Part shown: one piece after another, positions 1-64,000 of the stretch | Position numbering within the stretch: the first letter of the stretch is position 1 | How the letters are laid out: each line of letters opens with the position of its first letter | Assembly (NCBI GenBank): GCA_023957335.1 | Contig: JAMLHC010000001.1 | Location: forward strand, 266,017-330,016 | Length of the DNA: 64,000 nucleotides | Direction of reading: 5' to 3' | From: Bacteroidota bacterium | Lineage (GTDB): Bacteria > Bacteroidota > Bacteroidia > NS11-12g > UBA955 | Program-made: the position numbers and the translations under genes | Notes under the pieces: model-generated | What the model saw: the letters and a program-made list of their open reading frames with translations, nothing else | Databases searched by the model: none | What the model was told of the DNA's origin: nothing

Positions 1-516
1 TGTTCCTTCTTGCTTTTTTAGTTCCCAAATTCTCCCTCTTAATATAGCATCAGGATTGTTAAAGTTCGAGAGTGTTTGTCCCAAATGTGTTTTTAATTCA
101 GGTAGCATATAGGCAGTTTCGCCTTTCCTTATAAAAGGAGACAGTTGTGAAATCTCTCGTTTATATGTGTTCTCGTTGCTAAATACGTGTCGCATGATTA
201 TTCCGCCACTTTTGATGTTGTATTCCTCCCACCCATGTTGTAACTTCGGCAACATCTCGCACATGGCTTTGTTCATGGATTTAAACAGTTTTTCATCACT
301 AAACTTCACAGGTGTTAGCCCCATTTCCTCATTTTTTGCTTGATTCATAAAGGGCATATTGTCCGTAAAAATCTGCTTCTTTTTCAAGTAATCCCGCTCA
401 AATGCCGGCTTGGTCTTGAAGTCATTTGGTGCAACTATTGTGCTGCCTGCAGGCGGCTCAAATTCTTGGGTCAGAAAACAGCGACAGTTATAGTCAAGAG
501 GCGGGGTGTACTTCAT
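1..516 (-). CDS. Partial ORF running off the window start; N-terminus carries a phage MuF/SPP1 gp7-like core motif. Possibly a truncated head-morphogenesis or polymorphic-toxin remnant.
   Basis: Minus-strand translation from about 567 downward reads TTAALNGFTFRVDDPNRMKYTPPLDYNCRCFLTQEFEPP... This resembles the conserved ..G..F..DDP....PP...NCRC core of the Phage_Mu_F / SPP1 gp7 family, recalled from memory. An in-frame TAA lies at 568-570 directly upstream, and the first Met (516) sits inside the motif, so the domain N-terminus is missing. The ORF then continues open for about 170 aa past coordinate 1 (..MNQAKNEEMGLTPVKFSDEKLF..GGIIMRHVFSNENTYKRE..ILRGRIWELKKQEGT). It is absent from the supplied ORF track because it is edge-truncated. 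Confidence 0.35.
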   Translation of the reverse strand, partial: MKYTPPLDYNCRCFLTQEFEPPAGSTIVAPNDFKTKPAFERDYLKKKQIFTDNMPFMNQAKNEEMGLTPVKFSDEKLFKSMNKAMCEMLPKLQHGWEEYNIKSGGIIMRHVFSNENTYKREISQLSPFIRKGETAYMLPELKTHLGQTLSNFNNPDAILRGRIWELKKQEGT

Positions 517-1132
517 CCTGTTGGGGTCATCCACACGAAATGTAAATCCATTCAGAGCCGCAGTTGTTTATGATGATGTCAAAGATACGAACCTAACTCC
601 GAGACAGTGGGTTTGGGTTAGAAGCAAATATTTCCAAAATTGGTTTGGTCGTTGTCTCAAATTAAGTGAACAAGAGCAAATAAAATCATTAAATTTACAA
701 ACTTTACAAAACATATATTATGGCTACAAAAACGGAAACAGAAAATCAGAAAGACTCTCCGAAAAAGAACAACAAGGACTTGTCGAAGGCAGACAATCAC
801 TCGTTGAAGCAAGCAAAATACTTGGAGCAGATAGAGGACTTCAAGCAGGACGGAGAGTGGCTTCGGAACGTCCAATCAAAGACATACAACAAGAAACCTT
901 AGAAGAATACGCGAAAAAAAAGACGTATGGAGAATCTGTTGCAATCGTAGAGCAGAATAGAGTTAGACCCTATAAAAATAGTCCTTTAACATTTGAAGAA
1001 GTTAAAAAGGATATACAAGATAAAGGGTATGAGGCTGTAAATCAAAGCAAATCACAACCGCTTGTTTTGTGGCATAGAGTTGTTTTATTGTGTTATGCTT
1101 GCAGTATAGTATTATTGTGCCAACAAAAATGA
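506..1132 (+). CDS. Hypothetical charged, low-complexity ORF of 208 aa. Coding status doubtful.
   Basis: From the ORF track. The protein is E/K/Q/R-rich with no recognisable domain. It sits on a purine-rich stretch where a second frame (720..902) is also open. Its first about 60 nt are antisense to the MuF-like fragment and its end overlaps the start of the POT transporter. No internal Met. Confidence 0.2.
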   Translation: MYFILLGSSTRNVNPFRAAVVYDDVKDTNLTPRQWVWVRSKYFQNWFGRCLKLSEQEQIKSLNLQTLQNIYYGYKNGNRKSERLSEKEQQGLVEGRQSLVEASKILGADRGLQAGRRVASERPIKDIQQETLEEYAKKKTYGESVAIVEQNRVRPYKNSPLTFEEVKKDIQDKGYEAVNQSKSQPLVLWHRVVLLCYACSIVLLCQQK

Positions 1133-2778
1133 ATACGGAAAACAAAAAAACTTTCTTTACAACCATTAAGTCTATGAACAAAAACTTCTGGGTTGCCAGC
1201 ATGATGGAACTTATGGAGCGCTGGGCTTGGTATGGAATTTTCACCCTCTTCGGATTGTATTTGGTTGGCTCTACGGACGAAGGAGCTTTGGGTTTAAACC
1301 ACATCGAAAAAGGAAAAATAATGGGCGACATTACAGCCATTCTCTACCTTTTACCGGTGTTTTTTGGGGTAATTGCAGACAGAATCGGTTATAAACTCTC
1401 TCTTACAATTGCCTATATCATTATGATTGCAGGGTATTATCTCATGGGAGAAGTCAACACATTTTGGATGATGTATATGGCATTCCTTTTTGTGGCATTA
1501 GGAGCCGCTTTTTTCAAACCCGTTGCTTCTGCCATCGTTGCAAGAAACACTGATGATTCTACAGGAACACTCGGTTTTGGCATTTTTTATATGATGGTAA
1601 ATGTAGGCGGTTTTGTGGGACCTGTCATGTCTTCAACACTTCGCACAGAATTCGGATGGAAAATCATTTTTCTGCAAGCGGCTTGTGTCATCACACTCAA
1701 CTTGCTCATCCTTCTTCTGTTCTATAAAGAAAAGAAAGAAGTGAACGAGAAACCTAAAGAATCATTGGGTGCTGCTCTTTTAGGCTCTCTATCCAATATC
1801 ATCAGCGCACTCAAAGATGTTCGTTTGAGTCTATTGTTGCTTTTGATGGTTTGTTTTTGGACAATGTTCAACCAACTGTTTTACACACTACCCAATTTTA
1901 TTGAAGATTGGGTAGATTCAAGGGTTTTGAGCGATTGGATTAATAATAACATTCCTTTTTTAGGCACTGCAATGACACAGAATGGTTTGATAAAAGCCGA
2001 ATGGTTCACACAGATAGATTCCTTTATGATTATCTGTTTGCAAGTGATTGTATCCTATTTTGTTACCAAAATGAAGCATATTAGTGCGGTCATTCGCGGT
2101 GCGGTTATTGCCACTATTGGCGTTGGTTTAACTTTTTACACAAACAATCCCTATTACACCATTATTGGCACAGCGATTTTTGCTATCGGAGAAATGATGT
2201 CCAGCCCTACTGTCTCATCGTTTATTGCGCTTATTACACCCAAAGGCAAAGAGGGTTTGTATCAAGGAACATACTTTTTGCCGGTTGCGTTGGGAAACTA
2301 CTTTTCGGGGCTTATTGCAGGTGATTTATATCAAGCATGGTCTGACAAACTCAGTTTACTCAAAAAAGAAATGTTACACCGCGGAATTGATATGCCCGAA
2401 GTTGTATCAAACAATGAGTTTATTGAAAAGGGCGCGCATGCACTTCAAATGTCTATTACTGATTTTGAAAATAAATTTCATCTCAAGGCGCAAGATGTGG
2501 ACTGGGCAACCTCTATTCAATCTTTTAAGAACTATGCAATAAACAAAGGCATTGACATCAGCTCAGTACATACTCCTTTCTCAAAAAACGATTATTTTGC
2601 TTTGGCAGAACAAAAACTCAATATGCAACATTGGGACATGGCTGAAATGTTATGGAACAATTATAATCCAAACAAAATTTGGTGGGTAGTCGTTGGAATT
2701 GGAATCTTTTCTGTGTTAACGCTAAGCTGGTATAACAAACGCATTATTAAACGCGCAGTAAAACAAGAATCCCTCTAA
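1129..2778 (+). CDS. Proton-dependent oligopeptide transporter (POT/PTR2 family di-/tripeptide permease, MFS)
   Basis: MELMERWAWYGIFTLFGLYL matches the PTR2 signature region and FGVIADRIGYKLSL is MFS/POT motif-like. Multiple TM segments, about 550 aa. Start moved to the internal ATG at 1129 (MNTENKK..), in frame with the track ORF at 1090. Confidence 0.88.
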   Translation: MNTENKKTFFTTIKSMNKNFWVASMMELMERWAWYGIFTLFGLYLVGSTDEGALGLNHIEKGKIMGDITAILYLLPVFFGVIADRIGYKLSLTIAYIIMIAGYYLMGEVNTFWMMYMAFLFVALGAAFFKPVASAIVARNTDDSTGTLGFGIFYMMVNVGGFVGPVMSSTLRTEFGWKIIFLQAACVITLNLLILLLFYKEKKEVNEKPKESLGAALLGSLSNIISALKDVRLSLLLLLMVCFWTMFNQLFYTLPNFIEDWVDSRVLSDWINNNIPFLGTAMTQNGLIKAEWFTQIDSFMIICLQVIVSYFVTKMKHISAVIRGAVIATIGVGLTFYTNNPYYTIIGTAIFAIGEMMSSPTVSSFIALITPKGKEGLYQGTYFLPVALGNYFSGLIAGDLYQAWSDKLSLLKKEMLHRGIDMPEVVSNNEFIEKGAHALQMSITDFENKFHLKAQDVDWATSIQSFKNYAINKGIDISSVHTPFSKNDYFALAEQKLNMQHWDMAEMLWNNYNPNKIWWVVVGIGIFSVLTLSWYNKRIIKRAVKQESL

Positions 2779-2822
2779 ACTAAAAATAATTTATTTCAAT
2801 CCATTTGTTCCAAAGCATAGCT

Positions 2823-2851
2823 TAATGCAAATGTGATTTTGCATTAATTTT
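2823..2851 (+). terminator. Hairpin with a 9-bp perfect stem (taatgcaaa / tttgcatta) followed by atttt. Possible terminator after the POT gene, or an operator in front of the DUF808 gene.
   Basis: Inverted repeat read directly from the sequence 45 nt after the stop at 2776-2778. The T-tract is short and interrupted. Confidence 0.4.
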
Positions 2852-2869
2852 GCAGTCCTAATAGAATTT

Positions 2870-3751
2870 ATGGCATCAGGGATATTTGCTCTTTTAGACG
2901 ATATTGGAGCATTAATGGATGATGTGGCAACATCCGCTAAAATAGCCACACAAAAAACTGCCGGAATCTTAGGAGATGATCTTGCGGTCAATGCAGAGAA
3001 ATCAACCGGATTTGTTTCATCAAGAGAGTTGCCGGTTCTTTGGGAGATTACAAAAGGCTCTTTTATAAATAAACTCATTATCATTCCGGTGGTTTTCTTG
3101 CTCAATATTTATCTACCCGTTGTTATTACAGTTGTCCTTATGGCGGGTGGTATATACCTCGCTTATGAGGGAGCGGAAAAAATCATTTCTTATCTCTTTC
3201 ATCGCAAATCAGACATAAATAGTACAACTACAAACAACATGAATGATGAGATTTCGGAAAAAAAGAAAATCTCCGATGCTATTAAAACTGATTTTATTCT
3301 GTCTATTGAAATTGTCATCATCGCACTCAGTACGGTGTTAGACAAAGAACTTTGGCTTCGAATTTCTACAGTTTCAATCATAGCAATCATTGCCACTATT
3401 GGGGTATATGGGATTGTAGCCCTGATTGTGCGATTAGACGACATAGGATATAGGTTCATAAAGAAATCAAAAGGTAAAGGATTTTTAAGAATCATTGGAA
3501 GGATATTAGTCAGCTCTTTGCCCATCATCATTAGAGCCATGTCTGTCATTGGTACTATTGCCTTGTTATTGGTAGCGGGAGGACTTTTTTTACACAACAT
3601 CCCACTCTTGCATCATTGGTTTGAAAATATACCCGAATTATTTACTTCTTTATTTTTGGGGCTAATTGCAGGAATATTAACATTCTTGGCACTTTGGTTA
3701 TTTAAGAAAATTATCCCAAACAAGACTAAACAAGCAGTTGCAAAATCTTAA
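2870..3751 (+). CDS. DUF808 (E. coli YedI-like) inner-membrane protein
   Basis: The N-terminus MASGIFALLDDIGALMDDVATSAKIATQKTAGILGDDLAVNAEKSTG..RELPVLWEITKGSFINKLIIIPVVFLL aligns closely with my recollection of YedI (..[40 protein letters not shown]..). Hydrophobic C-terminal half. Confidence 0.8.
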   Translation: MASGIFALLDDIGALMDDVATSAKIATQKTAGILGDDLAVNAEKSTGFVSSRELPVLWEITKGSFINKLIIIPVVFLLNIYLPVVITVVLMAGGIYLAYEGAEKIISYLFHRKSDINSTTTNNMNDEISEKKKISDAIKTDFILSIEIVIIALSTVLDKELWLRISTVSIIAIIATIGVYGIVALIVRLDDIGYRFIKKSKGKGFLRIIGRILVSSLPIIIRAMSVIGTIALLLVAGGLFLHNIPLLHHWFENIPELFTSLFLGLIAGILTFLALWLFKKIIPNKTKQAVAKS

Positions 3752-4001
3752 GGCTTTGTTAAAACTTAACTATACTAAGGGTGAATCAGATTAATTGTAT
3801 CCCAAAATCCAATATATATCCTCTCGGTAAATGAGAAGAAAAGCAGACGTTTTTCGCTCAAGATTCTCTATTGTAAATTCTAAAACTTGGCACAATAGTT
3901 ATTTTAGAATAGAAAAATCACTTCGTTGCACTATCACAATCAGCACATTACAAGACGCAAATAAAAATTAAAACAAAAATATCAACCTATTTAAAAGATT
4001 T

Positions 4002-4009
4002 TAGATTTG
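4002..4009 (+). promoter_or_regulatory. Bacteroidetes-type -7 promoter element (TAgaTTTG) upstream of gdhA
   Basis: Matches the TAnnTTTG consensus of Bacteroidetes sigma-A promoters, 27 nt upstream of the ATG at 4036. Confidence 0.3.
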
Positions 4010-4035
4010 CTGCCCTAAAACACAATAGAACACTT

Positions 4036-5391
4036 ATGGCAAGCACTAAATTGCAAAAAGAAGTGGATGCTTTTATGAAGAAAGTAGAAGCAAAAAACGG
4101 ACACGAAACAGAATTCATTCAGGCTGTACGTGAAGTGGCTGAAACTGTGATTCCGTACATCATTACACACCCAATTTATCAAACCAAAAACATTCTTGAA
4201 AGAATCGTAGAGCCGGAAAGAACCATAATTTTCAGAGTGCCATGGATGGACGACAAAGGAAACTATCAAGTAAACAGAGGATTTCGTATTGAATTTAACT
4301 CAGCCTTAGGTCCCTATAAAGGCGGATTAAGGTTTCATCCTTCAGTCAACCTTTCTATACTTAAATTCTTGGGTTTTGAACAAATTTTCAAAAACTCCCT
4401 CACTTCATTGCCTTTGGGTGGCGGTAAAGGCGGAGCTGATTTTGACCCTACGGGAAAATCGGATAACGAGATTATGCGTTTTTGCCAATCATTTATGACA
4501 GAACTTGCCCGCCATATCGGACCTAATATTGACGTACCTGCCGGGGACATCGGTGTTGGAGGACGTGAAATAGGTTATTTATTTGGTCAATATAAACGCA
4601 TTCGCAATGAGTTTTCCGGAGTTCTAACCGGCAAAGGTTTAAGCTATGGCGGCTCGCTCATTCGCCCTGAAGCAACGGGATACGGAATTGTATATTTTAC
4701 AGAAGAAATGCTCAAAACAATAGGTCAAAATATTAAAGGTAAATCTGTTGTGATTTCAGGTTTTGGAAATGTTGCGTGGGGTGTTGCACTGAAAGTGAAC
4801 GAATTGGGCGGAAAACCCATTGCCATCTCAGGTCCTGACGGCTATATTTATGATGCAGATGGAATATCGGGCAACAAGATTGAATTTATGTTAGAGATGA
4901 GAATGAGTGGTAGAAACAGTGTTGAGATGTACCTGAATAAATTTCCTAAAGCAAAATTTGTGAAAGGAAAACGCCCTTGGGAAGTCAAATGCGACATTGC
5001 CATCCCTTGTGCTACACAAAATGAATTAGACGCATATGATGCAGCTAATTTGATAAAAAACGGCTGTATTTGTGTTACCGAAGGTGCTAATATGCCTTGC
5101 ACTCCCGAAGCTGTTGAGCTGATTCAAAAAGCAAACATATTGTTTTCTCCCGGCAAAGCATCCAATGCCGGAGGAGTAGCAACATCCGGCTTAGAAATGA
5201 CCCAAAACTCAATGAGAATTTCATGGTCTGCTGAAGAGGTTGACCACAAATTACAAAATATCATGAAACTAATTCATGAATCCTGTGTGAAATATGGCAA
5301 AGATGGGAAGCATATCAACTATGTCAAAGGAGCCAATATAGCAGGGTTTGTGAAAGTAGCAGACGCCATGATTGAACAGGGTTTGGTTTAA
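4036..5391 (+). CDS. gdhA: NADP-specific glutamate dehydrogenase
   Basis: KGGLRFHPSVNLSILKFLGFEQIFKNSLTSLPLGGGKGGADFDP contains the Glu/Leu/Phe/Val dehydrogenase active-site region. The Rossmann motif GFGNVAWG is present. 451 aa. Confidence 0.93.
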   Translation: MASTKLQKEVDAFMKKVEAKNGHETEFIQAVREVAETVIPYIITHPIYQTKNILERIVEPERTIIFRVPWMDDKGNYQVNRGFRIEFNSALGPYKGGLRFHPSVNLSILKFLGFEQIFKNSLTSLPLGGGKGGADFDPTGKSDNEIMRFCQSFMTELARHIGPNIDVPAGDIGVGGREIGYLFGQYKRIRNEFSGVLTGKGLSYGGSLIRPEATGYGIVYFTEEMLKTIGQNIKGKSVVISGFGNVAWGVALKVNELGGKPIAISGPDGYIYDADGISGNKIEFMLEMRMSGRNSVEMYLNKFPKAKFVKGKRPWEVKCDIAIPCATQNELDAYDAANLIKNGCICVTEGANMPCTPEAVELIQKANILFSPGKASNAGGVATSGLEMTQNSMRISWSAEEVDHKLQNIMKLIHESCVKYGKDGKHINYVKGANIAGFVKVADAMIEQGLV

Positions 5392-5570
5392 TACAACCTT
5401 TGTGATTCTTCGTCCTCACTTAATACCAATCAATTAAAAGTAAGGTATTTAATTGAACAATAGTTTTACCATCCGACTGTTGATTAATATCGGATAAAAA
5501 GAGTGGCAACTGACTCAAAAGCCATTTGGAGATAACTATCTTTGTTAGCCCCTTTTACCCCTTTTCCGAT

Positions 5571-8500
5571 ATGCCTAAATTTTCTCATTTACACGTACAC
5601 ACTCAATACTCTTTGCTTGATGGTGCCGCCAAAATTAAAGATCTTTATAAAAAAGCGATGGCTGACAATATGCCGGCTATTGCCATCACTGACCACGGCA
5701 ATATGTTTGGAGTGTTTGAATTTGTGGCAGAAGCATGGAAACACAAAGACGCAAACGGCAAACCCATTGTAAAGCCTATCATAGGCTGCGAATTTTATTT
5801 AGTAGAGGACAGACATAGAAAAACTTTTACCAAAGAAGATAGAGACCAACGTTGTCATCAACTCATGTTGGCGAAGAACGAAATCGGATACCGTAATCTG
5901 ACCAAACTCTGCTCTTTGGGATATATTGAAGGTTATTACAGCAAATATCCTCGAATTGATAAAGAATTAGTAGAAAAGTATCACGAAGGTTTGATTGCTA
6001 CAAGTTGTTGTTTGGCTGCCGAAATCCCCCGCACTATTCTTAGAAAGGGAGAAGAAGAAGCCGAAAAAGTATTGAAATGGTGGTTGAATCTATTTGGCGA
6101 AGATTTTTATATAGAACTGCAAAGACATAACATCCCCGACCAGATTAAGGTTAATGAAGTATTATTAAAATTTGCCACTAAATACAATCTCAAAGTCATA
6201 GCTTCCAATGATAGTCATTACACCGAACGCGAAGACGCCAGCGCACATGACATCCTGCTGTGCATCAACACGGGTTCCAAAGTAAACGACCCTAAAGCCA
6301 GCGATTTTGCCGAAGACGGAGTGAGCAAATCCGGTCGTTTTGCCTTTGCAAACGATGAGTTTTATTTCAAGAAACAGGACGAAATGAACGCTCTGTTTCA
6401 AGATATACCCCAAGCGATTGATTACACCAACGAAATAGTAGATAAGGTAGAAGCACTAAATCTCCACAAAGACATTCTTCTGCCTGACTTCCCGATTCCA
6501 ACAGAGTACAACATCCATACTAATGAGGAAACACACAACCAAAAAGCGATTAGCGCAAGTGCACTCAATCAGTGGGAATACCTCAAACACCTGACTTATG
6601 AAGGCGCGCAAAAACGCTATGGCTCCTTGGAAGACAAGGTCAAAGAACGCATAGATTTTGAATTACACACCATTAAGACCATGGGATTCGCAGGCTACTT
6701 TCTCATTGTATCGGACTTCATTGTGTGGGGCAAAAATAACGGGGTTTATATAGGACCCGGCAGAGGTTCGGCAGCCGGTAGTGCGGTTGCATACTGCATT
6801 GGAATTACCAATATTGACCCCATTAAATACGAACTGCTTTTTGAGCGTTTCTTAAATCCTGAGCGAGCCAGCATGCCCGATATTGATACTGACTTTGATG
6901 ATGAAGGCAGGGAGCGTGTGCTACAATATGTATCTGAAAAATACGGTAAAAACCAAGTTGCCAATATCATAACCTATGGCACAATGGCTGCCAAAACCAG
7001 CATACGCGACACCGCAAGGGTTATGGATTTGGACTTAAAAGAATCTGACTATTTAGCAAAACTCATCCCCGACAGACCGGTAGGCTTGAAATTTGATGAC
7101 CTTTATGAAAGACCGCTCACAGGCGCAAACAACCCCGAAAGCCTTGAAGCCAAAGGAGTCAGCATAGAGGATATACAAAAAATCAAAGAACTCCGCGAAA
7201 TCATATCCGGTGACCCTGACGAACTCAAGACCAAAGTATTAACAGAAGCCCGAAAATTAGAAGGAACCGCACGAAACACAGGCGTGCACGCTGCGGGTGT
7301 AATCATTGCACCCACAGACATCTCTGATATCATTCCGGTTGCAGTAGCCAAAGATTCAGACTTGTATGTTACGCAATATGAAGGAACGGTGATTGAATCC
7401 GCAGGCGTAATCAAAATGGACTTTCTGGGTTTGAAAACCTTGTCAATCCTCCGCGACACCATCAAATTAATTCAGAATAAAAAGAACATAACCATTGACT
7501 TGGACACCATCCCGCTGGATGACAAAAAGACTTTTGAGCTTTACAAAAAAGGACACACCATTGGAACTTTTCAGTTTGAAAGTCCGCAGATGCAGAAATA
7601 TCTCCGCGAACTCAAGCCCGACAGGCTGGAAGACCTGATTGCGATGAATGCCTTATACAGACCCGGACCAATGCAATATATCAGTTCTTTTATTGCCCGA
7701 AAACGCGGCAAAGAAGCCATTGAATACGACCTGCCTGAAATGGAAGAATATCTTGCCGAAACTTATGGTATTACTGTATATCAGGAGCAGGTTATGTTGT
7801 TAAGCCAAAAGTTAGCTAATTTTAGCAAAGGGGAAGCTGACACCTTGCGTAAAGCAATGGGTAAGAAGCAGATTGCCATCATTGACAAGATGGAGGAAAA
7901 ATTTATTGCAGGGACTGCCCAAAACAATCACCCTGCTGAAGCATGTAAAAAAATCTGGAACGACTGGAAAAAATTTGCCGAGTATGCATTCAACAAATCA
8001 CACTCAACTTGCTATGCTATTGTGGCTTATCAAACTGCCTATCTCAAAGCGCATTATCCGGCAGAATATATGGCAACTGTACTGTCTCACAACCTTAATG
8101 ATTTGTCCAAACTATCTTTTTTTATGGATGAATGTAAGTCTATGGGCATTGATGTATTGGGACCTAACATAAACGAAAGTGATGTTAAGTTTTCTGTAAA
8201 CAAGCAAGGAGCTATCCGTTTCGGGCTGAGTGGTTTGAGCGGTGTAGGCGAAGGTGCTTCTGAAGCTATTGTAGAGGAAAGAGAAACTAATGGTGTTTAT
8301 GAAGATGCTTTTGATTTAGTAAAAAGGGTCAAATCCAAACAGTTAAATAAAAGAGTATTGGACAGTTTGGCACGCTCCGGAGCTTTTGATTTTGATAAAA
8401 AATATCACAGAACTCAGTATTTTGCTGAGAAACCCGGGGAACCAACGGGAATAGAGCTACTGCTTAAATATGGTACGGCAGCACAAGAGGCAGAACTATC

Positions 8501-9248
8501 TTCTCAGATTTCTTTGTTTGGAGGTGGCGATACTCAGCACTCTGCATTAGGCAAACCCAAGCTGCCCGAGGCGGAACCACTTCCACAATTTACTTTACTC
8601 GAGGAAGAACGCAGAATTGCCGGTCTATTCTTGTCAAGCCACCCACTGGATTTGTACCAAGTCGAAATCACTGCAACCAAAGCCACGCCACTCTCAGCGC
8701 TCAAAGAAATAGATAAGATTCAAAATAAAAAACTCCTACTGGCTTTTTATGTTTTGAGTGTTAAACAAGCAATGGGCAAAAACAATAAACCTTTTATGGT
8801 TGTGGAGATTGAAGACAAATCAGACTCTCATTCTCTGCGTTTTTACGACAATGATTTTGTCAATTTTGGCAAACACTTTTCACCGCAGACCGCAGTTTAT
8901 ATGGTAATGGAGTTTAGCAAGAACAGTTATACAAAAGACGGAGTTGACAAGAGTTATATCAAAACTAAATATTATGAGTTTGGCATGTTGCAAGACCTTG
9001 CCAATAGAAAAATCAATGGGCTTGAGATCATTTTTGGTATTCAATCAACAGAACGAGAAAAGTTAGACGAATTTATGACCTTGATTAAGGAGAATAAAGG
9101 CAAGTACCCTCTAAATATCACTTTTGTAGCAAACGGATATCTATTACCAACTCGCTCAGAAAAGTACAAAGTGGATTTAAACCTAAAATTTCTGAAAGCG
9201 CTGGAAGATATGGATGCAGAAGTGCGTATAAACTCACAAACACTGTAA
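5571..9248 (+). CDS. dnaE: DNA polymerase III alpha subunit
   Basis: N-terminal PHP domain MPKFSHLHVHTQYSLLDGAAKIKDL, polymerase core FDDEGRERVLQYVSEKYG..NQVANIITYGTMAAK, and an OB-fold tail. Start set at ATG 5571, in frame with the track ORF at 5526. Length is then about 1225 aa. Confidence 0.95.
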   Translation: MPKFSHLHVHTQYSLLDGAAKIKDLYKKAMADNMPAIAITDHGNMFGVFEFVAEAWKHKDANGKPIVKPIIGCEFYLVEDRHRKTFTKEDRDQRCHQLMLAKNEIGYRNLTKLCSLGYIEGYYSKYPRIDKELVEKYHEGLIATSCCLAAEIPRTILRKGEEEAEKVLKWWLNLFGEDFYIELQRHNIPDQIKVNEVLLKFATKYNLKVIASNDSHYTEREDASAHDILLCINTGSKVNDPKASDFAEDGVSKSGRFAFANDEFYFKKQDEMNALFQDIPQAIDYTNEIVDKVEALNLHKDILLPDFPIPTEYNIHTNEETHNQKAISASALNQWEYLKHLTYEGAQKRYGSLEDKVKERIDFELHTIKTMGFAGYFLIVSDFIVWGKNNGVYIGPGRGSAAGSAVAYCIGITNIDPIKYELLFERFLNPERASMPDIDTDFDDEGRERVLQYVSEKYGKNQVANIITYGTMAAKTSIRDTARVMDLDLKESDYLAKLIPDRPVGLKFDDLYERPLTGANNPESLEAKGVSIEDIQKIKELREIISGDPDELKTKVLTEARKLEGTARNTGVHAAGVIIAPTDISDIIPVAVAKDSDLYVTQYEGTVIESAGVIKMDFLGLKTLSILRDTIKLIQNKKNITIDLDTIPLDDKKTFELYKKGHTIGTFQFESPQMQKYLRELKPDRLEDLIAMNALYRPGPMQYISSFIARKRGKEAIEYDLPEMEEYLAETYGITVYQEQVMLLSQKLANFSKGEADTLRKAMGKKQIAIIDKMEEKFIAGTAQNNHPAEACKKIWNDWKKFAEYAFNKSHSTCYAIVAYQTAYLKAHYPAEYMATVLSHNLNDLSKLSFFMDECKSMGIDVLGPNINESDVKFSVNKQGAIRFGLSGLSGVGEGASEAIVEERETNGVYEDAFDLVKRVKSKQLNKRVLDSLARSGAFDFDKKYHRTQYFAEKPGEPTGIELLLKYGTAAQEAELSSQISLFGGGDTQHSALGKPKLPEAEPLPQFTLLEEERRIAGLFLSSHPLDLYQVEITATKATPLSALKEIDKIQNKKLLLAFYVLSVKQAMGKNNKPFMVVEIEDKSDSHSLRFYDNDFVNFGKHFSPQTAVYMVMEFSKNSYTKDGVDKSYIKTKYYEFGMLQDLANRKINGLEIIFGIQSTEREKLDEFMTLIKENKGKYPLNITFVANGYLLPTRSEKYKVDLNLKFLKALEDMDAEVRINSQTL

Positions 9249-9250
9249 GT

Positions 9251-10477
9251 TTAGCTAAGCTTGTGTCCTAATTTTTCTTCTTTGGTTTTCATATAATCCT
9301 CATTGTAAGGATTGGTATGGATGATAATCGGCACATTGTCCACTACTTCCAAACCGTACCCTATCAACCCGGTTCTCTTCTTAGGATTATTTGACATTAA
9401 GCGCATTTTGGCAACCCCCAAATCCCTGAGAATTTGCGCTCCCACGCCATAATCTCGTTGATCCGGTTTGAAACCAAGTTCAATATTGGCTTCGACCGTA
9501 TCCATGCCTTGTTCTTGCAGTTTGTATGCTTTGAGTTTATTGACAAGTCCAATACCCCTGCCCTCTTGGTTCATATACACAATAACTCCCTTTCCTTCTT
9601 TGTCAATCATTTCCATTGCATGGTGCAGTTGGTCTCCGCAATCGCAACGGAAAGAGGCAAAAATATCACCGGTAACACAACTGGAATGCACCCGAACTAA
9701 GACCGGCTCATTGGGTTTAATTTCACCTTTAACCAAAGCCAGATGCACTTCACCCGTATTGATTTGTGTATAAGCAGTCAGCATAAAATCTCCGTGCGCA
9801 GTAGGCAATTTAACGGTTACTTCTTTCTTTATCAAACTCTCATTTTTGATTCTGTATTTGATAAGCTCCTCAATAGAAATGATTTTAAGATCAAACTTTT
9901 TAGCTACTTGCATAAGATCTGCAAGCCGCGCCATTGTTCCGTCTTCGTTCATGATTTCGACCAAACAGCCTGCCGGCTCAAATCCTGACAGTTTTGCCAA
10001 ATCAATAGCAGCCTCAGTGTGTCCTGCGCGTCTGAGCACGCCTTCTGAACGGGCTTTAAGCGGAAAAATATGTCCGGGACGGGCAAAATCCTCCGGTTTT
10101 GCATCAGGGTGTATCAAGCGTTGAATACACTTTGACCTGTCTTGTGCCGAAATCCCCGTTGTACAACCATGCCCAATCAAATCAACCGAAATCGTGAAAG
10201 GAGTATCAAACAAGGCGGTGTTTTTACCCACCATCAACTCGAGTTCGAGCTTGTTTGAAATTTCTTCGGAAATGGGGGCGCAAATGAGACCCCGCCCTTC
10301 CTTTGCCATAAAGTTGATAATCTCAGGAGTTGCATTTCGTGCAGCAGTCAGAAAATCACCTTCGTTTTCTCTGTCCTCATCATCTACCACAATGATAACT
10401 TTTCCTGCTTTTATGTCTGCAATAGCTTCTTCTATTGTGTTTAGCTTAATTTCGTCCATGTCAAAAAAGTGCTGCAA
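9251..10477 (-). CDS. ribBA: Bifunctional 3,4-dihydroxy-2-butanone-4-phosphate synthase / GTP cyclohydrolase II
   Basis: RibB N-terminal half with [16 protein letters not shown], and RibA C-terminal half with the zinc site CDCGDQL. The true start may be the second Met at 10459 (MDEIKLN..). Confidence 0.92.
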
Positions 10478-10494
10478 AGGTATAACACAAAGCG

Positions 10495-11211
10495 CTATTT
10501 CAGTTCGTCTCTAAGCTTTTTATTGTCGAGATTGACTTTGTGAATGATTCGCAAATCTTGGTTTTTTATCAACCAAAAAATCTCTCCCTTTTCTTGTGCC
10601 AAGTCAGGGTCATGGGTCGAAGCAATGATAATTTTATGTTCTTTGCGGGCAATATCCGACAATAGTTCAAACAAACTGCTCTTGCTATTATAATCCAAAA
10701 ATGCTGTGGGCTCGTCCAGCACAATCACAGAAGTATTTTGCATAAGTGCCCGTGCAATCATTGCTTTTTGAAACTCACCGTCACTAATTTCATTGATATA
10801 TCTGTCTTGTATGCTTTTTACCCCCGTAACGTGCACTGCATATTCAAAGTACTGAATTTGTTCTTGCGAGAATCGGCTAATGATATTGTTATGAGCAAGA
10901 GCACCGGACATGACCAAATCACGCACCTTCATAAAATCTACATGAGGTCTTTGCGCAAATACAAAAGCCACAAACCCTTCTTTCTTACTTAATTTATCAA
11001 CTGATTCACCATTAAACACAGTTCTGCCGGCAATAGGTTTTAGCAATCCTCCCAATGTTTTGAGCAAAGTGGACTTCCCCGTCCCATTGGCTCCCAAAAG
11101 CAAAATAAAGGCTGGCGAGTTGATAGCAACAGAAACCGGTGAGGCTACCAAACTCCGGTCTCCGTAACCCCAAAGGACATTTTCCAGTATGAGTTTATTA
11201 TCAGTTTTCAT
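10495..11211 (-). CDS. ABC transporter ATP-binding protein, iron-siderophore/cobalamin (FecE/BtuD) type
   Basis: Walker [10 protein letters not shown], signature-like [15 protein letters not shown], Walker [13 protein letters not shown]. About 238 aa. Overlaps the permease gene by 11 nt. Confidence 0.85.
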
Positions 11212-12217
11212 ACATTTTGGTTCTTTGTCTAAACACTACCCCTACTACTACCGGACCTCCCAGTATAGCCGAAATTACGTTAATAGGAATCACATAGCCT
11301 TCAATCAAAACATGCGAAATCAAATCACACAACACAGCCAAAATAGCACCCAACAATGCTGTTGCTCCTATGAGTTGGGTGTGATGATAGGTTTTGAGCA
11401 AATGCCTTGCAAGGTGTGGCACTGCCATTCCTACAAAAGCAATGGGACCACAAAAAGCAGTGATAACGCCTACTGAGAGTCCTGTAATCAGGATAATCAC
11501 TTTTCTGAACTTGGTCATATCAACTCCCATAGATTTTGCATACAAATCTCCAAGCAAGTATGTGTTTAGCCTTCCGGCATATAAAAATGAGGTAATCGTA
11601 GTAACCACAACGGCAGCAAAAATGAGCAGGTTTTGGCTTGTATCGGTTTGGTTGAAACTACCTAAGCCCCACAATATAAAAGCTTTTAATGTTTCAGGAT
11701 TTGCCAAGAAATTAGCTACTCCCTGCATCGCTCCCAGAATCTGCCCTACAATCAAGCCCATAATAAGAATAGTAAAATTTCCGCCCACTCTGCCCGCTAC
11801 CCAAATCATAAGCAGCAGCACCATAAAAGTTCCGGCAAGTGCAGACAAGCCCATACCAATATCATTTCTGAAAAAATCCGCAGCAAATGCAGGCAAAAAC
11901 CCTGCTCCCAACATCACTAAACTAACCCCAAAAGAAGCACCCGAACTAATACCCAATACATAAGGACCGGCTAAAGGGTTGCGAAACAAGGTTTGCATGA
12001 GCAATCCACTGATGGACAATCCGGCTCCGGCAAGCAATGCAGTGAAGAGCTTTGGGATGCGGTATTTCCAGACTATAAAATGCGATGTTGCATCCGTATT
12101 TTGAAAAAAGATTGCCTCTCTAATGTCAGTTAAACTCATTTTGCTCGCGCCTAACATCAAGTCAAGAATGGCTACTGCAAACAAAATAATGAATAATATG
12201 GCATATTGTTTCTTCAA
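11201..12217 (-). CDS. FecCD-family ABC transporter permease (BtuC/FhuB-like)
   Basis: 338 aa and highly hydrophobic. The N-terminal segment MKKQYAILFIILFAVAILDLMLGASKMSLTDI is typical of BtuC-like permeases. Gene order is permease then ATPase. Confidence 0.83.
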   Translation of the reverse strand: MKKQYAILFIILFAVAILDLMLGASKMSLTDIREAIFFQNTDATSHFIVWKYRIPKLFTALLAGAGLSISGLLMQTLFRNPLAGPYVLGISSGASFGVSLVMLGAGFLPAFAADFFRNDIGMGLSALAGTFMVLLLMIWVAGRVGGNFTILIMGLIVGQILGAMQGVANFLANPETLKAFILWGLGSFNQTDTSQNLLIFAAVVVTTITSFLYAGRLNTYLLGDLYAKSMGVDMTKFRKVIILITGLSVGVITAFCGPIAFVGMAVPHLARHLLKTYHHTQLIGATALLGAILAVLCDLISHVLIEGYVIPINVISAILGGPVVVGVVFRQRTKMYEN

Positions 12218-12240
12218 GGTTGAGGCAAAATAACAGTTTA

Positions 12241-12891
12241 TTATTTATTCAAACCGAATTTCAGAAATCTAATCACCCGTTTTTCTTTCAACCACATTGT
12301 TTCGTAGTAAGTTTGGATGAGGAGAAAATCAGGAACGGGGTTTAATTGATAGATATTGGTAAGTGCTTCCACACATGGCAATCCTTGTTCTGCAATAATT
12401 TCTTTGGTGTATTCGAAGAGCAAAGGAGAATCAGTTTTGAGGTGGATTAGAGTGTCGGGTTTTGCGATTTTTCTATACAAATCTAAAAATCGGGGAGAAG
12501 TCAATCTCTTCTGAATGCGACTTTCCTGCGGCTGCGGGTCGGGAAATATTATCCATATTTCAGAAATTTCATTTTCAGCAAAGTACTTATCAATCAATTC
12601 GATTTGAATGCGTAAAAAAGCCACATTATCCAAGCCCCTTTCTTTGGACTGAGTAGCACCTTTCCACAGTCTGGCTCCTTTGATATCAATCCCCACAAAG
12701 TTCTTATCAGGGTGCAAGTGAGCTAATCCAACCGAATATTCGCCTCTGCCACAAGCTAGTTCCAGCACAATGGGATTGTTATTTTTGAAAACCAAGTTAT
12801 TCCACTGCCCTTTCAAATGCGTGTCTTTAGCATCAAAAGTATGTTCCATTGCATTGTATTCAGCAAATTTTCGAAGTTTTCCTTTTCCCAT
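12241..12891 (-). CDS. trmB: tRNA (guanine-N7)-methyltransferase
   Basis: MGKGKLRKFAEYNAMEHTFDAKDTHLKGQWNNLVF..LELACGRGEYSVGLAHLHPDKNFVGIDIKGARL is the TrmB SAM-binding region. Start moved to the internal ATG at 12891, because the track ORF begins 33 codons earlier in unconserved sequence. Confidence 0.85.
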   Translation of the reverse strand: MGKGKLRKFAEYNAMEHTFDAKDTHLKGQWNNLVFKNNNPIVLELACGRGEYSVGLAHLHPDKNFVGIDIKGARLWKGATQSKERGLDNVAFLRIQIELIDKYFAENEISEIWIIFPDPQPQESRIQKRLTSPRFLDLYRKIAKPDTLIHLKTDSPLLFEYTKEIIAEQGLPCVEALTNIYQLNPVPDFLLIQTYYETMWLKEKRVIRFLKFGLNK

Positions 12892-13026
12892 TTTGCGGCT
12901 GCAAAGAAACTCAAAAACCTCAAAGGCGGAGCACCCTAAAAACAATATCAAATTCAGACTTGGAACATGGTTTTTAACTGACAGGCTCATTGCTTATATT
13001 TGCAGTGCAAAAAACATCAAAGAAAT

Positions 13027-13311
13027 ATGTTCGGAAATATTAGTAAAATGCTTGAACTCAAAAAGCAAGCAGAAGAAATGAAAGCTAAACTTGCTGACAT
13101 CAGAGTAGTAAAAGAAAATCTCGGAATCAAGGTTGTATTAACCGGATTAAATAAAGTGGAGAGCATAACATTCAGTGATGATTTTTTTGCTGATAAAAGC
13201 AAACAAGAAATTGAAGAGATGCTTTCATTGGTTATTAACGCTGCACAAGAAGAGCTTAACAATCAACTCAAAACACAGTTTGCCGGTATTGCAGGAGGAT
13301 TAGGGCTATAA
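13027..13311 (+). CDS. ybaB: YbaB/EbfC-family nucleoid-associated protein
   Basis: MFGNISKMLELKKQAEEMKAKLADIRVVKENLGIKVVLTGLNKVESITFSDDF.. shows the YbaB pattern, about 95 aa. Start set at ATG 13027, internal to the track ORF. Confidence 0.85.
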   Translation: MFGNISKMLELKKQAEEMKAKLADIRVVKENLGIKVVLTGLNKVESITFSDDFFADKSKQEIEEMLSLVINAAQEELNNQLKTQFAGIAGGLGL

Positions 13312-13406
13312 TCTTTCAATCCAATGAAATTGTACTTTATAGAGAATTAACTTCACTCACTTTTTTCTTATTTATCTTTGTAATCTCAAATTTAACACAT
13401 TCCAAA

Positions 13407-14129
13407 ATGAACAAAATCACACAATTCATCATCCTTACATTCGCAATCTTTATTTTTAACTCTTGTTCTCAAAACACTCAGATTGCCAATCTCTCACCTC
13501 TGGAATTTCAAGCGGCTTTTCAAAAAGATGCCGCCAACGCAATTCTGTTGGATGTGCGCACACCGCAAGAATTCAGCGTAAGCCGTATTGACGGAGCTGT
13601 TAACATGGATGTTAACGACCCAAATTTTGAAAAACAAATCGAAACCTTAGATAAAAATAAAATCATTTATGTCTATTGCCTATCCGGCTCCAGAAGCAAA
13701 GAAGCTGGAAATATACTTGCAAAAAAAGGATTTACAGTCAAAGAACTCAATCAAGGTATCCTTGGTTGGCGCAACAGCGGTTTACCTACCATAAACACAG
13801 ACCCTGCTACAGGCGAAAAAAGACTTTCTGTTTCTGAAAAATTCTATGAAGAAATCAAAGGAAGCAAGTTGGTAATGGTTGATTTTTATGCCGATTGGTG
13901 CAGACCTTGTAAAATGATGGAACCCGATGTAAACCGTATCAAACAAGAAAGAGCAAGTGATGTTACTGTCCTCAAAATCAATACTGACAACGAAACTGCA
14001 TTAGCAGAAAAATATAAAATTTCTTCCATACCTACGCTGATAATGTTCAAGAACAACGAACTGTTATATGAACAAGCAGGTTTACATACCTATGACCAAA
14101 TCAATGATTTGATTAATAAGTATAAATAA
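13407..14129 (+). CDS. Lipoprotein with fused rhodanese and thioredoxin domains
   Basis: Lipoprotein signal MNKITQFIILTFAIFIFNSC. Rhodanese region ILLDVRTPQEF..IYVYCLSGSRSKEAG with catalytic Cys. C-terminal thioredoxin VMVDFYADWCRPCKMMEP..IPTLIMFKN with a WCxxC motif. Confidence 0.75.
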   Translation: MNKITQFIILTFAIFIFNSCSQNTQIANLSPLEFQAAFQKDAANAILLDVRTPQEFSVSRIDGAVNMDVNDPNFEKQIETLDKNKIIYVYCLSGSRSKEAGNILAKKGFTVKELNQGILGWRNSGLPTINTDPATGEKRLSVSEKFYEEIKGSKLVMVDFYADWCRPCKMMEPDVNRIKQERASDVTVLKINTDNETALAEKYKISSIPTLIMFKNNELLYEQAGLHTYDQINDLINKYK

Positions 14130-14221
14130 TTTCTGACAAATCGCGGGTTGCAACCCAAAGTCAGTATTAATCGTTTTATAAAAAAGTAGTAGTTATCGGT
14201 GTAAAACCGCATGGCTTCACA

Positions 14222-14947
14222 CTACTCACATTTACCGTCCGGAGTACAAGAAGGTCCGTTTTGAATGTCAAGTTGAATTGTGGGATTGTCTTTGCGCCAT
14301 TCTGCATAAGATTTATTCAGCGTTTCAACAAATGCTTCCACCGGTTGTGCTCCTGAAATTCCATATCTTCTGTTAAACACAAAAAACGGCACTCCGTTTA
14401 TACCCAACTGTTGCGACTCCATGATGTCTTGTTTCACTTGATATGAATATTCATCGTGGGTAAGTGCTTGATTCACTTCATCGGAAGTCAGTCCTATTGC
14501 GTGCCCTAATTCTGTTAGGGTAGTTTCATTTGCCAGGTCTTTGCCATTGACAAAATATGCTTTAAAAAATACTTCCTCAGCTTGCTCTCCAAGTCCTTTT
14601 GATTTGGCAAACTGGATAATTCTATGTGTTTTGAAAGAGTTAGCAACCACAAGCGCCTCTAAATTATAGTGTAATCCGGCAGCAGAAGCCATTTCCAAAA
14701 CTCTATCGTGCATTTGCACCGATTGCTGGTAACTGATGCCTTTCCGGTCTGCTAAATACTGATAAACATTGGTTTTATTTTCAATGTGCTCAGGAATATC
14801 GGGGTCAAGCTGAAAACTTTTCCAAATTACCTCAAGATATTTGCTGTCTGCAAATTGTTGGAGAGCAGCCTCAAAATGTCTTTTCCCTATATAGCAGAAC
14901 GGACACATGATATCGCTCCATATCTCCACTTTCATTTTATTTTCCAT
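14222..14947 (-). CDS. DsbA-family thiol:disulfide oxidoreductase (FrnE/HCCA-isomerase-like)
   Basis: MKVEIWSDIMCPFCYIGKRHFEAAL has the CPFC active site at the N-terminus, typical of DSBA-like FrnE proteins. Confidence 0.8.
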   Translation of the reverse strand: MENKMKVEIWSDIMCPFCYIGKRHFEAALQQFADSKYLEVIWKSFQLDPDIPEHIENKTNVYQYLADRKGISYQQSVQMHDRVLEMASAAGLHYNLEALVVANSFKTHRIIQFAKSKGLGEQAEEVFFKAYFVNGKDLANETTLTELGHAIGLTSDEVNQALTHDEYSYQVKQDIMESQQLGINGVPFFVFNRRYGISGAQPVEAFVETLNKSYAEWRKDNPTIQLDIQNGPSCTPDGKCE

Positions 14948-14962
14948 GATAAACCCTTATGA

Positions 14963-16711
14963 TTACAATGCTGCAAATTTAACAATTTGCCTGCTGATGT
15001 CATCTGCACTTAAACCGCAGTAATCGAATAATTGGCTTGTCTTTCCATGGGGAATAAACTCATCGGGAATACCAAAAGTCAACAGTTTGTTAGTCAAGTT
15101 ATTTTTGTGCAACCACATACTCACCGTAGAACCCAAACCACCAATGACGGCAGCATCTTCAAAAGTACACAACAAGGTATGATTGTTTGATAGAGATTGA
15201 AGCATGTTTTCATCCAATGGCTTGACAAATCTCATATTGATAATTGTGGTATTCAATCCCCTTTGATGCAATTGATTGGCTACATCCAAAACCCTCTCAA
15301 TCATAGTCCCGTAGGAAAGCAATGCGATGTTATTTCCGGTTGCAAGCAACTGTGCTTTGCCTTCCTCAATGTTGGTACGGTTTTCGAGTTGTGCAAGACC
15401 TGTCCCTCGCGGATAGCGCAGAAACACAGGACCTTGTGTGTGTCGGTAAGCAAAATCCATCATTTCTTCTAACTCTTGCAAGGAAGCCGGAGCGCAAATA
15501 GTAGCATTGGGAATGGTGTGCAACAAACTCATGTCGAAAGCTCCATGATGTGTTGCTCCATCTTCGCCTACCAATCCTGCCCTATCAATACAAAAGACAA
15601 CGGGTAAGTTTTGCAGACAAACATCGTGGATAATCTGATCCATAGCCCTTTGTAAAAAAGTAGAATACAAAAAGCAGAAAGGACGTAAACCGCTTGCAGC
15701 CATGCCGGCAGCGAAAGTTACGGCATGCTGTTCGGCAATCGCTACATCAAAAACCCTGTCAGGATACTCTTTTTGCATAAAATGCAGTGAGCTTCCGCTC
15801 ACCATAGCCGGTGTTACTGCCACAACATCCTTATGTACTTGCGCCAGTTGCAGTAGTTTTTTACCTGCTATATCTTGGAATTTCGCACCTGCATTTTTAT
15901 TCGTCTGACCGAGTGGATTGATTTTGTCAAAACCACTTGTAGAATGCCATCGGGTTTGTTCAAGCTCTGCGGGTGCAAAGCCTTTGCCCTTAGTTGTTCT
16001 GATATGCAACAACAAAGGTTTTTGGGTGTTTTTGGCTTCTTTAAGAACCTGCACCAGTTGCTCCAAATTATGTCCGTCAACCCCACCCTTATAAGCAAAA
16101 CCAAGTCTTGTAAACAGGTTTGGTTTTCCATCCTCAAGTGATTTTAAATAATCATTCAAAGCACCTGCTACCGGATCAATACCAATATGATTATCATTGA
16201 GAATCACAATCACCGGCAGATTAAGAAAGCCAAGATTGTTCAAGCCTTCAAATGCCTGGCCGGCAGATAAAGCACCATCGCCAATCACTGCAATATGCTG
16301 ACGTTGTATATTTTGCAATTTATCTGCAGCCGCCATACCCAACACTGCCGAGATAGAAGTAGAGGAATGTCCGGTACCAAAAGCATCATACTCGCTTTCT
16401 GACATTTTTGGAAAACCTGAAATACCATCAAATTGTCTAAGTCCGGCAAATTCATCCCTCCTTCCCGTGATAATCTTATGTGGATATGCCTGATGACCAA
16501 CATCCCACACTAATTTATCATGAGGAGTATCAAATACATAATGCAAAGCCACTGCCAGTTCCACAGCCCCAAGATTAGCCGCAAAATGTCCACCTGTCTT
16601 GCTCACGGTGTCAATGATAAAAGCTCTTAATTCATCTGCGTAAACACGTAATTCTCCTTGATTCAGTTTTTTCAAATCTTGAGGCGAATTTATCTTTTCG
16701 AGCCAACTCAT
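14963..16711 (-). CDS. dxs: 1-deoxy-D-xylulose-5-phosphate synthase
   Basis: GGHFAANLGAVELAVALHYVFDTPHDKLVWDVGHQAYPHKIITGRRDEF (TPP-binding) plus a transketolase-like C-terminus. 582 aa. Confidence 0.93.
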   Translation of the reverse strand: MSWLEKINSPQDLKKLNQGELRVYADELRAFIIDTVSKTGGHFAANLGAVELAVALHYVFDTPHDKLVWDVGHQAYPHKIITGRRDEFAGLRQFDGISGFPKMSESEYDAFGTGHSSTSISAVLGMAAADKLQNIQRQHIAVIGDGALSAGQAFEGLNNLGFLNLPVIVILNDNHIGIDPVAGALNDYLKSLEDGKPNLFTRLGFAYKGGVDGHNLEQLVQVLKEAKNTQKPLLLHIRTTKGKGFAPAELEQTRWHSTSGFDKINPLGQTNKNAGAKFQDIAGKKLLQLAQVHKDVVAVTPAMVSGSSLHFMQKEYPDRVFDVAIAEQHAVTFAAGMAASGLRPFCFLYSTFLQRAMDQIIHDVCLQNLPVVFCIDRAGLVGEDGATHHGAFDMSLLHTIPNATICAPASLQELEEMMDFAYRHTQGPVFLRYPRGTGLAQLENRTNIEEGKAQLLATGNNIALLSYGTMIERVLDVANQLHQRGLNTTIINMRFVKPLDENMLQSLSNNHTLLCTFEDAAVIGGLGSTVSMWLHKNNLTNKLLTFGIPDEFIPHGKTSQLFDYCGLSADDISRQIVKFAAL

Positions 16712-16825
16712 TCCGGGGGCAAAGATAGCAAGGGAAAAGCAGATTTAACAACTATAGACCGAAGCCGCTTGGTTATCAAACGAATATTTGTGGGCGGGTC
16801 TTTTTTATATAGATTTGCGCATCCA

Positions 16826-17773
16826 ATGCAAAATCGAATCACAACTCTTTTTGGAATCAAATATCCCATCATTCAAGGCGGAATGATTTGGAACAGCGGA
16901 TGGAAATTAGCATCTGCGGTTAGCAACCACGGGGGGTTGGGACTGATTGGCTCCGGCTCAATGTATCCGGCTGTTTTGGAAGAGCATATCCGGAAATGCA
17001 AAAAAGCTACCAACAAACCTTTTGGCGTCAACCTTCCATTGATTTATCCGCAAGTTGATGAACATATTGACATTATTATCAGAGAAGGTATAAAAATTGT
17101 TTTCAGTTCAGCTGGTAATCCCGGCAAATGGACTCCCTTGTTCAAAGAACATGGAATCACTGTCGTACATGTTGTGGCTAATACAAAATTCGCCATTAAG
17201 AGTGAACAAAGTGGTGTGGATGCAATAGTAGCAGAAGGGTTTGAGGCAGGCGGGCACAATGGCAGAGAGGAAACTACTACGATGGTTCTCATACCTTTGG
17301 TAAAAAAAGTAAGTTCTCTTCCTATTATTGCGGCAGGTGGAATAGGTAGCGGCAGGGCAATGGCAGCAGCCATAGCTTTGGGAGCAGAAGGGGTGCAAGT
17401 AGGTTCAAGATTTGCAGCCAGCCATGAATCCTCCGGACATATTCATTTTAAAGAAAAAATCATCGCTTCTCAAGACGGTGACACTACACTTACTTTGAAA
17501 GAACTTATACCGGTCAGGCTACTGCATAATACATTTTTTGAACAAGTGCAGGCAGCCTATCAAAATGGAGCAAGCAAAGATGAATTGGCTACATTGCTGG
17601 GCAGAGGCAGAGCTAAGAAAGGTATGTTTGAAGGCAATTTGGATGAAGGCGAATTAGAAATAGGTCAGATTTCAGCTTATTTTGACAGTATTGAATCTGT
17701 TGAAGATATCATGAAATCTTTTGTGAACGATTATAACACGACAATCAGTGAATTACAGTCAAAAACTCTTTAA
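16826..17773 (+). CDS. Nitronate monooxygenase-family enzyme (FabK-like enoyl-ACP reductase II / NMO, FMN-dependent)
   Basis: MQNRITTLFGIKYPIIQGGMIWNSGWKLASAVSNHGGLGLIGSG.. and ..IVAEGFEAGGHNGREETTTMVLIPLV..PIIAAGGIGSGRAMAAAIALGAEGVQVGSRF match the NPD/NMO fold. Start set at ATG 16826, because the track ORF begins inside dxs on the opposite strand. Confidence 0.85.
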   Translation: MQNRITTLFGIKYPIIQGGMIWNSGWKLASAVSNHGGLGLIGSGSMYPAVLEEHIRKCKKATNKPFGVNLPLIYPQVDEHIDIIIREGIKIVFSSAGNPGKWTPLFKEHGITVVHVVANTKFAIKSEQSGVDAIVAEGFEAGGHNGREETTTMVLIPLVKKVSSLPIIAAGGIGSGRAMAAAIALGAEGVQVGSRFAASHESSGHIHFKEKIIASQDGDTTLTLKELIPVRLLHNTFFEQVQAAYQNGASKDELATLLGRGRAKKGMFEGNLDEGELEIGQISAYFDSIESVEDIMKSFVNDYNTTISELQSKTL

Positions 17774-19049
17774 GAGTGCAAGTCAAATTGAGATTCTTGG
17801 AGAAAATTTAATTTTCAAAACCCTTCCAAATGGGCTCCGCATACTCTATAAAAAAATAGCACATTCTCATGTAGCACATTGCGGATTGGTACTCAATGCC
17901 GGTTCGCGAGATGATGCGAGTTTCATGGGAGCAGCACACTGCATGGAACACATGCTTTTTAAAGGAACAAAAAGACGCAAATCTTTTCACATCCTCAATC
18001 GTATTGATTCAGTGGGTGGAGAGATTAATGCTTACACTACCAAAGAAATCACCGTTATTTATTCTTCGCTTTATGAAATTTTTCTGGATCGAGCAGTAGA
18101 ACTCATTTTTGATGTGGCTTATAACTCAGTTTTTCCTGCTAAAGAATTAACCAAAGAACGCAAGGTAATCAAAGATGAAATCAGGATGTATGAAGATTCT
18201 CCCGATGACAACATTTTTGACGAATTTCAGGAAATAATTTTCAAAGGTCATCCATTGGCCGGCAACATTTTAGGCACCACCCAGTCTCTTGACACTATTT
18301 ATTCCAAAACCTTAAAGGACTTCACCGCTACCTTTTACCGTCCGGAAAACATGGTATTTGTAGTTGTATCGGACTTACCCGCAGAAAAGATTTTCAGAAA
18401 AGTTGAAAAATATGCAATGCAACAGCCCCTTCGGTCTGACAATGCATCAAAATTTGATATCAAAAGAGTCAAATGCTCCGGTTTTAATGTTCAAACTCAA
18501 ATCAAAGAAACTGACCACGTTCAAAGCTACGTTGTATTAGGGGGGAAGGCATCGGAGTCCAAATCTCCGGAAAGGTTAAAAGAGACTTTGTTACTCAATA
18601 TCTTGGGAGGTCCTGCGCTCAACTCCAGACTGAGCCTTGCCATCAGAGAGAAATACGGTTTCACTTATAATATTGAAGCCGGCACTACACATTTTACTGA
18701 TATAGGGTTCTTTCATTGTTTTGCAGGCACAGACAATGTTCATCACAAAAAAACAATTTCGTTGATATACAAAGAGCTGGACAGGCTTAAAAACACCAAA
18801 CTCGGAACCCTGCAAATGCACAACGCGCTTAATCAGTTCACAGGTCAAATCATGCTGGCTGAAGAAAACAAAATATCTTCTGCCATAGCCTTGGGACGAC
18901 AGTGGATGCAAGGAGAGTCAATCATGACCTTAAAAGAAATCTTGGAATATGTGAATGCCATCACGTCTGAACAACTGCAAGAAACAGCCAACCGATTGTT
19001 TGATAAAGACAAAATGAGTCTGCTATCGTATATACCAAGCAAGGAATAA
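17748..19049 (+). CDS. M16-family zinc peptidase (insulinase-like)
   Basis: The inverted zinc motif HxxEH is present as AHCMEHMLFKGT, with downstream E (..INAYTTKE..). 433 aa. Confidence 0.8.
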   Translation: MNYSQKLFKSASQIEILGENLIFKTLPNGLRILYKKIAHSHVAHCGLVLNAGSRDDASFMGAAHCMEHMLFKGTKRRKSFHILNRIDSVGGEINAYTTKEITVIYSSLYEIFLDRAVELIFDVAYNSVFPAKELTKERKVIKDEIRMYEDSPDDNIFDEFQEIIFKGHPLAGNILGTTQSLDTIYSKTLKDFTATFYRPENMVFVVVSDLPAEKIFRKVEKYAMQQPLRSDNASKFDIKRVKCSGFNVQTQIKETDHVQSYVVLGGKASESKSPERLKETLLLNILGGPALNSRLSLAIREKYGFTYNIEAGTTHFTDIGFFHCFAGTDNVHHKKTISLIYKELDRLKNTKLGTLQMHNALNQFTGQIMLAEENKISSAIALGRQWMQGESIMTLKEILEYVNAITSEQLQETANRLFDKDKMSLLSYIPSKE

Positions 19050-19055
19050 GGACGA

Positions 19056-22000
19056 TTACGCTTCTTCAACCACCTTCTCTGACTTTCTGTATGCCAGATA
19101 GAATAATTGCGGCAATACGGTCAAAGATAATATCATACAAATTTGCAAACCACCTACAATCATAATAGCCAATGGTTTTTGCACTTCTGAGCCCATTCCT
19201 GTTGAAAGTGCAGCAGGGAGCAATCCGACAGAATCCATCAATGCAATCATAATAATAGGGCGAATTCTGCTGTGTACACCGTTCGAAATAGCTTCTTTCA
19301 AAGGCATTTTTCTCAAATTTTCGCGCATAACCGCAATCAGAATCAAACTGTTGATGGTGTTAACTCCAAACAAAATAATAAAACCTATACCTGCCGATAT
19401 GCCAAAGACCGTATTTGTAACCCACAAAGAAGCGAAGCCTCCGATGAACGCAAATGGAATAGAACCTGCGGCAATCATTGTATCTTTGAGCGAACCAAAA
19501 TTAAAATAAAGTAAAAATAAAATCAGAACGAGCACAGCAGGTACAATGACAGATAATTGCTTGGCAGCGCGTTCTTTGCTTTCAAACTCTCCAGCCCAAG
19601 TGATGGTGTTTTCTTTTGGCAAATGAATATCTTTTGCAACTTTGGATTGCGCTTCGGCAATGGTGCTACCTAAATCTCTTCCTTCGATACTAAAACCTAC
19701 CGCTATATATCGACTTCCCCCCTCTCTGTATATAAATGCAGGACCGGTATGAAAATCAATTGTTGCAATTTCTTTTAGGGGAATTTTTTTGTTGTCTTTT
19801 GTAGGAATAAGAATATTGCCGATTTTTTCTTCATTATTTCTGTATCCCTCGTCAAATCTTAGCCTTACATCAAATCTCTTTTCGTTTTCATAAAAACTTG
19901 TAGCCGCTCTACCCCCAATTGCCATTTCAACTACTGCTTGTGCATCGGCAATATCAATACCGTAACGCGCCATTTTATGCTCGTGAAGTTGTATTCTCAA
20001 TTCAGGCAATCCAATGTTTCTATATACATTCAAATCCGTAATACCGCGCACTTCTTTGAGTGTATTTGCAATCTGCAAAGCATATTTTTCGAGTTCATAG
20101 AGGTCATCTCCATAAATTTTGACGGCAAGTGAACTTTTTACTCCGGCAACATACTCTTCGACATTGTCTTGTATAGGCTGACTGAAACCAAACACAATGC
20201 CGGGATAGCTTTCTAATTTTTTGCGAATTTGCGCAATAAGTTCATCCTTTGTAACCTTGTGTTTCCATTCTTGTTGCGGGTACAACTGAATGTGAAACTC
20301 TATATTGAAAAAACCTGTCGGGTCTGTACCGTCATTAGGCCTGCCTACTTGATTGAGAACAAATTTAACTTCCGGAAATTCCCGAATTTTGGCTTTCATT
20401 TCCTTGGCAAGTCGAGTAGATTCTTTCAGGTTGACACTATTGGGCAAAGTTGCTCTGACATACAAAGCACCCTCGTTCAGCTTGGGAATAAATTCCGAAC
20501 CATAAAAGACAAAGCCCACAGTTGAGGTCAGCAGCAAAATTCCAAAGGTCAAAACCGTTGCCCTGCGATGTTTATTAGTCCACAAGAACAGTTTAAACAG
20601 ATTGTTGGTAATAAATTTAGTTATAAAATTTTCTTTTTCAAACACGTTCTTTTTGAGCAACAACCTGCACATAGCAGGCACGTATGTAATACTCAACAAT
20701 AAAGAACCCAACAATGCATAGCCTAATGTAAATGCAAGAGGTGAAAACATTTTGCCCTCAACTTTTTGGAAAGAAAAAATAGGCAACAATGCCACAATCA
20801 AAATAATCTGTGCAAAGACAACATAAGAAGCGACACTTTTAGTACTTTTTTTGATAATCCCCGATTTTGACATCAGGTTAAACTTATCCATCCCTATCAA
20901 ATGAGACTTCTTGACCATTCCTACAAATACTGCTTCAGTGATTACCAATGTGCCCTCCAGCATCAGTCCAAAATCAATCGCTCCCAATGAAATCAAATTT
21001 GCCGGAAGTCCTTGTATATGCAACATAATAATAGCAAACAAAAAAGAAAGCGGAATCACAGAAGCAATGATGAGTGTAGAACGCCAATCAAATAAGAAAA
21101 TAAAGACAATGAGCGAAACAAACACAACACCTTCCACAAGGTTCTTACTGACTGTGTGAATGGTTGTATTGACCAGTTCTGTTCGGTCAATAAAAGGCTC
21201 AATCTTAACATCATCGGGCAAGATGCGATTATTCAAATCGGCAATTCGTTCTTTGAGTTTGGTAATCACAGTAGAAGGGTTTTCGCCTCTGAGCATGACT
21301 ACAATCCCTTCCACCAAATCATCATTATCTTGCAAACCCACTTTTCCTAACCTCGGCTTAGCAGAAACAACTACTTCTGCTACATGCTTAATGAGAATGG
21401 GAGTATTACCCTGCACCTTGATCAGGATATTTTTGATATCATCAATTTTTTCTAAAAGCCCAACCCCACGTACAACATAAGCTTGGTCGCCTCTTTCAAT
21501 TACGTCACCACCCACGTTGATATTACTTTTGGAAACAGCATCATAAACTTCTTGCGGAGAAAGGTCATAATTGGCGAGTTCTGTCGGGTTGATTTTGATT
21601 TCGTATATTTTTTCTTCTCCTCCAAAACTAACAACCTGTGCCACACCCGGCACAGAAACAAGTTCTCTCTCGATCACCCAATCTTGCAATGCAGTTAATT
21701 CTCTGACAGGTCTTTTGCTTTTAATTACATAACGAAAAATTTCGCCCGTGGCTCCATACGGAGGCTCAATATCCGGGTGGGCTCCATCGGGCAAATCCAC
21801 ACCTTGCAATCTGTTAGCAGTATATTGCTGCGCATAAAAATCTTCTACATCATCTTCAAAAATAACAGTAACTACTGATAATCCAAATAGCGAAATTGAG
21901 CGAACCTGAGACTTTTTGGGGATAGTATTCATTACCTTCATCAAAGGCAGCGTTACAAACTTTTCCACTTCTTCAGCACTGCGTCCGGGCCATTGGGTGA

Positions 22001-22157
22001 TAATCCTTGCCCTGGTATTGGTAACATCGGGAAAAGCTTCGATTGGGGTTTTGATATAGCTAATTACTCCAATAATAATCAACAATGCAGTCAGAAAGAA
22101 TATGATAAAGGAATTCTTGAGCGAAAATGTAACAATGTGTAGAATGAATTTTTTCAT
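19056..22157 (-). CDS. RND efflux pump inner-membrane subunit, heavy-metal (CzcA/CusA) type
   Basis: 1033 aa with 12 TM segments and two large periplasmic loops. N-terminus ..IEAFPDVTNTRARIITQWPGRSAEEVEKFVTLPL is typical of HME-RND. Confidence 0.9.
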   Translation of the reverse strand: MKKFILHIVTFSLKNSFIIFFLTALLIIIGVISYIKTPIEAFPDVTNTRARIITQWPGRSAEEVEKFVTLPLMKVMNTIPKKSQVRSISLFGLSVVTVIFEDDVEDFYAQQYTANRLQGVDLPDGAHPDIEPPYGATGEIFRYVIKSKRPVRELTALQDWVIERELVSVPGVAQVVSFGGEEKIYEIKINPTELANYDLSPQEVYDAVSKSNINVGGDVIERGDQAYVVRGVGLLEKIDDIKNILIKVQGNTPILIKHVAEVVVSAKPRLGKVGLQDNDDLVEGIVVMLRGENPSTVITKLKERIADLNNRILPDDVKIEPFIDRTELVNTTIHTVSKNLVEGVVFVSLIVFIFLFDWRSTLIIASVIPLSFLFAIIMLHIQGLPANLISLGAIDFGLMLEGTLVITEAVFVGMVKKSHLIGMDKFNLMSKSGIIKKSTKSVASYVVFAQIILIVALLPIFSFQKVEGKMFSPLAFTLGYALLGSLLLSITYVPAMCRLLLKKNVFEKENFITKFITNNLFKLFLWTNKHRRATVLTFGILLLTSTVGFVFYGSEFIPKLNEGALYVRATLPNSVNLKESTRLAKEMKAKIREFPEVKFVLNQVGRPNDGTDPTGFFNIEFHIQLYPQQEWKHKVTKDELIAQIRKKLESYPGIVFGFSQPIQDNVEEYVAGVKSSLAVKIYGDDLYELEKYALQIANTLKEVRGITDLNVYRNIGLPELRIQLHEHKMARYGIDIADAQAVVEMAIGGRAATSFYENEKRFDVRLRFDEGYRNNEEKIGNILIPTKDNKKIPLKEIATIDFHTGPAFIYREGGSRYIAVGFSIEGRDLGSTIAEAQSKVAKDIHLPKENTITWAGEFESKERAAKQLSVIVPAVLVLILFLLYFNFGSLKDTMIAAGSIPFAFIGGFASLWVTNTVFGISAGIGFIILFGVNTINSLILIAVMRENLRKMPLKEAISNGVHSRIRPIIMIALMDSVGLLPAALSTGMGSEVQKPLAIMIVGGLQICMILSLTVLPQLFYLAYRKSEKVVEEA

Positions 22158-22183
22158 TGTTTTGAACTGATTAGGGTTTGCAT

Positions 22184-23278
22184 TTATTTGTTTATTCTTT
22201 CGTAAATCAGCAATTGATTTTTGGAGACAATTTTGTCGTTGGCGGTCAAACCTTTGGCAATAAAGGTATGATTGCCGCTTTTGGTAAGCAGTTCCACTCT
22301 GCGAATTTCAAAATCGCAATCGTTGCGATACACCAACACAAAGTTTTGATTATTATCAAAAATGAGTGCCTTAGTGGGGATTGCCAATGCACTGCTGTCA
22401 AGGGTTTTGTTTACATTGACATCAGCAAACATTCCTGGCTTAAGTTTCAAATCCTTATTATTGATTACAACACGAGCTTTGAGCACTTTTTCGTCTTCAT
22501 CAAAAATCTGTGAAATAGAGGCAATTTTCCCCGAAAACACTTTGTCCGGATATGACAGCGTGCGAAAAGTAATATCTTGACCGGGTTGAATCTTGTCAAC
22601 ATTAGTTGTATAGATATTAACCAACAGCCACACTTCACTCAAATCTGCAATCGTAAACAACGGTTCCCCGCCACCTGAAATAGGGGTTCCCGCAGTGATA
22701 TTTTTCTCGGTAATAATACCGGAGAAAGGAGCTTTGATAAGAAAAACACCTTTCTCAGGACTGGCACTGAAAATTGACATACTGGATGCAATTCTTTGTT
22801 TATCTGAACGGAGTTTATCAAGTTCACTTTTTGCTTCTAATAGATTTTTTTGTGAGGAAATCCCGTCATTATACATGGCTTGAACAGATTGCAAGTTCTT
22901 TTCTGCCACAGCAATTTGCGAATTGATGATTTCTAACTGAGATTGTAGCGAACTCAAATCAGCACTACGTAATTCAGCCAAAACCTGTCCTTTTTCTACT
23001 TTATCTCCTAAAGAAAAATGTGTGGCTGCGATTATTCCTTCATTCATGCTGACAAAAGAAATAACCTTGTCGGGGTCTGCATCAATATTGCCTGTAAGAT
23101 GAATCTCTTCTTTGACTGGCTCATAATCAGGTGTACTAATTTCTATTCTATCTTTAAACTCTTTGTCTATGCAATATTGTTCAGTTTCATTGCTTGGACC
23201 GGGGTCTTTCACATGCTTACACCCCGTAGTTAATGCGCCCAAAAGAGCTGCCATAGCTATAATTTGTTTGTATTTCAT
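22184..23278 (-). CDS. RND efflux periplasmic adaptor (membrane-fusion protein, CzcB/HlyD family)
   Basis: Lipoprotein signal MKYKQIIAMAALLGALTTGC, coiled-coil region, and beta-barrel/MP domain. Located between the OMF and RND genes. Confidence 0.85.
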   Translation of the reverse strand: MKYKQIIAMAALLGALTTGCKHVKDPGPSNETEQYCIDKEFKDRIEISTPDYEPVKEEIHLTGNIDADPDKVISFVSMNEGIIAATHFSLGDKVEKGQVLAELRSADLSSLQSQLEIINSQIAVAEKNLQSVQAMYNDGISSQKNLLEAKSELDKLRSDKQRIASSMSIFSASPEKGVFLIKAPFSGIITEKNITAGTPISGGGEPLFTIADLSEVWLLVNIYTTNVDKIQPGQDITFRTLSYPDKVFSGKIASISQIFDEDEKVLKARVVINNKDLKLKPGMFADVNVNKTLDSSALAIPTKALIFDNNQNFVLVYRNDCDFEIRRVELLTKSGNHTFIAKGLTANDKIVSKNQLLIYERINK

Positions 23279-23302
23279 TTGTTGTTGATTGTTTTGGAAG
23301 TC

Positions 23303-24604
23303 TTACAATACATCTTGTCCGACCGTGAAATTCAATTCTTCTATTTTATTGTTAATGTCTTTTTCAGTATCTAAAATAATCTTCTTGTTGTCGAGATATG
23401 CATTCAAGAAGTCAAGATATTCCAGCATACTGATATTTCTTTCAGTAAAGTTTTTAGTGTATGCGCTCAACAAAGAGTCAAGGACAGTTTCATAATCCGG
23501 TGCGATTTCTTTCTTAAATTGAAAGGCTATATTTAGGTTATTAAATGCAAGAGCCACTTCTGATTCGAGTGCAAGTGAGGCTTGCTGCTCCATCAAGCGA
23601 GATTGTTTGATTCCGGCTTGTGCTATTTTGATATTTCCTTGATTTCTGTTGTAAATAGGCAAGTCCATCGCTACCCCAAAACCAATAAAATTATACATAA
23701 AATTACCTCCCCTGTCATAACCTCCTTTGAGTGTAAGGTCAGGCACACGTTGTGCTTTTTCAAAGTTATATAGTCGGTTGTAGTAATCTTCATCCAGTTG
23801 CGCCATCTTATAGTCGGGTCTGGATAGTTTTGCTTGGTCAATAAGTTGGGACAAAACCAAAGTTTCAAATTTTGAAGCGTTTCGTTGAAAATCTTCTTCT
23901 TTAATAACCAAGTGTTGAGCAGCAGAAATATTCATCAGTTGTTTCAAACTGCTTTCTACTTCATTGCTTTGTTTGTCAAGTTCATTGATATTCTTAGTAA
24001 GTTCAAGTTCGAGTGCTTTTAAGCGGATATATTCTCCTTGCGAAACATTGCCGTTGTGTAATTGTCGCTGGTAGGCAGTCGTCAGTTTTTTGATACTTTC
24101 TATTTCATTTATGTAGATACGCTTGTTAAGTTGCAAATATTGCAACTGAGTAAGTTGTGAACGAAACTCCAGCTTAAGATTGCGAAGCAGGTCTTCAAAA
24201 GCTTGTTTAGATTTTTCAATAGACACTTTATTTAAGGCAATCTGCTTACCTCTTTTTCCTGCTGTGCGAATGAGTTGGTCTATCCCAACACTAAACTCTT
24301 GATTTTTCCCAACGCTACCGCCATTAAATCCTTGTAATTGGTCGCCAAAAACTCCTAAATTTTTCTTGCTTGCCCAAAGGTTTACCTGATCTATCGTAAT
24401 AGTGGGGTTATACCACAATTTTGATTGAATCAATATGGCTTCTGATCTGGAGATTTCGAGCTTTTCCGCCATTAACATCAGATTTTCGTTCAGAAATCGG
24501 GTTTCACATTCTTGCCGACTCATAACAAGAGTATCTTGTGATAAGACAGAAAAGAATCTGGCGAGGAAAAGAGTCAGAATAATTCCTTTTTTAAATACGC
24601 TCAT
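23303..24604 (-). CDS. TolC-family outer-membrane efflux protein (CzcC-like)
   Basis: 433 aa with a signal peptide and two repeated coiled-coil/beta halves. First gene of the OMF-MFP-RND operon. Confidence 0.83.
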   Translation of the reverse strand: MSVFKKGIILTLFLARFFSVLSQDTLVMSRQECETRFLNENLMLMAEKLEISRSEAILIQSKLWYNPTITIDQVNLWASKKNLGVFGDQLQGFNGGSVGKNQEFSVGIDQLIRTAGKRGKQIALNKVSIEKSKQAFEDLLRNLKLEFRSQLTQLQYLQLNKRIYINEIESIKKLTTAYQRQLHNGNVSQGEYIRLKALELELTKNINELDKQSNEVESSLKQLMNISAAQHLVIKEEDFQRNASKFETLVLSQLIDQAKLSRPDYKMAQLDEDYYNRLYNFEKAQRVPDLTLKGGYDRGGNFMYNFIGFGVAMDLPIYNRNQGNIKIAQAGIKQSRLMEQQASLALESEVALAFNNLNIAFQFKKEIAPDYETVLDSLLSAYTKNFTERNISMLEYLDFLNAYLDNKKIILDTEKDINNKIEELNFTVGQDVL

Positions 24605-24664
24605 AGAGGCAGCAAAGTTGATTTCAACAACCTTAAAAAAACCTTAAAGCAGATAAAATTTAGC

Positions 24665-26053
24665 TTAAGAATGCAGGATTATTTCAAACAAATTGACATC
24701 CGTTGCAGGTGCAGAATATCTGATTTTCCCTTTGTGCAGTTCAAAAATACGTTTTGCAAAAACCAAACCCAAACCAAAGCCGGCTTTTCCATGACTGTTA
24801 CTCCCCCTATAAAAATGGTTGAACAGAAATTTTTGTTCATCTTCGGACAGTGTATCACCGGAGTTTGACACATTGATTATCAGACGATTTTTGAGCGAAG
24901 TATCAATTTCAATTTTAGCAGTCGAATTGCTGCTGTATGCAATGCAGTTGAACAAAAGATTCAAAAAAGCTTGTCTGATGAGCAGTTTATTTGCTTTGAT
25001 AATCAGTTTATCTTCTTCCATTTTATCCGAAAGATAATTTACTTCAAATTTAAAATCAGGAAAAAGCATATTTAATTCCGAAATAATATCAAACAACAGC
25101 TCATCAATCCGGAATTCTTGAGTTGCCATGTCATGTCCGGACTCAACTTTTGACAATTCAAGAAGTATATGAATTACCTCTCCTAACGATTTTGTCTTCA
25201 GAAGCTGACCATTGAGTTGGTGCTTGAGTGTAGGTTCACTTGTTTGAGAAACAATTTTTTCAAGTTCCGAAACCAAAACCGCAATAGGTGTTTTCAGTTC
25301 GTGAGAAATATGGTGGGCGGCATGTTTCTGAAATGCAAAGGCTTCCTTTGTTCTATCTAACAGTTCGTTAAATCTTTGTGTCAAGTATTGAAGTTCATAG
25401 GTAGAACTGTCAGTAATTACATTCTTATTATCCTCTTTGTTCAAATCAATTCTATTCAGATGCTCCGCCAGAGATTTTATAGGCTTAGCAATAATATTGG
25501 AGAAATAAATTGAGACAAGTATGATAATCGAAGAAATTACAAAAAATATCACAATCAAAACATTGCGCAAATAATACAAATGCGCATAACCAAAGTTATC
25601 ATAGGCTTTGCTGATTGCATAAAAATGGGCGCTTTTACCTTCAATATAAACACCTACCACATCGTAGTCCCCTTCTTTAGCTTCTACCCAACGATTGGAG
25701 GGTGAAAGCGTATTGAGTATTGTTTTATAATCCACAATAGGTAAATCGTCAACACTCGAATAAGTTAACTCCTTTTGTGAATCAAAAATGAGCATTTTTT
25801 CATCATAAAAATCGTGAATAGTAAGATTGTCCATAAGCTCTGTCAGGTTCTTGCTCATAGTCTTATATTCTGCAAGCAAATCAACAGTTAATTTGATTTT
25901 TTGTTTTTGTCTTTGTTGAAATTCATCTTGTCTAAACTCCGAAAACAATAAAAAAATCACAGTCAAGGCTATAAATGACAGCAGAATTAAAGTACTTGAG
26001 AAATAAATAAGTATTTTATTCTTTAGCTTCATACTGCGGTTTAGCTTAGCCAA
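24665..26053 (-). CDS. Sensor histidine kinase (two TM segments, HisKA + HATPase_c)
   Basis: H-box AHHISHELKTPIAVL, and N/G boxes NLLFNCIAYS and GFGLGLVFAKRI. Periplasmic loop between two TM segments. Overlaps the response-regulator gene by 8 nt. Confidence 0.85.
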   Translation of the reverse strand: MAKLNRSMKLKNKILIYFSSTLILLSFIALTVIFLLFSEFRQDEFQQRQKQKIKLTVDLLAEYKTMSKNLTELMDNLTIHDFYDEKMLIFDSQKELTYSSVDDLPIVDYKTILNTLSPSNRWVEAKEGDYDVVGVYIEGKSAHFYAISKAYDNFGYAHLYYLRNVLIVIFFVISSIIILVSIYFSNIIAKPIKSLAEHLNRIDLNKEDNKNVITDSSTYELQYLTQRFNELLDRTKEAFAFQKHAAHHISHELKTPIAVLVSELEKIVSQTSEPTLKHQLNGQLLKTKSLGEVIHILLELSKVESGHDMATQEFRIDELLFDIISELNMLFPDFKFEVNYLSDKMEEDKLIIKANKLLIRQAFLNLLFNCIAYSSNSTAKIEIDTSLKNRLIINVSNSGDTLSEDEQKFLFNHFYRGSNSHGKAGFGLGLVFAKRIFELHKGKIRYSAPATDVNLFEIILHS

Positions 26054-26735
26054 TCATATCAATATAATACCCATATCCTACTTTGGTTTTGATGCTGTTT
26101 TTGCCAAAAGGTTTGTCTATTTTATTTCTAAGAAAATTAATATACACTTCGATTGTATTGGTATTGGCATCAAAAGAATGTCCCCATATTTCAGCTACTA
26201 ATTCCGATTTGGATACCACCTCGCCTTGCGTCTTGCACAACCTCACCAGAATCTGATATTCTTTCGGGGTCAAATTTACTTCTTTGCCTTGTCTCAAAAC
26301 GGATTTAGCAATCAGATTGATTGAAATATCTCCTATAATCATTGAGTTACCTTCTTGGGTACTTGATTTATTGCTTGCAGAACGTTTAACCAACGCCTGA
26401 ATTCTTACAATCAGCTCTCGCATAAAGAAAGGCTTGGTCAGATAGTCGTCCACCCCACAGTCAAATCCCTTGACCTTATCGTCCAAGTCACCAAAAGCTG
26501 TCAACATCAAAACCGGTGTTGTTGAGTCAAAAGTTCTAAATGTTGAACACAAATCATAACCATTTTTACCGGGTAAGTTGACGTCCAATACTACACAACT
26601 AAATTTATCCTTTTGCAACATTTTTTCTGCCAACAAACCATCAAAAACACTCACAGCATGGATATTCTCTGACTCTAATGCATCCCGTATATTCTTGTTC
26701 AATGTAGGGTCGTCTTCAATGATTAAAACCTTCAC
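26046..26735 (-). CDS. OmpR-family response regulator
   Basis: Receiver domain MKVLIIEDDPTLN..VVLDVNLPGKNG, and winged-helix ..LTPKEYQILVRLCKTQGEVVSKSELVAEIWG. Confidence 0.9.
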   Translation of the reverse strand: MKVLIIEDDPTLNKNIRDALESENIHAVSVFDGLLAEKMLQKDKFSCVVLDVNLPGKNGYDLCSTFRTFDSTTPVLMLTAFGDLDDKVKGFDCGVDDYLTKPFFMRELIVRIQALVKRSASNKSSTQEGNSMIIGDISINLIAKSVLRQGKEVNLTPKEYQILVRLCKTQGEVVSKSELVAEIWGHSFDANTNTIEVYINFLRNKIDKPFGKNSIKTKVGYGYYIDMIG

Positions 26736-26801
26736 AAGCGCAAAGGTAGAAAGTTATTCATTTATAGTCGGAAATTTTATTCAACCATCTCAATAAACTT
26801 A

Positions 26802-26809
26802 TACTTTTG
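26802..26809 (+). promoter_or_regulatory. Bacteroidetes-type -7 promoter element (TActTTTG) upstream of purF
   Basis: TAnnTTTG match 18 nt upstream of the ATG at 26827. It lies in the 91-bp divergent region shared with the response-regulator gene. Confidence 0.3.
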
Positions 26810-26826
26810 CATCCTCAATTTCCACC

Positions 26827-28719
26827 ATGAGCGACTCTATCAAACACGAATGCGGAATAGCATTTATCCGACTGCTGAAATCCCCTGAATATTATAAAGA
26901 AAAATACAATGAGCCACTTTGGGGACTGTCTCGAATGAGACTTTTAATGGTCAAACAACTCAACCGTGGACAAGATGGAGCAGGGATAGGAGTTGTCAAG
27001 CTCAACCCCGAATTTGGTCGCAGATACATCGCACGCAAAAGATCTAACAGTAAAAGTTCTGTTGCAGACTTATTTGAACATATACTGGGACAATACAATT
27101 CGTTACCTTCAAACAAACAAGAAGATGCAGCATGGTTAAAAACAAATTTTCCATATTCAGGTGAAGTTATGCTGGGGCACTTGCGTTATGGTACAGAAGG
27201 GGGTAATAAAATGGAGAATATCCATCCCTTTTTGAGACAAAATAACTGGATGAGTCGAAACCTGATGATTGCAGGTAATCACAACTTAACCAATGTTGAT
27301 GAGCTTTTTCAAACATTAATTGAACTTGGACAACAACCCAAAGAAATCAGTTCTAATGTTACAATGCTCGAAAAAATCGGACATTTTTTAGATGAAGAAA
27401 ATGAAGAAATATTTCGCAAATACAAAAATCAAGGTGTTCCCAATATCGAAATAACAGAAAAAATAAAACAAGAATTAGACCTTGCTAAGATTCTCAAACG
27501 CAGTGTAAAAGATTTTGATGGTGCTTATAACCTTGTCGGCATTGTCGGCAACGGAGACTCATTCATCATCCGCGACCCGAATGGCATCAGACCTTCTTAT
27601 TATTACGCCAATGACGAATTTATTGTCGGAGCCTCCGAACGTGCAGCCATTTGCACGGTTTTCAACTTACAGCCTGATGACGTTAAGGAATTAGACCCGG
27701 GACATGCTTTGATAATCAAAGCAGACAAAAGTTGGAAGACAACAGAGATTATTCCTGCAAGAGAAAAGAAAAGTTGCTCTTTTGAACGAATATATTTTTC
27801 AAGAGGTAACGACCGTGATATCTATAAAGAGCGCAGAATGTTAGGTCAGCTTCTCGCGCCCGAGATTCTCAAAAAACTTAATTATGACCTTGAAAACACA
27901 GTACTTTCTTATGTCCCCAACACAGCCGCTACCTGTTTTTACGGCTTGATTGACGGGATTAATGATTGGCTTGACAAATGGAAGATTGAGGAAATACTTA
28001 AAAACAAAGCTAATCTGACAGAAGATTACCTCAAAACCATATTTAAAAATAATGGTCGCAGAGAAAAAGTGTTGATTAAAGACACCAAAATCCGCACCTT
28101 TATTACCAATGAAAAAGAACGTGGAGCCTTGGTCGGCTCTGTATATGACATCACATACAGCTCTATCAAGCCAAAGGTTGACAACCTTGTCATTGTAGAT
28201 GATTCTATTGTTAGAGGCACCACAATGCGCGATAGCATTTTGAGCATTTTGGGAAGACTGAATCCCAAAAAAGTAATTGTAGTTTCTTCTTGTCCGCAAA
28301 TTCGCTATCCTGATTGCTATGGAATTGACATGAGTAGAATGAAAGAGTTTGTGGCATTCAATGCGGTAATGGAATTACTCAAAGAGAAACAATTGACCCA
28401 CAAATTAGATGAAATCTATCAAAAGTGCAAAGCTGAAAATCAAAAACCTTTGGCACAAATCGAAAACAAAGTCAAAGATTTATATCAACTTGTAAGTAAC
28501 AAAGAAATCACCGATAAGATTGCCGAAATCCTTACACCTGCCAACTATCCGGCTGAAGTAGAAATTGTTTTTCAATCTTTAGAGGGTTTGCATCAAGCCT
28601 GCCCTAACAATGCAGGTGACTGGTATTTTTCAGGCGACTACCCTACACCCGGAGGCAACAGAGTAGTCAATCGCTCTTTCTGCTATTTCTACGAGAAAAA
28701 TTCTGCAAGGGCATATTAG
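26827..28719 (+). CDS. purF: Amidophosphoribosyltransferase (long Bacteroidetes-type, Ntn-hydrolase with short propeptide)
   Basis: MSDSIKHECGIAFIRL gives the catalytic Cys after an 8-residue propeptide. The PRTase motif VIVDDSIVRGTT is present. 630 aa. Confidence 0.92.
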   Translation: MSDSIKHECGIAFIRLLKSPEYYKEKYNEPLWGLSRMRLLMVKQLNRGQDGAGIGVVKLNPEFGRRYIARKRSNSKSSVADLFEHILGQYNSLPSNKQEDAAWLKTNFPYSGEVMLGHLRYGTEGGNKMENIHPFLRQNNWMSRNLMIAGNHNLTNVDELFQTLIELGQQPKEISSNVTMLEKIGHFLDEENEEIFRKYKNQGVPNIEITEKIKQELDLAKILKRSVKDFDGAYNLVGIVGNGDSFIIRDPNGIRPSYYYANDEFIVGASERAAICTVFNLQPDDVKELDPGHALIIKADKSWKTTEIIPAREKKSCSFERIYFSRGNDRDIYKERRMLGQLLAPEILKKLNYDLENTVLSYVPNTAATCFYGLIDGINDWLDKWKIEEILKNKANLTEDYLKTIFKNNGRREKVLIKDTKIRTFITNEKERGALVGSVYDITYSSIKPKVDNLVIVDDSIVRGTTMRDSILSILGRLNPKKVIVVSSCPQIRYPDCYGIDMSRMKEFVAFNAVMELLKEKQLTHKLDEIYQKCKAENQKPLAQIENKVKDLYQLVSNKEITDKIAEILTPANYPAEVEIVFQSLEGLHQACPNNAGDWYFSGDYPTPGGNRVVNRSFCYFYEKNSARAY

Positions 28720-29483
28720 GATTTGGCAAAATAATCAGTTGCTCCTTCTGCCGGTGGATGATAATGATGTACCAATCCTCTGAGTTTTTGACGAATAACA
28801 ACATATCCTGCTTGATGACATCTTTCCCATAAATCAACATCTTCACGTCCCCAATCGGTGTACTTCTCATCCAAGCCACCTACTTGAACAAAATCGCTTT
28901 TCATTAAGGCTACCATTCCTTTTGCACTATACCAAAGCCATTTACCTTTTTCGCTACTGTTAGCAGGGGCGGTAGCAAAACAAATGGGAAACCAAACAAT
29001 ATTGGGACGAATTATTTTTCTGATTAAATTGAGCAGGTTAGGCGGCAAACTCATGTCGGCATCACACAAAAATACAATGTCTCCGGAGCATTGTGCAACT
29101 GCTTTGTTAAAAGCTTTTGCCCTTGTGAATTTGTCATCGGTTCTATTCAAAATAAGCCCTCCACGCCAGCGATTTCTGATTTCACTTTCTAATTTTTCAA
29201 AATCAACCGAGCCCATATCATATAGTGAAAGTTCAACTTGGTTAGCATTTTTTAAAGCAATAAGTGAAGGCAAAAAAAATTCCAAGAACGCTTGTGTCCT
29301 ATTGGATATTCCAACACAAATACTGACTTTGAGGGGTGATTTCTTGCTTAGAAAACGAAAGAAATACACAGCAATCCCTTGCAAATCTAAATACAGTGCG
29401 GTTTTGGACAACTTTCTTTGTGGTGCTTTAAAAAGATACCAGAAAGGATATTTGATGCTATTTACCCGCTTTTTTATCTCCAA
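28716..29483 (-). CDS. Glycosyltransferase with DXD motif and beta-1,4-galactosyltransferase-like C-terminal motif (GT2/GT7-like)
   Basis: CDADM (DXD) and GGLDEKYTDWGREDVDLWER resemble the WGGEDDD region of the GalT C-terminal domain. Convergent with purF and overlaps it by 4 nt. Confidence 0.5.
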   Translation of the reverse strand: MEIKKRVNSIKYPFWYLFKAPQRKLSKTALYLDLQGIAVYFFRFLSKKSPLKVSICVGISNRTQAFLEFFLPSLIALKNANQVELSLYDMGSVDFEKLESEIRNRWRGGLILNRTDDKFTRAKAFNKAVAQCSGDIVFLCDADMSLPPNLLNLIRKIIRPNIVWFPICFATAPANSSEKGKWLWYSAKGMVALMKSDFVQVGGLDEKYTDWGREDVDLWERCHQAGYVVIRQKLRGLVHHYHPPAEGATDYFAKS

Positions 29484-29571
29484 AACCCTAAAATTATATC
29501 AGGCAAATAACAATCTTTTCTGACAGAAAAAATATCCTGAAAAAGAGTTTTTTAAATCAGAATAAAAGAAA

Positions 29572-29579
29572 TACATTTG
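29572..29579 (+). promoter_or_regulatory. Bacteroidetes-type -7 promoter element (TAcaTTTG) upstream of rpsO
   Basis: TAnnTTTG match 32 nt upstream of the ATG at 29611. Confidence 0.3.
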
Positions 29580-29610
29580 CAACCCGATTTAAAGAAAACT
29601 GAAAAGAAAG

Positions 29611-29880
29611 ATGTTAGTTACTTCAGAAAGAAAAAAAGAGATTTTCGCTCAATATGGCAAAGATGCTAAGAACACCGGTTCTACCGAAGGTCAGATTGCC
29701 CTATTTACAGAAAGAATCAATCACATTACCGACCACCTTCGCAAAGCAAAAAAAGACTATTCTGCGGAGTTGAGCCTGATTAAAATGGTAGGAAAAAGAA
29801 AAGCATTACTTAACTACCTTGCAAAACAAGATATCAATAAATACAGAGCTCTGATTAAGGAGCTTGGTATTAGAAAATAA
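29611..29880 (+). CDS. rpsO: 30S ribosomal protein S15
   Basis: 89 aa. ..TGSTEGQIALFTERINHITDHLRKAKKDYS..GKRKALLNYL.. is canonical S15. Confidence 0.95.
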   Translation: MLVTSERKKEIFAQYGKDAKNTGSTEGQIALFTERINHITDHLRKAKKDYSAELSLIKMVGKRKALLNYLAKQDINKYRALIKELGIRK

Positions 29881-29926
29881 AAATATTAGGAAGGGCATTT
29901 TGCTTTTCTTCAAAACCTTATCGTAT

Positions 29927-29956
29927 AAAAAGCCCCGACATATGGGGCTTTTTTTG
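29927..29956 (+). terminator. Rho-independent terminator or attenuator between rpsO and pnp
   Basis: aaaaAGCCCCgacatatGGGGCTttttttt: a 6-bp GC-rich stem with a 7-nt loop and a T7 tract, 47 nt after the rpsO stop and 27 nt before the pnp ATG. Confidence 0.7.
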
Positions 29957-29982
29957 TAAAATTTGAAAATAAAATAATCGAA

Positions 29983-32109
29983 ATGAAACCAAACGGAATA
30001 AAAAAAACAATTGACCTGGGAGATGGAAAGGTCATCGAAATTGAAACAGGCGTGTTAGCTAAACAAGCACACGGATCTGTTGTAGTTAAACAAGGTAAGA
30101 CCATGATTTTGGCGACCATTGTATCTAATTATGAAGCAAAACCTGATTGCGACTTTTTGCCGCTTTCTGTGGATTACCAAGAAAAATTTGCAGCCGTAGG
30201 AAGAATCCCCGGCAGTTTTCACCGCAGAGAAGCCAGATTAACAGATTATGAAATACTGATTAGCCGTTTGGTGGACAGAGCACTCAGACCTCTTTTCCCT
30301 GATGATTACCACTGCGAAACACAAGTGGCTATCACTTTGATGTCTTCTGACGAAAATATTTTGCCTGACGCATTGGTGGGTTTGGCTGCATCAGCAGCAA
30401 TTGCAGTATCTGACATTCCGTTCAACGGACCTATTTCAGAGGTTCGTGTAGGCAGAATCGAAGGCAAATATGTGATTAATCCTACTAAAGAAGAATTGGA
30501 AAAATCCGATATTGATATCATCATAGCAGGAACAAGTAAAGACATCAATATGGTAGAAGGTGAAATGAGTGAGGTGTCAGAGAATGACTTGTTAGAAGCT
30601 CTCAAATTTGGTCATGAAGTAATCAAAAAGCAGTGCAAGCTACAAGAAGAACTCAAAATAGAAGCCGGCAAGACTCAAATCAGAGAGTATGAGAAATTTG
30701 CTCATGATGCTGAAATGTTGGCAAAAATCAAATCTTTTGCTTTCCCAAAGATTGAAGAAGTTGCTAAACACGCTTCTGACAAAAACGAAAGAAGTATCAA
30801 ATTTGCTGAGATCAAAGAACAGACCTTGGCTCTTTTTGAAGGTGACGAAGAGGTGGACATGAATAAAGTAAAAGCCTATTTTGGTCAAATTGAGTGGGAA
30901 GCAGTACGTGAAGTAGTATTAACAACCAAAACCCGTTTGGACGGAAGGAATCCACACCAAGTGCGCCCTATCTGGTCAGAAGTAGATTATTTACCTGCTG
31001 CTCACGGGAGTGCGGTCTTCACTCGTGGAGAAACACAAGCATTGGCAACCGTAACACTTGGAAGCAAATTAGATGAGCAACTCTTGGACAGCCCTATGAA
31101 TTATGGCTATAACAAATTTATGCTTCACTATAATTTTCCGGCTTTTTCTACCGGAGAAGCCCGTCCTAACAGAGGTCCGGGAAGAAGAGAAATTGGTCAT
31201 GGAAATTTAGCTTTGAGAGGACTTAAAAAAACTCTCCCTTCTGATGTTCCTTACACCATTCGTTTGGTGAGCGATGTATTAGAAAGCAATGGTTCGTCTT
31301 CAATGGCGACTGTTTGCTCCGGTGCATTGGCGTTGATGGATGCCGGGATTCAGATTACAAGACCCGTGTCCGGTATTGCCATGGGCATGATTTCGGATGA
31401 AGCCACCGGTAGATATGTGGTATTATCCGATATTTTAGGAGATGAAGATCATTTGGGCGATATGGATTTCAAAGTAGTGGGAACCGAGAAAGGTATTACT
31501 GCGTGTCAGATGGATATTAAAATCAACGGACTGTCCTATGACGTGTTAGCAGAAGCTTTGGCACAATCTAAGGAGGGCAGATTGCATATTTTGGGAGAAA
31601 TGAACAAAACCCTTGCTGCACCCCGTCCTGAATTGAAACCTCATGCTCCAAGAATTGAAAAATTGATTATTGGCAAAGAATATATTGGCGCTGTTATAGG
31701 TAGCGGAGGAAAGGTTATTCAAGAGATACAAGAGAAAACAGGCACAACAATCACCATTGATGAAGTGGACGGAAAAGGAATCGTTGAAATTTCATCGCCT
31801 AACGGAGAAAGTATTGCTAAAGCACTTGCTTGGATAAAAGGCATTGTAACAGAACCCGAAGTAGGCGAAATATACAACGGTACTGTGAAGAATGTTGTGG
31901 AATTTGGCGCTTTTGTAGAAATTCTACCCGGCAAAGAGGGATTATTGCATATTTCCGAAATAAGCTGGAAACGACTTCCTACGATGGATGGAATCTATAA
32001 AGTAGGCGACCATGTTCAGGTTAAATTGTTGGATATAGACAAAAAGACCGGCAAGTTTAAACTCTCGCACAAAGCATTGCTTCCTCGCGAAGCAGCAGAG
32101 GGGAAATAA
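29983..32109 (+). CDS. pnp: Polyribonucleotide nucleotidyltransferase (PNPase)
   Basis: Two RNase PH domains, then a KH domain (IGKEYIGAVIGSGGKVIQEI) and an S1 domain (GEIYNGTVKNVVEFGAFVEILPGKEGLLHISE). 708 aa. Confidence 0.95.
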   Translation: MKPNGIKKTIDLGDGKVIEIETGVLAKQAHGSVVVKQGKTMILATIVSNYEAKPDCDFLPLSVDYQEKFAAVGRIPGSFHRREARLTDYEILISRLVDRALRPLFPDDYHCETQVAITLMSSDENILPDALVGLAASAAIAVSDIPFNGPISEVRVGRIEGKYVINPTKEELEKSDIDIIIAGTSKDINMVEGEMSEVSENDLLEALKFGHEVIKKQCKLQEELKIEAGKTQIREYEKFAHDAEMLAKIKSFAFPKIEEVAKHASDKNERSIKFAEIKEQTLALFEGDEEVDMNKVKAYFGQIEWEAVREVVLTTKTRLDGRNPHQVRPIWSEVDYLPAAHGSAVFTRGETQALATVTLGSKLDEQLLDSPMNYGYNKFMLHYNFPAFSTGEARPNRGPGRREIGHGNLALRGLKKTLPSDVPYTIRLVSDVLESNGSSSMATVCSGALALMDAGIQITRPVSGIAMGMISDEATGRYVVLSDILGDEDHLGDMDFKVVGTEKGITACQMDIKINGLSYDVLAEALAQSKEGRLHILGEMNKTLAAPRPELKPHAPRIEKLIIGKEYIGAVIGSGGKVIQEIQEKTGTTITIDEVDGKGIVEISSPNGESIAKALAWIKGIVTEPEVGEIYNGTVKNVVEFGAFVEILPGKEGLLHISEISWKRLPTMDGIYKVGDHVQVKLLDIDKKTGKFKLSHKALLPREAAEGK

Positions 32110-32137
32110 ATTACTCACGGATTTTTTTTCATAATTT

Positions 32138-32168
32138 AAAGGCAGCCTATAAGGCTGCTTTTTTTTGT
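32138..32168 (+). terminator. Rho-independent terminator after pnp
   Basis: aaaGGCAGCCtataaGGCTGCCtttttttt, followed by a further T-run. Confidence 0.7.
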
Positions 32169-32407
32169 TTTGTCAATGTCAGAATGTACACACTTAAGCA
32201 CCTGAATATTTTGTCAAAAACAGATTTACACAAAGACGTGTTACTCAAAAAACAGTCGGCATGGATATCCATCTGCTGTCTTCCATTGTGTATCATGGGT
32301 GGCGGCACGAGCGAAGTAGTAAAATGGGTGCGATAAACCCATATCTCATTTAAGCTACTTTTTTTTACTTTTATCAAAATAATACAGGATAAAAACCACA
32401 CATTTAC

Positions 32408-32415
32408 TACCTTTG
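32408..32415 (+). promoter_or_regulatory. Bacteroidetes-type -7 promoter element (TAccTTTG)
   Basis: TAnnTTTG match 25 nt upstream of the ATG at 32440. Confidence 0.3.
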
Positions 32416-32439
32416 TTTAAATTGAAAAACAAAATATTT

Positions 32440-32859
32440 ATGAAAAAATTATTACTTTTACTTCCGTTATTGGCTTTGTTGTCACTCCAAACACACGGGC
32501 AATGTGTACCAAATGCTTGCCAACTTGCATTTACCAACATGATAGACTGCGAAGTTGAACTTGAGATAGATTATTCCTGCCCACCGGATACTAATCTCAT
32601 TCGTAAGCAAACTATTACTTTAAATCCAGGCAGCAGTTCTTTTCCGACTGTTACACATTTGAGTAACTACAACCACTTATTTCCATGTGATTGCTCCACT
32701 ATCATCATCAAGAATATACGGGTAATACGAATCGGGAGCACTACTCATAATATTACTCTGAGCGCAACTCCTTCGGTATTTATACAAAATTCATGTTGCA
32801 ATGAAAACTACGGCACTTATTCAGGATGCTATGTTACGATGTGGATGACTTGCCCATAG
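32440..32859 (+). CDS. Small secreted cysteine-rich protein (signal peptide plus about 120-aa mature region with about 10 Cys), unknown function
   Basis: MKKLLLLLPLLALLSLQTHGQ is a signal peptide. Mature part: CVPNACQL..DCEVELEIDYSCPP..FPCDCST..NSCCNEN..SGCYVTMWMTCP. I recognise no homologue. Start set at 32440, because the track ORF begins 9 codons earlier. Confidence 0.55.
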   Translation: MKKLLLLLPLLALLSLQTHGQCVPNACQLAFTNMIDCEVELEIDYSCPPDTNLIRKQTITLNPGSSSFPTVTHLSNYNHLFPCDCSTIIIKNIRVIRIGSTTHNITLSATPSVFIQNSCCNENYGTYSGCYVTMWMTCP

Positions 32860-32905
32860 ATACCATTACGTTCAACAACTATTTTACATTTAAAAATTAA
32901 CAACT

Positions 32906-34945
32906 ATGAAACACAAATTTTTACTTTGGGTACTTGTGGCACTGTCAGTACCTGCCCACGCACAGCAATTAGAGTGGACAAGACGTTTGCAGGGCACCGG
33001 CATCGCAGCTAATTATTTCGGGAGTAGCAGGATGATGAGTTCGTCTGGCGACTACATTGTGCTCAACGGATTACGATCGTTCTCAACATCCTTGAAACTA
33101 CAGCCCCCGGGTAGCGAGATTATTACTTCAAGAAACACTTTAAATCCACTGTATTTTGTAGTCTTAGACAAGTCGGGCAATTTTGTAAAATCACAGGTCA
33201 TTAATCTTGCCGGATATGAGGCTAATCGGTACGGTCAGATATCAAGCAGGCAAGTAACTTATGACCGCATCAATCACCGGAATTATATGGGTATAAATAT
33301 AGATTGTGACAGTATTTCTTTTGGCACAAACGAGCCTTGGATAGATGTAACCAACCAAAGATCTCATTCTTTTATTGCGGTGTATGATTCCACTTTTGAA
33401 TATGTAAAGCACCTGACTTTCACAACATCCCTTTTATCATCAAAAGTGCGTAATTACAACGGAACTAATATATTACACGATATTACCGTAGATAATCAGG
33501 GCAACTTGTATTGTTATATCAAATTTTACGATACGGTTTTCTTGGATGGCACATATATAACACATAGCACCAGTCCTTCAGGCAGTTATGCACTGGTCAA
33601 ACTGAATTCAAATTTGGAAGTACAATGGATAACTCAATCAGCGCTATTTATATCAAGCTTCTTGTACAATTTTGAGCAGAATATGATGTATGCGTACATA
33701 GAAAGTGTGGGCTTTACCGACACAACTCACTATACTGACAAAGACACGATATGGACACCTCCCCCCACCGGACAATCTGCTTGTATTTGTACCATTGACC
33801 TTGAAACAGGTCATATTATTCCGCGTATAGAAATACACAAAAACGCAAATTTCGTTAATGGAAGTTTATACTCTAATCTCAGGGGCAATAGCAATGTATT
33901 GCTGACAGGTTTTTCATTTGTTAATGCCTCCGTTCCCATTGAATTAACCATTAACGGAAATACTTATACATACCCCCCGAATACGCAAGGGAGAAATGCC
34001 TTTATCGCCAGTTTCAATACAAGTGATTTCTCCTTAAGACATATTAACAGTTTTGACAGCACATCCGACCTGTCCTTCTCTAATATTTATTCAGATAGTT
34101 TGTATGTAGTTGTAGGTAACACGGCAGGCAATACCAATTTCGCGTTTAACGGACAAAATGTTTATATCAAAGATTATAACAAAGGACGTCCGGCAAACTA
34201 TCCATATCAGACCAATTTTCTTGCGGTCTATACTCTCAACAACAATCTCAAGGATGTGTGGTTTATGAACACTGACAAGGTGCCTGAAATAGGTAGTTTT
34301 GAATATGGTGCTGTCAATGTGATTGACAAGGACATATATCTGTGTACAGTCTTTAAACAAACTGCCAAAGTAGGATTGGGACCTGACACCAAAAGTCTGA
34401 CAGATGGCAACACGAGCATGTCGCTGGTCAAATACAACTGCTTGCCTACTGCGTATTTTGAAGCCTTAGACCAAAATGTTAATTTCAGAAATTTGTCTTC
34501 CGGTTATTGTGATTATGTTTGGAATTTTGGGGACGGCAGTGACACTTCGCAACAAAAAAATCCCTTTCACCCCTTTGCAAAAGGAATTCATACTATCAAA
34601 CTCTATGTGAGCAACGATTGCGGAACCGATTCTTTTGAACGTCAAATCAATGTCAGTGCTAATAGTATCAAGGAAACAGCAAACACTCAAGGCGTGTCCA
34701 TATATCCCAATCCTGCTCAATCTGAATTGTATATTGACATTGACATTGACAATGCCACATACACTTGGAATGCGCCCACACTTGTAGTGAGAGATATGCC
34801 GGGCAAAACAATTACTTGTTACACCTATCAAAGAAGTGACGGTTCTTTTGTCATAGACACGCGCAATATGGCGAATGGGGTGTATGTATTGACTGTTTCT
34901 GATTCCGGTTTGTCTAAGTCCATTCGATTTGTTGTAAACAAATGA
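32906..34945 (+). CDS. T9SS-secreted surface protein: N-terminal SBBP-like beta-propeller repeats, PKD domain, C-terminal Por-secretion sorting domain
   Basis: Signal peptide MKHKFLLWVLVALSVPAHAQ. Repeats such as HDITVDNQGNLYCY and LDKSGNFVKSQ. PKD-like WNFGDGSDTSQQ..HTIKLYVSNDCGTD. T9SS CTD GVSIYPNPAQSELYID....GVYVLTVSDSGLSKSIRFVVNK. Confidence 0.8.
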   Translation: MKHKFLLWVLVALSVPAHAQQLEWTRRLQGTGIAANYFGSSRMMSSSGDYIVLNGLRSFSTSLKLQPPGSEIITSRNTLNPLYFVVLDKSGNFVKSQVINLAGYEANRYGQISSRQVTYDRINHRNYMGINIDCDSISFGTNEPWIDVTNQRSHSFIAVYDSTFEYVKHLTFTTSLLSSKVRNYNGTNILHDITVDNQGNLYCYIKFYDTVFLDGTYITHSTSPSGSYALVKLNSNLEVQWITQSALFISSFLYNFEQNMMYAYIESVGFTDTTHYTDKDTIWTPPPTGQSACICTIDLETGHIIPRIEIHKNANFVNGSLYSNLRGNSNVLLTGFSFVNASVPIELTINGNTYTYPPNTQGRNAFIASFNTSDFSLRHINSFDSTSDLSFSNIYSDSLYVVVGNTAGNTNFAFNGQNVYIKDYNKGRPANYPYQTNFLAVYTLNNNLKDVWFMNTDKVPEIGSFEYGAVNVIDKDIYLCTVFKQTAKVGLGPDTKSLTDGNTSMSLVKYNCLPTAYFEALDQNVNFRNLSSGYCDYVWNFGDGSDTSQQKNPFHPFAKGIHTIKLYVSNDCGTDSFERQINVSANSIKETANTQGVSIYPNPAQSELYIDIDIDNATYTWNAPTLVVRDMPGKTITCYTYQRSDGSFVIDTRNMANGVYVLTVSDSGLSKSIRFVVNK

Positions 34946-35004
34946 TGAAAAGCCAGTCGATATAAAAAGAAATAATCTCATACTTTTGGCTTTCAATTAT
35001 CTTA

Positions 35005-35035
35005 AAAGGCAGCTTCATTAGCTGCTTTTTTATTT
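35005..35035 (+). terminator. Rho-independent terminator after the T9SS/PKD gene
   Basis: aaaaGGCAGCttcattaGCTGCtttttt, about 60 nt after the stop. Confidence 0.6.
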
Positions 35036-35136
35036 GAAATAACTTACAGAGTCAATCGCAAGCAGCTAATACTTGAACACAATATTTTTACGACATTTAT
35101 TTATAAAGAATAACTTTGTACACACAATCCTGATAG

Positions 35137-35646
35137 ATGACAAGCACAGTTTTTTTTGAAGAGATACAAAGACCCCGACAAATATGGGTTTGGGTCACAC
35201 TTTTAAGTATAAACATCTTGCCGCTCATCGGACTATACGTTCAAATCGTGCAAGGCAAACCCTTTGGCAACAATCCCATGAGTAATGAAGGCTTAATCAT
35301 CATCTTCTGCTTGCTTACGACACTCACAGTGTTTGTCTTGGGACTCACCCTAAGTACACAAGTCAAAGAAGACGGAATATATGTACGCATGGCTCCTTTG
35401 CACCGCAAAGAGAGGGTTTATAAATGGGAAGACCTACACAATGCCTATGTAAGAAAATACAAGCCTCTGGCAGAATTTGGCGGATGGGGAATCCGATATG
35501 GCTTTAATCAAGGTATGGCATTCAACATCTCCGGTAATATGGGATTGCAACTTGAGTTCAAAAACGGCAAAAAATTATTAATCGGCACGCGCAACCCGGA
35601 AGCATTGGCTAAGGTGCTTGAAGGACGTATTGCTCAACCCGAATAA
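35137..35646 (+). CDS. Small membrane protein: two TM helices followed by a bacterial PH-like (DUF304/bPH_2-like) domain
   Basis: Two hydrophobic segments (IWVWVTLLSINILPLIGLYVQI and LIIIFCLLTTLTVFVLGLTL) precede a soluble region (YVRMAPLHRKERVYKWEDL..LQLEFKNGKKLLIGTRNPEALAKVL). This architecture resembles YdbS/YdbT-like bPH proteins. The family call is an inference. Confidence 0.5.
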   Translation: MTSTVFFEEIQRPRQIWVWVTLLSINILPLIGLYVQIVQGKPFGNNPMSNEGLIIIFCLLTTLTVFVLGLTLSTQVKEDGIYVRMAPLHRKERVYKWEDLHNAYVRKYKPLAEFGGWGIRYGFNQGMAFNISGNMGLQLEFKNGKKLLIGTRNPEALAKVLEGRIAQPE

Positions 35647-35678
35647 TAACAGTGCAAGAAAACTCTTATTTTCGCAAC

Positions 35679-36875
35679 ATGAGTAAGTGGTGGACACGAA
35701 TTGCAATACTTTGTAGCGGAATCAGTTTTATATCATGCTCTGCGACAAAGCCGGTTGCCACACAAAACAACCCAAAAATACCTCAGTATGCAATAGACAA
35801 ACAGTTTGCAACCGCGCTCTTTTTGGGCGAATCTGCACTGTTGCGAGAGGATTATATCACTGCACAAAAAAATTTTAATGGCTGTCTCAACCTCCAGCCT
35901 GACAACCCTGAGGCACTTTTTAGACTGGCTCAAACAGAATACAAACTCAAAAACATAGAACAGGCAATAGACCTTGCAGCAAAGGCGGTCAAATTGGACA
36001 AGGATAATATTCTTTGGTATAGACTCTTCTATGCAGAGTTACTTCAATTCAAAGGCGAAGCGACAAAATATGCCGAACAAATGCAAATTGCCCTTGACTT
36101 ACACCCCTCAGACAAGTTTGTGTATGTGAAAACTGACAGCGCATGGCGCGCAACAAGCAATTTCAGTAAATCCGAAGCATTATGGGCAAAGTACAAAACT
36201 GAATTTCCAAACAACAACTCCTTGGCAGACGAGCATTTGTTTGAGCTTTATACCATCCAAAACAAATCAACAGAAGCAATGAATATTGGCAAAGCATTGT
36301 TTAACTCAGATCCCGTCAATGGCAAATATGTGTTGATGTATGGACAAACCTTGAACAATCTTCATAAAAAACAAGAATTACAAACACTCCTGACCCCTTA
36401 CTCAAAATCAGACCTCTTGTCGTCTAATAAAACGAACTTCTACCAAAGTGCCTATTTCTTGAGTTTTGAATCAAATCTTCCTCAGTTAGCCGCAGATTTT
36501 GCCGGCAAAGCCTTATTATCAAGCAATGACAAATCACTTGTAACCCATTTCACACAAGCTATTCAAAACAATTTTTTCGAGGGTGTTGCACTATCACAAA
36601 CTTTGCAAACTGCTGTTCTCAACTCCCCAATGAACGCAGAATTACAGTTGCTTACCGGCATACAACTCCTGAAAGAAAACAATTATTTGTCCGCATTATC
36701 CTATCTAAAAGCGAGTAAATCCTTGGGTAATACTTCATTTATCCTGTATGAAAACTATTGTAAAGCATTGTGGCAAGAAGGACAACTACAAGAACTCAAA
36801 AAGATAAGTGATGAAGGTTTAGAACTCTACCCTTTTTCACAAGAATTACAACAATACAATGCACAAGGCAAGTAG
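35679..36875 (+). CDS. TPR-repeat lipoprotein
   Basis: Lipobox MSKWWTRIAILCSGISFISCS, then several TPR-like helical repeats (EALFRLAQTEYKLKNIEQAIDLAAKAVKLDKDN..). Start may instead be 35652. Confidence 0.65.
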   Translation: MSKWWTRIAILCSGISFISCSATKPVATQNNPKIPQYAIDKQFATALFLGESALLREDYITAQKNFNGCLNLQPDNPEALFRLAQTEYKLKNIEQAIDLAAKAVKLDKDNILWYRLFYAELLQFKGEATKYAEQMQIALDLHPSDKFVYVKTDSAWRATSNFSKSEALWAKYKTEFPNNNSLADEHLFELYTIQNKSTEAMNIGKALFNSDPVNGKYVLMYGQTLNNLHKKQELQTLLTPYSKSDLLSSNKTNFYQSAYFLSFESNLPQLAADFAGKALLSSNDKSLVTHFTQAIQNNFFEGVALSQTLQTAVLNSPMNAELQLLTGIQLLKENNYLSALSYLKASKSLGNTSFILYENYCKALWQEGQLQELKKISDEGLELYPFSQELQQYNAQGK

Positions 36876-36886
36876 GGGAAAAATAC

Positions 36887-38566
36887 TTAGAAAGAAGTAT
36901 TTAATGTAAACCGAACTCCACTGAAAGCAGGTTCAACACGACAGATTCCACCGGTACAATTCACCCCCTCGACCTGTTTTATATAAGCCAATGTAAACTG
37001 AGTTGCACCCATAGTGTAAGCAGCAAAGGCTGTATAGAAATGGATGATTTCATCAGACACAGGCGAGCCCGGTTGGCGATGCGGAACAACATTCACCATA
37101 TCCCCTGCAGCAAAAGACCATTTGGGTGCAAAGTTCCACTCCAGAATGGCATTGATGAAACTTCCCAAATCTTGTTTAGTGTCAAGATACTGGCACTCCA
37201 AACGCAAAGATTTAGTGCGTGTATATTTATAAGTCAGTTCCCCAAAAGGAGTAAGTGCATGAACATTTGGATAACCGGGTTTCACTTCATAACGATTCTG
37301 ATTGTAGAATATACTTTGAATTCCTCCTTTAAAAGCCCATTGTCTGCCACTGGCTGAAACTTTGAATTTATGCTGCAACTCAAGGTATATTTCTTCAAAC
37401 AATTTCTCCGGCTTTCCATTTAGTCCATTGGCTGCAAGGCTTTCCACGTGTGAAATATTGAGCAATATAGAAGTACCGCGTTTGGGTGTAAAAATAAAAT
37501 CCGCTTGATAGGCTTGCTCTCCAAGTTGTTGGGTAACTGCATTGTACCTGGCTAAAAGTCTGTACGCATTTTGTTTGGTAATAGATGGCAAATAAGATAT
37601 CTGCCCATTCAATAGAGTCTCAAACGGTGATGTCCTCAAACTGAAATTTTCAATTCTTTTATATTGAGCATTAGCACCGAAAGACATTTTTTTGTTTTTG
37701 CCAAAACGGCTTTTAGAATAGGAAGCAGAAGTAAAAATGATATTGCCCGGAGCTGAAATCAACTTGCTGCCATCTGCATTTGCAATAGGTTCTTCGGTTT
37801 TGTAATTGTATTCTCCATAAAGTGTAAGTCCTTTCCATGTGAAAGTACCATATCCATTGAATCCAAAAACATTATAAAATGCATTAAACCTTTGACTATC
37901 CGGATAACTGAGAATTTCTGACTTTACACGTTCAAAAGTGTTATTATCCAATACTCTGTTAACTACTGATGCCCCTATATCAAGACTCATTGATTCTGTG
38001 ATAGGGATTCTGTATTCCATATTATAACCGCTTATAACCTGAGGCGAGACTCCAAACCTGTCACCGGTAAAAATATTCCCTTTTTGCTGACCCGAAAATC
38101 CAATCATTCTCAGGTTTTTTACCGGACTGGCTTTGACCCTAATTCCTTGAATTGCATAATCAATCCCAATATTTCTGTCCTCATACGCTCTAAACAACAT
38201 TCCTGAAGCGAATTGCTCATAAAAATAGCCGGCAGTAATCTGTAACCAGTCTATATCTTTAGAAACTTGCCAAAATCCAAGACCTTGTTTGGAATACGTA
38301 CCTTGCGGATTAAAGAGCGGTGTATTTTGAAACCCGTCAAAACGGGCTGCAAAATTAAATCCTTTAAAATCGTAATTCAAATATAACCAAGCATCTATAC
38401 TTGAAAGTTGATTTCTATACACCTCTGTATTGGCGCCAATTTTATTGTCTCTTTGGTAAAAATTCATATTGGTCTGAAAATTACCGGAAAATTTACCGGC
38501 TTCCTGTCCGAATGTGAATAGTGGTGCGTATAAAATTATACCCAACAATAATAATCTTCCTCTCAT
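36887..38566 (-). CDS. Outer-membrane beta-barrel protein (porin-like), unknown substrate
   Basis: Signal peptide MRGRLLLLGIILYAPLFTFGQEAG, alternating amphipathic beta-strand pattern rich in Y/F/G/N, and a C-terminal ..RFTLNTSF ending in Phe. Start moved to ATG 38566, because the track ORF starts 25 codons upstream and overlaps pyrF. Confidence 0.7.
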   Translation of the reverse strand: MRGRLLLLGIILYAPLFTFGQEAGKFSGNFQTNMNFYQRDNKIGANTEVYRNQLSSIDAWLYLNYDFKGFNFAARFDGFQNTPLFNPQGTYSKQGLGFWQVSKDIDWLQITAGYFYEQFASGMLFRAYEDRNIGIDYAIQGIRVKASPVKNLRMIGFSGQQKGNIFTGDRFGVSPQVISGYNMEYRIPITESMSLDIGASVVNRVLDNNTFERVKSEILSYPDSQRFNAFYNVFGFNGYGTFTWKGLTLYGEYNYKTEEPIANADGSKLISAPGNIIFTSASYSKSRFGKNKKMSFGANAQYKRIENFSLRTSPFETLLNGQISYLPSITKQNAYRLLARYNAVTQQLGEQAYQADFIFTPKRGTSILLNISHVESLAANGLNGKPEKLFEEIYLELQHKFKVSASGRQWAFKGGIQSIFYNQNRYEVKPGYPNVHALTPFGELTYKYTRTKSLRLECQYLDTKQDLGSFINAILEWNFAPKWSFAAGDMVNVVPHRQPGSPVSDEIIHFYTAFAAYTMGATQFTLAYIKQVEGVNCTGGICRVEPAFSGVRFTLNTSF

Positions 38567-38629
38567 TTTGATTTCTTTTGCGATGCCTTTTATGAACAGA
38601 GGCAAAAGTAATTTAAAAACAAAAGAAAA

Positions 38630-39445
38630 TTGACCAGACAAGAACTCTTTAATCAGATTTGCACAAAGAAATCATTTCTGTGCACAGGAATTGACCCTGA
38701 AATAGACAAGCTCCCATTGCATTTGCCACGCACTACGGACGCGCTGTTAGAATTCAACAAAGAAATAATCAAACACACGCGCAAATACTCGGTAGCATAC
38801 AAACTCAATACTGCTTTTTTTGAGCAATATGGCAGTAAGGGATGGGAAGTTTTAGAAGAAACCCGAAAATTTATTCCCAAAGATGTTTTCTCCATTGCCG
38901 ATGCCAAACGTGGTGACATAGGGAATACATCAAGCATGTATGCCAGAGCTTTTTTTGACACGCTAAATTTTGATGCTATCACGGTTACTCCCTATATGGG
39001 CGAAGATAGTCTCAGACCATTTCTTGAGTTCAAAAACAAATGGGTTATTGTGCTTGCACTCACATCCAATTCAGGAGCTAAGGATTTTCAGTTCCTTGAA
39101 AGCAAAGGTAAAAGACTGTTTGAAAATGTTCTTGAATCCGTGAGCAAATGGGGCAATGAAAATAACTTGATGTTTGTTACAGGTGCAACCAAAACCGAAG
39201 AATTTGAACATATCAGAAAAATAGTTCCTGATAATTTCTTGCTTGTTCCGGGTGTGGGGGCACAGGGAGGCAGCTTAAGTCAAGTAGCTCAAAAAGGCAC
39301 CAACTCTCAGCTTGGATTATTGGTAAATTCATCCAGAGGTATCATTTATGCCGGCAATGAAGAAGATTATGCATTAAAAGCCGAAAAAGCTGCTCAATTT
39401 TTGCAAAATCAAATGGAGCCTTGGGTTGATGCTGTTTGCAGTTAA
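38630..39445 (+). CDS. pyrF: Orotidine-5'-phosphate decarboxylase (type 2)
   Basis: ..KKSFLCTGIDPEIDKLP..FSIADAKRGDIGNTS..GVGAQGG.. About 271 aa, long-form PyrF. Confidence 0.9.
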   Translation: MTRQELFNQICTKKSFLCTGIDPEIDKLPLHLPRTTDALLEFNKEIIKHTRKYSVAYKLNTAFFEQYGSKGWEVLEETRKFIPKDVFSIADAKRGDIGNTSSMYARAFFDTLNFDAITVTPYMGEDSLRPFLEFKNKWVIVLALTSNSGAKDFQFLESKGKRLFENVLESVSKWGNENNLMFVTGATKTEEFEHIRKIVPDNFLLVPGVGAQGGSLSQVAQKGTNSQLGLLVNSSRGIIYAGNEEDYALKAEKAAQFLQNQMEPWVDAVCS

Positions 39446-39451
39446 AATATT

Positions 39452-41515
39452 TTATCTCATTCTCACATTATAAATCACAAATCCCGGACGTATATCATCA
39501 GTTACGACCTGAGGGTTATAGTAAAATTGAGCTTTATTTGAGCCATTGTTTAGATATTGTGCAGGAATTTCCATTGTTGCATATTCTTTGCCCCATCCCC
39601 TGCTGTTTTCGGGTTTTGGAATAGGAAACATCTGTCCACCATTAATTTGGATAACAGCTTCACCTGAAACATCAATTCCTTCTTCATCAAAAATGAACAA
39701 AACTTTGTCTTGACCTGTCAAGTTTAGGTTGAAACTCTTTTCATCAGATTGACTTCTTCCCAACGGTTTGCCCAGTTCAACGAGGATAGGAGTTTCCTCC
39801 GTTTTGGGCTTGGAGTTATCCCAACTAAACACCTGCACACTGCCGTCCCTACTTGCCCCAAAGTGGTAATCCAGATGCTCAATAGCAAATTGTCTTGCTT
39901 GTGGGTCGGTCATCACATTGTAGAAATAATAATCAGCCAGCAACCAGCCACGCGGGTTATTCTTGACAGTGGACATAAACTCTTCAGTGGTATAGCCGCT
40001 CACTTTCTTTCCATCCGGAGTGTTTTGGACATATTTTTTCTGAATACCATCATAAATCATTTGTCTGAACCACCCGAGTTTAGCAGTATCAATGCCCATA
40101 TAGAAACGGATAGCATTGGGCACGGTGGACAATACAACATCACTTTCACTCATATTTTGCTGAACATATTCAATTGGTGATTTCCAATTTGTATAATACC
40201 ATTCGGAAATATTGCGATCTACTACTTGCCCGTGCTCTGTATTGTTTAAGAATGCTTTCAGATTCTTAGGATTCAAAAGGAAAATACCTGAGATCAAAAC
40301 TAAAATAAACACAAAAGTGGTTTGCGAAAGAGCCTGTTTTTTGAGAATGGTTTCACATAATTTGTCTATCAACCACCAGATACCATAAGCAACAGCCATA
40401 AAATAAAAAGGTATAATAAAATACAAATAACGACTTACGGCAGGTTCTCTGAAAACAAAAGAAAAAAGGATGAGCAAAAAGACAAAATGTGCTGAGAGAT
40501 AGAGTGCAGAACGTCTGCTTTTAATGAATGAAATTACAAAACCAATAATTGCCAATATATACAAATAATTCCCATCAGTTTTAAGTACATTCATATAAAC
40601 ATCAAATGATTCAAAAGGTACTGTTTTCCATAAAGTGACAATCCTTGACAAATCAGGCACTACACCATTAACGATATTAGGAGGCAGTAAAACTCCGAGA
40701 AATTTCTTCGCAAGCATATTCCCCGCACTTGAGAACAGCAAGCCAAATGAACACAATAATGGAACGAATATCGTGTATTTGTTTAAGAATTTCTTCTCTC
40801 CAGATATTACATTACCAAGCCAAACAACAGACCCATAAAACAACCAACCAAAAATAATAAAAACAGTTAATTGGTGATTGAGCAATGAAAGTATGAAAGA
40901 CAGCGCTAACCAAGCGAATGTTTTGATGTTTATACTAATCCCCGAGGCAATTTTAAAATCTTTCTTTTGAGCAATATCTCCTTCAAAGATGTTTAAAAGC
41001 AACCAATGCATCCATAAATAGAAGGGTAAAAAAGTTGCGTAATTTCTTACTGTTCTTCCCCAATAAATGGCATAAAGAGAGATTGCAAAAAGAAAGATTG
41101 CAGTAAATGCAATTCGGGAGTTAAAGAGTTTTTTAGCAATAAAATACATCGGAATGACTGATGCAGCAGCAAAGAGCGACATCGCAACTCTTGCTGTAGT
41201 TTCATTGATACCAAAAATTCCCATGGCAACAATTTCAACCCAAGTAGTAAACACCCCATTAAACCCATCAATATTGTGCAACCCTTTTCCTCTTAAAAAA
41301 TCGGCTGCGGGCAAAACATGCAAATACTCATCAAACCAAAAGGATACCTTGCCAGCGCCCCACACCCTGAGTATGAGTGCAAGAAGGGTTACACTCCCTA
41401 ATAACCACCATGGATTGCGTTCTACATTTTCCCAAAATGAAGATTTTTTTTTAGGTGTTACGGGTGCAAATTTTTTTTCAGGTTCTTTATGCCTAATGGG
41501 TTGCTTCTTTGCCAT
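39452..41515 (-). CDS. GT39/GT83-like (PMT/ArnT-type) polyprenyl-phosphate-sugar-dependent membrane glycosyltransferase with a C-terminal periplasmic domain
   Basis: Lys/Pro-rich N-terminal tail, then ..LRVWGAGKVSFWFDEYLHVLPAADF.. (DE motif in the first periplasmic loop). More than 10 TM segments, then a soluble C-terminal region of about 250 aa. 687 aa. Confidence 0.7.
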   Translation of the reverse strand: MAKKQPIRHKEPEKKFAPVTPKKKSSFWENVERNPWWLLGSVTLLALILRVWGAGKVSFWFDEYLHVLPAADFLRGKGLHNIDGFNGVFTTWVEIVAMGIFGINETTARVAMSLFAAASVIPMYFIAKKLFNSRIAFTAIFLFAISLYAIYWGRTVRNYATFLPFYLWMHWLLLNIFEGDIAQKKDFKIASGISINIKTFAWLALSFILSLLNHQLTVFIIFGWLFYGSVVWLGNVISGEKKFLNKYTIFVPLLCSFGLLFSSAGNMLAKKFLGVLLPPNIVNGVVPDLSRIVTLWKTVPFESFDVYMNVLKTDGNYLYILAIIGFVISFIKSRRSALYLSAHFVFLLILFSFVFREPAVSRYLYFIIPFYFMAVAYGIWWLIDKLCETILKKQALSQTTFVFILVLISGIFLLNPKNLKAFLNNTEHGQVVDRNISEWYYTNWKSPIEYVQQNMSESDVVLSTVPNAIRFYMGIDTAKLGWFRQMIYDGIQKKYVQNTPDGKKVSGYTTEEFMSTVKNNPRGWLLADYYFYNVMTDPQARQFAIEHLDYHFGASRDGSVQVFSWDNSKPKTEETPILVELGKPLGRSQSDEKSFNLNLTGQDKVLFIFDEEGIDVSGEAVIQINGGQMFPIPKPENSRGWGKEYATMEIPAQYLNNGSNKAQFYYNPQVVTDDIRPGFVIYNVRMR

Positions 41516-41613
41516 AGAGATTGATTTTGTGAGGGTTCAAATATGAGAAAAAAAATGAATTCTAATCGTTGTTTCTATTGCTAAATAAGAAGATTCAAAC
41601 ATTTGAATATTAT

Positions 41614-41650
41614 AAAAAAAAAAGCTGCTTTGTGTAAAAGCAGCTTTTAT
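41614..41650 (-). terminator. Strong rho-independent terminator downstream of the long GAPDH gene
   Basis: On the minus strand: ataAAAGCTGCTTTtacacAAAGCAGCTTTtttttttt, a 12-bp stem followed by T10. Confidence 0.7.
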
Positions 41651-41668
41651 ACTTATTTATTCAACTAA

Positions 41669-43120
41669 TTAATAGTATCTGAGTCTAATCACATCTGACA
41701 GATACTTTGCTAAACGTACTACCTGTCTGCTATAGCCATATTCGTTGTCGTACCACACATACAAGACAGCAGTTTTTCCGTCTTTGCTCACTAACGTAGC
41801 AGGGCTGTCAACAATACTTGCCTGTGGGCTACCCACAAGGTCTGTACTTACCAATTCATTGTTATATGAATACTTGATTTGTTCTACTAAATCCCCTTTT
41901 AATGCAGCATCTTTCAAAATCTCATTGATAGCGTCTTTGTCGGTTGTTTGGTTTAATGTAAGATTCATAATAGCCAAAGACACGTCAGGAGTAGGGACTC
42001 TCACAGCATTTCCGGTGATTTTGCCTGCAAGTTCAGGGATGGCTTTAGAAACTGCTTTGTCTGCACCGGTCTCTGTTATTACCAAGTTGAGTGCTGCAGA
42101 ACGTCCTCTTCTATATTTTTTATGGTAATTATCGAGCAAATTTTGGTCATTGGTATAAGAGTGAATAGTCTCTATGTGTCCGCGCTCAATGCCTAAGGTA
42201 TTGTTAACCACAGCTAAAACAGGAACAATGGCGTTAGTGGTACAAGAAGCTGCTGAAAATATTTTTTCATCTTTGTCATGATTAGCCTGATTAATACCGT
42301 AAACAATATTAGGAATATCGCCCTTTCCGGGAGCAGTCAACAAGACTTTGTCAACTCCTTTGGACAATAAATGTTTACTCAATCCCTCACGGTCTCTTGC
42401 TACACCGGTATTGTCAATCAAAAATGCATTATTAATTCCATATTTGGTATAATCAATCTCTTCAGGTCCTTTTGCAGAAATCATGTGGACGGTATGTCCA
42501 TTGATAATCAAAGCGCGATTCTCAAGATCTTCTATAATGGTTCCGGGGAATGGTCCGTGCACACTGTCCATGCGAAGTAATCCGGCACGTTTAATCAAAT
42601 CTTCATCTGTTTTGTCGCGAGTTACAATCGCACGTAATCGAAGTTGTTCTCCTTTACCTGCCTGAATAATAAGTTCACGTGCAAGAATACGCCCTATTCT
42701 TCCAAAACCATATAACACCACATCTTTGGGCACAAGAACTTTCTTATTCTTCCCAATAAAATCCTTCAATTTGGTATTTACAAAATCTTTGATATTGGCA
42801 TATTGTGCTTTTTCAAGTATCCACTCATGGGTTAATTTTCCAATGTCAAGGCGCGAGGGTGAAATCTCGACCGCATACAACTCTTTGGCAATGAGCAAGG
42901 CATCAAAGATATTGATGGGTTTTTTTACAATTTCTTTTGCATATTGTAACAGACTAAGTATTTGGCTGGCACTGCGGTCCACTACCTGATTTCTAAATAT
43001 AACAAGTTCGACAGATTTATCGAACCACAATGAACCTGTTACGTGAATAAGTTCAATGGCAGCTTTTTCTGCTTTAATCCATTCCTGCAAATCCTGTTCA
43101 TAATTGATTTCTTTCGTCAT
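41669..43120 (-). CDS. Glyceraldehyde-3-phosphate dehydrogenase, long form (about 135-aa N-terminal extension plus GAPDH core)
   Basis: Core: VLYGFGRIGRILAREL (NAD-binding), SAASCTTNAIVPVLAVV (active-site Cys), and ..WYDNEYGYSRQVV.. (GAPDH C-terminus). The core is preceded by an N-terminal region (MTKEINYEQDLQEWIKAEKAAIELIHVTGSLWFDKSVELVIFRNQVVDRSASQILSLLQYAKEIVKKPINIFDALLIAKELYAVEISPSRLDIGKLTHEWILEKAQYANIKDFVNTKLKDF) with no similarity I recognise. Confidence 0.85.
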   Translation of the reverse strand: MTKEINYEQDLQEWIKAEKAAIELIHVTGSLWFDKSVELVIFRNQVVDRSASQILSLLQYAKEIVKKPINIFDALLIAKELYAVEISPSRLDIGKLTHEWILEKAQYANIKDFVNTKLKDFIGKNKKVLVPKDVVLYGFGRIGRILARELIIQAGKGEQLRLRAIVTRDKTDEDLIKRAGLLRMDSVHGPFPGTIIEDLENRALIINGHTVHMISAKGPEEIDYTKYGINNAFLIDNTGVARDREGLSKHLLSKGVDKVLLTAPGKGDIPNIVYGINQANHDKDEKIFSAASCTTNAIVPVLAVVNNTLGIERGHIETIHSYTNDQNLLDNYHKKYRRGRSAALNLVITETGADKAVSKAIPELAGKITGNAVRVPTPDVSLAIMNLTLNQTTDKDAINEILKDAALKGDLVEQIKYSYNNELVSTDLVGSPQASIVDSPATLVSKDGKTAVLYVWYDNEYGYSRQVVRLAKYLSDVIRLRYY

Positions 43121-43308
43121 TTCAATGTTAATTTTTTATCGTGGTGCAAATATAATTGAAGTGAAGCAAAATTTTAAATGAGTTATTAGCTATTTGCCCA
43201 CGTTCAATTTGTATGCGCGAATTTGAATTTGTTAACTTTAGGGATGAGACAACACACCCTTGGGCAGATTTCTAAAATGTCTTTTAATCAATGGTAAGAA
43301 ACACAAAA

Positions 43309-43752
43309 TCAAGAGCTTTGTTTATGCGCTAATTTTCCGCCTACTACCCTATCTACCGGAAATGTAAACATATCTTCTGAAATTCCGACTAATGGTATCC
43401 AACGAAACTTTGCTTGTTCTTGATAAAACGGAGTTGAGTATTGGGCAAAATGCAATTCGTTTACTGATGGACACTCAACTCGATAATAAATACTGATAAT
43501 TTGATCCGTTTCGAGCCATGCGGATTGCAAGAAAAAATCGGTGATATAAAAAAGCTCGCCTACCTCAATTTCCAGCGCAAGTTCTTCTTTGAATTCTCTT
43601 TTCAGACAATCCTTCAGCCCTTCTCCCCATTCGAGTCCACCGCCCGGAAATTTGGTAAAAAATTTTTCCCATCGGAATTCATCGCTCACAAGGACTTCAT
43701 TGCGGTCATTCAACAAGATTCCGTAAACTCTAATATTAAAGCACTTGTTCAT
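43309..43752 (-). CDS. NUDIX hydrolase
   Basis: Nudix box GGGLEWGEGLKDCLKREFKEELALEI (GX5EX7REUXEEXGU). 147 aa. Its start overlaps the 3' end of the ammonia-lyase gene by 17 nt. Confidence 0.8.
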   Translation of the reverse strand: MNKCFNIRVYGILLNDRNEVLVSDEFRWEKFFTKFPGGGLEWGEGLKDCLKREFKEELALEIEVGELFYITDFFLQSAWLETDQIISIYYRVECPSVNELHFAQYSTPFYQEQAKFRWIPLVGISEDMFTFPVDRVVGGKLAHKQSS

Positions 43753-45217
43753 CGATAAATGCTATCGCTTTTTGGATATCGTCATGCAGATAAGTATCTT
43801 TCTCACGAAAAGGTACCACTTTTCTGAAATTTTCAAATACCTGTTTAAGAGTATCCGAAGTTTTATCACTTCCCTGAAAATCCAAGCCCTGACATGCACA
43901 AAGAAGTTCAATGGCAAGAACCGTTTTGAGATTATTTGTAACCTTATACAATTTAGTTGCTGCATTGGCACCCATACTAACATGGTCTTCCTGCCCATTG
44001 CTGCTCACAATGCTGTCCACCGATGCCGGACTTGACAACTGTTTGTTCTGACTTACAATCGAAGCAGCTGAATATTGTGCAATCATATAACCGCTGTTTA
44101 CTCCCGCATTAGGCGTAAGGAAAAGTGGCAATCCTCGTTCTCCTCCAATGAGTTTATAAATCCTCCTTTCACTAATAGACGCAAGTTCTGAAGCTGCAAT
44201 CGCTGCAAAATCCAACTGAAATGCAAGTATTTCCCCATGAAAATTACCCGCACTAAGCACTTTGTCTGCATCCGGAAAAACATTAGGGTTGTCTGTTACC
44301 GCATTAATTTCTGTTTCAAAAACACTCGTAGCATATTCCAAGACCTGTTTGCTTGCTCCGTGTACCTGCGGAATACATCTAAATGAATAAGGGTCTTGCA
44401 CATGTGTTTTAGAACGGGCAGCTATTTGCGAGCCATTGCGCAATTCTGTAATATGTTGTGCTGTAGCAATTTGCCCCTGATGAGGGCGGATTGCATGAGA
44501 TTCATGTGCAAAAGGTTCTGTACGTGCATCAAAAGCTTCCAAGGAAAGTGCGGCAATGATATCAGCCCAATGACTAAGTTTTTTCAGTTCACTCAAACAC
44601 CAAACTCCAAATGCGCTCATAAATTGAGTTCCGTTGATAAGCGCCAAACCTTCTTTTTCTCCAAGTAAAACCGGCTTTAGACCTGATTTGTTTAGAAACT
44701 CAATGCCGGAAATTACATTACCGTTATATCTTAGCGAACCTTCTCCAAAAATCGGCAAACAGAGGTGTGACAGAGGGGCTAAATCACCGGATGCCCCTAA
44801 AGAGCCTTGTTCGTAAACAATAGGTAATGCATTGTGGTTATATAATTCAACTAATTGTTCAACAGTTTGAAGTTTAACACCCGAAAAACCTTTTGCCAAT
44901 GATTTTATTTTCAAAACCAGCATGAGTTTTACAATCTCTTGCGGAATCTCATTTCCTGTACCACAAGCATGCGAGCGCAGCAGATTATATTGCAAATCGG
45001 TCATCTCATGAGGTGGTATGATATGATTACACAGCGACCCAAAACCTGTATTAACACCATAAATCGGCTCTTTTGATGTTTTGATTTTATTTTCAAGGTA
45101 GGTTCTGCAATGAGTTATACTATTTTGAGATTCAATGCTCAGAGATAGTTTTTCATTGCTTTGTACAAACTTTCTTGTTTGTCCAATTGTTATATGTTCT
45201 TGGGGGTCTATGACCAT
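43736..45217 (-). CDS. hutH: Histidine ammonia-lyase family (MIO-dependent aromatic amino acid ammonia-lyase)
   Basis: GSLGASGDLAPLSHL carries the Ala-Ser-Gly triad that forms the MIO cofactor. 493 aa. Its start overlaps the hisS stop by 10 nt. The substrate (His versus Tyr/Phe) cannot be decided by eye. Confidence 0.82.
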   Translation of the reverse strand: MVIDPQEHITIGQTRKFVQSNEKLSLSIESQNSITHCRTYLENKIKTSKEPIYGVNTGFGSLCNHIIPPHEMTDLQYNLLRSHACGTGNEIPQEIVKLMLVLKIKSLAKGFSGVKLQTVEQLVELYNHNALPIVYEQGSLGASGDLAPLSHLCLPIFGEGSLRYNGNVISGIEFLNKSGLKPVLLGEKEGLALINGTQFMSAFGVWCLSELKKLSHWADIIAALSLEAFDARTEPFAHESHAIRPHQGQIATAQHITELRNGSQIAARSKTHVQDPYSFRCIPQVHGASKQVLEYATSVFETEINAVTDNPNVFPDADKVLSAGNFHGEILAFQLDFAAIAASELASISERRIYKLIGGERGLPLFLTPNAGVNSGYMIAQYSAASIVSQNKQLSSPASVDSIVSSNGQEDHVSMGANAATKLYKVTNNLKTVLAIELLCACQGLDFQGSDKTSDTLKQVFENFRKVVPFREKDTYLHDDIQKAIAFIDEQVL

Positions 45218-46593
45218 GATTTCGTTTTCTTAATAAATGTCTCAATATCCAATGTTTCTTGGTCACCACTTTCGAGATTTTTTAGGGCAACCTGCTTATT
45301 TATTCTTTCGTTCTCACCTATGATAGCTACAAATTTGACTTTAGCAGCATTTGCATAGTCAAGTTGTTTTTTCAACTTGCTTGCTTCGGGATATACATTA
45401 CAAGTGATTCCTTCGCTCCTGAGTCTTTCCGCAATCGGAATACAGAATGTTAAAGATTGTAAATCTAATCCACAAAACAGCACTTTGCAATTTGCACCTG
45501 TATCTTGCGGATAAAGATTATGTGATTCCATCAAATCATAAATTCTATCTGCCCCAAAACTGATTCCCACTCCTGAAATTCCGGGCATATCGAAAATACC
45601 GGTAAGGTTATCATACCTTCCTCCGGCAGCAATACTTCCGATACCTGAATCAGGTACTTTTACTTCAAAAATACATCCGGTGTAATAACTTAATCCTCGC
45701 GCAAGAGTTCCATCAAAGAGAATATGATGGTTGAATCCGCTTGCTTCCAGATACACTAACAAACTCTCAAGTTCGCTGATGCCAACGGAGCCAATTTCAG
45801 TCTCTGCAAGCATGTCTTTCCATTTTGTCAGACTCTTTGAATCAAGTGTTGAACTGATAAAGAATTGTTCTGCCTTTTGGATTTGTTCATCAGTAAAACC
45901 ACGCTCTTGCAGTTCTTTTCTCACACCCTCTTTCCCAATTTTATCAAATTTGTCAAGAGCGACCGTAAAATCACTAAATCTTTCTGTTGCCCCAATCATT
46001 TCTGCGACACCTTCCAATACTTTTCGATTATTTATATGAATCACATAGTTTTTAATTCCGAGCTTTTGAAAAACCCTATGAAAAACTGCCGTTAAATCTG
46101 CTTCACATACTAAACTATCTGTCCCAATAATATCGGCATCACATTGCCAAAACTCCCTATAACGACCTTTTTGCGGTCTATCTGCTCTCCAGACGGGCTG
46201 CATTTGATATCTTCTAAAAGGAAGCTTAACTATGTGCCTATTCATACTGATATAGCGAGCAAATGGCACGGTCAAATCATAGCGCAAAGCTCTGCCGGCA
46301 ATATGAGGTGCAACTTCTTTTGCAGTAATTTCACTGATGTTCTTTTCACGACCAAAAACCTTCTCAACATTACCTAAGAAATCCCCATTGTCCAGAATCT
46401 TAAAAAGCAGATGGTCTCCTTCATCACCATATTTCCCAATCAGGGTTTCTAAATTTTCAACAGCAGGAGTTTCAATGGCATTAAAACCATATAGCTTAAA
46501 AACGTCTTCAATATTGCCAAAAATGAATTTTCGCTTTTTCATTTCTTCGGCACCGAAGTCGCGCGTACCCTTTGCCAGTGATGCTTTGCTCAT
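45208..46593 (-). CDS. hisS: Histidyl-tRNA synthetase
   Basis: Class II aaRS motifs: ..FRRYQMQPVWRADRPQKGRYREFWQCDADIIG.. (motif 2 and HisA region), ..GGRYDNL.., and a C-terminal anticodon-binding domain. 461 aa. Confidence 0.93.
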   Translation of the reverse strand: MSKASLAKGTRDFGAEEMKKRKFIFGNIEDVFKLYGFNAIETPAVENLETLIGKYGDEGDHLLFKILDNGDFLGNVEKVFGREKNISEITAKEVAPHIAGRALRYDLTVPFARYISMNRHIVKLPFRRYQMQPVWRADRPQKGRYREFWQCDADIIGTDSLVCEADLTAVFHRVFQKLGIKNYVIHINNRKVLEGVAEMIGATERFSDFTVALDKFDKIGKEGVRKELQERGFTDEQIQKAEQFFISSTLDSKSLTKWKDMLAETEIGSVGISELESLLVYLEASGFNHHILFDGTLARGLSYYTGCIFEVKVPDSGIGSIAAGGRYDNLTGIFDMPGISGVGISFGADRIYDLMESHNLYPQDTGANCKVLFCGLDLQSLTFCIPIAERLRSEGITCNVYPEASKLKKQLDYANAAKVKFVAIIGENERINKQVALKNLESGDQETLDIETFIKKTKSWS

Positions 46594-46735
46594 TGCTATT
46601 CTTAATTTTCGTAAATGGCTTCAAAAGTAAGACAAAATAGCGGTTAAGGAAAAATCACATGAATCTATACAACCGCATATAACAGACTTATTCAATCTGA
46701 ATAAATAGAGTAGTATCAAACGTATAGCAAATACG

Positions 46736-49700
46736 TTATTCTTTGATAATTTTAACTGCTACATTCTGTACTTTTAGAATATAGATACCCGGCACAATAC
46801 CGGAAAGGTCAATTTCAGTCTTATCATTTTGGGTAACACCTTCTTTCACAACACGTCCTTGCAAATCCATCACCATATATACCCCTTTGACAGAACCAAA
46901 ATAAGTAAAGATTCCTGTAGTCGGGTTAGGATAAATGTTAAGGGCGTTTGTCTCAGTTTCAATCTCATCCACACCAGTTGATTTGCAGACTCCGGCATCG
47001 GTAATAGTCCACTTATTGGTCTTGGTCAATGTGTTTCTATATGTGGTAGCCGTAGAAACATATTTTATACCCATGGCGCCACAAGTAATGTTTTTGGGAG
47101 TAGCCATATTTTTTGACCAGCCCTCAAGGGTGAGCCCATAGTTTGAACAATCCAACCCGCACAGATCAAAAATATTTCTTAAATTTACATTTGTTCTCAA
47201 AGTCCAAGAACCTAAATTTTGATTAAAAGAAGTGGCGGAGGCAAACATTTTATTCATATCGCTTACAAGAGTAATATTCCAGCTATCAAGTGATTGATTA
47301 AAAGCACTGCACTGGTAAAACATACTTGCCATATTATTAACTTTAGAAACGTTCCATGCAGCAAGTGACTGATTAAAGTCAGATGCATTTTTGAACATAG
47401 CATTCATATTGGTTACATTGCTTGTATTCCAAGAGCCAATATTTTGGTTAAAACTACTTGCACCGTCAAACATGTTAGACATATTAACAACCTTAGATGT
47501 ATTCCACAGACCTATGTCTTGATTGAATGCTTGGGCATTCAAAAACATATTGGACATATCGGTAACATTCTCAACGTCCCAACTATCAATACTTTGATTA
47601 AAAGATGTTGCACCTGAAAACATACCTGATTTGTCAGTTACAATGCTCGTATTCCAACTATTTAGATCTTGATTGAATTTGGATGCATTATTAAACATGT
47701 TGCGCATTGAAAGCACTTTACCAGTGTTCCAATTGCCAATATACTGATTAAAATTACTTGCATTTTGAAACATTGCAGACATATCCGTAACATTCTCTGT
47801 ATTCCAAATCCCAATATCTTGGTTGAAATTTTTTGCATTCGCAAACATACCATTCATATTGGTGATATTGGTAGTAACCCAATTCCAGTTTGCTCCTATT
47901 CCGGTAAGCGAAGTGCAATTATTAAACATAAATTTAGCACCGGTTGTAAATCTCATATCGGGCAAATCGGTTGCTGTAATTTCCAAATTCGAACATCCGA
48001 AGAATGCTGAATCAAAACTGTTCCAAGCTATGCCACCCCATTGAGTAATTTGCCTAATCTTGGATTTCTCAGCACCATTATTAAAGAAAAATCTTGGGAA
48101 ATCGCGGTCAATATCTATTCTATAGCTTGTATTGGCTTTCAACCCTATTATTCTTACGCTATCTTTCACCGATGTTAAGATTCCATTGTTTGCAGGATTG
48201 GCTATTTCCTCCCAATAAAGATCATAATCATAACCGCTTCCTTTAGTAGGGATTAATATATAGGTTGAGTTTTCTGTATTCCAAATTGTCACAAGTGGGC
48301 TACAGAATGTTGCAACACCAGAATCTGTAATATTCCAGCCTTTATTCGTAAGCATTGTTCTTGCACTGCTCGCAGAACTTGAATATTTGAGATCATTGGC
48401 ACCGAGTGTTCTGCCGTTAGGAATATTAGGATTAGAAGCCCAACCAATAAGGGTATTCCCATAGTTCTTGCAATCTACACCACTATTATCAAGCATTCCT
48501 TCCATATTAACTTGATTGTTGATTATCCATGAACCTAATGTTTGGTTAAAAGCTGTTGCATAAGAGAACATATAGGACAAATCAGCAACATTGCGGACAT
48601 CCCACACACTGATCATTTGATTAAAATCAACAGCCCCGTTAAACATTTGACTCATGTTAGTAACATTTACAGTATTCCATCGGCTAATGGGCTGATCAAA
48701 CAACAATGCGTTAACAAACATATTACCCATATTGAGCACATTATCAGTATTCCAACCACTAATATTCTTATTGAATTTTGAAGCTCCGGCAAACATATAG
48801 CTCATGTCAACAACTTTGGCAGTATTCCAACTTCCAATATTCTGGTCAAAGTTAATTGCATTATAAAACATGCGATTCATGTTTGTTACATTAGAGGTAT
48901 TCCAGGCGGCAATACTTCCATTGAATTTTGTAGCATTCTCAAACATACTGCGCATTTCGGTAACATTTTCTGTGTTCCAAGTACCAATACTCTGATTAAA
49001 TGCAATGGCATTGTTGAACATATAGCTCATATCGGTTATATTGACTGTATTCCAAGCACTTATATCTTGATTAAAAGCGGATGCCGAATTAAATAACCAA
49101 CTCATATCTTTCACTTTATCTGTAACCCAAGCACCAATATTTCCATTAAACTTAGTCGCTTTATAGAACATTGATTTCATGGAAGTAACATTCTTAGTGT
49201 CCCACGCCCCAATGTTCTGATTAAATGCGCTAGCATTACTGAACATATAACCCATATCAGTCACATTAGCTGTATTCCAAAGTCCGATGTTTTGATTAAA
49301 AGCAAGAGCATTGCAAAATACTGAGTTCATGTTGTTCACATTTACCGTATTCCAACTACCTATATTTTGATTAAATTTTGAAGCCCCATAGAAAAGGTAT
49401 GCCATATTACCGATTTTCTCTGTATTCCAATTCCAGTTGGCTTCTGTTCCAATAAGGGAGGTGCAGTTGGCAAACATATATGATAACGAACTCACATCTT
49501 GCAAGTCGGGGACATCAGTTGCTGAGATATCCAAATTTGAACAGCCGAAAAAAGAACCTTCAAAACTTCTCCATTCAATATCGCCCCACTTAACAATATT
49601 GCGAATCTTAGTCTTGTCACCCTTATTAGCAAATAGAATCACCGGGAATTGTCCAGAAATTTCTATCCGGTAATACTTATTTGAACTTAATCCTGATATA

Positions 49701-49960
49701 GTTGTAGCTCCTGTTTGTCCGGTGATAGTTCCATTTTGTGTAGAATCGTCCATTGCAACCCAATAAACATCATAATTATAACTATATGATGCCGAATTAG
49801 CACTGATGGGAATAGTAATATTAGTTGTATTTCCTGTATTCCATGTGGTCACAAATGGCTGTGTTTGTCCATTTAAGGAACTTAAATTTACCATAAACAA
49901 AGAACCCATCACAGAAAGCGGAATCAAATTAAAACTGAGTGAATTGCGAAATAGTTTCAT
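46736..49960 (-). CDS. T9SS-secreted BspA-like surface protein built from DUF285 (Mycoplasma-type) repeats, with two homologous tandem modules and a C-terminal Por-secretion sorting domain
   Basis: Signal peptide. Each module is a beta-rich head (..TTWNTGNTTNITIP.. and ..VTIWNTENSTYILIP..) followed by about 13 units of about 25 aa (..MFxNAxxFNQ[ND]IGxWNTSNVTxMxx..). C-terminal T9SS CTD LNIYPNPTTGIFTYF....GIYILKVQNVAVKIIKE. 1074 aa. Confidence 0.85.
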   Translation of the reverse strand: MKLFRNSLSFNLIPLSVMGSLFMVNLSSLNGQTQPFVTTWNTGNTTNITIPISANSASYSYNYDVYWVAMDDSTQNGTITGQTGATTISGLSSNKYYRIEISGQFPVILFANKGDKTKIRNIVKWGDIEWRSFEGSFFGCSNLDISATDVPDLQDVSSLSYMFANCTSLIGTEANWNWNTEKIGNMAYLFYGASKFNQNIGSWNTVNVNNMNSVFCNALAFNQNIGLWNTANVTDMGYMFSNASAFNQNIGAWDTKNVTSMKSMFYKATKFNGNIGAWVTDKVKDMSWLFNSASAFNQDISAWNTVNITDMSYMFNNAIAFNQSIGTWNTENVTEMRSMFENATKFNGSIAAWNTSNVTNMNRMFYNAINFDQNIGSWNTAKVVDMSYMFAGASKFNKNISGWNTDNVLNMGNMFVNALLFDQPISRWNTVNVTNMSQMFNGAVDFNQMISVWDVRNVADLSYMFSYATAFNQTLGSWIINNQVNMEGMLDNSGVDCKNYGNTLIGWASNPNIPNGRTLGANDLKYSSSASSARTMLTNKGWNITDSGVATFCSPLVTIWNTENSTYILIPTKGSGYDYDLYWEEIANPANNGILTSVKDSVRIIGLKANTSYRIDIDRDFPRFFFNNGAEKSKIRQITQWGGIAWNSFDSAFFGCSNLEITATDLPDMRFTTGAKFMFNNCTSLTGIGANWNWVTTNITNMNGMFANAKNFNQDIGIWNTENVTDMSAMFQNASNFNQYIGNWNTGKVLSMRNMFNNASKFNQDLNSWNTSIVTDKSGMFSGATSFNQSIDSWDVENVTDMSNMFLNAQAFNQDIGLWNTSKVVNMSNMFDGASSFNQNIGSWNTSNVTNMNAMFKNASDFNQSLAAWNVSKVNNMASMFYQCSAFNQSLDSWNITLVSDMNKMFASATSFNQNLGSWTLRTNVNLRNIFDLCGLDCSNYGLTLEGWSKNMATPKNITCGAMGIKYVSTATTYRNTLTKTNKWTITDAGVCKSTGVDEIETETNALNIYPNPTTGIFTYFGSVKGVYMVMDLQGRVVKEGVTQNDKTEIDLSGIVPGIYILKVQNVAVKIIKE
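47005..48010 (-). repeat. Tandem coding repeat array (about 75-bp / 25-aa DUF285 units), module 2. Approximate boundaries.
   Basis: Periodic recurrence of FNQ[ND]I..WNT.NV..M..MF in the translation. Boundaries estimated from residue positions of about 650-985. Confidence 0.6.
48550..49510 (-). repeat. Tandem coding repeat array (about 75-bp / 25-aa DUF285 units), module 1. Approximate boundaries.
   Basis: Same periodicity as module 2. Residues about 150-470 of the protein. Confidence 0.6.
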
Positions 49961-50483
49961 AATAAAATGCTTTAAATAATTTAGTAGTAATCTAATTGAG
50001 ATTTGAACGACTTTCGATACAAAAGTAGTAGATATTGTAATACATTATCAAATGTTTACAACTTGTTCACAAACAAGTTAAACATCCAATTTTCAAATAT
50101 TATCAGCAAGTAAATTAGTTATTTACAATACTTTTATGCATCATCAAACAAATGTGCACAACCTCAAATTCGTCTAATTTTACAATATAATCCGCAAAGT
50201 ATCATTTTCAACTTTTACACATACTCTATACAAAATATATACAGCAAGATTTACAATGTAGATTTGTGATTTATTTTAACATAAAAATTTACCGATACTA
50301 CAAATAACACCTCATTATTTAACACTTATCAAGGATTAATGTTCTCGTCCTTGATTAAACTTTCAAACAATCACTATCTGACCGATTGTAATTGCAAGCG
50401 TTGAGGTTATGATAATGAATCGCGCATTTTTTATCACCGAAAATATTAATTCAATTTCAAGTTTATTTTCGCAAAGTCAAAAC

Positions 50484-51164
50484 ATGAAAAATCAAGTAGT
50501 ATTAGTAAGTGGCGCGGCCGGTAATTTAGGACAAGCAACGGTTCAATTCTTTCTCAATAATGGCAACAAGGTGGTAGGTATTGTTCACCGAAAAAGTGCA
50601 AACCCAATCACAGATCAAAATTATGAAGAAATCATTTCCGATATTGCAAATGAGGATTGCGCTTCACAAAGTATTCAAGCCATAACTGCACATTATCATT
50701 CGATAGACATTGCAGTCTTAACAGTAGGTGGCTTTACAATGGGAAGCATTGCCGACACCGACATTGGTAGTATTCGGCAGCAATACATGCTGAATTTTGA
50801 AACTGCTTATAATCTTGCACGTCCTATTTTGCAACAAATGCAAAAACAAGGCAATGGTAAGATGTTCTTTATAGGTTCTTATGCCGGCATGAGTACCAAC
50901 AAAGCCAATGGAGTAACAGCTTATGGACTTGCAAAATCACTGCTATTTTATTTAGCCAATCTGATTAATGAAGAAACAAAAGGAAAAGAGATATTCGCTC
51001 ATGTTATTGTCCCCAGTATTATTGACACACCTCAAAACCGAGCATCCATACCCAAAGCTGATTTCAGCAAATGGGAGCGACCGGAACAAATAGCTAAAAT
51101 CATTGGAAAATATGCAACAAACAATCTCGACAAAGTTGAAATTGTTATCCAAGAAGAATTATAG
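50484..51164 (+). CDS. Short-chain dehydrogenase/reductase (SDR) family oxidoreductase
   Basis: MKNQVVLVSGAAGNLGQA is a glycine-rich NAD(P)-binding motif. Catalytic region ..SYAGMSTNKANGVTAYGLAKS.. (Y..K). Start set at ATG 50484, 25 codons into the track ORF. Confidence 0.8.
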   Translation: MKNQVVLVSGAAGNLGQATVQFFLNNGNKVVGIVHRKSANPITDQNYEEIISDIANEDCASQSIQAITAHYHSIDIAVLTVGGFTMGSIADTDIGSIRQQYMLNFETAYNLARPILQQMQKQGNGKMFFIGSYAGMSTNKANGVTAYGLAKSLLFYLANLINEETKGKEIFAHVIVPSIIDTPQNRASIPKADFSKWERPEQIAKIIGKYATNNLDKVEIVIQEEL

Positions 51165-51219
51165 AAAAGTGTTAAGCAAAAGAGCATTTATGGCAAATTT
51201 GCATCCACCCTTCCAACAT

Positions 51220-51292
<73 letters not shown>

Positions 51293-51331
51293 CAGAAATT
51301 TGATTCTTTTCATTCGACCCTAAAAACAAAA

Positions 51332-51355
51332 AAGCCACCTTGTGGTGGCTTTTTG
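51332..51355. terminator. Bidirectional terminator hairpin shared by the convergent tRNA-Gly and tRNA-Asn
   Basis: aaaaaAGCCACCttgtGGTGGCTttttt: a 7-bp stem flanked by an A-tract on one side and a T-tract on the other. Confidence 0.55.
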
Positions 51356-51429
51356 CTCCCCAGGCTGGGCTTGAACCAGCGACCCCATGATTAACAGTCA
51401 TGTGCTCTAACCAGCTGAGCTACTGAGGA
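51356..51429 (-). tRNA. tRNA-Asn (anticodon GTT)
   Basis: Reverse complement folds as acceptor TCCTCAG/CTGGGGA (one G-U), D-arm GCTC-AGCTGGTTA-GAGC, anticodon stem CATGA/TCATG with loop CTGTTAA, T-arm GCTGG-TTCAAGC-CCAGC, discriminator G. 74 nt. Confidence 0.85.
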
Positions 51430-51547
51430 AGGTGTTTTCCGTGAACGGGGCTGCAATATTATAACTTTCAAATCAATCGAACAAATCAAAAATAAAAAAA
51501 TATATACCCATTTTTGCGACATATTTGCGACTCGAAAAGAATTTAAT

Positions 51548-52456
51548 ATGAGCTTACTTATTATTGGTTCCGTTGCCTTTGATGCCATTGAAACTCCATT
51601 TGGAAAAACTGATAAAATTATCGGAGGTGCTGCATCTTATATTGCCCTTTCATCATCTTATTTTATCAATCCTGTTAACCTTGTAGCAGTTGTTGGAGGT
51701 GATTTCCCACACGAATATATAACCCAACTACAATCCAGACGAATTAACACCAAAGGATTGCAAATCAAAAAAGACGAAAAATCATTTTTTTGGTCAGGTA
51801 GATATAATTATGATCTAAACTCAAGAGACACCTTAGTAACAGAGCTCAATGTACTTGAAAAATTCGACCCTATTATTCCAGAAAGCTACCAAGATTGCGA
51901 ATATCTAATGTTGGGAAACCTAAGTCCTGAAGTGCAACTTCAAGTCATTGAAAGATTGCACAAAAGACCTAAATTAATTGTTTTGGACACGATGAATTTC
52001 TGGATGGATATAGCATTGGATTCTCTCAAGAAAATTATTTCAAAAGTAGATGTACTTACCATCAATGATGAAGAGGCGCGACAATTAAGCGGAGAATACC
52101 AACTCAAGAAAGCAGCACAAAAAATAATGCAAAATGGGTTAAAATACCTTATTATAAAGAAAGGTGAACATGGTGCGATTCTTTTCCATGAAGATAAGAG
52201 TTTCTATGTCCCTGCATTTCTACTCGACCAAGTATTTGACCCTACCGGTGCAGGCGACACCTTTGCCGGAGGCTTTATCGGATATATAGCCAAGACGGGT
52301 AATACAAATTTTGAAACCCTAAAAAGAGCATTGGTTTATGGCAGTGCTATGGCGAGCTTTTGTGTTGAAAAATTTGGCACAGACAATTTATTTAACCTTT
52401 CTGAGGAACAGATAGAAGACCGATACAATCAATTCAGATTCATGGTGGAGTTTTAA
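51548..52456 (+). CDS. PfkB-family carbohydrate/nucleoside kinase (ribokinase-like)
   Basis: N-terminal MSLLIIGSVAFDAIETPFGKTDKIIGGAASY and C-terminal anion-hole motif DPTGAGDTFAGGFIGYIA. 302 aa. Confidence 0.85.
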   Translation: MSLLIIGSVAFDAIETPFGKTDKIIGGAASYIALSSSYFINPVNLVAVVGGDFPHEYITQLQSRRINTKGLQIKKDEKSFFWSGRYNYDLNSRDTLVTELNVLEKFDPIIPESYQDCEYLMLGNLSPEVQLQVIERLHKRPKLIVLDTMNFWMDIALDSLKKIISKVDVLTINDEEARQLSGEYQLKKAAQKIMQNGLKYLIIKKGEHGAILFHEDKSFYVPAFLLDQVFDPTGAGDTFAGGFIGYIAKTGNTNFETLKRALVYGSAMASFCVEKFGTDNLFNLSEEQIEDRYNQFRFMVEF

Positions 52457-52567
52457 ATGACTGTATGTAAGCATTAAAATCCTGTACTAACCCAGCTTGC
52501 CTTATTACTTATATGGCACAAATATTGAATGTGTAAGAAACTATATTTCTAACTTAAAATCAAAGTC

Positions 52568-53302
52568 ATGAAAAAGTTAATTTTAGTACTTACAGCATTT
52601 GCTTTCGTAAACCTAAGTAATGCTCAACAAAAGAATTCCAAAAAAGAATTTAACCCCGAAACCAAAGCTACAAAAGAAGTAAACAAACTGGCAGACTCCA
52701 TTTCAATCACACCCACCCAAAAGGAATCGCTGCATGGTGTATTTGTAGAATTTTTTACAACTGTCCAACAAGTCAAAGGTAAAGATGAAAAAAACAAAGC
52801 TGATGCTTTGACTCTCAAAGAAGCCAAAAAGACACGCGATGACAAAGTTAAATCCATCCTGAATGATGAAAAGAAATTTGCCAAATACCAAAGCATGATG
52901 GCAGAGAAAAAAGCTAATAGAAAAAATAAAGTCAAAGAGAAAAAGGAAGGTAAAAAAGGTGCATTTAACGCAGAAAAACACGCATCTGCTCTTGCCGAGC
53001 GTCAGGTAAACAAAATATCTTCTTCTATTGCTTTGACCCAAACACAACAAGATTCATTGACCTCCATATTTACTGAAAGAAATATCGCTCGAATTCACTT
53101 CAAACAAAACCAGAATAAAACAGAGGAGGACAAAACTAATTTTAGAACTTATATGGCAAGTTGTGAAAAAAGAATCCAGAACTCCTTTGTAAGTGCTGAA
53201 CAATATGCACAATATAAAGATTTGAAAAAACAAAGAATGGAGGAATTTCGCAACAAACGTAATCCCTCAAACAATAATGACGAGCAAGAAAATGGAAAGT
53301 AA
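52568..53302 (+). CDS. Secreted Lys-rich protein with two LTXXQ-type motifs (CpxP/Spy-like periplasmic protein?)
   Basis: Signal peptide MKKLILVLTAFAFVNLSNAQ. Two internally repeated halves each contain an LTXXQ-like motif (ISITPTQKESL and IALTQTQQDSL). Highly charged K/E-rich helical sequence. Assigning it to the LTXXQ/CpxP-Spy clan is an inference. Confidence 0.55.
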   Translation: MKKLILVLTAFAFVNLSNAQQKNSKKEFNPETKATKEVNKLADSISITPTQKESLHGVFVEFFTTVQQVKGKDEKNKADALTLKEAKKTRDDKVKSILNDEKKFAKYQSMMAEKKANRKNKVKEKKEGKKGAFNAEKHASALAERQVNKISSSIALTQTQQDSLTSIFTERNIARIHFKQNQNKTEEDKTNFRTYMASCEKRIQNSFVSAEQYAQYKDLKKQRMEEFRNKRNPSNNNDEQENGK

Positions 53303-53314
53303 AAAGTCATACTT

Positions 53315-54280
53315 TTGTTTCGTATGACTCCCCTTCTCGCAAAGATTCGCAAAAAACAGATAAGAGCAGCACTCTACGGTATAATGTGGGTGCTGCTTTT
53401 AGTTTTACTACTAACCCAAGTTGGCGGTTTTGGCCTGATTGACACACTCATTTGCACTTTTTATTTTCTAATTAACTATGTACTCTTAATTCGATTACTG
53501 CTTTTAAAAAATAAACCACTTAGTTTTCTCCTTTCAAATCTCCTGCTATTCACCGCCCTTGCCCTCATCGGTTATTATAGCGACTTTCTGCTTACACGTC
53601 AATTTATCTTTTTACTTCTCGTATCATTAGGTCTAAGTCTTGCAATCCGCTTAACCCAACATTGGTTAATTTATGAGCTTGAAAGAAAGGAGAAAGAAAA
53701 TCAATACTTTAAGACTGAACTTACATTATTGCGATATCAAATTCAACCTCATTTTTTCTTTAACTCACTCAACAATATATACTCTTTAATCGACATTTCA
53801 CCCGAAAAAGCGAAGGAAACGGTATATGGTTTAGGCAAACTTATGCGTTATTTGCTCTATCAATCTTCCACTGAATATATTGATTTAGATACTGAAATTG
53901 AATTTTTGAAAAACTATATCGAACTCATGAAATTGCGGGTTAGTAATAACGTAAAAATAACTGCTCATTTCCCTGATTCTACTCATGGCACAAAAATCGC
54001 ACCTTTTATTTTTATCCCGCTATTAGAAAACGCATTCAAACATGGGGTCTCGTCTTATTCATCAAGTGAAATACTCATTGATTTGAGACTGGAAAATCAA
54101 CAATTATTATGCATCGTTCAGAATTCTTACTTCCCAAAAAATAAATCAGACAAAAGTGGTTCGGGCATTGGGTTAGAGAATCTAAGAACAAGATTGAGAT
54201 TAATGTATCCAACAACACATTCATTCATTCAAAACAAAACAGATAATTACTTTACAAGCACATTAAAAATAGATTTATGA
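53315..54280 (+). CDS. LytS/YehU-type sensor histidine kinase (membrane-embedded sensor plus His_kinase/HATPase)
   Basis: Five or six N-terminal TM segments. LRYQIQPHFFFNSLNNIYSLI is the PF06580 His_kinase H-region. C-terminal ATPase region ..GSGIGLENLRTRLRLMY.. Confidence 0.85.
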   Translation: MFRMTPLLAKIRKKQIRAALYGIMWVLLLVLLLTQVGGFGLIDTLICTFYFLINYVLLIRLLLLKNKPLSFLLSNLLLFTALALIGYYSDFLLTRQFIFLLLVSLGLSLAIRLTQHWLIYELERKEKENQYFKTELTLLRYQIQPHFFFNSLNNIYSLIDISPEKAKETVYGLGKLMRYLLYQSSTEYIDLDTEIEFLKNYIELMKLRVSNNVKITAHFPDSTHGTKIAPFIFIPLLENAFKHGVSSYSSSEILIDLRLENQQLLCIVQNSYFPKNKSDKSGSGIGLENLRTRLRLMYPTTHSFIQNKTDNYFTSTLKIDL

Positions 54281-54993
54281 AAATTATACGATGCATAGCA
54301 ATAGATGATGAACCCTTGGCTCTACAACTTGTTGAGAGTTACATTAAAAAAACGCCTTTTCTTGAGCTTGTAGGAGTTTTCAGCACCCCTTTAGATGCTC
54401 TTCGTGTACTTGATTATGAGTCAATTGATTTGATTTATTTAGACATTCAAATGCCGGATATTAGCGGAATTGATTTTTCAAAAAACATCAACTCAAACAT
54501 ACGCGTTATTTTCACTACTGCCTTTGGCGAGTACGCTTTGGATGCATACAAAGCCAATGCAATTGATTATTTGCTTAAACCGTTTAATTACAATGACTTT
54601 CTGAATGCTTCGCTTAAAGCCAAGGAATGGTTTGACTTAATCTCAATGAAGCAATCTCCTAAGTCGGAACCCATGCTCTTTGTGAAATCCGGATATAATA
54701 ATGTTCAGATTAAGCTATCGGAGATTACTTATTTCCAAGGATTTAAAGACTATATTAAAATTTTTACCGACAATAACCCCAGCCCTATTTTAACGCTAAT
54801 GACCATGAAATCACTAATGGATACACTGCCAAAAGAGCAGTTTATTAGAGTACACAGGTCATACATTGTTCCGGTAAATAAGATTAAAAATTCCGATAGA
54901 GGTCATGTATGGGTTAGGAATCACAAAATTCCAATTTCAGATTCATATAAAGAAACTTTTGCTAAGTTTATTGCTACACGTGCAATAAGATAA
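54277..54993 (+). CDS. LytTR-family response regulator
   Basis: Receiver MKIIRCIAIDDEPLAL..LDIQMPDISG plus a C-terminal LytTR DNA-binding domain (..ITYFQGFKDYIKIFT..RVHRSYIV..). Overlaps the kinase gene by 4 nt. Confidence 0.9.
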   Translation: MKIIRCIAIDDEPLALQLVESYIKKTPFLELVGVFSTPLDALRVLDYESIDLIYLDIQMPDISGIDFSKNINSNIRVIFTTAFGEYALDAYKANAIDYLLKPFNYNDFLNASLKAKEWFDLISMKQSPKSEPMLFVKSGYNNVQIKLSEITYFQGFKDYIKIFTDNNPSPILTLMTMKSLMDTLPKEQFIRVHRSYIVPVNKIKNSDRGHVWVRNHKIPISDSYKETFAKFIATRAIR

Positions 54994-55082
54994 AATGGGA
55001 GTGATACACGCCTAACATATCTTGTTATCGATACCACATCTAAACATAATGAGCTAATAAGGAATCATTTCTTTCGTTGTCA

Positions 55083-56021
55083 TCACGTCATATTTCTTCT
55101 TTTAGCAATTTGATTCTTAAATAACTCCTGTTGCTTATCCGAAGTTAAAAATACTCCTATTAAAACTATCACCCCTGCAACAAGTTTAACCCATGTAAAG
55201 ACATCGGTACCCCAAAAAATTGCAATTGCGCCCGCCAAAACCGGTTGTAGATAAATATAGGTACCCACCAACACTGAACCGGCTTTTTCTATTGCCCAAG
55301 TATTTAGTAAATATGCCAAGAAGGTTGTACAAACAACCACAAATATAATTTCTCCAATAATATGTTTCGGGAAAGATAAATGGTTAACTGCTAAAACATC
55401 TTTCATTATCAAGGGCGCAACCAAAAATAGTCCAAACAAGAAAGTCCATTTTGATACTGTAACAACCGTATATTTTGTAAGCAATTTGCGCACATACACA
55501 AGATAAAAAGCATAGAAAATAGCATTCACCGTAACAAGTATATCACCTTTGAGCGTAAGCTCCGAGAAGTTTATTTGTTTGCCAAACATCAGCATCAATG
55601 CACCTCCTGCTGCCATTAATATACCAACGACTTTCTTAACTGTAAGTTTTTCTTCTTTGAGAAAGAGAGCGAAGATGAGCACAAAAATAGGAGTGTTCAG
55701 CATCAGCACAGCTCCGTTGATAGGATGCGTAAACTCTAAGCCCTTGAAAAACATAAACATATTGTATGCAACTCCAAAGACGCTGGCAATAATCAAAGGC
55801 AAAACATCCTTTTTTTCAATTTTTGTCAACTTATTATTAGGTAGTATTTTTTTCTCAAATGGAGACAATAACCAAAATAAAATCAAGGCTCCTCCGATTC
55901 TATAAAAAGTAAAAACTTCACCGTTGATATAAGTAGGCATCACGTCCTTGGCTATGCTGAATGTAACAGCATAAAACAGCATGACTAAAAATAAAATTAG
56001 ATGTACTTTGAGTTTGCCCAT
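55083..56021 (-). CDS. EamA/DMT-superfamily transporter
   Basis: 312 aa, 10 predicted TM segments in two repeated halves. Typical EamA pattern. Confidence 0.78.
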   Translation of the reverse strand: MGKLKVHLILFLVMLFYAVTFSIAKDVMPTYINGEVFTFYRIGGALILFWLLSPFEKKILPNNKLTKIEKKDVLPLIIASVFGVAYNMFMFFKGLEFTHPINGAVLMLNTPIFVLIFALFLKEEKLTVKKVVGILMAAGGALMLMFGKQINFSELTLKGDILVTVNAIFYAFYLVYVRKLLTKYTVVTVSKWTFLFGLFLVAPLIMKDVLAVNHLSFPKHIIGEIIFVVVCTTFLAYLLNTWAIEKAGSVLVGTYIYLQPVLAGAIAIFWGTDVFTWVKLVAGVIVLIGVFLTSDKQQELFKNQIAKRRNMT

Positions 56022-56041
56022 TCAAGAAAGTCAGCACCTCA

Positions 56042-57064
56042 TTATTCAAGTTTGAAATCAGAAGCTTTCTTCATGACTTTGCCAAAAACATAATCTTGCA
56101 CCATCAGCAATTCCTTTGCATTTCCATTAAAAAAGGCATAGTAACTGTCAATATCATAGGGCATTTGTACTCCTTCCCTGTCAAGTTGCAACTTACTGTT
56201 TCTTTTCAAGCCTTTGTAATGAATTTGTAAAACCTGTTCGGGTTTAGTTTTTGGCTTAAGTTTAAGAACAAAGAAGGGTTTAGTTTGGTGATAGACAGAG
56301 TCAATGCTTCCGGCATTCATATCAATTGGAAATCCCTCGTAGGCAAGACGGCTAAAATAGTTAAGATAAGAGCGAATCTTGTTTTCATTTATCTTTTTTG
56401 CATTGCCAATAGCAGCAGATTCCAATATGGGCTTGTTGTCTTTGTTAATGATAGTAAAGGATTGACTTTCGTCTTCTGTCCATTCTGCCTTCACCCACTC
56501 TATATCAACGGGTTCATAAGCAAAAATGATTTTGCTACGCCAGTCTTGTTCATTTACAAAGAAACGAGGTGAAAGATAACCCTGAAATCCTTCTATATAA
56601 ACAACATAGGGTTGCTTGGCATCTTCCATCCATACGTATGTGCCCATGTGATCAGGTGTGGGACCGCCAACATAATACGTTTTGAGTTTAGAACTACCTG
56701 AATAAAGCTCCACTTTCACCCCTTTGGATGCAAGGTTGCGTATCACCATATCCCAAGCATCCTTGCTAATAGGAGATTTCACACGCATGTTTTTAACCGC
56801 ATTCAGAAGAACATCTATCTTAGCACCATCTGCCTCATAAAGTCCATTTATCATCCATTTGCCTTGTTCGTTTCGGGTCAAAGTTGCACTGGCGTCTTGA
56901 AAACGAGAGCGCAGAAATATCTTATCAAGTTTTTGAACATCCTTGATGGCAAAATTTGATTCATCACCTAAAAGAGTGGTGGAAGGATTGCGTTTGAGGA
57001 GAAAGTATCCTCCGATAATAAAAGCAAGAATAACAAGGGAAACTAAAATTTTTCTATTGTTCAT
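56042..57064 (-). CDS. Hypothetical membrane-anchored periplasmic protein (possibly DUF4340-like)
   Basis: N-terminal TM anchor MNNRKILVSLVILAFIIGGYFLL, then a soluble domain of about 310 aa. The family call is a weak recollection. Confidence 0.55.
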   Translation of the reverse strand: MNNRKILVSLVILAFIIGGYFLLKRNPSTTLLGDESNFAIKDVQKLDKIFLRSRFQDASATLTRNEQGKWMINGLYEADGAKIDVLLNAVKNMRVKSPISKDAWDMVIRNLASKGVKVELYSGSSKLKTYYVGGPTPDHMGTYVWMEDAKQPYVVYIEGFQGYLSPRFFVNEQDWRSKIIFAYEPVDIEWVKAEWTEDESQSFTIINKDNKPILESAAIGNAKKINENKIRSYLNYFSRLAYEGFPIDMNAGSIDSVYHQTKPFFVLKLKPKTKPEQVLQIHYKGLKRNSKLQLDREGVQMPYDIDSYYAFFNGNAKELLMVQDYVFGKVMKKASDFKLE

Positions 57065-57161
57065 GAGCTACAAAGTGTGTGCGAATGTATATTAGTCTGT
57101 TGTCATTTCGCCAACAGATTTGACCAAATACACAATTTAGTGTAGAACCGTAAGAATGAGA

Positions 57162-57653
57162 TTATTTTTTACCAATATAAAAATCCAGCATTTGCTCGAA
57201 TTCCTTGGCGTCTTTATATCCAACTGCCACTTCTATGCTTTCTTTTTTGCTTGGATCTTTCCAGAATATAATGGTGGGATATCCATAATTACGACCACCT
57301 TCCAGATAGAGTACAAGTTCAGAACCGCTCATAACTTTATCACCAACTTGATATTTTGCACTAAGTTCAGGGTTTAGCTTGACAGGTATAAAGTTTTTGT
57401 TCACCTTTTCTATAATTTCGGCTTTAGAATAGGTATTTTTATCAAGACGTTTACACCAGCCGCACCAGTCGGTATATACGTCTATTATTATCATTTTTTT
57501 CTCTTTAATCGCTTTGTCGTATCCGACTTGGAAATCAAGCCATTCTATTTCTTCACCTTTTACCGATTTTTTATCTGAAGTTTTAAACGAAGAAACAACA
57601 AGGAGTGCTGCTAATAACGCAATACTCAGGGTTACAGAAATTTTCTTAATCAT
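57162..57653 (-). CDS. Thioredoxin-fold lipoprotein (CxxC)
   Basis: Signal/lipobox-like N-terminus. IIIDVYTDWCGWCKRLD is a thioredoxin-like WCxxC active site. 163 aa. Confidence 0.75.
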   Translation of the reverse strand: MIKKISVTLSIALLAALLVVSSFKTSDKKSVKGEEIEWLDFQVGYDKAIKEKKMIIIDVYTDWCGWCKRLDKNTYSKAEIIEKVNKNFIPVKLNPELSAKYQVGDKVMSGSELVLYLEGGRNYGYPTIIFWKDPSKKESIEVAVGYKDAKEFEQMLDFYIGKK

Positions 57654-57701
57654 AGGTTTGCAAATTTAATTCAAAATCATTTGAAAATAGTGTGCCAAGA
57701 A

Positions 57702-58424
57702 TTATAATCCGGGTTTTAAAAAAAAGCGCAAATAACTCATCATCGTTTTCATTACCTTCATTTTAGATTTGCCTTTGCGTTTTTTGGAGTGTAATGTCAT
57801 AGGAACCTCTATAATTTTAGCCTTAATACGGATGGCTTTGACAAGTATTTCAACTTTACTGATAAAACCTTTTTCTTTAATCAGTACCCCATATTTGTTT
57901 CTGATATCATGCAGCAGTTGGACTGAATATATTCTGTAAAACGAACTGAGAGTCAACACTTTGACATCAAACCAAAGTCTAAGCATGAGATTGGCAGTAA
58001 AAGAAGTGAGTTTGCGCACAAAAGTAGTTTCATCAAAACCTCCGCCTTGTGCGTACGGTGACGCCAACACTAAATTAAACCCATGCTGATTTAAGTTCAT
58101 CATAACCGGCAGGATATTGATATCTGAAGTATTATCTCCCTCAAGAGTAATCACAATATCATCAGATTTGGAATTCAATTTATCCAATATAAAATTAAAT
58201 CCTGCATTAAAAGAATACCCGGGACCTTGATTACCCGGATTGACAAGCACATGAACATTCTCCCCTTGGAAGAGTTCTTTAATCTTTTCCGGTGAACCAT
58301 CAATAGAACCATCATCCACAAAAACAAAAGTCTTTTCATGTCCTGCCAATGTACTCCGCAAATTTTTGGCTAATTCGGACAGATTTTCTGCCTCATTATA
58401 TATAGGAATCAAGGTGAAAATCAT
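57702..58424 (-). CDS. GT2 glycosyltransferase, Dpm1/ArnC-like polyprenyl-phosphate sugar synthase
   Basis: MIFTLIPIYNEAENLSEL..FVFVDDGSIDGS is the DXD-type GT2 N-terminus. 240 aa and soluble, consistent with Dpm1-like enzymes. Overlaps the upstream epimerase gene by 4 nt. Confidence 0.78.
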   Translation of the reverse strand: MIFTLIPIYNEAENLSELAKNLRSTLAGHEKTFVFVDDGSIDGSPEKIKELFQGENVHVLVNPGNQGPGYSFNAGFNFILDKLNSKSDDIVITLEGDNTSDINILPVMMNLNQHGFNLVLASPYAQGGGFDETTFVRKLTSFTANLMLRLWFDVKVLTLSSFYRIYSVQLLHDIRNKYGVLIKEKGFISKVEILVKAIRIKAKIIEVPMTLHSKKRKGKSKMKVMKTMMSYLRFFLKPGL

Positions 58425-59398
58425 AATGGCTTTTGAAAACGTTTAGTTTGCCATTCAATCGTCTTACGAAGTCCGTCAGCCATTTTCCATTTGGGCAAAA
58501 AACCAAGTTTAGTTTTAATCTTGGAGATGTCGGGCACTCTACGCATCACATCCTCATATTTACCGAAGGTTTCATAAGGAATAAGTTTCATGTCCGGATT
58601 ATTTCTATCTCCTTTCATGAGTTCCCAAATCAAAAGTCCTAATTCTTTAATGGTAATTTCTTCATCAGGTTCGTTGGCAATATTAAAAATATCATTTAGA
58701 GATTCCGGGTGAAAAATACATTTTTCAATACCTTGCACCGTATCTTCAATATATGTAAAGGTTCGTGTCTGCAATCCGGTTCCATGAATTTCAATCGTTT
58801 TGCCTTCCAGAATATTTTGAATAAAAACCGCCTGTGGACCGCCCCACCAAGTAGTGTTTTGATGTGGTCCGTAAGAACCAAAAAACCTCATAATTGTATA
58901 ATCCAATCCAAGTTCATCATGATTGGCAATAATTTTATGCTCACTATACATTTTTGAAACCGAATATGCCCATCTCTTTACATTAGTTGGACCCATCACT
59001 AAATTAGATTCTTCATTAAAAGGCAGTTCGGTGTTTTTGCCGTACACATCGCTTGTGGAAGCAAATACCAACTTTACCTTGTCCTGCAGACACTTTTCAA
59101 TTAAATTGTCTGTCATTTTGTGATTATCGTTCAAGGTATAAAATGAACTACTGTATCTGGGGATTTTTTGAGAAGCAAGGTGTACCCAAACATCTGCTTT
59201 AATATCATTAAAAGAATCAATGTTTCTGGCATCTCTCTCAAAAAAAGTAAAATCTTTGTTTGCGATAATGGAAGCAATATTTTCTTTGTTTCCAAAAGAA
59301 TAATTATCAATTCCAAGCACTTGATGACCTTCTGACAATAGTTTTTTAGCAAGGTTTGAGCCTACAAAGCCGGCAACACCCGTAATTGCAATTTTCAT
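58421..59398 (-). CDS. NAD-dependent sugar-nucleotide epimerase/dehydratase (extended SDR; UDP-glucuronate decarboxylase / 4-epimerase-like)
   Basis: MKIAITGVAGFVGSNLAKKLL is a GxxGxxG Rossmann motif. The YxxxK catalytic region is YSVSKMYSE. 325 aa. Confidence 0.85.
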   Translation of the reverse strand: MKIAITGVAGFVGSNLAKKLLSEGHQVLGIDNYSFGNKENIASIIANKDFTFFERDARNIDSFNDIKADVWVHLASQKIPRYSSSFYTLNDNHKMTDNLIEKCLQDKVKLVFASTSDVYGKNTELPFNEESNLVMGPTNVKRWAYSVSKMYSEHKIIANHDELGLDYTIMRFFGSYGPHQNTTWWGGPQAVFIQNILEGKTIEIHGTGLQTRTFTYIEDTVQGIEKCIFHPESLNDIFNIANEPDEEITIKELGLLIWELMKGDRNNPDMKLIPYETFGKYEDVMRRVPDISKIKTKLGFLPKWKMADGLRKTIEWQTKRFQKPL

Positions 59399-59474
59399 CA
59401 GCGCAAACTTAAATAAAATTAGATGTATTGAATGGGTTTAATTTCAGGTGCCTTTTTCCATTTTCTTTGCACCC

Positions 59475-60359
59475 ATGTCAAACTTACGTTCCATGACCGG
59501 TTTTGGCTCCGTTGAGAGTGCCAACAAAAATATTTCTGTAAAGGTTGAAATCAGGTCGCTCAATGGCAAATTCTTTGAGTGTAATCTCCGCACTTCTAAG
59601 ATTTTCAGAGACAAAGAAACAGAAATCAGACAATGGGCTGCGGACAAAATCGGTAGGGGGAGTATACAAATCAATGTTAATGTTGATTATATAAATCAAG
59701 ATTTATTGTCAAGTCAGTTAAGTATTAACCACAAAATTGCCAAACATTACAAACAACAGATTGACGCACTGACAGCAGAGTTAAACATGGCTAATCCCAA
59801 CATGTTTGAATATTTGATGCAACTACCCGAAGTTATCAAAATAAATGACCCAAAAACAGGAGACGAAGATTGGAATTTGGCAAAAAATACTTTGGACAAG
59901 GCTTTTGAACAATTTGATAATTTCAGACTTCAAGAAGGAAAAGCATTGGCTCGCAACTTAAAAGAACACGCACTCACGATTCAGCAACATCTGCAATCCA
60001 TTATCCTACTGGACGATGAAAGAAAAGCGAGTGTAACATCTAAACTTCAAAAGGCGATTGAAGAACTCAATGAAAAGGTAAAATTAGATCCTACTCGCTT
60101 TGAATATGAGTTGCTTTACTATCTGGAAAAACTTGATATTGGCGAAGAAATAAGCCGACTTCACAACCATATTCATTATTTTATTGAAACCATAGACAAT
60201 GAAGCAACAGGTAAGAAACTCGGCTTTATTAGCCAAGAAATGGGCAGAGAAATCAATACCTTGGGTTCTAAAGCCAATTACTTTACCATGCAGAAATATG
60301 TAGTTGAAATGAAAGATGTTTTGGAGAAAATCAAAGAACAAGTGCTCAATGCACTTTAA
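59475..60359 (+). CDS. yicC: YicC-family stress-induced protein
   Basis: MSNLRSMTGFGSVESANKNISVKVEIRSLNGKF aligns with the YicC N-terminus (M.RSMTAYAR..). The C-terminal DUF1732 region follows. Start is ambiguous among ATGs at 59448, 59475 and 59493. Confidence 0.78.
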   Translation: MSNLRSMTGFGSVESANKNISVKVEIRSLNGKFFECNLRTSKIFRDKETEIRQWAADKIGRGSIQINVNVDYINQDLLSSQLSINHKIAKHYKQQIDALTAELNMANPNMFEYLMQLPEVIKINDPKTGDEDWNLAKNTLDKAFEQFDNFRLQEGKALARNLKEHALTIQQHLQSIILLDDERKASVTSKLQKAIEELNEKVKLDPTRFEYELLYYLEKLDIGEEISRLHNHIHYFIETIDNEATGKKLGFISQEMGREINTLGSKANYFTMQKYVVEMKDVLEKIKEQVLNAL

Positions 60360-60730
60360 ATAACATCATCAAACTCAGTGATATCTGCATCTCCCCACAA
60401 CTCTTCGATTGCATAAAACTTTCTTTTATCTTGCACAAATACGTGTACCACAACATTAATATAATCAATTAACACCCACTCGTTTCGTTCGGAACCTTCA
60501 ATATTCCACGGCTTCTCTTTTGTCTTCTTTCGTACAACTTCTTCTACACTATCAACAATAGATTCTACATGTCTATCTGAAGTTCCGTGGCAAATTACAA
60601 AGCAATCTGTAAAACCTGATTTAATATTCCTAAGGTCTAACACCTTCACACTTTTCGCTTTTTTTTCCTGCATTCCTGCAACAATACTCATGACTAATAA
60701 GTCAGTTTCATCAGATTTCGTTTTTTTCAT
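60356..60730 (-). CDS. rsfS: Ribosomal silencing factor RsfS (Iojap family)
   Basis: ..AKSVKVLDLRNIKSGFTDCFVICHGTSDRHVESI..WVLIDYINVVVHVF..: the pattern typical of Iojap/RsfS. 124 aa. Confidence 0.85.
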   Translation of the reverse strand: MKKTKSDETDLLVMSIVAGMQEKKAKSVKVLDLRNIKSGFTDCFVICHGTSDRHVESIVDSVEEVVRKKTKEKPWNIEGSERNEWVLIDYINVVVHVFVQDKRKFYAIEELWGDADITEFDDVI

Positions 60731-60764
60731 ATAAAGATGTTAATTTTGCACCCATAAATTTTTA

Positions 60765-61550
60765 TTGATTTTGGAAAGCGCAAATTTATACAAGGAAGAC
60801 CTAATTGCAGGCTACAGATGCAAATATTTTGATTCGGTCAGCTCAACAAATGATTATGTAAAAACAATTTTGGATGAGGTTGTCTCATACATTCCGGCAG
60901 CTATCATTGCAGATTATCAGACAGAAGGCAAAGGACAAATGGGTAATGGATGGGAATCAGAACACGGGAAAAATCTGTTAATTACTGTAGTAATGAAACC
61001 CAATTTCAGTTTGTCGGAAGCTTTGTTCAGAATTAACTATATCTTGACATATAGTTTGATTTGTACGCTTCGAAGTTCATTTGACATGCCTGCACTGCTG
61101 AAGTGGCCTAATGACATTTTTCTTGATGACAAAAAGATTGCAGGTGTACTTGCCGAAACAACCATTGCAGGCGACAAAGTAAACACTGTCATTGGTGGAA
61201 TAGGGCTCAATATCAATCAAGTTTTTAAAGACAGTGATATGGGTTATCCTGCAATCAGTATGCGAGACTATGCCGGAAAAGAATTTGACATTCATACAGT
61301 AACGGAGGAATTTCTAAAAACGTTAAGAGATGTTACAGAAAAAAACACATTTACTTCACTCAATTTCTTAGAAGAGAAGATTAGTCAGTTGTTATGGAAA
61401 AGAAATGTCCAACAAGAATTTCTTGAAAGAGACACTAACAAAAAAATACTTGCCGCACCTGATAAATTTTGCTCTGACCATCGTTTACTTGTGAAGCATA
61501 ATGGTATTTTCAAAAAACTTACACGTGAGCACTATCAATGGATTCCATAA
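60765..61550 (+). CDS. birA: Biotin--[acetyl-CoA-carboxylase] ligase (group I, no N-terminal HTH)
   Basis: ..YFDSVSSTNDYVK.. and ..QTEGKGQMGNGWESEHGKNLLITVV.. (GRGRxGxxW-type biotin-binding loop), ..WPNDIFLDDKKIAGVL.. Confidence 0.85.
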   Translation: MILESANLYKEDLIAGYRCKYFDSVSSTNDYVKTILDEVVSYIPAAIIADYQTEGKGQMGNGWESEHGKNLLITVVMKPNFSLSEALFRINYILTYSLICTLRSSFDMPALLKWPNDIFLDDKKIAGVLAETTIAGDKVNTVIGGIGLNINQVFKDSDMGYPAISMRDYAGKEFDIHTVTEEFLKTLRDVTEKNTFTSLNFLEEKISQLLWKRNVQQEFLERDTNKKILAAPDKFCSDHRLLVKHNGIFKKLTREHYQWIP

Positions 61551-62254
61551 TCTGTGTTGATATAGGTAATCAAAACTTGAAGCTTGCCGAATTCAACACA
61601 AAAGGCAAGTTGTTGAATCACCAAATATATCCAAACACAGAATCTCTCGAAGTTATTAGCAATGTAAGTAAAGATACTCAAGTTATTATATCGGATGTGA
61701 GTGGAAAAACTGACCCAATCTGTCATCAGAAAAACCTTCTCATCATTAATGCACAAACTGCCCTCCCTTTCAAAACCAATTACAAAACACCCGAAACACT
61801 GGGCACAGACCGTTTGTGTGGACTGGCAGGCGCATTATTCCTCAAACCCGATACAAATTGCTTGGTTTTTAACCTTGGCACCTGCCTAACTATTGATTTT
61901 GTAAGTAAAGACAGAGTTTATTCCGGTGGAAATATTTCGCCCGGACTGTCGTTAAGATATAAATCATTGCATCAATTCACTGCAAAACTACCTTTGATTA
62001 CACCTACTCACATCACTTCGACTATGGGAAAAGACACTCAGAGTGCCATTGCCAACGGTGTTCAAAACGGCATTCAGGCAGAAATTGAATTTTATATTAA
62101 TCAGTTTTGGAGTCAATCAGACCAAATCAATATTTTTCTGACCGGAGGTGATGCAGTTTTTTTTGAGAAGAAACTAAAAACAAAGATATTCGCAGCGCCT
62201 TATCTAAACCTATACGGATTATTCAACATAGCTCAAATTAATGGTATCATTTAA
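61538..62254 (+). CDS. coaX: Type III pantothenate kinase
   Basis: MDSIICVDIGNQNLKLAEF (ASKHA phosphate-1 motif), ..GTDRLCGLAGA.., ..IFLTGGDA.. 238 aa. Overlaps birA by 13 nt. Confidence 0.9.
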   Translation: MDSIICVDIGNQNLKLAEFNTKGKLLNHQIYPNTESLEVISNVSKDTQVIISDVSGKTDPICHQKNLLIINAQTALPFKTNYKTPETLGTDRLCGLAGALFLKPDTNCLVFNLGTCLTIDFVSKDRVYSGGNISPGLSLRYKSLHQFTAKLPLITPTHITSTMGKDTQSAIANGVQNGIQAEIEFYINQFWSQSDQINIFLTGGDAVFFEKKLKTKIFAAPYLNLYGLFNIAQINGII

Positions 62255-63641
62255 ACAAGCACTCGTTATTCTACTCGCAAGTATGGGAGGAATTCCCTCC
62301 GTTCTACAAGCTCAAAATAACACCAACTCTCCTTATTCATACTCAGGTTTGGGTGAGATAAATCATGGATATCTAACCAGAAACAGGGCATTAGGAGGAG
62401 TTGCAACTTCCATTTTTTCCAATAATCATTATAATTATGTAAATCCTGCAAGCATTGGTTTTATTGACAAAACCATCATAGATTTTGGACTCAGAGGCGA
62501 AAGAGGCACACTTCGGACTAAAAGTGATTTCAGAGATTTTAATAATGGCAACTTTAATTATTTCGGGATTGGATTCAGAGCAATTTACAAGAAAGACAAG
62601 CATAGACCCGACACCATTTTTAACGCGGACAAAACCATAAACAAAATCACTAATCCTTCCAATTTATTTAGCTGGGCAACAGGACTATCTATTACCCCAT
62701 ACAGCAGTTTGGGCGGAGATTTTCAACAAAAATTAGATACTAGTTTTGCTACTGCGATTTTTTCAAACACTGCTAACGGGGGTCTGACATCTGTTGGTTT
62801 TAATAATGGTTTCAAATTCGGCAAGTATATAAGTCTTGGATATTCTCTTTCCTTTATGTGGGGACAAAGTCTCAAAACAAGACTTGCCACTTTCCCTGAC
62901 ACACAAAATATTGTTACCTTACAAGACCTTGACTTCACACAATACAACGGTTTTAATCATACATTTGGGCTGGGATTTGTCATACCGCTCAACAAAAAAA
63001 TGACCCTCAGTTCCGGTATCAGCTATCAACTGCCTTATTTACTTAATTCCAAGCAATCTAGAACTGTAAGAAGTTTTGACTATAACATCCAAGGTATTCT
63101 TGTGCTACAAGATACAATCTTCAATACAGACGAGAAGAAGAGTACTGTAAACATCCCTTCTTATTTGTCTGCGGGATTTTCATTTACGCTCAAAGAAAAA
63201 TTCAGCTTTGGAGCAGAATATGCAGTACAGAATTGGTCTGATGTAATGAATAAAGGGTGGAATACTGATTTTGCCAATTATAACAAATTAAGTCTTGGTA
63301 TCACTATCAATCCTGAATCTACTCCAACCAAAAGCATGCATAATCCCGAAATATATTTAGGCTTTAATACTGCTAATCTTAACGCGGTTTACTATGATGA
63401 GCAAGGGAGAATTAAGCCAATCAAAGAAACTGGCATATCTTTTGGAATTGGATTACCCGTAGTAAGAGATGTTTTTACTGAAGATGGAAAAAGAGAAAAA
63501 TACAAATCTATGATTTACTTATCGGGCGAATATATCAAGAGAGGTGATATAACTGATGGCAGAGTCAGAGAAGATTTATATAGGATTTCCATAGGAATGT
63601 CACTTACCGATTTATGGTTTATTAAAAGAAAGTACAGATAA
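62241..63641 (+). CDS. Putative outer-membrane beta-barrel protein (FadL/transport-protein-like?)
   Basis: Signal peptide MVSFKQALVILLASMGGIPSVLQAQ. Mature protein rich in alternating aromatic/Gly/Asn beta-strand-like segments (..GFSFTLKEKFSFGAEYAVQNW..). N-terminal SPYSYSGLGE is reminiscent of FadL/OMPP1-type barrels. Family unconfirmed. Confidence 0.55.
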   Translation: MVSFKQALVILLASMGGIPSVLQAQNNTNSPYSYSGLGEINHGYLTRNRALGGVATSIFSNNHYNYVNPASIGFIDKTIIDFGLRGERGTLRTKSDFRDFNNGNFNYFGIGFRAIYKKDKHRPDTIFNADKTINKITNPSNLFSWATGLSITPYSSLGGDFQQKLDTSFATAIFSNTANGGLTSVGFNNGFKFGKYISLGYSLSFMWGQSLKTRLATFPDTQNIVTLQDLDFTQYNGFNHTFGLGFVIPLNKKMTLSSGISYQLPYLLNSKQSRTVRSFDYNIQGILVLQDTIFNTDEKKSTVNIPSYLSAGFSFTLKEKFSFGAEYAVQNWSDVMNKGWNTDFANYNKLSLGITINPESTPTKSMHNPEIYLGFNTANLNAVYYDEQGRIKPIKETGISFGIGLPVVRDVFTEDGKREKYKSMIYLSGEYIKRGDITDGRVREDLYRISIGMSLTDLWFIKRKYR

Positions 63642-63646
63642 TCAAA

Positions 63647-64000
63647 TGAAAAGAATTAGCTCAAACATAATGGCAATGAACAAATTATTTATTTTAACAT
63701 TTTTCCCATTGTGGGCTTGTGCCGGAGGCAAAACTGTTGCGGCAACCGAGACTCACACAACTGTAGTTACAACTCAAACTGACAATCAAACAAACACTCC
63801 CCCTCCTCCTAATACAAACAGACCTATTGAATGTTTGCACCCATTTGGAGAAAACCCGGAAGATTCTCTTGACATGCTCCGAACATTCTCATTATATCAA
63901 GAGGGATTCAAATACAAGAACTATGCGGGTGTTTATCCCATGTGGCAAAAAATTATGGCAAAAGCACCTTGTGCCCGATTAGGTCCTTATGTAGATGCAG
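63647..64000 (+). CDS. Partial lipoprotein (runs off window end): lipobox, Thr/Pro-rich linker, then a conserved-looking domain
   Basis: MKRISSNIMAMNKLFILTFFPLWACAGG (lipobox LWAC), a TETHTTVVTTQTDNQTNTPPPPNT linker, then ..ECLHPFGENPEDSLDMLRTF.. The ORF is open to the window end. Confidence 0.5.

Follow-up and report, generated by a model that had tools for sequence, protein, structure and literature searches.

Organization of the locus

The DNA analysed here, a stretch of 64,000 nucleotides referred to as the window, begins inside a CRISPR-Cas locus whose cas genes lie beyond its left edge (Table 1). The contig record L001, to which the window is identical from L001 9496 onward, carries in the 10 kb to the left cas9, cas1 and cas2, followed by an array of 28 repeats, a phage-derived insert and a truncated repeat. 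A preliminary description of the window had taken this edge for the decayed boundary of a prophage or mobile region with its body outside the window; upstream extension reveals the cas genes and the array instead. Apart from the insert itself, gene calls and domain profiles of L001 yielded no phage genes over these 10 kb. All sequence sources are metagenome assemblies, including the related MAG L002 and the Logan contigs L005, L006 and L007, which come from three unrelated sequencing runs, SRR31850363, SRR26469185 and SRR26512502.

Table 1. Coordinates, strands and basis of the features at the left end of the window.
Feature	Position	Strand	Remarks
Phage-derived insert, part inside the window	1..562	-	MuF C-terminus, linker, helical region, start of nuclease domain
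Start of CdiA-CT-like PD-(D/E)xK nuclease domain	1..57	-	Domain ends ~170 nt left of the window
Last ~28 residues of MuF (Phage_Mu_F / SPP1 gp7) domain, AALNGFTFRVDDPNRMKYTPPLDYNCRC	478..561	-	PF04233, TIGR01641
Truncated terminal CRISPR repeat (R29)	563..591	-	Matches nt 1-29 of the 47-nt repeat exactly (plus-strand reading)
TAtcTTTG, putative Bacteroidota-type -7 promoter box	580..587	-	Motif search; points into the MuF/nuclease fragment
Internal piece of a polyvalent-protein gene, 449 nt	592..1040	+	Splits the terminal repeat; no start codon of its own
Last 15 nt of the same terminal repeat (plus-strand reading), AAAGCAAATCACAAC	1044..1058	-	
Chromosomal flank of the array, up to the POT start codon	1059..1128		
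POT/PTR2-family transporter	1129..2778	+	Pfam PTR2 and MFS_1, ORF list; ordinary chromosomal context outside the feature

Cas9 of L001 carries HNH (HNH_4) and RuvC_III domains, Cas1 matches TIGR03639 (cas1_NMENI) at 301 bits and Cas2 matches TIGR01573. Two further genes at the cas locus are nucleotidyltransferase-like and Y1 transposase-like; neither csn2 nor cas4 is present, and the locus thus has the gene content of a type II-C system. The array consists of regular direct repeats of 47 nt, with a consensus derived from L001 and L002, separated by unique spacers of 29-30 nt; there are 28 repeats in L001 and 57 in L002. Rfam places the repeats on the minus strand through CRISPR-DR49, at 40.4 bits against a gathering score of 41, and the same crRNA orientation follows from the tracrRNA of the related locus L009, a textbook one upstream of cas9. 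A tracrRNA anti-repeat was not found in L001 between mid-cas9 and 10 kb beyond the array. In the Cas9 family of this locus the variable spacers are the cas2-proximal ones, in agreement with PMC10309648, and the insert therefore lies at the trailer end. Among other related loci, the contigs of L009 and L014 end before the trailer and L011 has a single degenerate repeat.

A phage-derived segment in a spacer slot

The whole insert measures 1184 bp (L001 8874-10057), of which 621 nt lie outside the window, to its left. On that side it is bounded by a full repeat (L001 8827-8873), and on the right by the truncated repeat, which starts at window position 563 (L001 10058); both insert ends adjoin repeat termini, with no shared bases. 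The corresponding segments of L001, L002, L005, L006 and L007 are all flanked by repeat termini on both sides, as a spacer would be, but with lengths of 1184, 1235 and 2037-2045 nt they are far from the ~30 nt set by the Cas1-Cas2 ruler. The insert runs from the end of a MuF gene through a linker and a CdiA-CT-like nuclease cassette and, after an intergenic stretch, into the beginning of a tape-measure gene; this last fragment lies left of the window and scores 85 bits against TMP_3.

On the minus strand, codons 567..478 translate as TTAALNGFTFRVDDPNRMKYTPPLDYNCRCFL, in agreement with the preliminary description, and its recognition of this motif as a MuF/gp7 C-terminus holds: PF04233 matches with E 2.3e-4 and TIGR01641 with E 2.6e-7. 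The PF04233 match is confined to profile positions 82-111 of 112 and scores 22.3 bits, under the cut-off of 29.6, because the domain is present only as its end; the N-terminal half is indeed missing. The stop codons reported at 568-570 (TAA) and 718-720 exist, and from the motif to coordinate 1 the frame contains no stop. The TAA, however, is neither a mutation nor a sequencing error but belongs to the exact 29-nt repeat copy R29, and what had been read further upstream in frame as Cys-rich junk comes from reading a plus-strand coding fragment in antisense. The continuation beyond coordinate 1, thought to span about 170 aa, amounts to 56 codons, with 189 codons of the ORF inside the window; the product (P0001) has 245 aa counted from the first ATG.

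The product does contain a domain of toxin type, as had been suspected. Sequence and fold matches, together with a conserved D...ExK motif, identify it as a CdiA-CT-like PD-(D/E)xK nuclease domain of the 1026b / EC869 type, with putative catalytic residues D (49-51), E (22-24) and K (16-18) on the minus strand. No candidate immunity gene stands beside it: in all five alleles no small ORF follows directly, because the TMP_3 gene begins after ~100 nt of intergenic DNA. Jamet et al. (2017, PMC5576092), in a survey whose text does not mention Bacteroidota, list a 1026b CdiA-CT-type nuclease among the cargoes of temperate-phage MuF polymorphic toxins. As in those toxins, the donor phage gene lies directly downstream of a portal gene and joins a MuF domain to a toxin-type C-terminus in a hypervariable cassette. 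The copy in the window retains the variable C-terminal toxin domain but, unlike them, keeps only the last 30 MuF residues, has CRISPR repeats as its neighbours in L001 instead of a portal gene, and is not followed by a small immunity ORF. The earlier suggestion of a toxin-cargo module is at odds with a piece that is bounded by repeats and lacks an immunity gene, and we infer that the insert is not a working host toxin gene.

A terminal repeat split in two

In crRNA orientation R29 corresponds to the last 29 nt of the repeat, and 100 shuffles gave 0 such exact matches. The other end of the same repeat lies 70 nt before the POT transporter gene. Together the two pieces make up the whole repeat minus 3 nt (TTG), which are replaced by the 449-nt fragment, and nothing is duplicated. 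The -7 box is present in every repeat and has been kept in R29; motifs of the TAtcTTTG type occur elsewhere in the window 17-27 nt upstream of many start codons, and repeat-embedded promoters are known in Flavobacterium type II-C arrays (PMC10309648). Judging from the motif, the box in R29 may act as a promoter. Two other candidate features in this region were rejected. As for a tracrRNA in 1036-1128, the piece at 1044-1058 ends in ...CACAAC like the repeat and, unlike the tracrRNA of L009, has neither nexus nor terminator. As for a degenerate full repeat spanning 1012-1058, the match seen by eye is limited to its final 15 nt.

The purine-rich stretch at 570-1128 had been described as a region of ambiguous coding status adjacent to the phage fragment. 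Its composition is real (63% purine on the plus strand of 592-1040), but it represents a second, unrelated fragment, which by its similarities derives from the gene for a polyvalent protein carried by a phage or conjugative element, namely from the linker module preceding the Kinase-PolyVal domain. A phmmer search of 1.84 billion representatives returned P0007 (E 3.4e-6), P0008 (1.7e-5) and P0009 (4.2e-4). The latter two carry PF18762 (Kinase-PolyVal), and P0009 additionally resembles the beginning of ART-PolyVal, though below threshold (29.8 bits, cut-off 31.2); BLASTP of the 592-1040 product gave 34-35% identity over residues 1-110. As in polyvalent proteins (Iyer et al., 2017, PMC5512222), positions 593-922 encode the ...QW..R...F..WFG... 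/ ...EEQG...EAS...YAK linker module. Unlike them, the piece is internal and, at 149 codons, comprises the linker module only, with no PolyVal/LPD effector domain; lacking both a start codon and a catalytic domain, it is therefore a pseudogene fragment. It is 99% identical in L002 and has no homologue in the phage loci examined here. In a second genome (L015/L016), debris of a polyvalent gene lies just past the terminal repeat of a different array.

Phage relatives and allelic variation

The phage origin of the insert, already suspected in the preliminary description, is established by its gene order, which matches that of two phage contigs (portal - MuF - TMP). In the metagenomic contig L008, the gene after portal is an intact MuF gene whose reading frame crosses the position of the insert junction without a break (...ERTRESH|AALNGFTF). 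Its product matches PF04233 at 57.5 bits over profile positions 7-111, and thus includes the N-terminal part of the domain; the contig is 98% identical to the array allele L005. The IMG/VR contig L010 presents a large ORF (530 aa, not profiled) and then a portal - MuF - TMP-like series. Further searches for close phage relatives gave little: tblastn against INPHARED yielded only matches of 27-35%, to head-morphogenesis genes of Winogradskyella and Flavobacterium phages, an IMG/VR search returned matches confined to the MuF core, and a search of GTDB representative genomes returned no match. Scans of IMG/VR for R29, alone or with the junction, found no phage contig carrying either.

This architecture is seen in six contigs, with differing insert alleles. 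Three are Logan contigs, and the others, of 776 kb, 115 kb and 31 kb, belong to NCBI MAGs. Five alleles (L001, L002 and the three Logan contigs) share the same MuF-side junction beside R29, whereas the tape-measure side ends at three different junctions, each exactly at a repeat boundary. Identity between alleles is 83-100% at the insert ends and 40-70% in the nuclease cassette, with block-like mosaic patterns. In the host flank, by contrast, L001 and L002 are 98.25% identical across the 10.5 kb that start at the truncated repeat. Next to the MuF-side junction three haplotypes can be told apart, which diverge already at nt 4-8, and most of the differing sites are synonymous. Differences so near the fixed MuF-side junction argue against simple homologous exchange, which should not rewrite bases there; independent captures, in turn, would need a deterministic cut to produce an identical junction in five alleles.

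Origin of the insert

The sequences show how the locus is built, with an insert of phage origin that ends exactly at repeats, and they show that the arrangement recurs across strains and samples with mosaic insert alleles. Positions 1-1128 of the window are the old (trailer) end of a type II-C array, a phage piece occupying its last spacer position; this piece probably came in when the array recombined with a phage genome. Homology between a spacer and its protospacer would give exact repeat boundaries. Once in place, the insert may have kept exchanging sequence with infecting relatives via 1-2 kb of homology, and recombination with spacers gained more recently may have trimmed it on the tape-measure side; the terminal repeat would have been split later by the 449-nt polyvalent-protein piece. 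Transcription of the insert most likely starts from the box that R29 has retained. If so, one crRNA could be formed, with the last ~20-24 nt of the tape-measure fragment as its predicted guide.

Most of what is known about array-phage recombination and about phages inserting into repeats comes from a small number of Gram-positive laboratory systems. Both serve as precedents: prophages integrate into CRISPR repeats, often the terminal one (bioRxiv 10.1101/2020.10.09.333658), and spacers recombine with the phages they target, homology between spacer and protospacer linking phage DNA to a type II array (Varble et al., 2019, Nat Microbiol, as cited in PMC8616872). From the latter process one would expect junctions that fall precisely between repeat and spacer, and a continuing traffic of sequence between phages and arrays. 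The account given there concerns transduced phage-CRISPR hybrids in laboratory staphylococci, whereas the present case is a stable kb-sized segment in place of the terminal spacer in wild Bacteroidota genomes, with no ancestral spacer observed. A case within Bacteroidota is Flavobacterium psychrophilum CN46, with IS256 inside its type II-C array (PMC10309648). There too a Bacteroidota type II-C array is broken by foreign DNA, and it is still transcribed from repeat-embedded promoters; the CN46 insertions, however, are complete transposons with target-site duplications and not phage gene fragments.

Besides the junction-proximal differences, further results count against array-phage recombination. 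L001 and L002 have no spacer in common, even at the supposedly old end. In addition, neither a protospacer nor a PAM was found: there was no usable protospacer match when two spacers were scanned against IMG/VR and all 83 were blasted against INPHARED, no array spacer matches the inserts or the phage contigs, and the three candidate PAM flanks all fit NNAYNA, an agreement that at n=3 is not significant. Just beyond the tape-measure-side junctions J1 and J2 the phage sequence reads CCATAA / CTATTA and ACACAA, respectively, and nt 31-36 after the MuF junction read GGAYGA.

Alternative explanations

A further possibility, which we regard as unlikely, is that the fragment embedded in the array has been domesticated and is retained by selection for a host function of its products. 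A truncated MuF-nuclease and a truncated tape-measure protein made from the repeat promoter could serve as dominant-negative decoys against matching phages; otherwise the kb of homology might be a recombination trap, or the module might stabilise the CRISPR locus as an addiction system. Both insert ORFs, the MuF-nuclease and the tape-measure one, are intact across the five alleles with dN/dS of 0.03-0.2, and such strong purifying selection is also expected of a domesticated, expressed module. In line with this notion, the PD..ExK residues are invariant among alleles, possible start codons (GTG, V12, and the Met of ...PFMNQ) are conserved, the -7 box kept in R29 is aimed into the ORF, and the place beside R29 is constant in every sample while the remaining array turns over completely. 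Divergence inside functional phage genes followed by recent transfer explains the selection equally well, as the near identity of L008 and L005 illustrates. Moreover, the nuclease would be toxic if made and has no immunity gene, the ATG start of the window allele is Lys in all other alleles, the tape-measure part is cut at three different places, and the regular array of 48 repeats in the related locus L013, whose Cas9 is 77% identical, lacks any long insert.

An allied proposal of similarly low probability holds that the kb-sized terminal phage segment is no debris but is kept as part of the immune system. It would be a memory based on long homology, continually updated from local phages and transcribed from the repeat promoter. 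It might act via truncated MuF-nuclease and tape-measure decoys, or by forcing recombination between phage and array. If true, it would explain the fixed junction, the intact ORFs and the retention of the segment while ordinary spacers turn over.

It is likewise improbable that both fragments are what remains, after decay, of a temperate phage or other element for which a repeat had served as attB in site-specific integration. The model here is PhiAP1.1 of S. pyogenes, a complete inducible prophage with an integrase and an 8-bp attP/attB core (bioRxiv 10.1101/2020.10.09.333658). In that system mobile DNA likewise splits a type II repeat, in natural strains usually the terminal one, and cycles of integration and excision delete, move or reshuffle spacers; here the terminal repeat is split internally, at position 29/33, by mobile-element DNA, and the polyvalent debris in L015/L016 also lies beyond a terminal repeat. 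The MuF/TMP insert, by contrast, stops at repeat termini and not at a core inside the repeat. Instead of a prophage body there are only a 449-nt and a 1.2-2 kb fragment, both internal gene pieces, oppositely oriented on either side of R29; no duplicated attL/attR core, integrase or other phage genes accompany them, and no phage contig carries the repeat or the junction.

Far less credible still is the boundary of a decayed prophage or mobile island, or a host polymorphic-toxin module, with its body to the left. The locus does hold a MuF end and a nuclease domain of toxin type, and MuF toxins are phage-borne polymorphic toxins (PMC5576092), but the cas genes and array in the upstream sequence of L001 and L002 refute this view, and the whole phage segment is only 1.2-2 kb long, is bounded by repeats and lacks the N-terminal MuF half, a portal gene and an immunity ORF. 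An assembly artefact in which phage reads were misjoined to CRISPR repeats is just as hard to sustain: repeats are a classic cause of chimeric joins in metagenome assemblies such as those used here, but the architecture is repeated in the MAG contigs and in the Logan contigs of separate runs, each with a different insert allele, the Logan contigs break exactly at the point where R29 and full repeats diverge, and the junctions are clean and in register. The segment is thus neither a prophage edge nor a host toxin module, and is most likely a product of array-phage recombination.

Relevance of the locus and consequences for annotation

The locus offers a natural case, in uncultured Bacteroidota, of a kb-long, phage-ordered segment placed exactly in a spacer slot and recurring across strains and samples. 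Its insert alleles mirror a polymorphic MuF-toxin cassette that circulates in the phage population. It could in this regard serve as a test site for the natural rate of array-phage exchange, for the resetting of arrays by inserts and for the effects on immunity.

At the level of annotation, the two plus-strand ORFs listed in the preliminary description (506..1132 and 720..902) both exist, but the first, annotated at NCBI as a 208-aa protein, is a read-through artefact. The two public 'hypothetical proteins' concerned, of 245-251 aa and 208 aa, are a gene fragment and a read-through across CRISPR repeat remnants, respectively.

Results

The minus strand of the window reads from 567 to 1 as TTAALNGFTFRVDDPNRMKYTPPLDYNCRCFL and is open as far as coordinate 1. 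Its first 32 residues match positions 82-111/112 of the Pfam profile Phage_Mu_F (E 2.3e-4, 22.3 bits, with the cut-off at 29.6) and also TIGR01641, SPP1 gp7 (E 2.6e-7); the MuF/gp7 motif named in the preliminary description is thus real. As also claimed there, the N-terminal half of the domain is missing, and the window copy comprises its very end only, with stops upstream in the same frame at 568-570 (TAA) and 718-720. The database record of the ORF (P0001), a 245-aa hypothetical protein on a 776-kb contig of a Bacteroidota MAG, extends 56 residues beyond the window edge instead of the anticipated 170 or so. Window 1-534 (minus strand) is publicly annotated as this 245-aa (or 251-aa) hypothetical protein, which is a truncated phage gene.

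The continuation, in which a toxin fold had been suspected, reads as a toxin-type nuclease domain: residues 154-228 of P0001 match CdiA_C (PF18451) with 28.0 bits, over the Pfam cut-off of 26.6, and a PD-(D/E)xK signature (N-P-D...E-L-K) is unchanged across all relatives. With only four sequences as input, the AlphaFold model reaches a mean pLDDT of 60.9 (66-89 over the C-terminal domain), and Foldseek returned no significant match. A CdiA-CT-type nuclease toxin domain is already listed as a cargo of MuF polymorphic toxins (PMC5576092).

The region to the left was reached through P0005, the annotated product of plus-strand ORF 506..1132, on a contig of a second MAG (L001), whose positions minus 9495 give those of the window and which is identical to it over the first 9464 window bases. 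No phage genes were found upstream of the window in L001; in place of those expected, cas genes and a CRISPR array are encountered (see table). Consequently, of the earlier proposal of a prophage boundary or toxin-cargo module, the MuF side stands and the prophage edge does not: this DNA is a phage MuF with toxin-type cargo.

Features of the nuclease domain and of the CRISPR-Cas locus, the latter in upstream-to-array order
Feature	Location	Strand	Remarks
Putative PD-(D/E)xK residues	window 49-51, 22-24, 16-18	minus	codons of the N-P-D...E-L-K signature
cas9	L001, first in order		HNH, RuvC_III
161-aa gene	L001 4142-4627		directly after cas9
Y1-transposase-like gene, 211 aa	L001 4682-5317		between 161-aa gene and cas1
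cas1	L001, after Y1-transposase-like gene		cas1_NMENI model, 301 bits
cas2	L001, between cas1 and array
CRISPR array	L001, after cas2		28 copies of 47-nt repeat GTTGTTTATGATGATGTCAAAGATACGAATTGAAAGCAAATCACAAC, 29-30-nt spacers

The array's last full repeat ends at L001 8873, and the first 29 nt of the repeat recur without mismatch at window 563-591 (0 matches in 100 shuffles). The intervening 1184 nt (L001 8874-10057, to window 562) therefore form an insert exactly between repeat termini, in spacer position. The TAA at 568-570 falls within this 29-nt copy: it is present as described, but it is CRISPR repeat sequence and not a mutated stop interrupting the MuF gene. The last 15 nt of the repeat likewise recur without mismatch at window 1044-1058, and the two pieces add up to a single terminal repeat with 449 nt in place of 3 nt (TTG). 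The 15-nt piece was rejected as a tracrRNA, having neither nexus nor terminator and ending like the repeat; the tracrRNA of a related locus (L009), located upstream of cas9, is canonical (anti-repeat, nexus, terminator).

Both plus-strand ORFs described for the purine-rich stretch (506..1132 and 720..902) exist. A HMMER search with the 149 codons of 593-1039 retrieved, besides near-identical self copies, three distant homologues (E 3.4e-6, 1.7e-5 and 4.2e-4), two of which carry Kinase-PolyVal, one of these with a sub-threshold match to the ART-PolyVal start (29.8 bits, cut-off 31.2). By BLASTP, residues 1-110 are 34-35% identical to the linker module preceding the kinase domain of these polyvalent proteins, with which they share ...QW..R...F..WFG...EEQG...EAS...YAK. 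Given that this homology begins at the first codon past the truncated repeat, in a frame without Met, 593-1039 is an internal, plus-strand fragment of a phage or conjugative-element gene. Public annotation gives a 208-aa (or 203-aa) hypothetical protein at 506-1132 (plus strand; P0005, P0006); we discarded the 208-aa product as a read-through that starts in antisense MuF and crosses repeat, fragment and repeat end into the flank. In L015 (7436-11221) and L016 (GCA_026931135.1, GCA_026129645.1), the homologue closest to the fragment lies within a frameshifted polyvalent-protein gene of about 3 kb, which comprises LPD23, the linker, Kinase-PolyVal and the beginning of ART-PolyVal. This gene starts 0.7 kb past the point where an unrelated 113-repeat CRISPR array (30-nt repeat CTTTTAATCGCACCACATAGGAATTGAAAT) ends in a degenerate terminal repeat, a second example of remnants of such genes at the trailer end of an array.

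Along the minus strand of the insert, the MuF end and a linker precede the nuclease domain and a stop; after roughly 100 nt containing a hairpin, a tape-measure gene starts, of which 98 codons are present before the repeat cuts it. A longer insert allele matches TMP_3 with 85 bits. The metagenomic phage contig L008 encodes a portal gene followed by an intact MuF gene (PF04233, 57.5 bits) that reads ...ERTRESH|AALNGFTF... straight across the point where the array copy starts. The IMG/VR phage contig L010 has the same gene order (a large ORF of 530 aa, not profiled, then portal, MuF and TMP-like), with a MuF gene devoid of the nuclease cassette. The insert is thus a contiguous piece of phage genome, and the donor gene, but not the window copy, is a MuF polymorphic toxin by definition.

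A contig of a related MAG (L002) has the same truncated repeat, a 99% identical 449-nt fragment and a flank 98.25% identical over 10.5 kb, together with 57 repeats, no spacer in common with L001 and a 2043-nt insert encoding a nuclease protein of 68% identity. In three Logan contigs, each from a different run (L005, L006, L007), the 29-nt repeat piece comes first, the phage sequence sets in at the same nucleotide, and a full repeat closes the contig. The MuF-side junction next to the truncated repeat is common to all alleles, and the tape-measure side shows three different junctions, each exactly at a repeat boundary. Alleles are block-like mosaics, 83-100% identical in the MuF arm and tape-measure part versus 40-70% in the nuclease cassette, and both ORFs are intact in every one (dN/dS 0.03-0.2). 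Over 357 nt, L008 shares 98% identity with array allele L005, but its first 60 nt match L007 instead. Divergence therefore took place in functional genes, with the array copies as recent samples of, or recent exchange partners with, a mosaic phage population. The insert is missing from the related Cas9 locus L013, and is hence specific to this lineage.

crRNAs are encoded on the minus strand, according to the Rfam match of the repeats (CRISPR-DR49, minus strand) and the L009 tracrRNA. Between L013 and L014, which encode an identical Cas9 of the same family, cas2-proximal spacers differ and one deeper spacer is shared, in agreement with reports on Flavobacterium type II-C arrays, where repeat-embedded promoters drive transcription toward the variable end (PMC10309648). 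The insert therefore lies at the old, trailer end. TAtcTTTG, the Bacteroidota -7 box, occurs on the crRNA strand of every repeat, including the truncated one (window 587-580), which could start a transcript into the MuF/nuclease fragment. The insert end adjoining the next full repeat might still yield a crRNA against the tape-measure gene.

Discussion

Recombination between arrays and phages, or insertion into arrays, is already known, and this locus is a new form of such phenomena. The junctions fall exactly at repeat termini, as predicted by spacer/protospacer homology recombination according to the account of Varble 2019 in PMC8616872. A newly acquired tape-measure spacer would recombine with the insert, producing the three tape-measure-side junctions; this would remove the array in between, in line with the absence of spacers common to L001 and L002. 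Infecting phages may have produced the mosaic centre by double crossovers within the conserved arms.

The MuF side is more puzzling. If a single capture had been followed by homologous exchange, the bases nearest the junction should have stayed unaltered, yet three junction-proximal haplotypes diverge from each other starting at nt 4-8, largely at synonymous positions; repeated independent capture would need a deterministic cut at this junction. In this regard, NNAYNA, which fits nt 31-36 past the MuF junction as well as phage sequence immediately beyond two of the tape-measure junctions (n=3, not significant), could be the PAM of this Cas9; no protospacers defining a PAM were found for two spacers in IMG/VR or 83 spacers in INPHARED.

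As for the split terminal repeat, a stray DNA fragment captured at a break within that repeat is at least as likely as prophage-type insertion. Prophages of S. pyogenes do insert into CRISPR repeats, usually the terminal one (bioRxiv 10.1101/2020.10.09.333658), and split it alike, but the present locus lacks a duplicated core, an integrase and a prophage. We consider it improbable that the insert is maintained and expressed as part of immunity.

Some further features of the region deserve mention. With 109 matches in the window (expected, 84.5 +/- 9.7), TAnnTTTG is over-represented, and many start codons have it 17-27 nt upstream (e.g., 2845-2852, 4002-4009, 13373-13380, 26802-26809, 35111-35118 and 60741-60748), consistent with Bacteroidota-type promoters; none precedes the POT gene on the plus strand of 588-1128. 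The 161-aa gene is conserved directly 3' of cas9 within this Cas9 family (also L009 14605-15090, L013 14025-14510, L014 4934-5419), with weak nucleotidyltransferase-like matches only (AbiEii, DUF2204, aminoglycoside adenylyltransferase; E 0.004-0.03). The Y1-transposase-like gene, of the REP-associated tyrosine (Y1/IS200-like) type (NF047646, E 2e-16, 60 bits, below the cut-off of 80), is absent from L009, L013 and L014; its 84-nt palindrome (L001 4884-4967) matches plant miRNA models on both strands, a spurious assignment of a real hairpin. In L011 (16379-17276), a locus whose Cas9 is 82% identical, one lone degenerate repeat stands after cas2, ahead of a 188-aa minus-strand ORF that lacks annotation; the array may have collapsed. 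No gene is called in L001 where the window and L002 have a ribBA-like ORF. From window position ~9465 (L001 18960) onward, window and L001 stop matching position for position, probably owing to an indel or variable segment after dnaE.

Follow-up and report, generated by a model that had tools for sequence, protein, structure and literature searches.

Organisation of the locus

The locus considered here sits in a 64-kb stretch of Bacteroidota DNA (64,000 nucleotides, hereafter the window), where an ORF listing gives exactly the three minus-strand ORFs set out in a preliminary description of this DNA, at the same coordinates. They encode a histidine-tRNA ligase (HisRS), a histidine ammonia-lyase (HAL) and a Nudix hydrolase, and they are followed by a GAPDH gene.

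45208..46593, minus strand: hisS, histidine--tRNA ligase, 461 aa, first gene of the unit
43736..45217, minus strand: hutH, histidine ammonia-lyase, 493 aa, second gene of the unit
43309..43752, minus strand: Nudix hydrolase gene (nudix), 147 aa, third gene of the unit, apparently added in this lineage only
45208..45217, minus strand: 10-nt overlap of the hisS stop and hutH start, ATGGTCATAG, by direct sequence reading
43736..43752, minus strand: 17-nt overlap of the hutH stop and nudix start, ATGAACAAGTGCTTTAA, by direct sequence reading
46622..46629, minus strand: candidate Bacteroidota -7 box, TACTTTTG, 29 nt 5′ of the hisS ATG, from a TAnnTTTG pattern scan
43147..43154, minus strand: candidate -7 box, TATATTTG, 27 nt 5′ of the GAPDH gene, from the same pattern scan
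41669-43120, minus strand: long-form GAPDH gene, next after the unit (NF006139, 691.6 bits)
41620..41648, minus strand: strong terminator-like hairpin, a 12-bp stem followed by a T run, 3′ of the GAPDH gene, from a terminator scan

Both overlaps are present as first described: the 3′ end of hisS (...TCA TGG TCA TAG) runs into the start of hutH (ATG GTC ATA G), and the 3′ end of hutH (...GAT GAA CAA GTG CTT TAA) into that of nudix (ATG AAC AAG TGC TTT AA). It is important to point out that gene overlap alone is nothing unusual in this window, since 10 of its 33 same-strand neighbouring ORF pairs overlap when the longest-ORF starts are used; the part that rises above chance is the recurrence of the hisS-hutH adjacency across many other genomes.

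The three genes look like a single transcription unit, as had been proposed, with tight or overlapping junctions in all close relatives. TAnnTTTG is the -7 consensus of Bacteroidota promoters, and the boxes called here are matches to that consensus pattern only; the scan places a candidate box before hisS, with no box immediately 5′ of hutH or of nudix, which further backs the unit. Downstream, a gap of 188 nt separates nudix from the GAPDH gene. The terminator scan detects no terminator-like site within this gap; moving downstream from the unit, the first that it reports is the hairpin 3′ of GAPDH. The candidate -7 box 5′ of GAPDH suggests that this gene may have a promoter of its own, and GAPDH does not occupy this position in relatives with a 77-80% identical HAL. 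No Rfam family reaches threshold between positions 43000 and 47000, and no T-box or other leader RNA is found in that interval.

Identity of the encoded proteins

The hisS product passes the HisS equivalog model TIGR00442 (380.1 bits, cut-off 286.75), while the HisZ models remain far under their cut-offs (158 against 271.65 for TIGR00443). A class II core combined with an anticodon-binding domain is the feature that separates HisS from HisZ, and both are present here as Pfam domains tRNA-synt_His (PF13393) and HGTP_anticodon (PF03129). The protein also matches the solved HisRS 6nhi over its full length (residues 3-455, 445 bits). A second hisS is absent from the 64-kb window, and the gene looks like an ordinary housekeeping copy.

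The second gene encodes an MIO-dependent lyase carrying the ASGDL motif noted in the preliminary description, found here as GASGDL with the MIO triad A142-S143-G144 lying within GSLGASGDLAPL. The protein matches PF00221 with 605 bits, and it passes both the HutH equivalog TIGR01225 (603.6 bits, cut-off 539.15) and NF006871 (623.1 bits, cut-off 524). Three sets of codons bear on its catalysis and substrate selectivity.

44786..44794, minus strand: codons for Ala142-Ser143-Gly144, the MIO precursor (translation ASG), aligned to A142-S143-G144 of Pseudomonas putida HAL
44969..44974, minus strand: selectivity motif 1, Ser82-His83, of HAL type (translation SH), aligned to 'lshaag' of P. putida HAL
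43988..43990, minus strand: selectivity motif 2, Glu410 (translation E within SNGQEDHV)

Residues Y53, S82-H83, N195, A142-S143-G144, Y277, R280, F326 and E410 align to the catalytic and imidazole-binding residues of P. putida HAL (PDB 1B8F/1GKM), S82-H83 and E410 falling in the H83 and E414 regions of that enzyme; the MIO triad and these other residues are the same in both proteins, and the aligned columns, including the triad, motif 1 and Glu410, are invariant in 34 relatives (alignment A1). In selectivity motif 2, glutamate is the rule in HAL and glutamine in tyrosine and phenylalanine ammonia-lyases (TAL and PAL) (PMC3992019). The HAL tree tracks taxonomy and groups the lyase with Bacteroidota HutH proteins, including those encoded in hutU-hutH-hutI clusters. 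By these criteria the protein is predicted to be a genuine, ordinary histidine ammonia-lyase (EC 4.3.1.3) that converts L-histidine to urocanate and ammonia, and its position in the tree makes it an orthologue of the HutH proteins from canonical hut clusters, among them the hutU-hutH-hutI-ftcD clusters of Bacteroidales.

The third protein is a member of the Nudix family (PF00293, 46.4 bits, cut-off 21.1). The Nudix box consensus is GX5EX7REUXEEXGU, and the motif in the window fits it except for an alanine in place of the last glycine.

43573..43641, minus strand: Nudix box, residues 38-60 of the translation, GGLEWGEGLKDCLKREFKEELAL

The Nudix fold domain and the near-complete box are shared with MutT/Nudix house-cleaning enzymes, and among solved structures the protein comes closest to generic MutT/Nudix and ADP-ribose pyrophosphatase proteins. 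At 39.4 bits against a cut-off of 97.9, the protein fails the MutT equivalog TIGR00586 and is therefore not MutT, the 8-oxo-dGTP diphosphatase, by that model; it stays under every specific equivalog cut-off, and no specific Nudix subfamily model matched. Most likely it is a general house-cleaning pyrophosphohydrolase.

Conservation of the hisS-hutH pair

A survey of 80 GTDB species loci, 75 of them informative, was ranked by similarity to the HAL of the window. In 30 of the 75, hisS lies directly 5′ of hutH on the same strand (32 if two loci with one small ORF in between are counted), a proportion that is biased as an estimate for the phylum because of this ranking, and the species are not independent. 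The carriers include Pontibacter, Cyclobacteriaceae, Crocinitomicaceae, Vicingaceae, Salibacteraceae and environmental Bacteroidales. The preliminary description would have counted a synteny confined to a single strain against its reading; the synteny instead recurs in many genomes, well beyond one strain.

The full hisS-hutH-nudix triad is also found in relatives with a 97%, 80% or 77% identical HAL, with different flanks, and hisS-hutH occurs without nudix at 58-62% HAL identity. In close relatives the overlap of hisS and hutH measures 7, 4 or 1 nt, and more generally the two genes overlap or lie no more than 20 nt apart in 21 of 36 junctions. The remaining 15 have longer spacers, reaching 240 nt and with hairpins in some, so that hisS and hutH may be differentially expressed in those lineages. 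On the evidence of gene order, the hisS-hutH adjacency is an old pair that many Bacteroidota lineages have kept by vertical descent and that recurs despite rearranged flanks, and it is useful as a conserved synteny marker in many of them.

The Nudix gene, judged by its distribution, is a recent lineage-specific addition to this pair. Only members of the clade with at least 77% HAL identity to the window have it behind hutH; it is missing there in the 62% relative and in every one of the 80 GTDB loci. Its orthologues elsewhere, at 68% and 53% identity, lie beside an OMP gene and gidB in one case and MazG/PRA-PH-like genes in the other.

Canonical hut operons have hutU, hutI and hutG/ftcD as well as a HutC-type regulator beside hutH; in the window, hutH instead overlaps the hisS gene in front of it. 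The absence of the hut partners from the window, reported in the preliminary description, is borne out: tblastn with Bacteroidota HutU, HutI and FtcD finds no hutU, hutI or ftcD in the 64 kb, and among 20 more proteins of the window scanned with Pfam there is neither a urocanase nor an imidazolonepropionase, an arginase-fold protein or a GntR protein. The accompanying premise that hutH canonically clusters with hutU and hutI fails in the sampled Bacteroidota loci, where either gene occurs within 10 kb of hutH in only 4 of 92 and neither in the other 88. A hutH without adjoining hutU and hutI is thus the normal state among these loci. A hutU-hutH-hutI cluster is present in only two of the 92 (L026 and L092), both from gut or rumen Bacteroidales, and matches in the HutU protein search come from rumen Bacteroidales only.

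Proposed basal HutH activity and competing explanations

Overall, an ordinary HAL, an old shared pair and a recent Nudix addition make this unit a mild curiosity rather than a new pathway. We consider it probable that hisS, hutH and nudix form a unit headed by a housekeeping hisS, comprising a genuine HutH, an old inherited gene pair and a Nudix gene found only in one clade, with HutH expressed at a basal level. Most likely a housekeeping promoter drives the operon and keeps HutH activity at a basal level; why the genes are coupled is our inference. The three genes would be co-transcribed from a promoter just 5′ of hisS and translationally coupled, and because of this co-transcription HutH output would be basal and growth-linked. 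Histidine is bound in the millimolar range by HAL and in the micromolar range by HisRS, with Km values that come from other organisms. Given this difference in affinity the two enzymes would not compete futilely, and HutH would skim surplus histidine only. The resulting urocanate might feed, and perhaps induce, hutU and hutI genes assumed to be encoded elsewhere in the genome; in Pseudomonas, the effector of HutC is urocanate and not histidine (PMC12977541).

Alternatively, hisS and hutH could be neighbours by descent only, co-expressed without an adaptive logic and joined by the Nudix gene by chance; a hutH that had become reliant on the hisS promoter would make the pair hard to break. Losses of the pair fit this explanation: in Flavobacterium nothing obvious has taken its place, and thrA-thrB-thrC lies divergently upstream of hutH; the pair is also gone from Pedobacter, Myroides, Taibaiella and Flavipsychrobacter, and in one Flavobacterium (L052) hisS is nearby but on the opposite strand. 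The commonness of overlapping neighbours in this genome (the 10 of 33 window pairs) and the clearly recent, lineage-restricted arrival of the Nudix gene point the same way. Set against this are the persistence of the pair in several orders amid reshuffled genes on either side, and junctions most of which stay within 20 nt; together these are what a selected operon usually looks like, though no proof of an adaptive reason. We regard descent alone as an unlikely explanation.

Linkage of an aminoacyl-tRNA synthetase (aaRS) gene to a catabolic enzyme of its own amino acid has a precedent in the histidine decarboxylase clusters hdcA/hdcB/antiporter/hisRS of Tetragenococcus and Lactobacillus reuteri and hdcA/antiporter/hisRS of Klebsiella aerogenes, in which a HisRS gene is physically linked to an enzyme consuming free histidine (PMC8465708), as in hisS-hutH. 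The unit in the window differs in encoding an ammonia-lyase, with neither decarboxylase nor antiporter, in belonging to another phylum, and in having a housekeeping-like hisS as its first gene, with no T-box or leader RNA detected. The aaRS gene in clusters of the hdc-hisRS type is under T-box control, and to our knowledge Bacteroidota lack most classical amino-acid-sensing leader RNAs. A functional coupling in hisS-hutH would make the pair a simple and widespread case of an aaRS gene driving a catabolic enzyme of its own amino acid, and would bear on how Bacteroidota balance histidine charging against degradation. A stronger version, which we think doubtful, is that hisS-hutH is a dedicated histidine-homeostasis module of the Bacteroidota with the Nudix gene as an extension, and that some carriers might lack hutU and hutI. 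Charging and destroying enzymes made in stoichiometric, translationally coupled amounts would then set the level of free histidine, and urocanate could act as an internal signal of histidine surplus. Such a module would be a lyase-based counterpart to the hdc-hisRS clusters, in which the Nudix enzyme of the window's lineage would remove a side product of HisRS such as Ap4A or histidyl-adenylate.

A related idea, to which we attach a small probability, is that HutH stands alone in genomes that lack hutU and hutI, with urocanate as the end product. Urocanate could then be a signal, a UV-absorbing compound or the precursor of an electron acceptor, or its formation could be a histidine sink that releases ammonia. 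The hut partners missing from the 64 kb are likewise missing from other loci, where no hisS-linked hutH has hutU, hutI or a formiminoglutamate-processing gene within 10 kb, and in most of the Bacteroidota sampled hutH is decoupled from the remaining pathway. What a 64-kb window lacks, however, says nothing about a multi-megabase genome, and two Pedobacter genomes with hutU about 6-9 kb past the end of hutH indicate that scattered hut genes do occur in Bacteroidota, which counts against a stand-alone enzyme. The orthology of the window HAL with the HALs of complete hutU-hutH-hutI(-ftcD) clusters (L026 and L092) speaks against it as well, and those two HALs nest inside hisS-linked clades of the tree.

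The preliminary description had also suggested that the Nudix enzyme processes a nucleotide-linked product; it could hydrolyse such a by-product of the pathway or of HisRS (Ap4A, histidyl-adenylate). aaRS enzymes are sources of Ap4A, and some Nudix enzymes hydrolyse it. The 17-nt overlap with hutH is identical in all six close-relative loci (L001-L006), the protein is under purifying selection (71-72% identity in L002-L006), and six other loci carry an inorganic pyrophosphatase gene two genes 3′ of hutH. Such a tie is nonetheless very improbable, given an association limited to the clade with at least 77% HAL identity, orthologues that adjoin unrelated genes, and the lack of a match to any specific Nudix subfamily model.

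The other suggestion made for the lyase, a TAL/PAL-like activity on tyrosine or phenylalanine giving cinnamate or coumarate, could also feed an aryl-polyene pathway; it takes its appeal from FlxA, the flexirubin TAL of Chitinophaga pinensis (Cpin_1853), which shares the MIO lyase family, the phylum and a HAL annotation with the window enzyme, and whose HAL-like motif 1 means that HAL/TAL calls made from sequence can mislead (PMC3992019). FlxA, however, has Gln at motif 2 and belongs to a polyene biosynthesis cluster; the window lyase has Glu410, its neighbours are hisS, nudix and GAPDH, and polyene genes such as a CoA ligase or a ketosynthase are absent from its vicinity. It was rejected as a FlxA-type TAL, scoring 340.7 bits against the cut-off of 700 for NF053541 while passing the HutH equivalog. 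Its top PDB matches are the HALs 6v6h and 1gkm (381 and 358 bits), against about 271 bits for tyrosine aminomutase structures and about 212 bits for the 2o6y/2o78 chains, which are deposited as putative HAL and which we take to be Rhodobacter TAL. The check fixed beforehand, a phylogeny combined with the selectivity residues, places the lyase with HutH and finds HAL-type residues at both motifs; a TAL/PAL-like activity is thus extremely unlikely, and in annotation the lyase of the window should not be read as TAL or PAL.

Three overlapping genes and their products

The unit consists of three minus-strand genes, and the ORF list together with a direct reading of the junctions bears out the preliminary description of them as overlapping:

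45208-46593, minus strand: hisS, 461 aa
43736-45217, minus strand: aromatic-amino-acid-lyase gene (hutH), 493 aa
43309-43752, minus strand: Nudix gene, 147 aa

Read directly in the window sequence, hisS and hutH share 10 nt (ATGGTCATAG), and hutH and the Nudix gene share 17 nt (ATGAACAAGTGCTTTAA). Such overlaps are by themselves unremarkable: with longest-ORF starts, they occur in 10 of the window's 33 pairs of neighbouring same-strand ORFs. Each of the three encoded proteins belongs to a well-known family and is an ordinary member of it.

The HisRS looks like a normal housekeeping enzyme: its score on the hisS equivalog model (380.1 bits) exceeds the cut-off of 286.75, it scores far under the cut-off of every HisZ model, it contains an anticodon-binding domain according to the Pfam scan, and its match to a solved HisRS, 6nhi, is full-length (445 bits). 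On these grounds a HisZ-like or otherwise specialised hisS paralogue is rejected.

The lyase carries the GASGDL motif and passes the HutH equivalog model (603.6 bits, cut-off 539.15); it fails the model for FlxA, the flexirubin TAL (340.7 bits, cut-off 700), and remains below the cut-offs of all aminomutase and PAL models. Its top solved relatives are histidine ammonia-lyases (6v6h with 381 bits and the P. putida HAL with 358 bits). Scores are lower for tyrosine aminomutases (about 271 bits), for chains 2o6y and 2o78, which were deposited as putative HAL (about 212 bits), for the ergothionase 6s7j (197 bits) and for PALs (less than 155 bits). An ergothionase is rejected on the gap between 197 and 381 bits, and an aminomutase on model scores far under the cut-offs. 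In the alignment to the P. putida HAL, residues Y53, S82-H83, A142-S143-G144, N195, Y277, R280, F326 and E410 are kept, and they are invariant in 34 relatives. The preliminary description had considered a TAL/PAL-like activity, and sequence-based calls can mislead here: the Bacteroidota 'HAL' FlxA, whose motif 1 resembles that of HALs, is actually a TAL (Schöner et al.; PMC3992019). At motif 2, by contrast, HALs always have Glu and TAL/PAL have Gln (PMC3992019). Since the window lyase carries the Glu, the TAL/PAL reading is unsupported, and the evidence contradicts it.

The predicted transcription signals fit a hisS-hutH-nudix unit that would be driven by the hisS promoter. Bacteroidota use a promoter consensus that differs from that of sigma-70, with TAnnTTTG as the -7 box, and a sigma-70 scan (20 sites versus 15.9 expected) was therefore set aside. 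A pattern scan of the minus strand places one TAnnTTTG box 29 nt upstream of the hisS ATG and a second 27 nt upstream of the GAPDH ATG, both of them consensus matches only, and finds none in the last 400 nt ahead of hutH or of the Nudix gene. The terminator scan reports a strong terminator-like hairpin after GAPDH and none between the Nudix gene and GAPDH. A riboswitch or T-box would not fit into the short leader predicted for hisS, and an Rfam scan of 43000-47000 detected no T-box or leader element, as no family came near its gathering score. The GAPDH gene (41669-43120, minus strand), 188 nt downstream of the Nudix gene and equipped with its own -7 box and strong terminator, encodes a long-form enzyme of 483 aa (NF006139, 691.6 bits); it occupies this position only in the window and in the relative with a 97% identical HAL, and is absent there in the 77-80% relatives.

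Conservation of the hisS-hutH pair

The conserved hisS-hutH pair, with hisS directly upstream of hutH on the same strand, is visible in any genome browser and common among the sampled Bacteroidota. The nearest homologues of the window HAL come from uncultivated Bacteroidia, and the complete hisS-hutH-nudix unit recurs on the contigs whose HALs are 97%, 80% and 77% identical, with an identical hutH/nudix overlap of 17 nt, hisS/hutH overlaps of 7, 4 and 1 nt, and varying flanks. In more distant relatives, whose HALs are 58-62% identical (a Logan/ENA contig, a Crocinitomicaceae MAG and a Bacteroidia MAG), hisS-hutH is kept, the Nudix gene is absent and the surroundings are again different.

When GTDB species representatives were scanned with a HAL alignment, 80 loci were recovered, all with Bacteroidota-like content. 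The pair occurs in 30 of the 75 loci whose upstream region is present, which is a sample figure for phylogenetically related loci ranked by similarity to the window HAL rather than a phylum-wide frequency; two further loci have one small ORF between hisS and hutH. Carriers of the pair comprise three Pontibacter species, two Cyclobacteriaceae, Vicingus, Salibacteraceae, several Flavobacteriales MAGs, six environmental Bacteroidales MAGs and many unclassified Bacteroidia. It was not found in the sampled Flavobacterium, Pedobacter, Myroides, Taibaiella and Flavipsychrobacter loci. Upstream of the Flavobacterium hutH, thrA-thrB-thrC lie divergently instead of hisS, and Flavobacterium locus L052 has hisS nearby on the opposite strand. 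The thr cluster, which encodes a bifunctional aspartate kinase/homoserine dehydrogenase, homoserine kinase and threonine synthase, adjoins hutH in Flavobacterium loci L021, L034, L035, L038, L042, L054, L066, L073, L077, L088 and others. No description of the pair was found in the literature searched, which, given its incomplete coverage, is weak evidence of novelty.

The two genes overlap at 8 of 36 hisS-hutH junctions and are 0-20 nt apart at 13 others. Spacers of 60-240 nt often hold a perfect hairpin right after the hisS stop (loci L013, L014, L015 and L018), for example CCTCTCCAAAGGAGAGG in L014 and CCACAAAG...CTTTGTGG in L018; these hairpins could be partial terminators or stabilisers that permit differential expression of hisS and hutH.

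No hut partner accompanies hutH in the window, as had been noted from the start: Bacteroidota HutU, HutI and FtcD queries, taken from loci L026 and L092 and verified with NCBIfam, gave zero tblastn matches within the 64 kb, and Pfam scans of 20 further window proteins revealed no urocanase, imidazolonepropionase, arginase-fold or GntR protein. In the window and 92 loci taken together, hutU or hutI occurs 10 kb or less from hutH in just four cases: L026 (rumen Bacteroidales; ftcD-hutU-hutH-hutI), L092 (Muribaculaceae; hutH-hutI, and ftcD two genes later) and two Pedobacter genomes, whose hutU starts about 6-9 kb past the end of hutH. Separation of hutH from hutU and hutI is the rule in the sampled Bacteroidota, and their absence in the window therefore signals no unusual role. 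A protein search with a Bacteroidales HutU returned only rumen Bacteroidales proteins with at least 89% identity, none of them tied to a pair-carrying genome. A neighbour-joining tree of HALs agrees broadly with taxonomy; because both canonical-cluster HALs (L026 and L092) nest among hisS-linked HALs, the hisS-linked gene is an ordinary hutH orthologue, and a specialised paralogue is rejected. Two further loci, L029 (CAZAPH010000055.1, labelled 'uncultured Akkermansia sp.') and L043 (CALRRY020000014.1, labelled 'Variovorax paradoxus'), have Bacteroidota-type hutH contexts and HALs that group with Bacteroidia and Flavobacterium sequences, which suggests mis-binned or mislabelled MAG contigs.

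Possible roles of the linkage

We infer that hisS, hutH and the Nudix gene are co-transcribed and translationally coupled, in which case HutH would be made at a basal, growth-linked level. In characterised enzymes the Km of HAL for histidine is millimolar and that of HisRS micromolar; if this gap holds, co-expression of the two enzymes would not be contradictory, and HutH would remove only surplus histidine. The Pseudomonas Hut repressor HutC senses urocanate, not histidine (PMC12977541), and a constitutive HutH could sensibly convert a histidine surplus into the inducing signal, a HutC-type regulator in Bacteroidota being hypothetical. Linkage of a HisRS gene to a histidine-consuming enzyme has a precedent in the histidine decarboxylase clusters hdcA/hdcB/antiporter/hisRS (PMC8465708), although these differ from hisS-hutH in enzyme, partners and gene order.

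Neutral retention of the operon, without any adaptive logic, is a plausible alternative, as several families have lost the pair. That hisS-hutH forms a dedicated histidine-homeostasis module, possibly operating without hutU and hutI, appears unlikely. A stand-alone HutH with urocanate as its end product, an early suggestion for this locus, we consider quite unlikely.

The Nudix gene and other neighbours

The Nudix protein has a Nudix domain (Pfam, 46.4 bits) with a near-canonical Nudix box at residues 38-60, in which the last Gly is replaced by Ala; it matches no specific subfamily model (MutT 39.4 versus a cut-off of 97.9), and its closest solved proteins are generic MutT/Nudix proteins. By tblastn over the loci, a Nudix homologue accompanies hutH only within the clade with HALs at least 77% identical. 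The family is widespread in Crocinitomicaceae-like lineages (50-68% identity), and orthologues at 68% and 53% identity have unrelated neighbourhoods, one adjoining an outer-membrane protein gene and gidB, the other (53%, in a complete Fluviicola genome) MazG/PRA-PH-like genes. The link to hutH is therefore recent and probably incidental, the Nudix gene itself being intact and conserved, and the same distribution contradicts the preliminary proposal that the enzyme acts in the pathway, on a nucleotide-linked product. In the Fluviicola locus (L095:5235-6890; Fluviicola sp. CP170456.1), the 53% orthologue overlaps a small upstream ORF and sits between two MazG/PRA-PH-like pyrophosphohydrolase genes, an arrangement that may point to a cluster for nucleotide house-cleaning.

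Another gene, for a protein of about 195 aa, is conserved beside hutH more widely than the Nudix gene and directly follows hutH in 13 loci, of which 12 are independent because L011 and L012 represent the same organism: L011:9506-10090 (plus strand), L012, L014, L015, L016, L018, L019, L020, L027, L030, L039, L053 and L055. Three loci with this neighbour have no hisS upstream, and in six an inorganic pyrophosphatase gene follows. The protein has a signal peptide, then a Cys-x-Cys motif, more conserved cysteines and a C-terminal transmembrane helix, and matches no Pfam family; by these features it is unrelated to the Nudix protein.

Directly upstream of hisS, 46736-49960 (minus strand) encodes a 1074-aa PARCEL/DUF285-repeat surface protein (490 bits against the Mbov_0838-family repeat model). 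The matching region of L001, the 97% relative, is called as three separate ORFs (452, 108 and 437 aa), of which the 437-aa ORF has a Por_Secre_tail domain; this suggests that this surface protein is rapidly varying or decaying. In some genomes the pair has other amino-acid-cleaving PLP enzymes as neighbours. The 77% relative encodes a tyrosine phenol-lyase (TIGR02618, 776.6 bits) upstream of hisS and divergent from it (L002:6999-8381, minus strand), and in a Flavobacteriales MAG the gene of a threonine-aldolase/GntG-family aldolase follows closely behind hutH (L063:11490-12503, plus strand).
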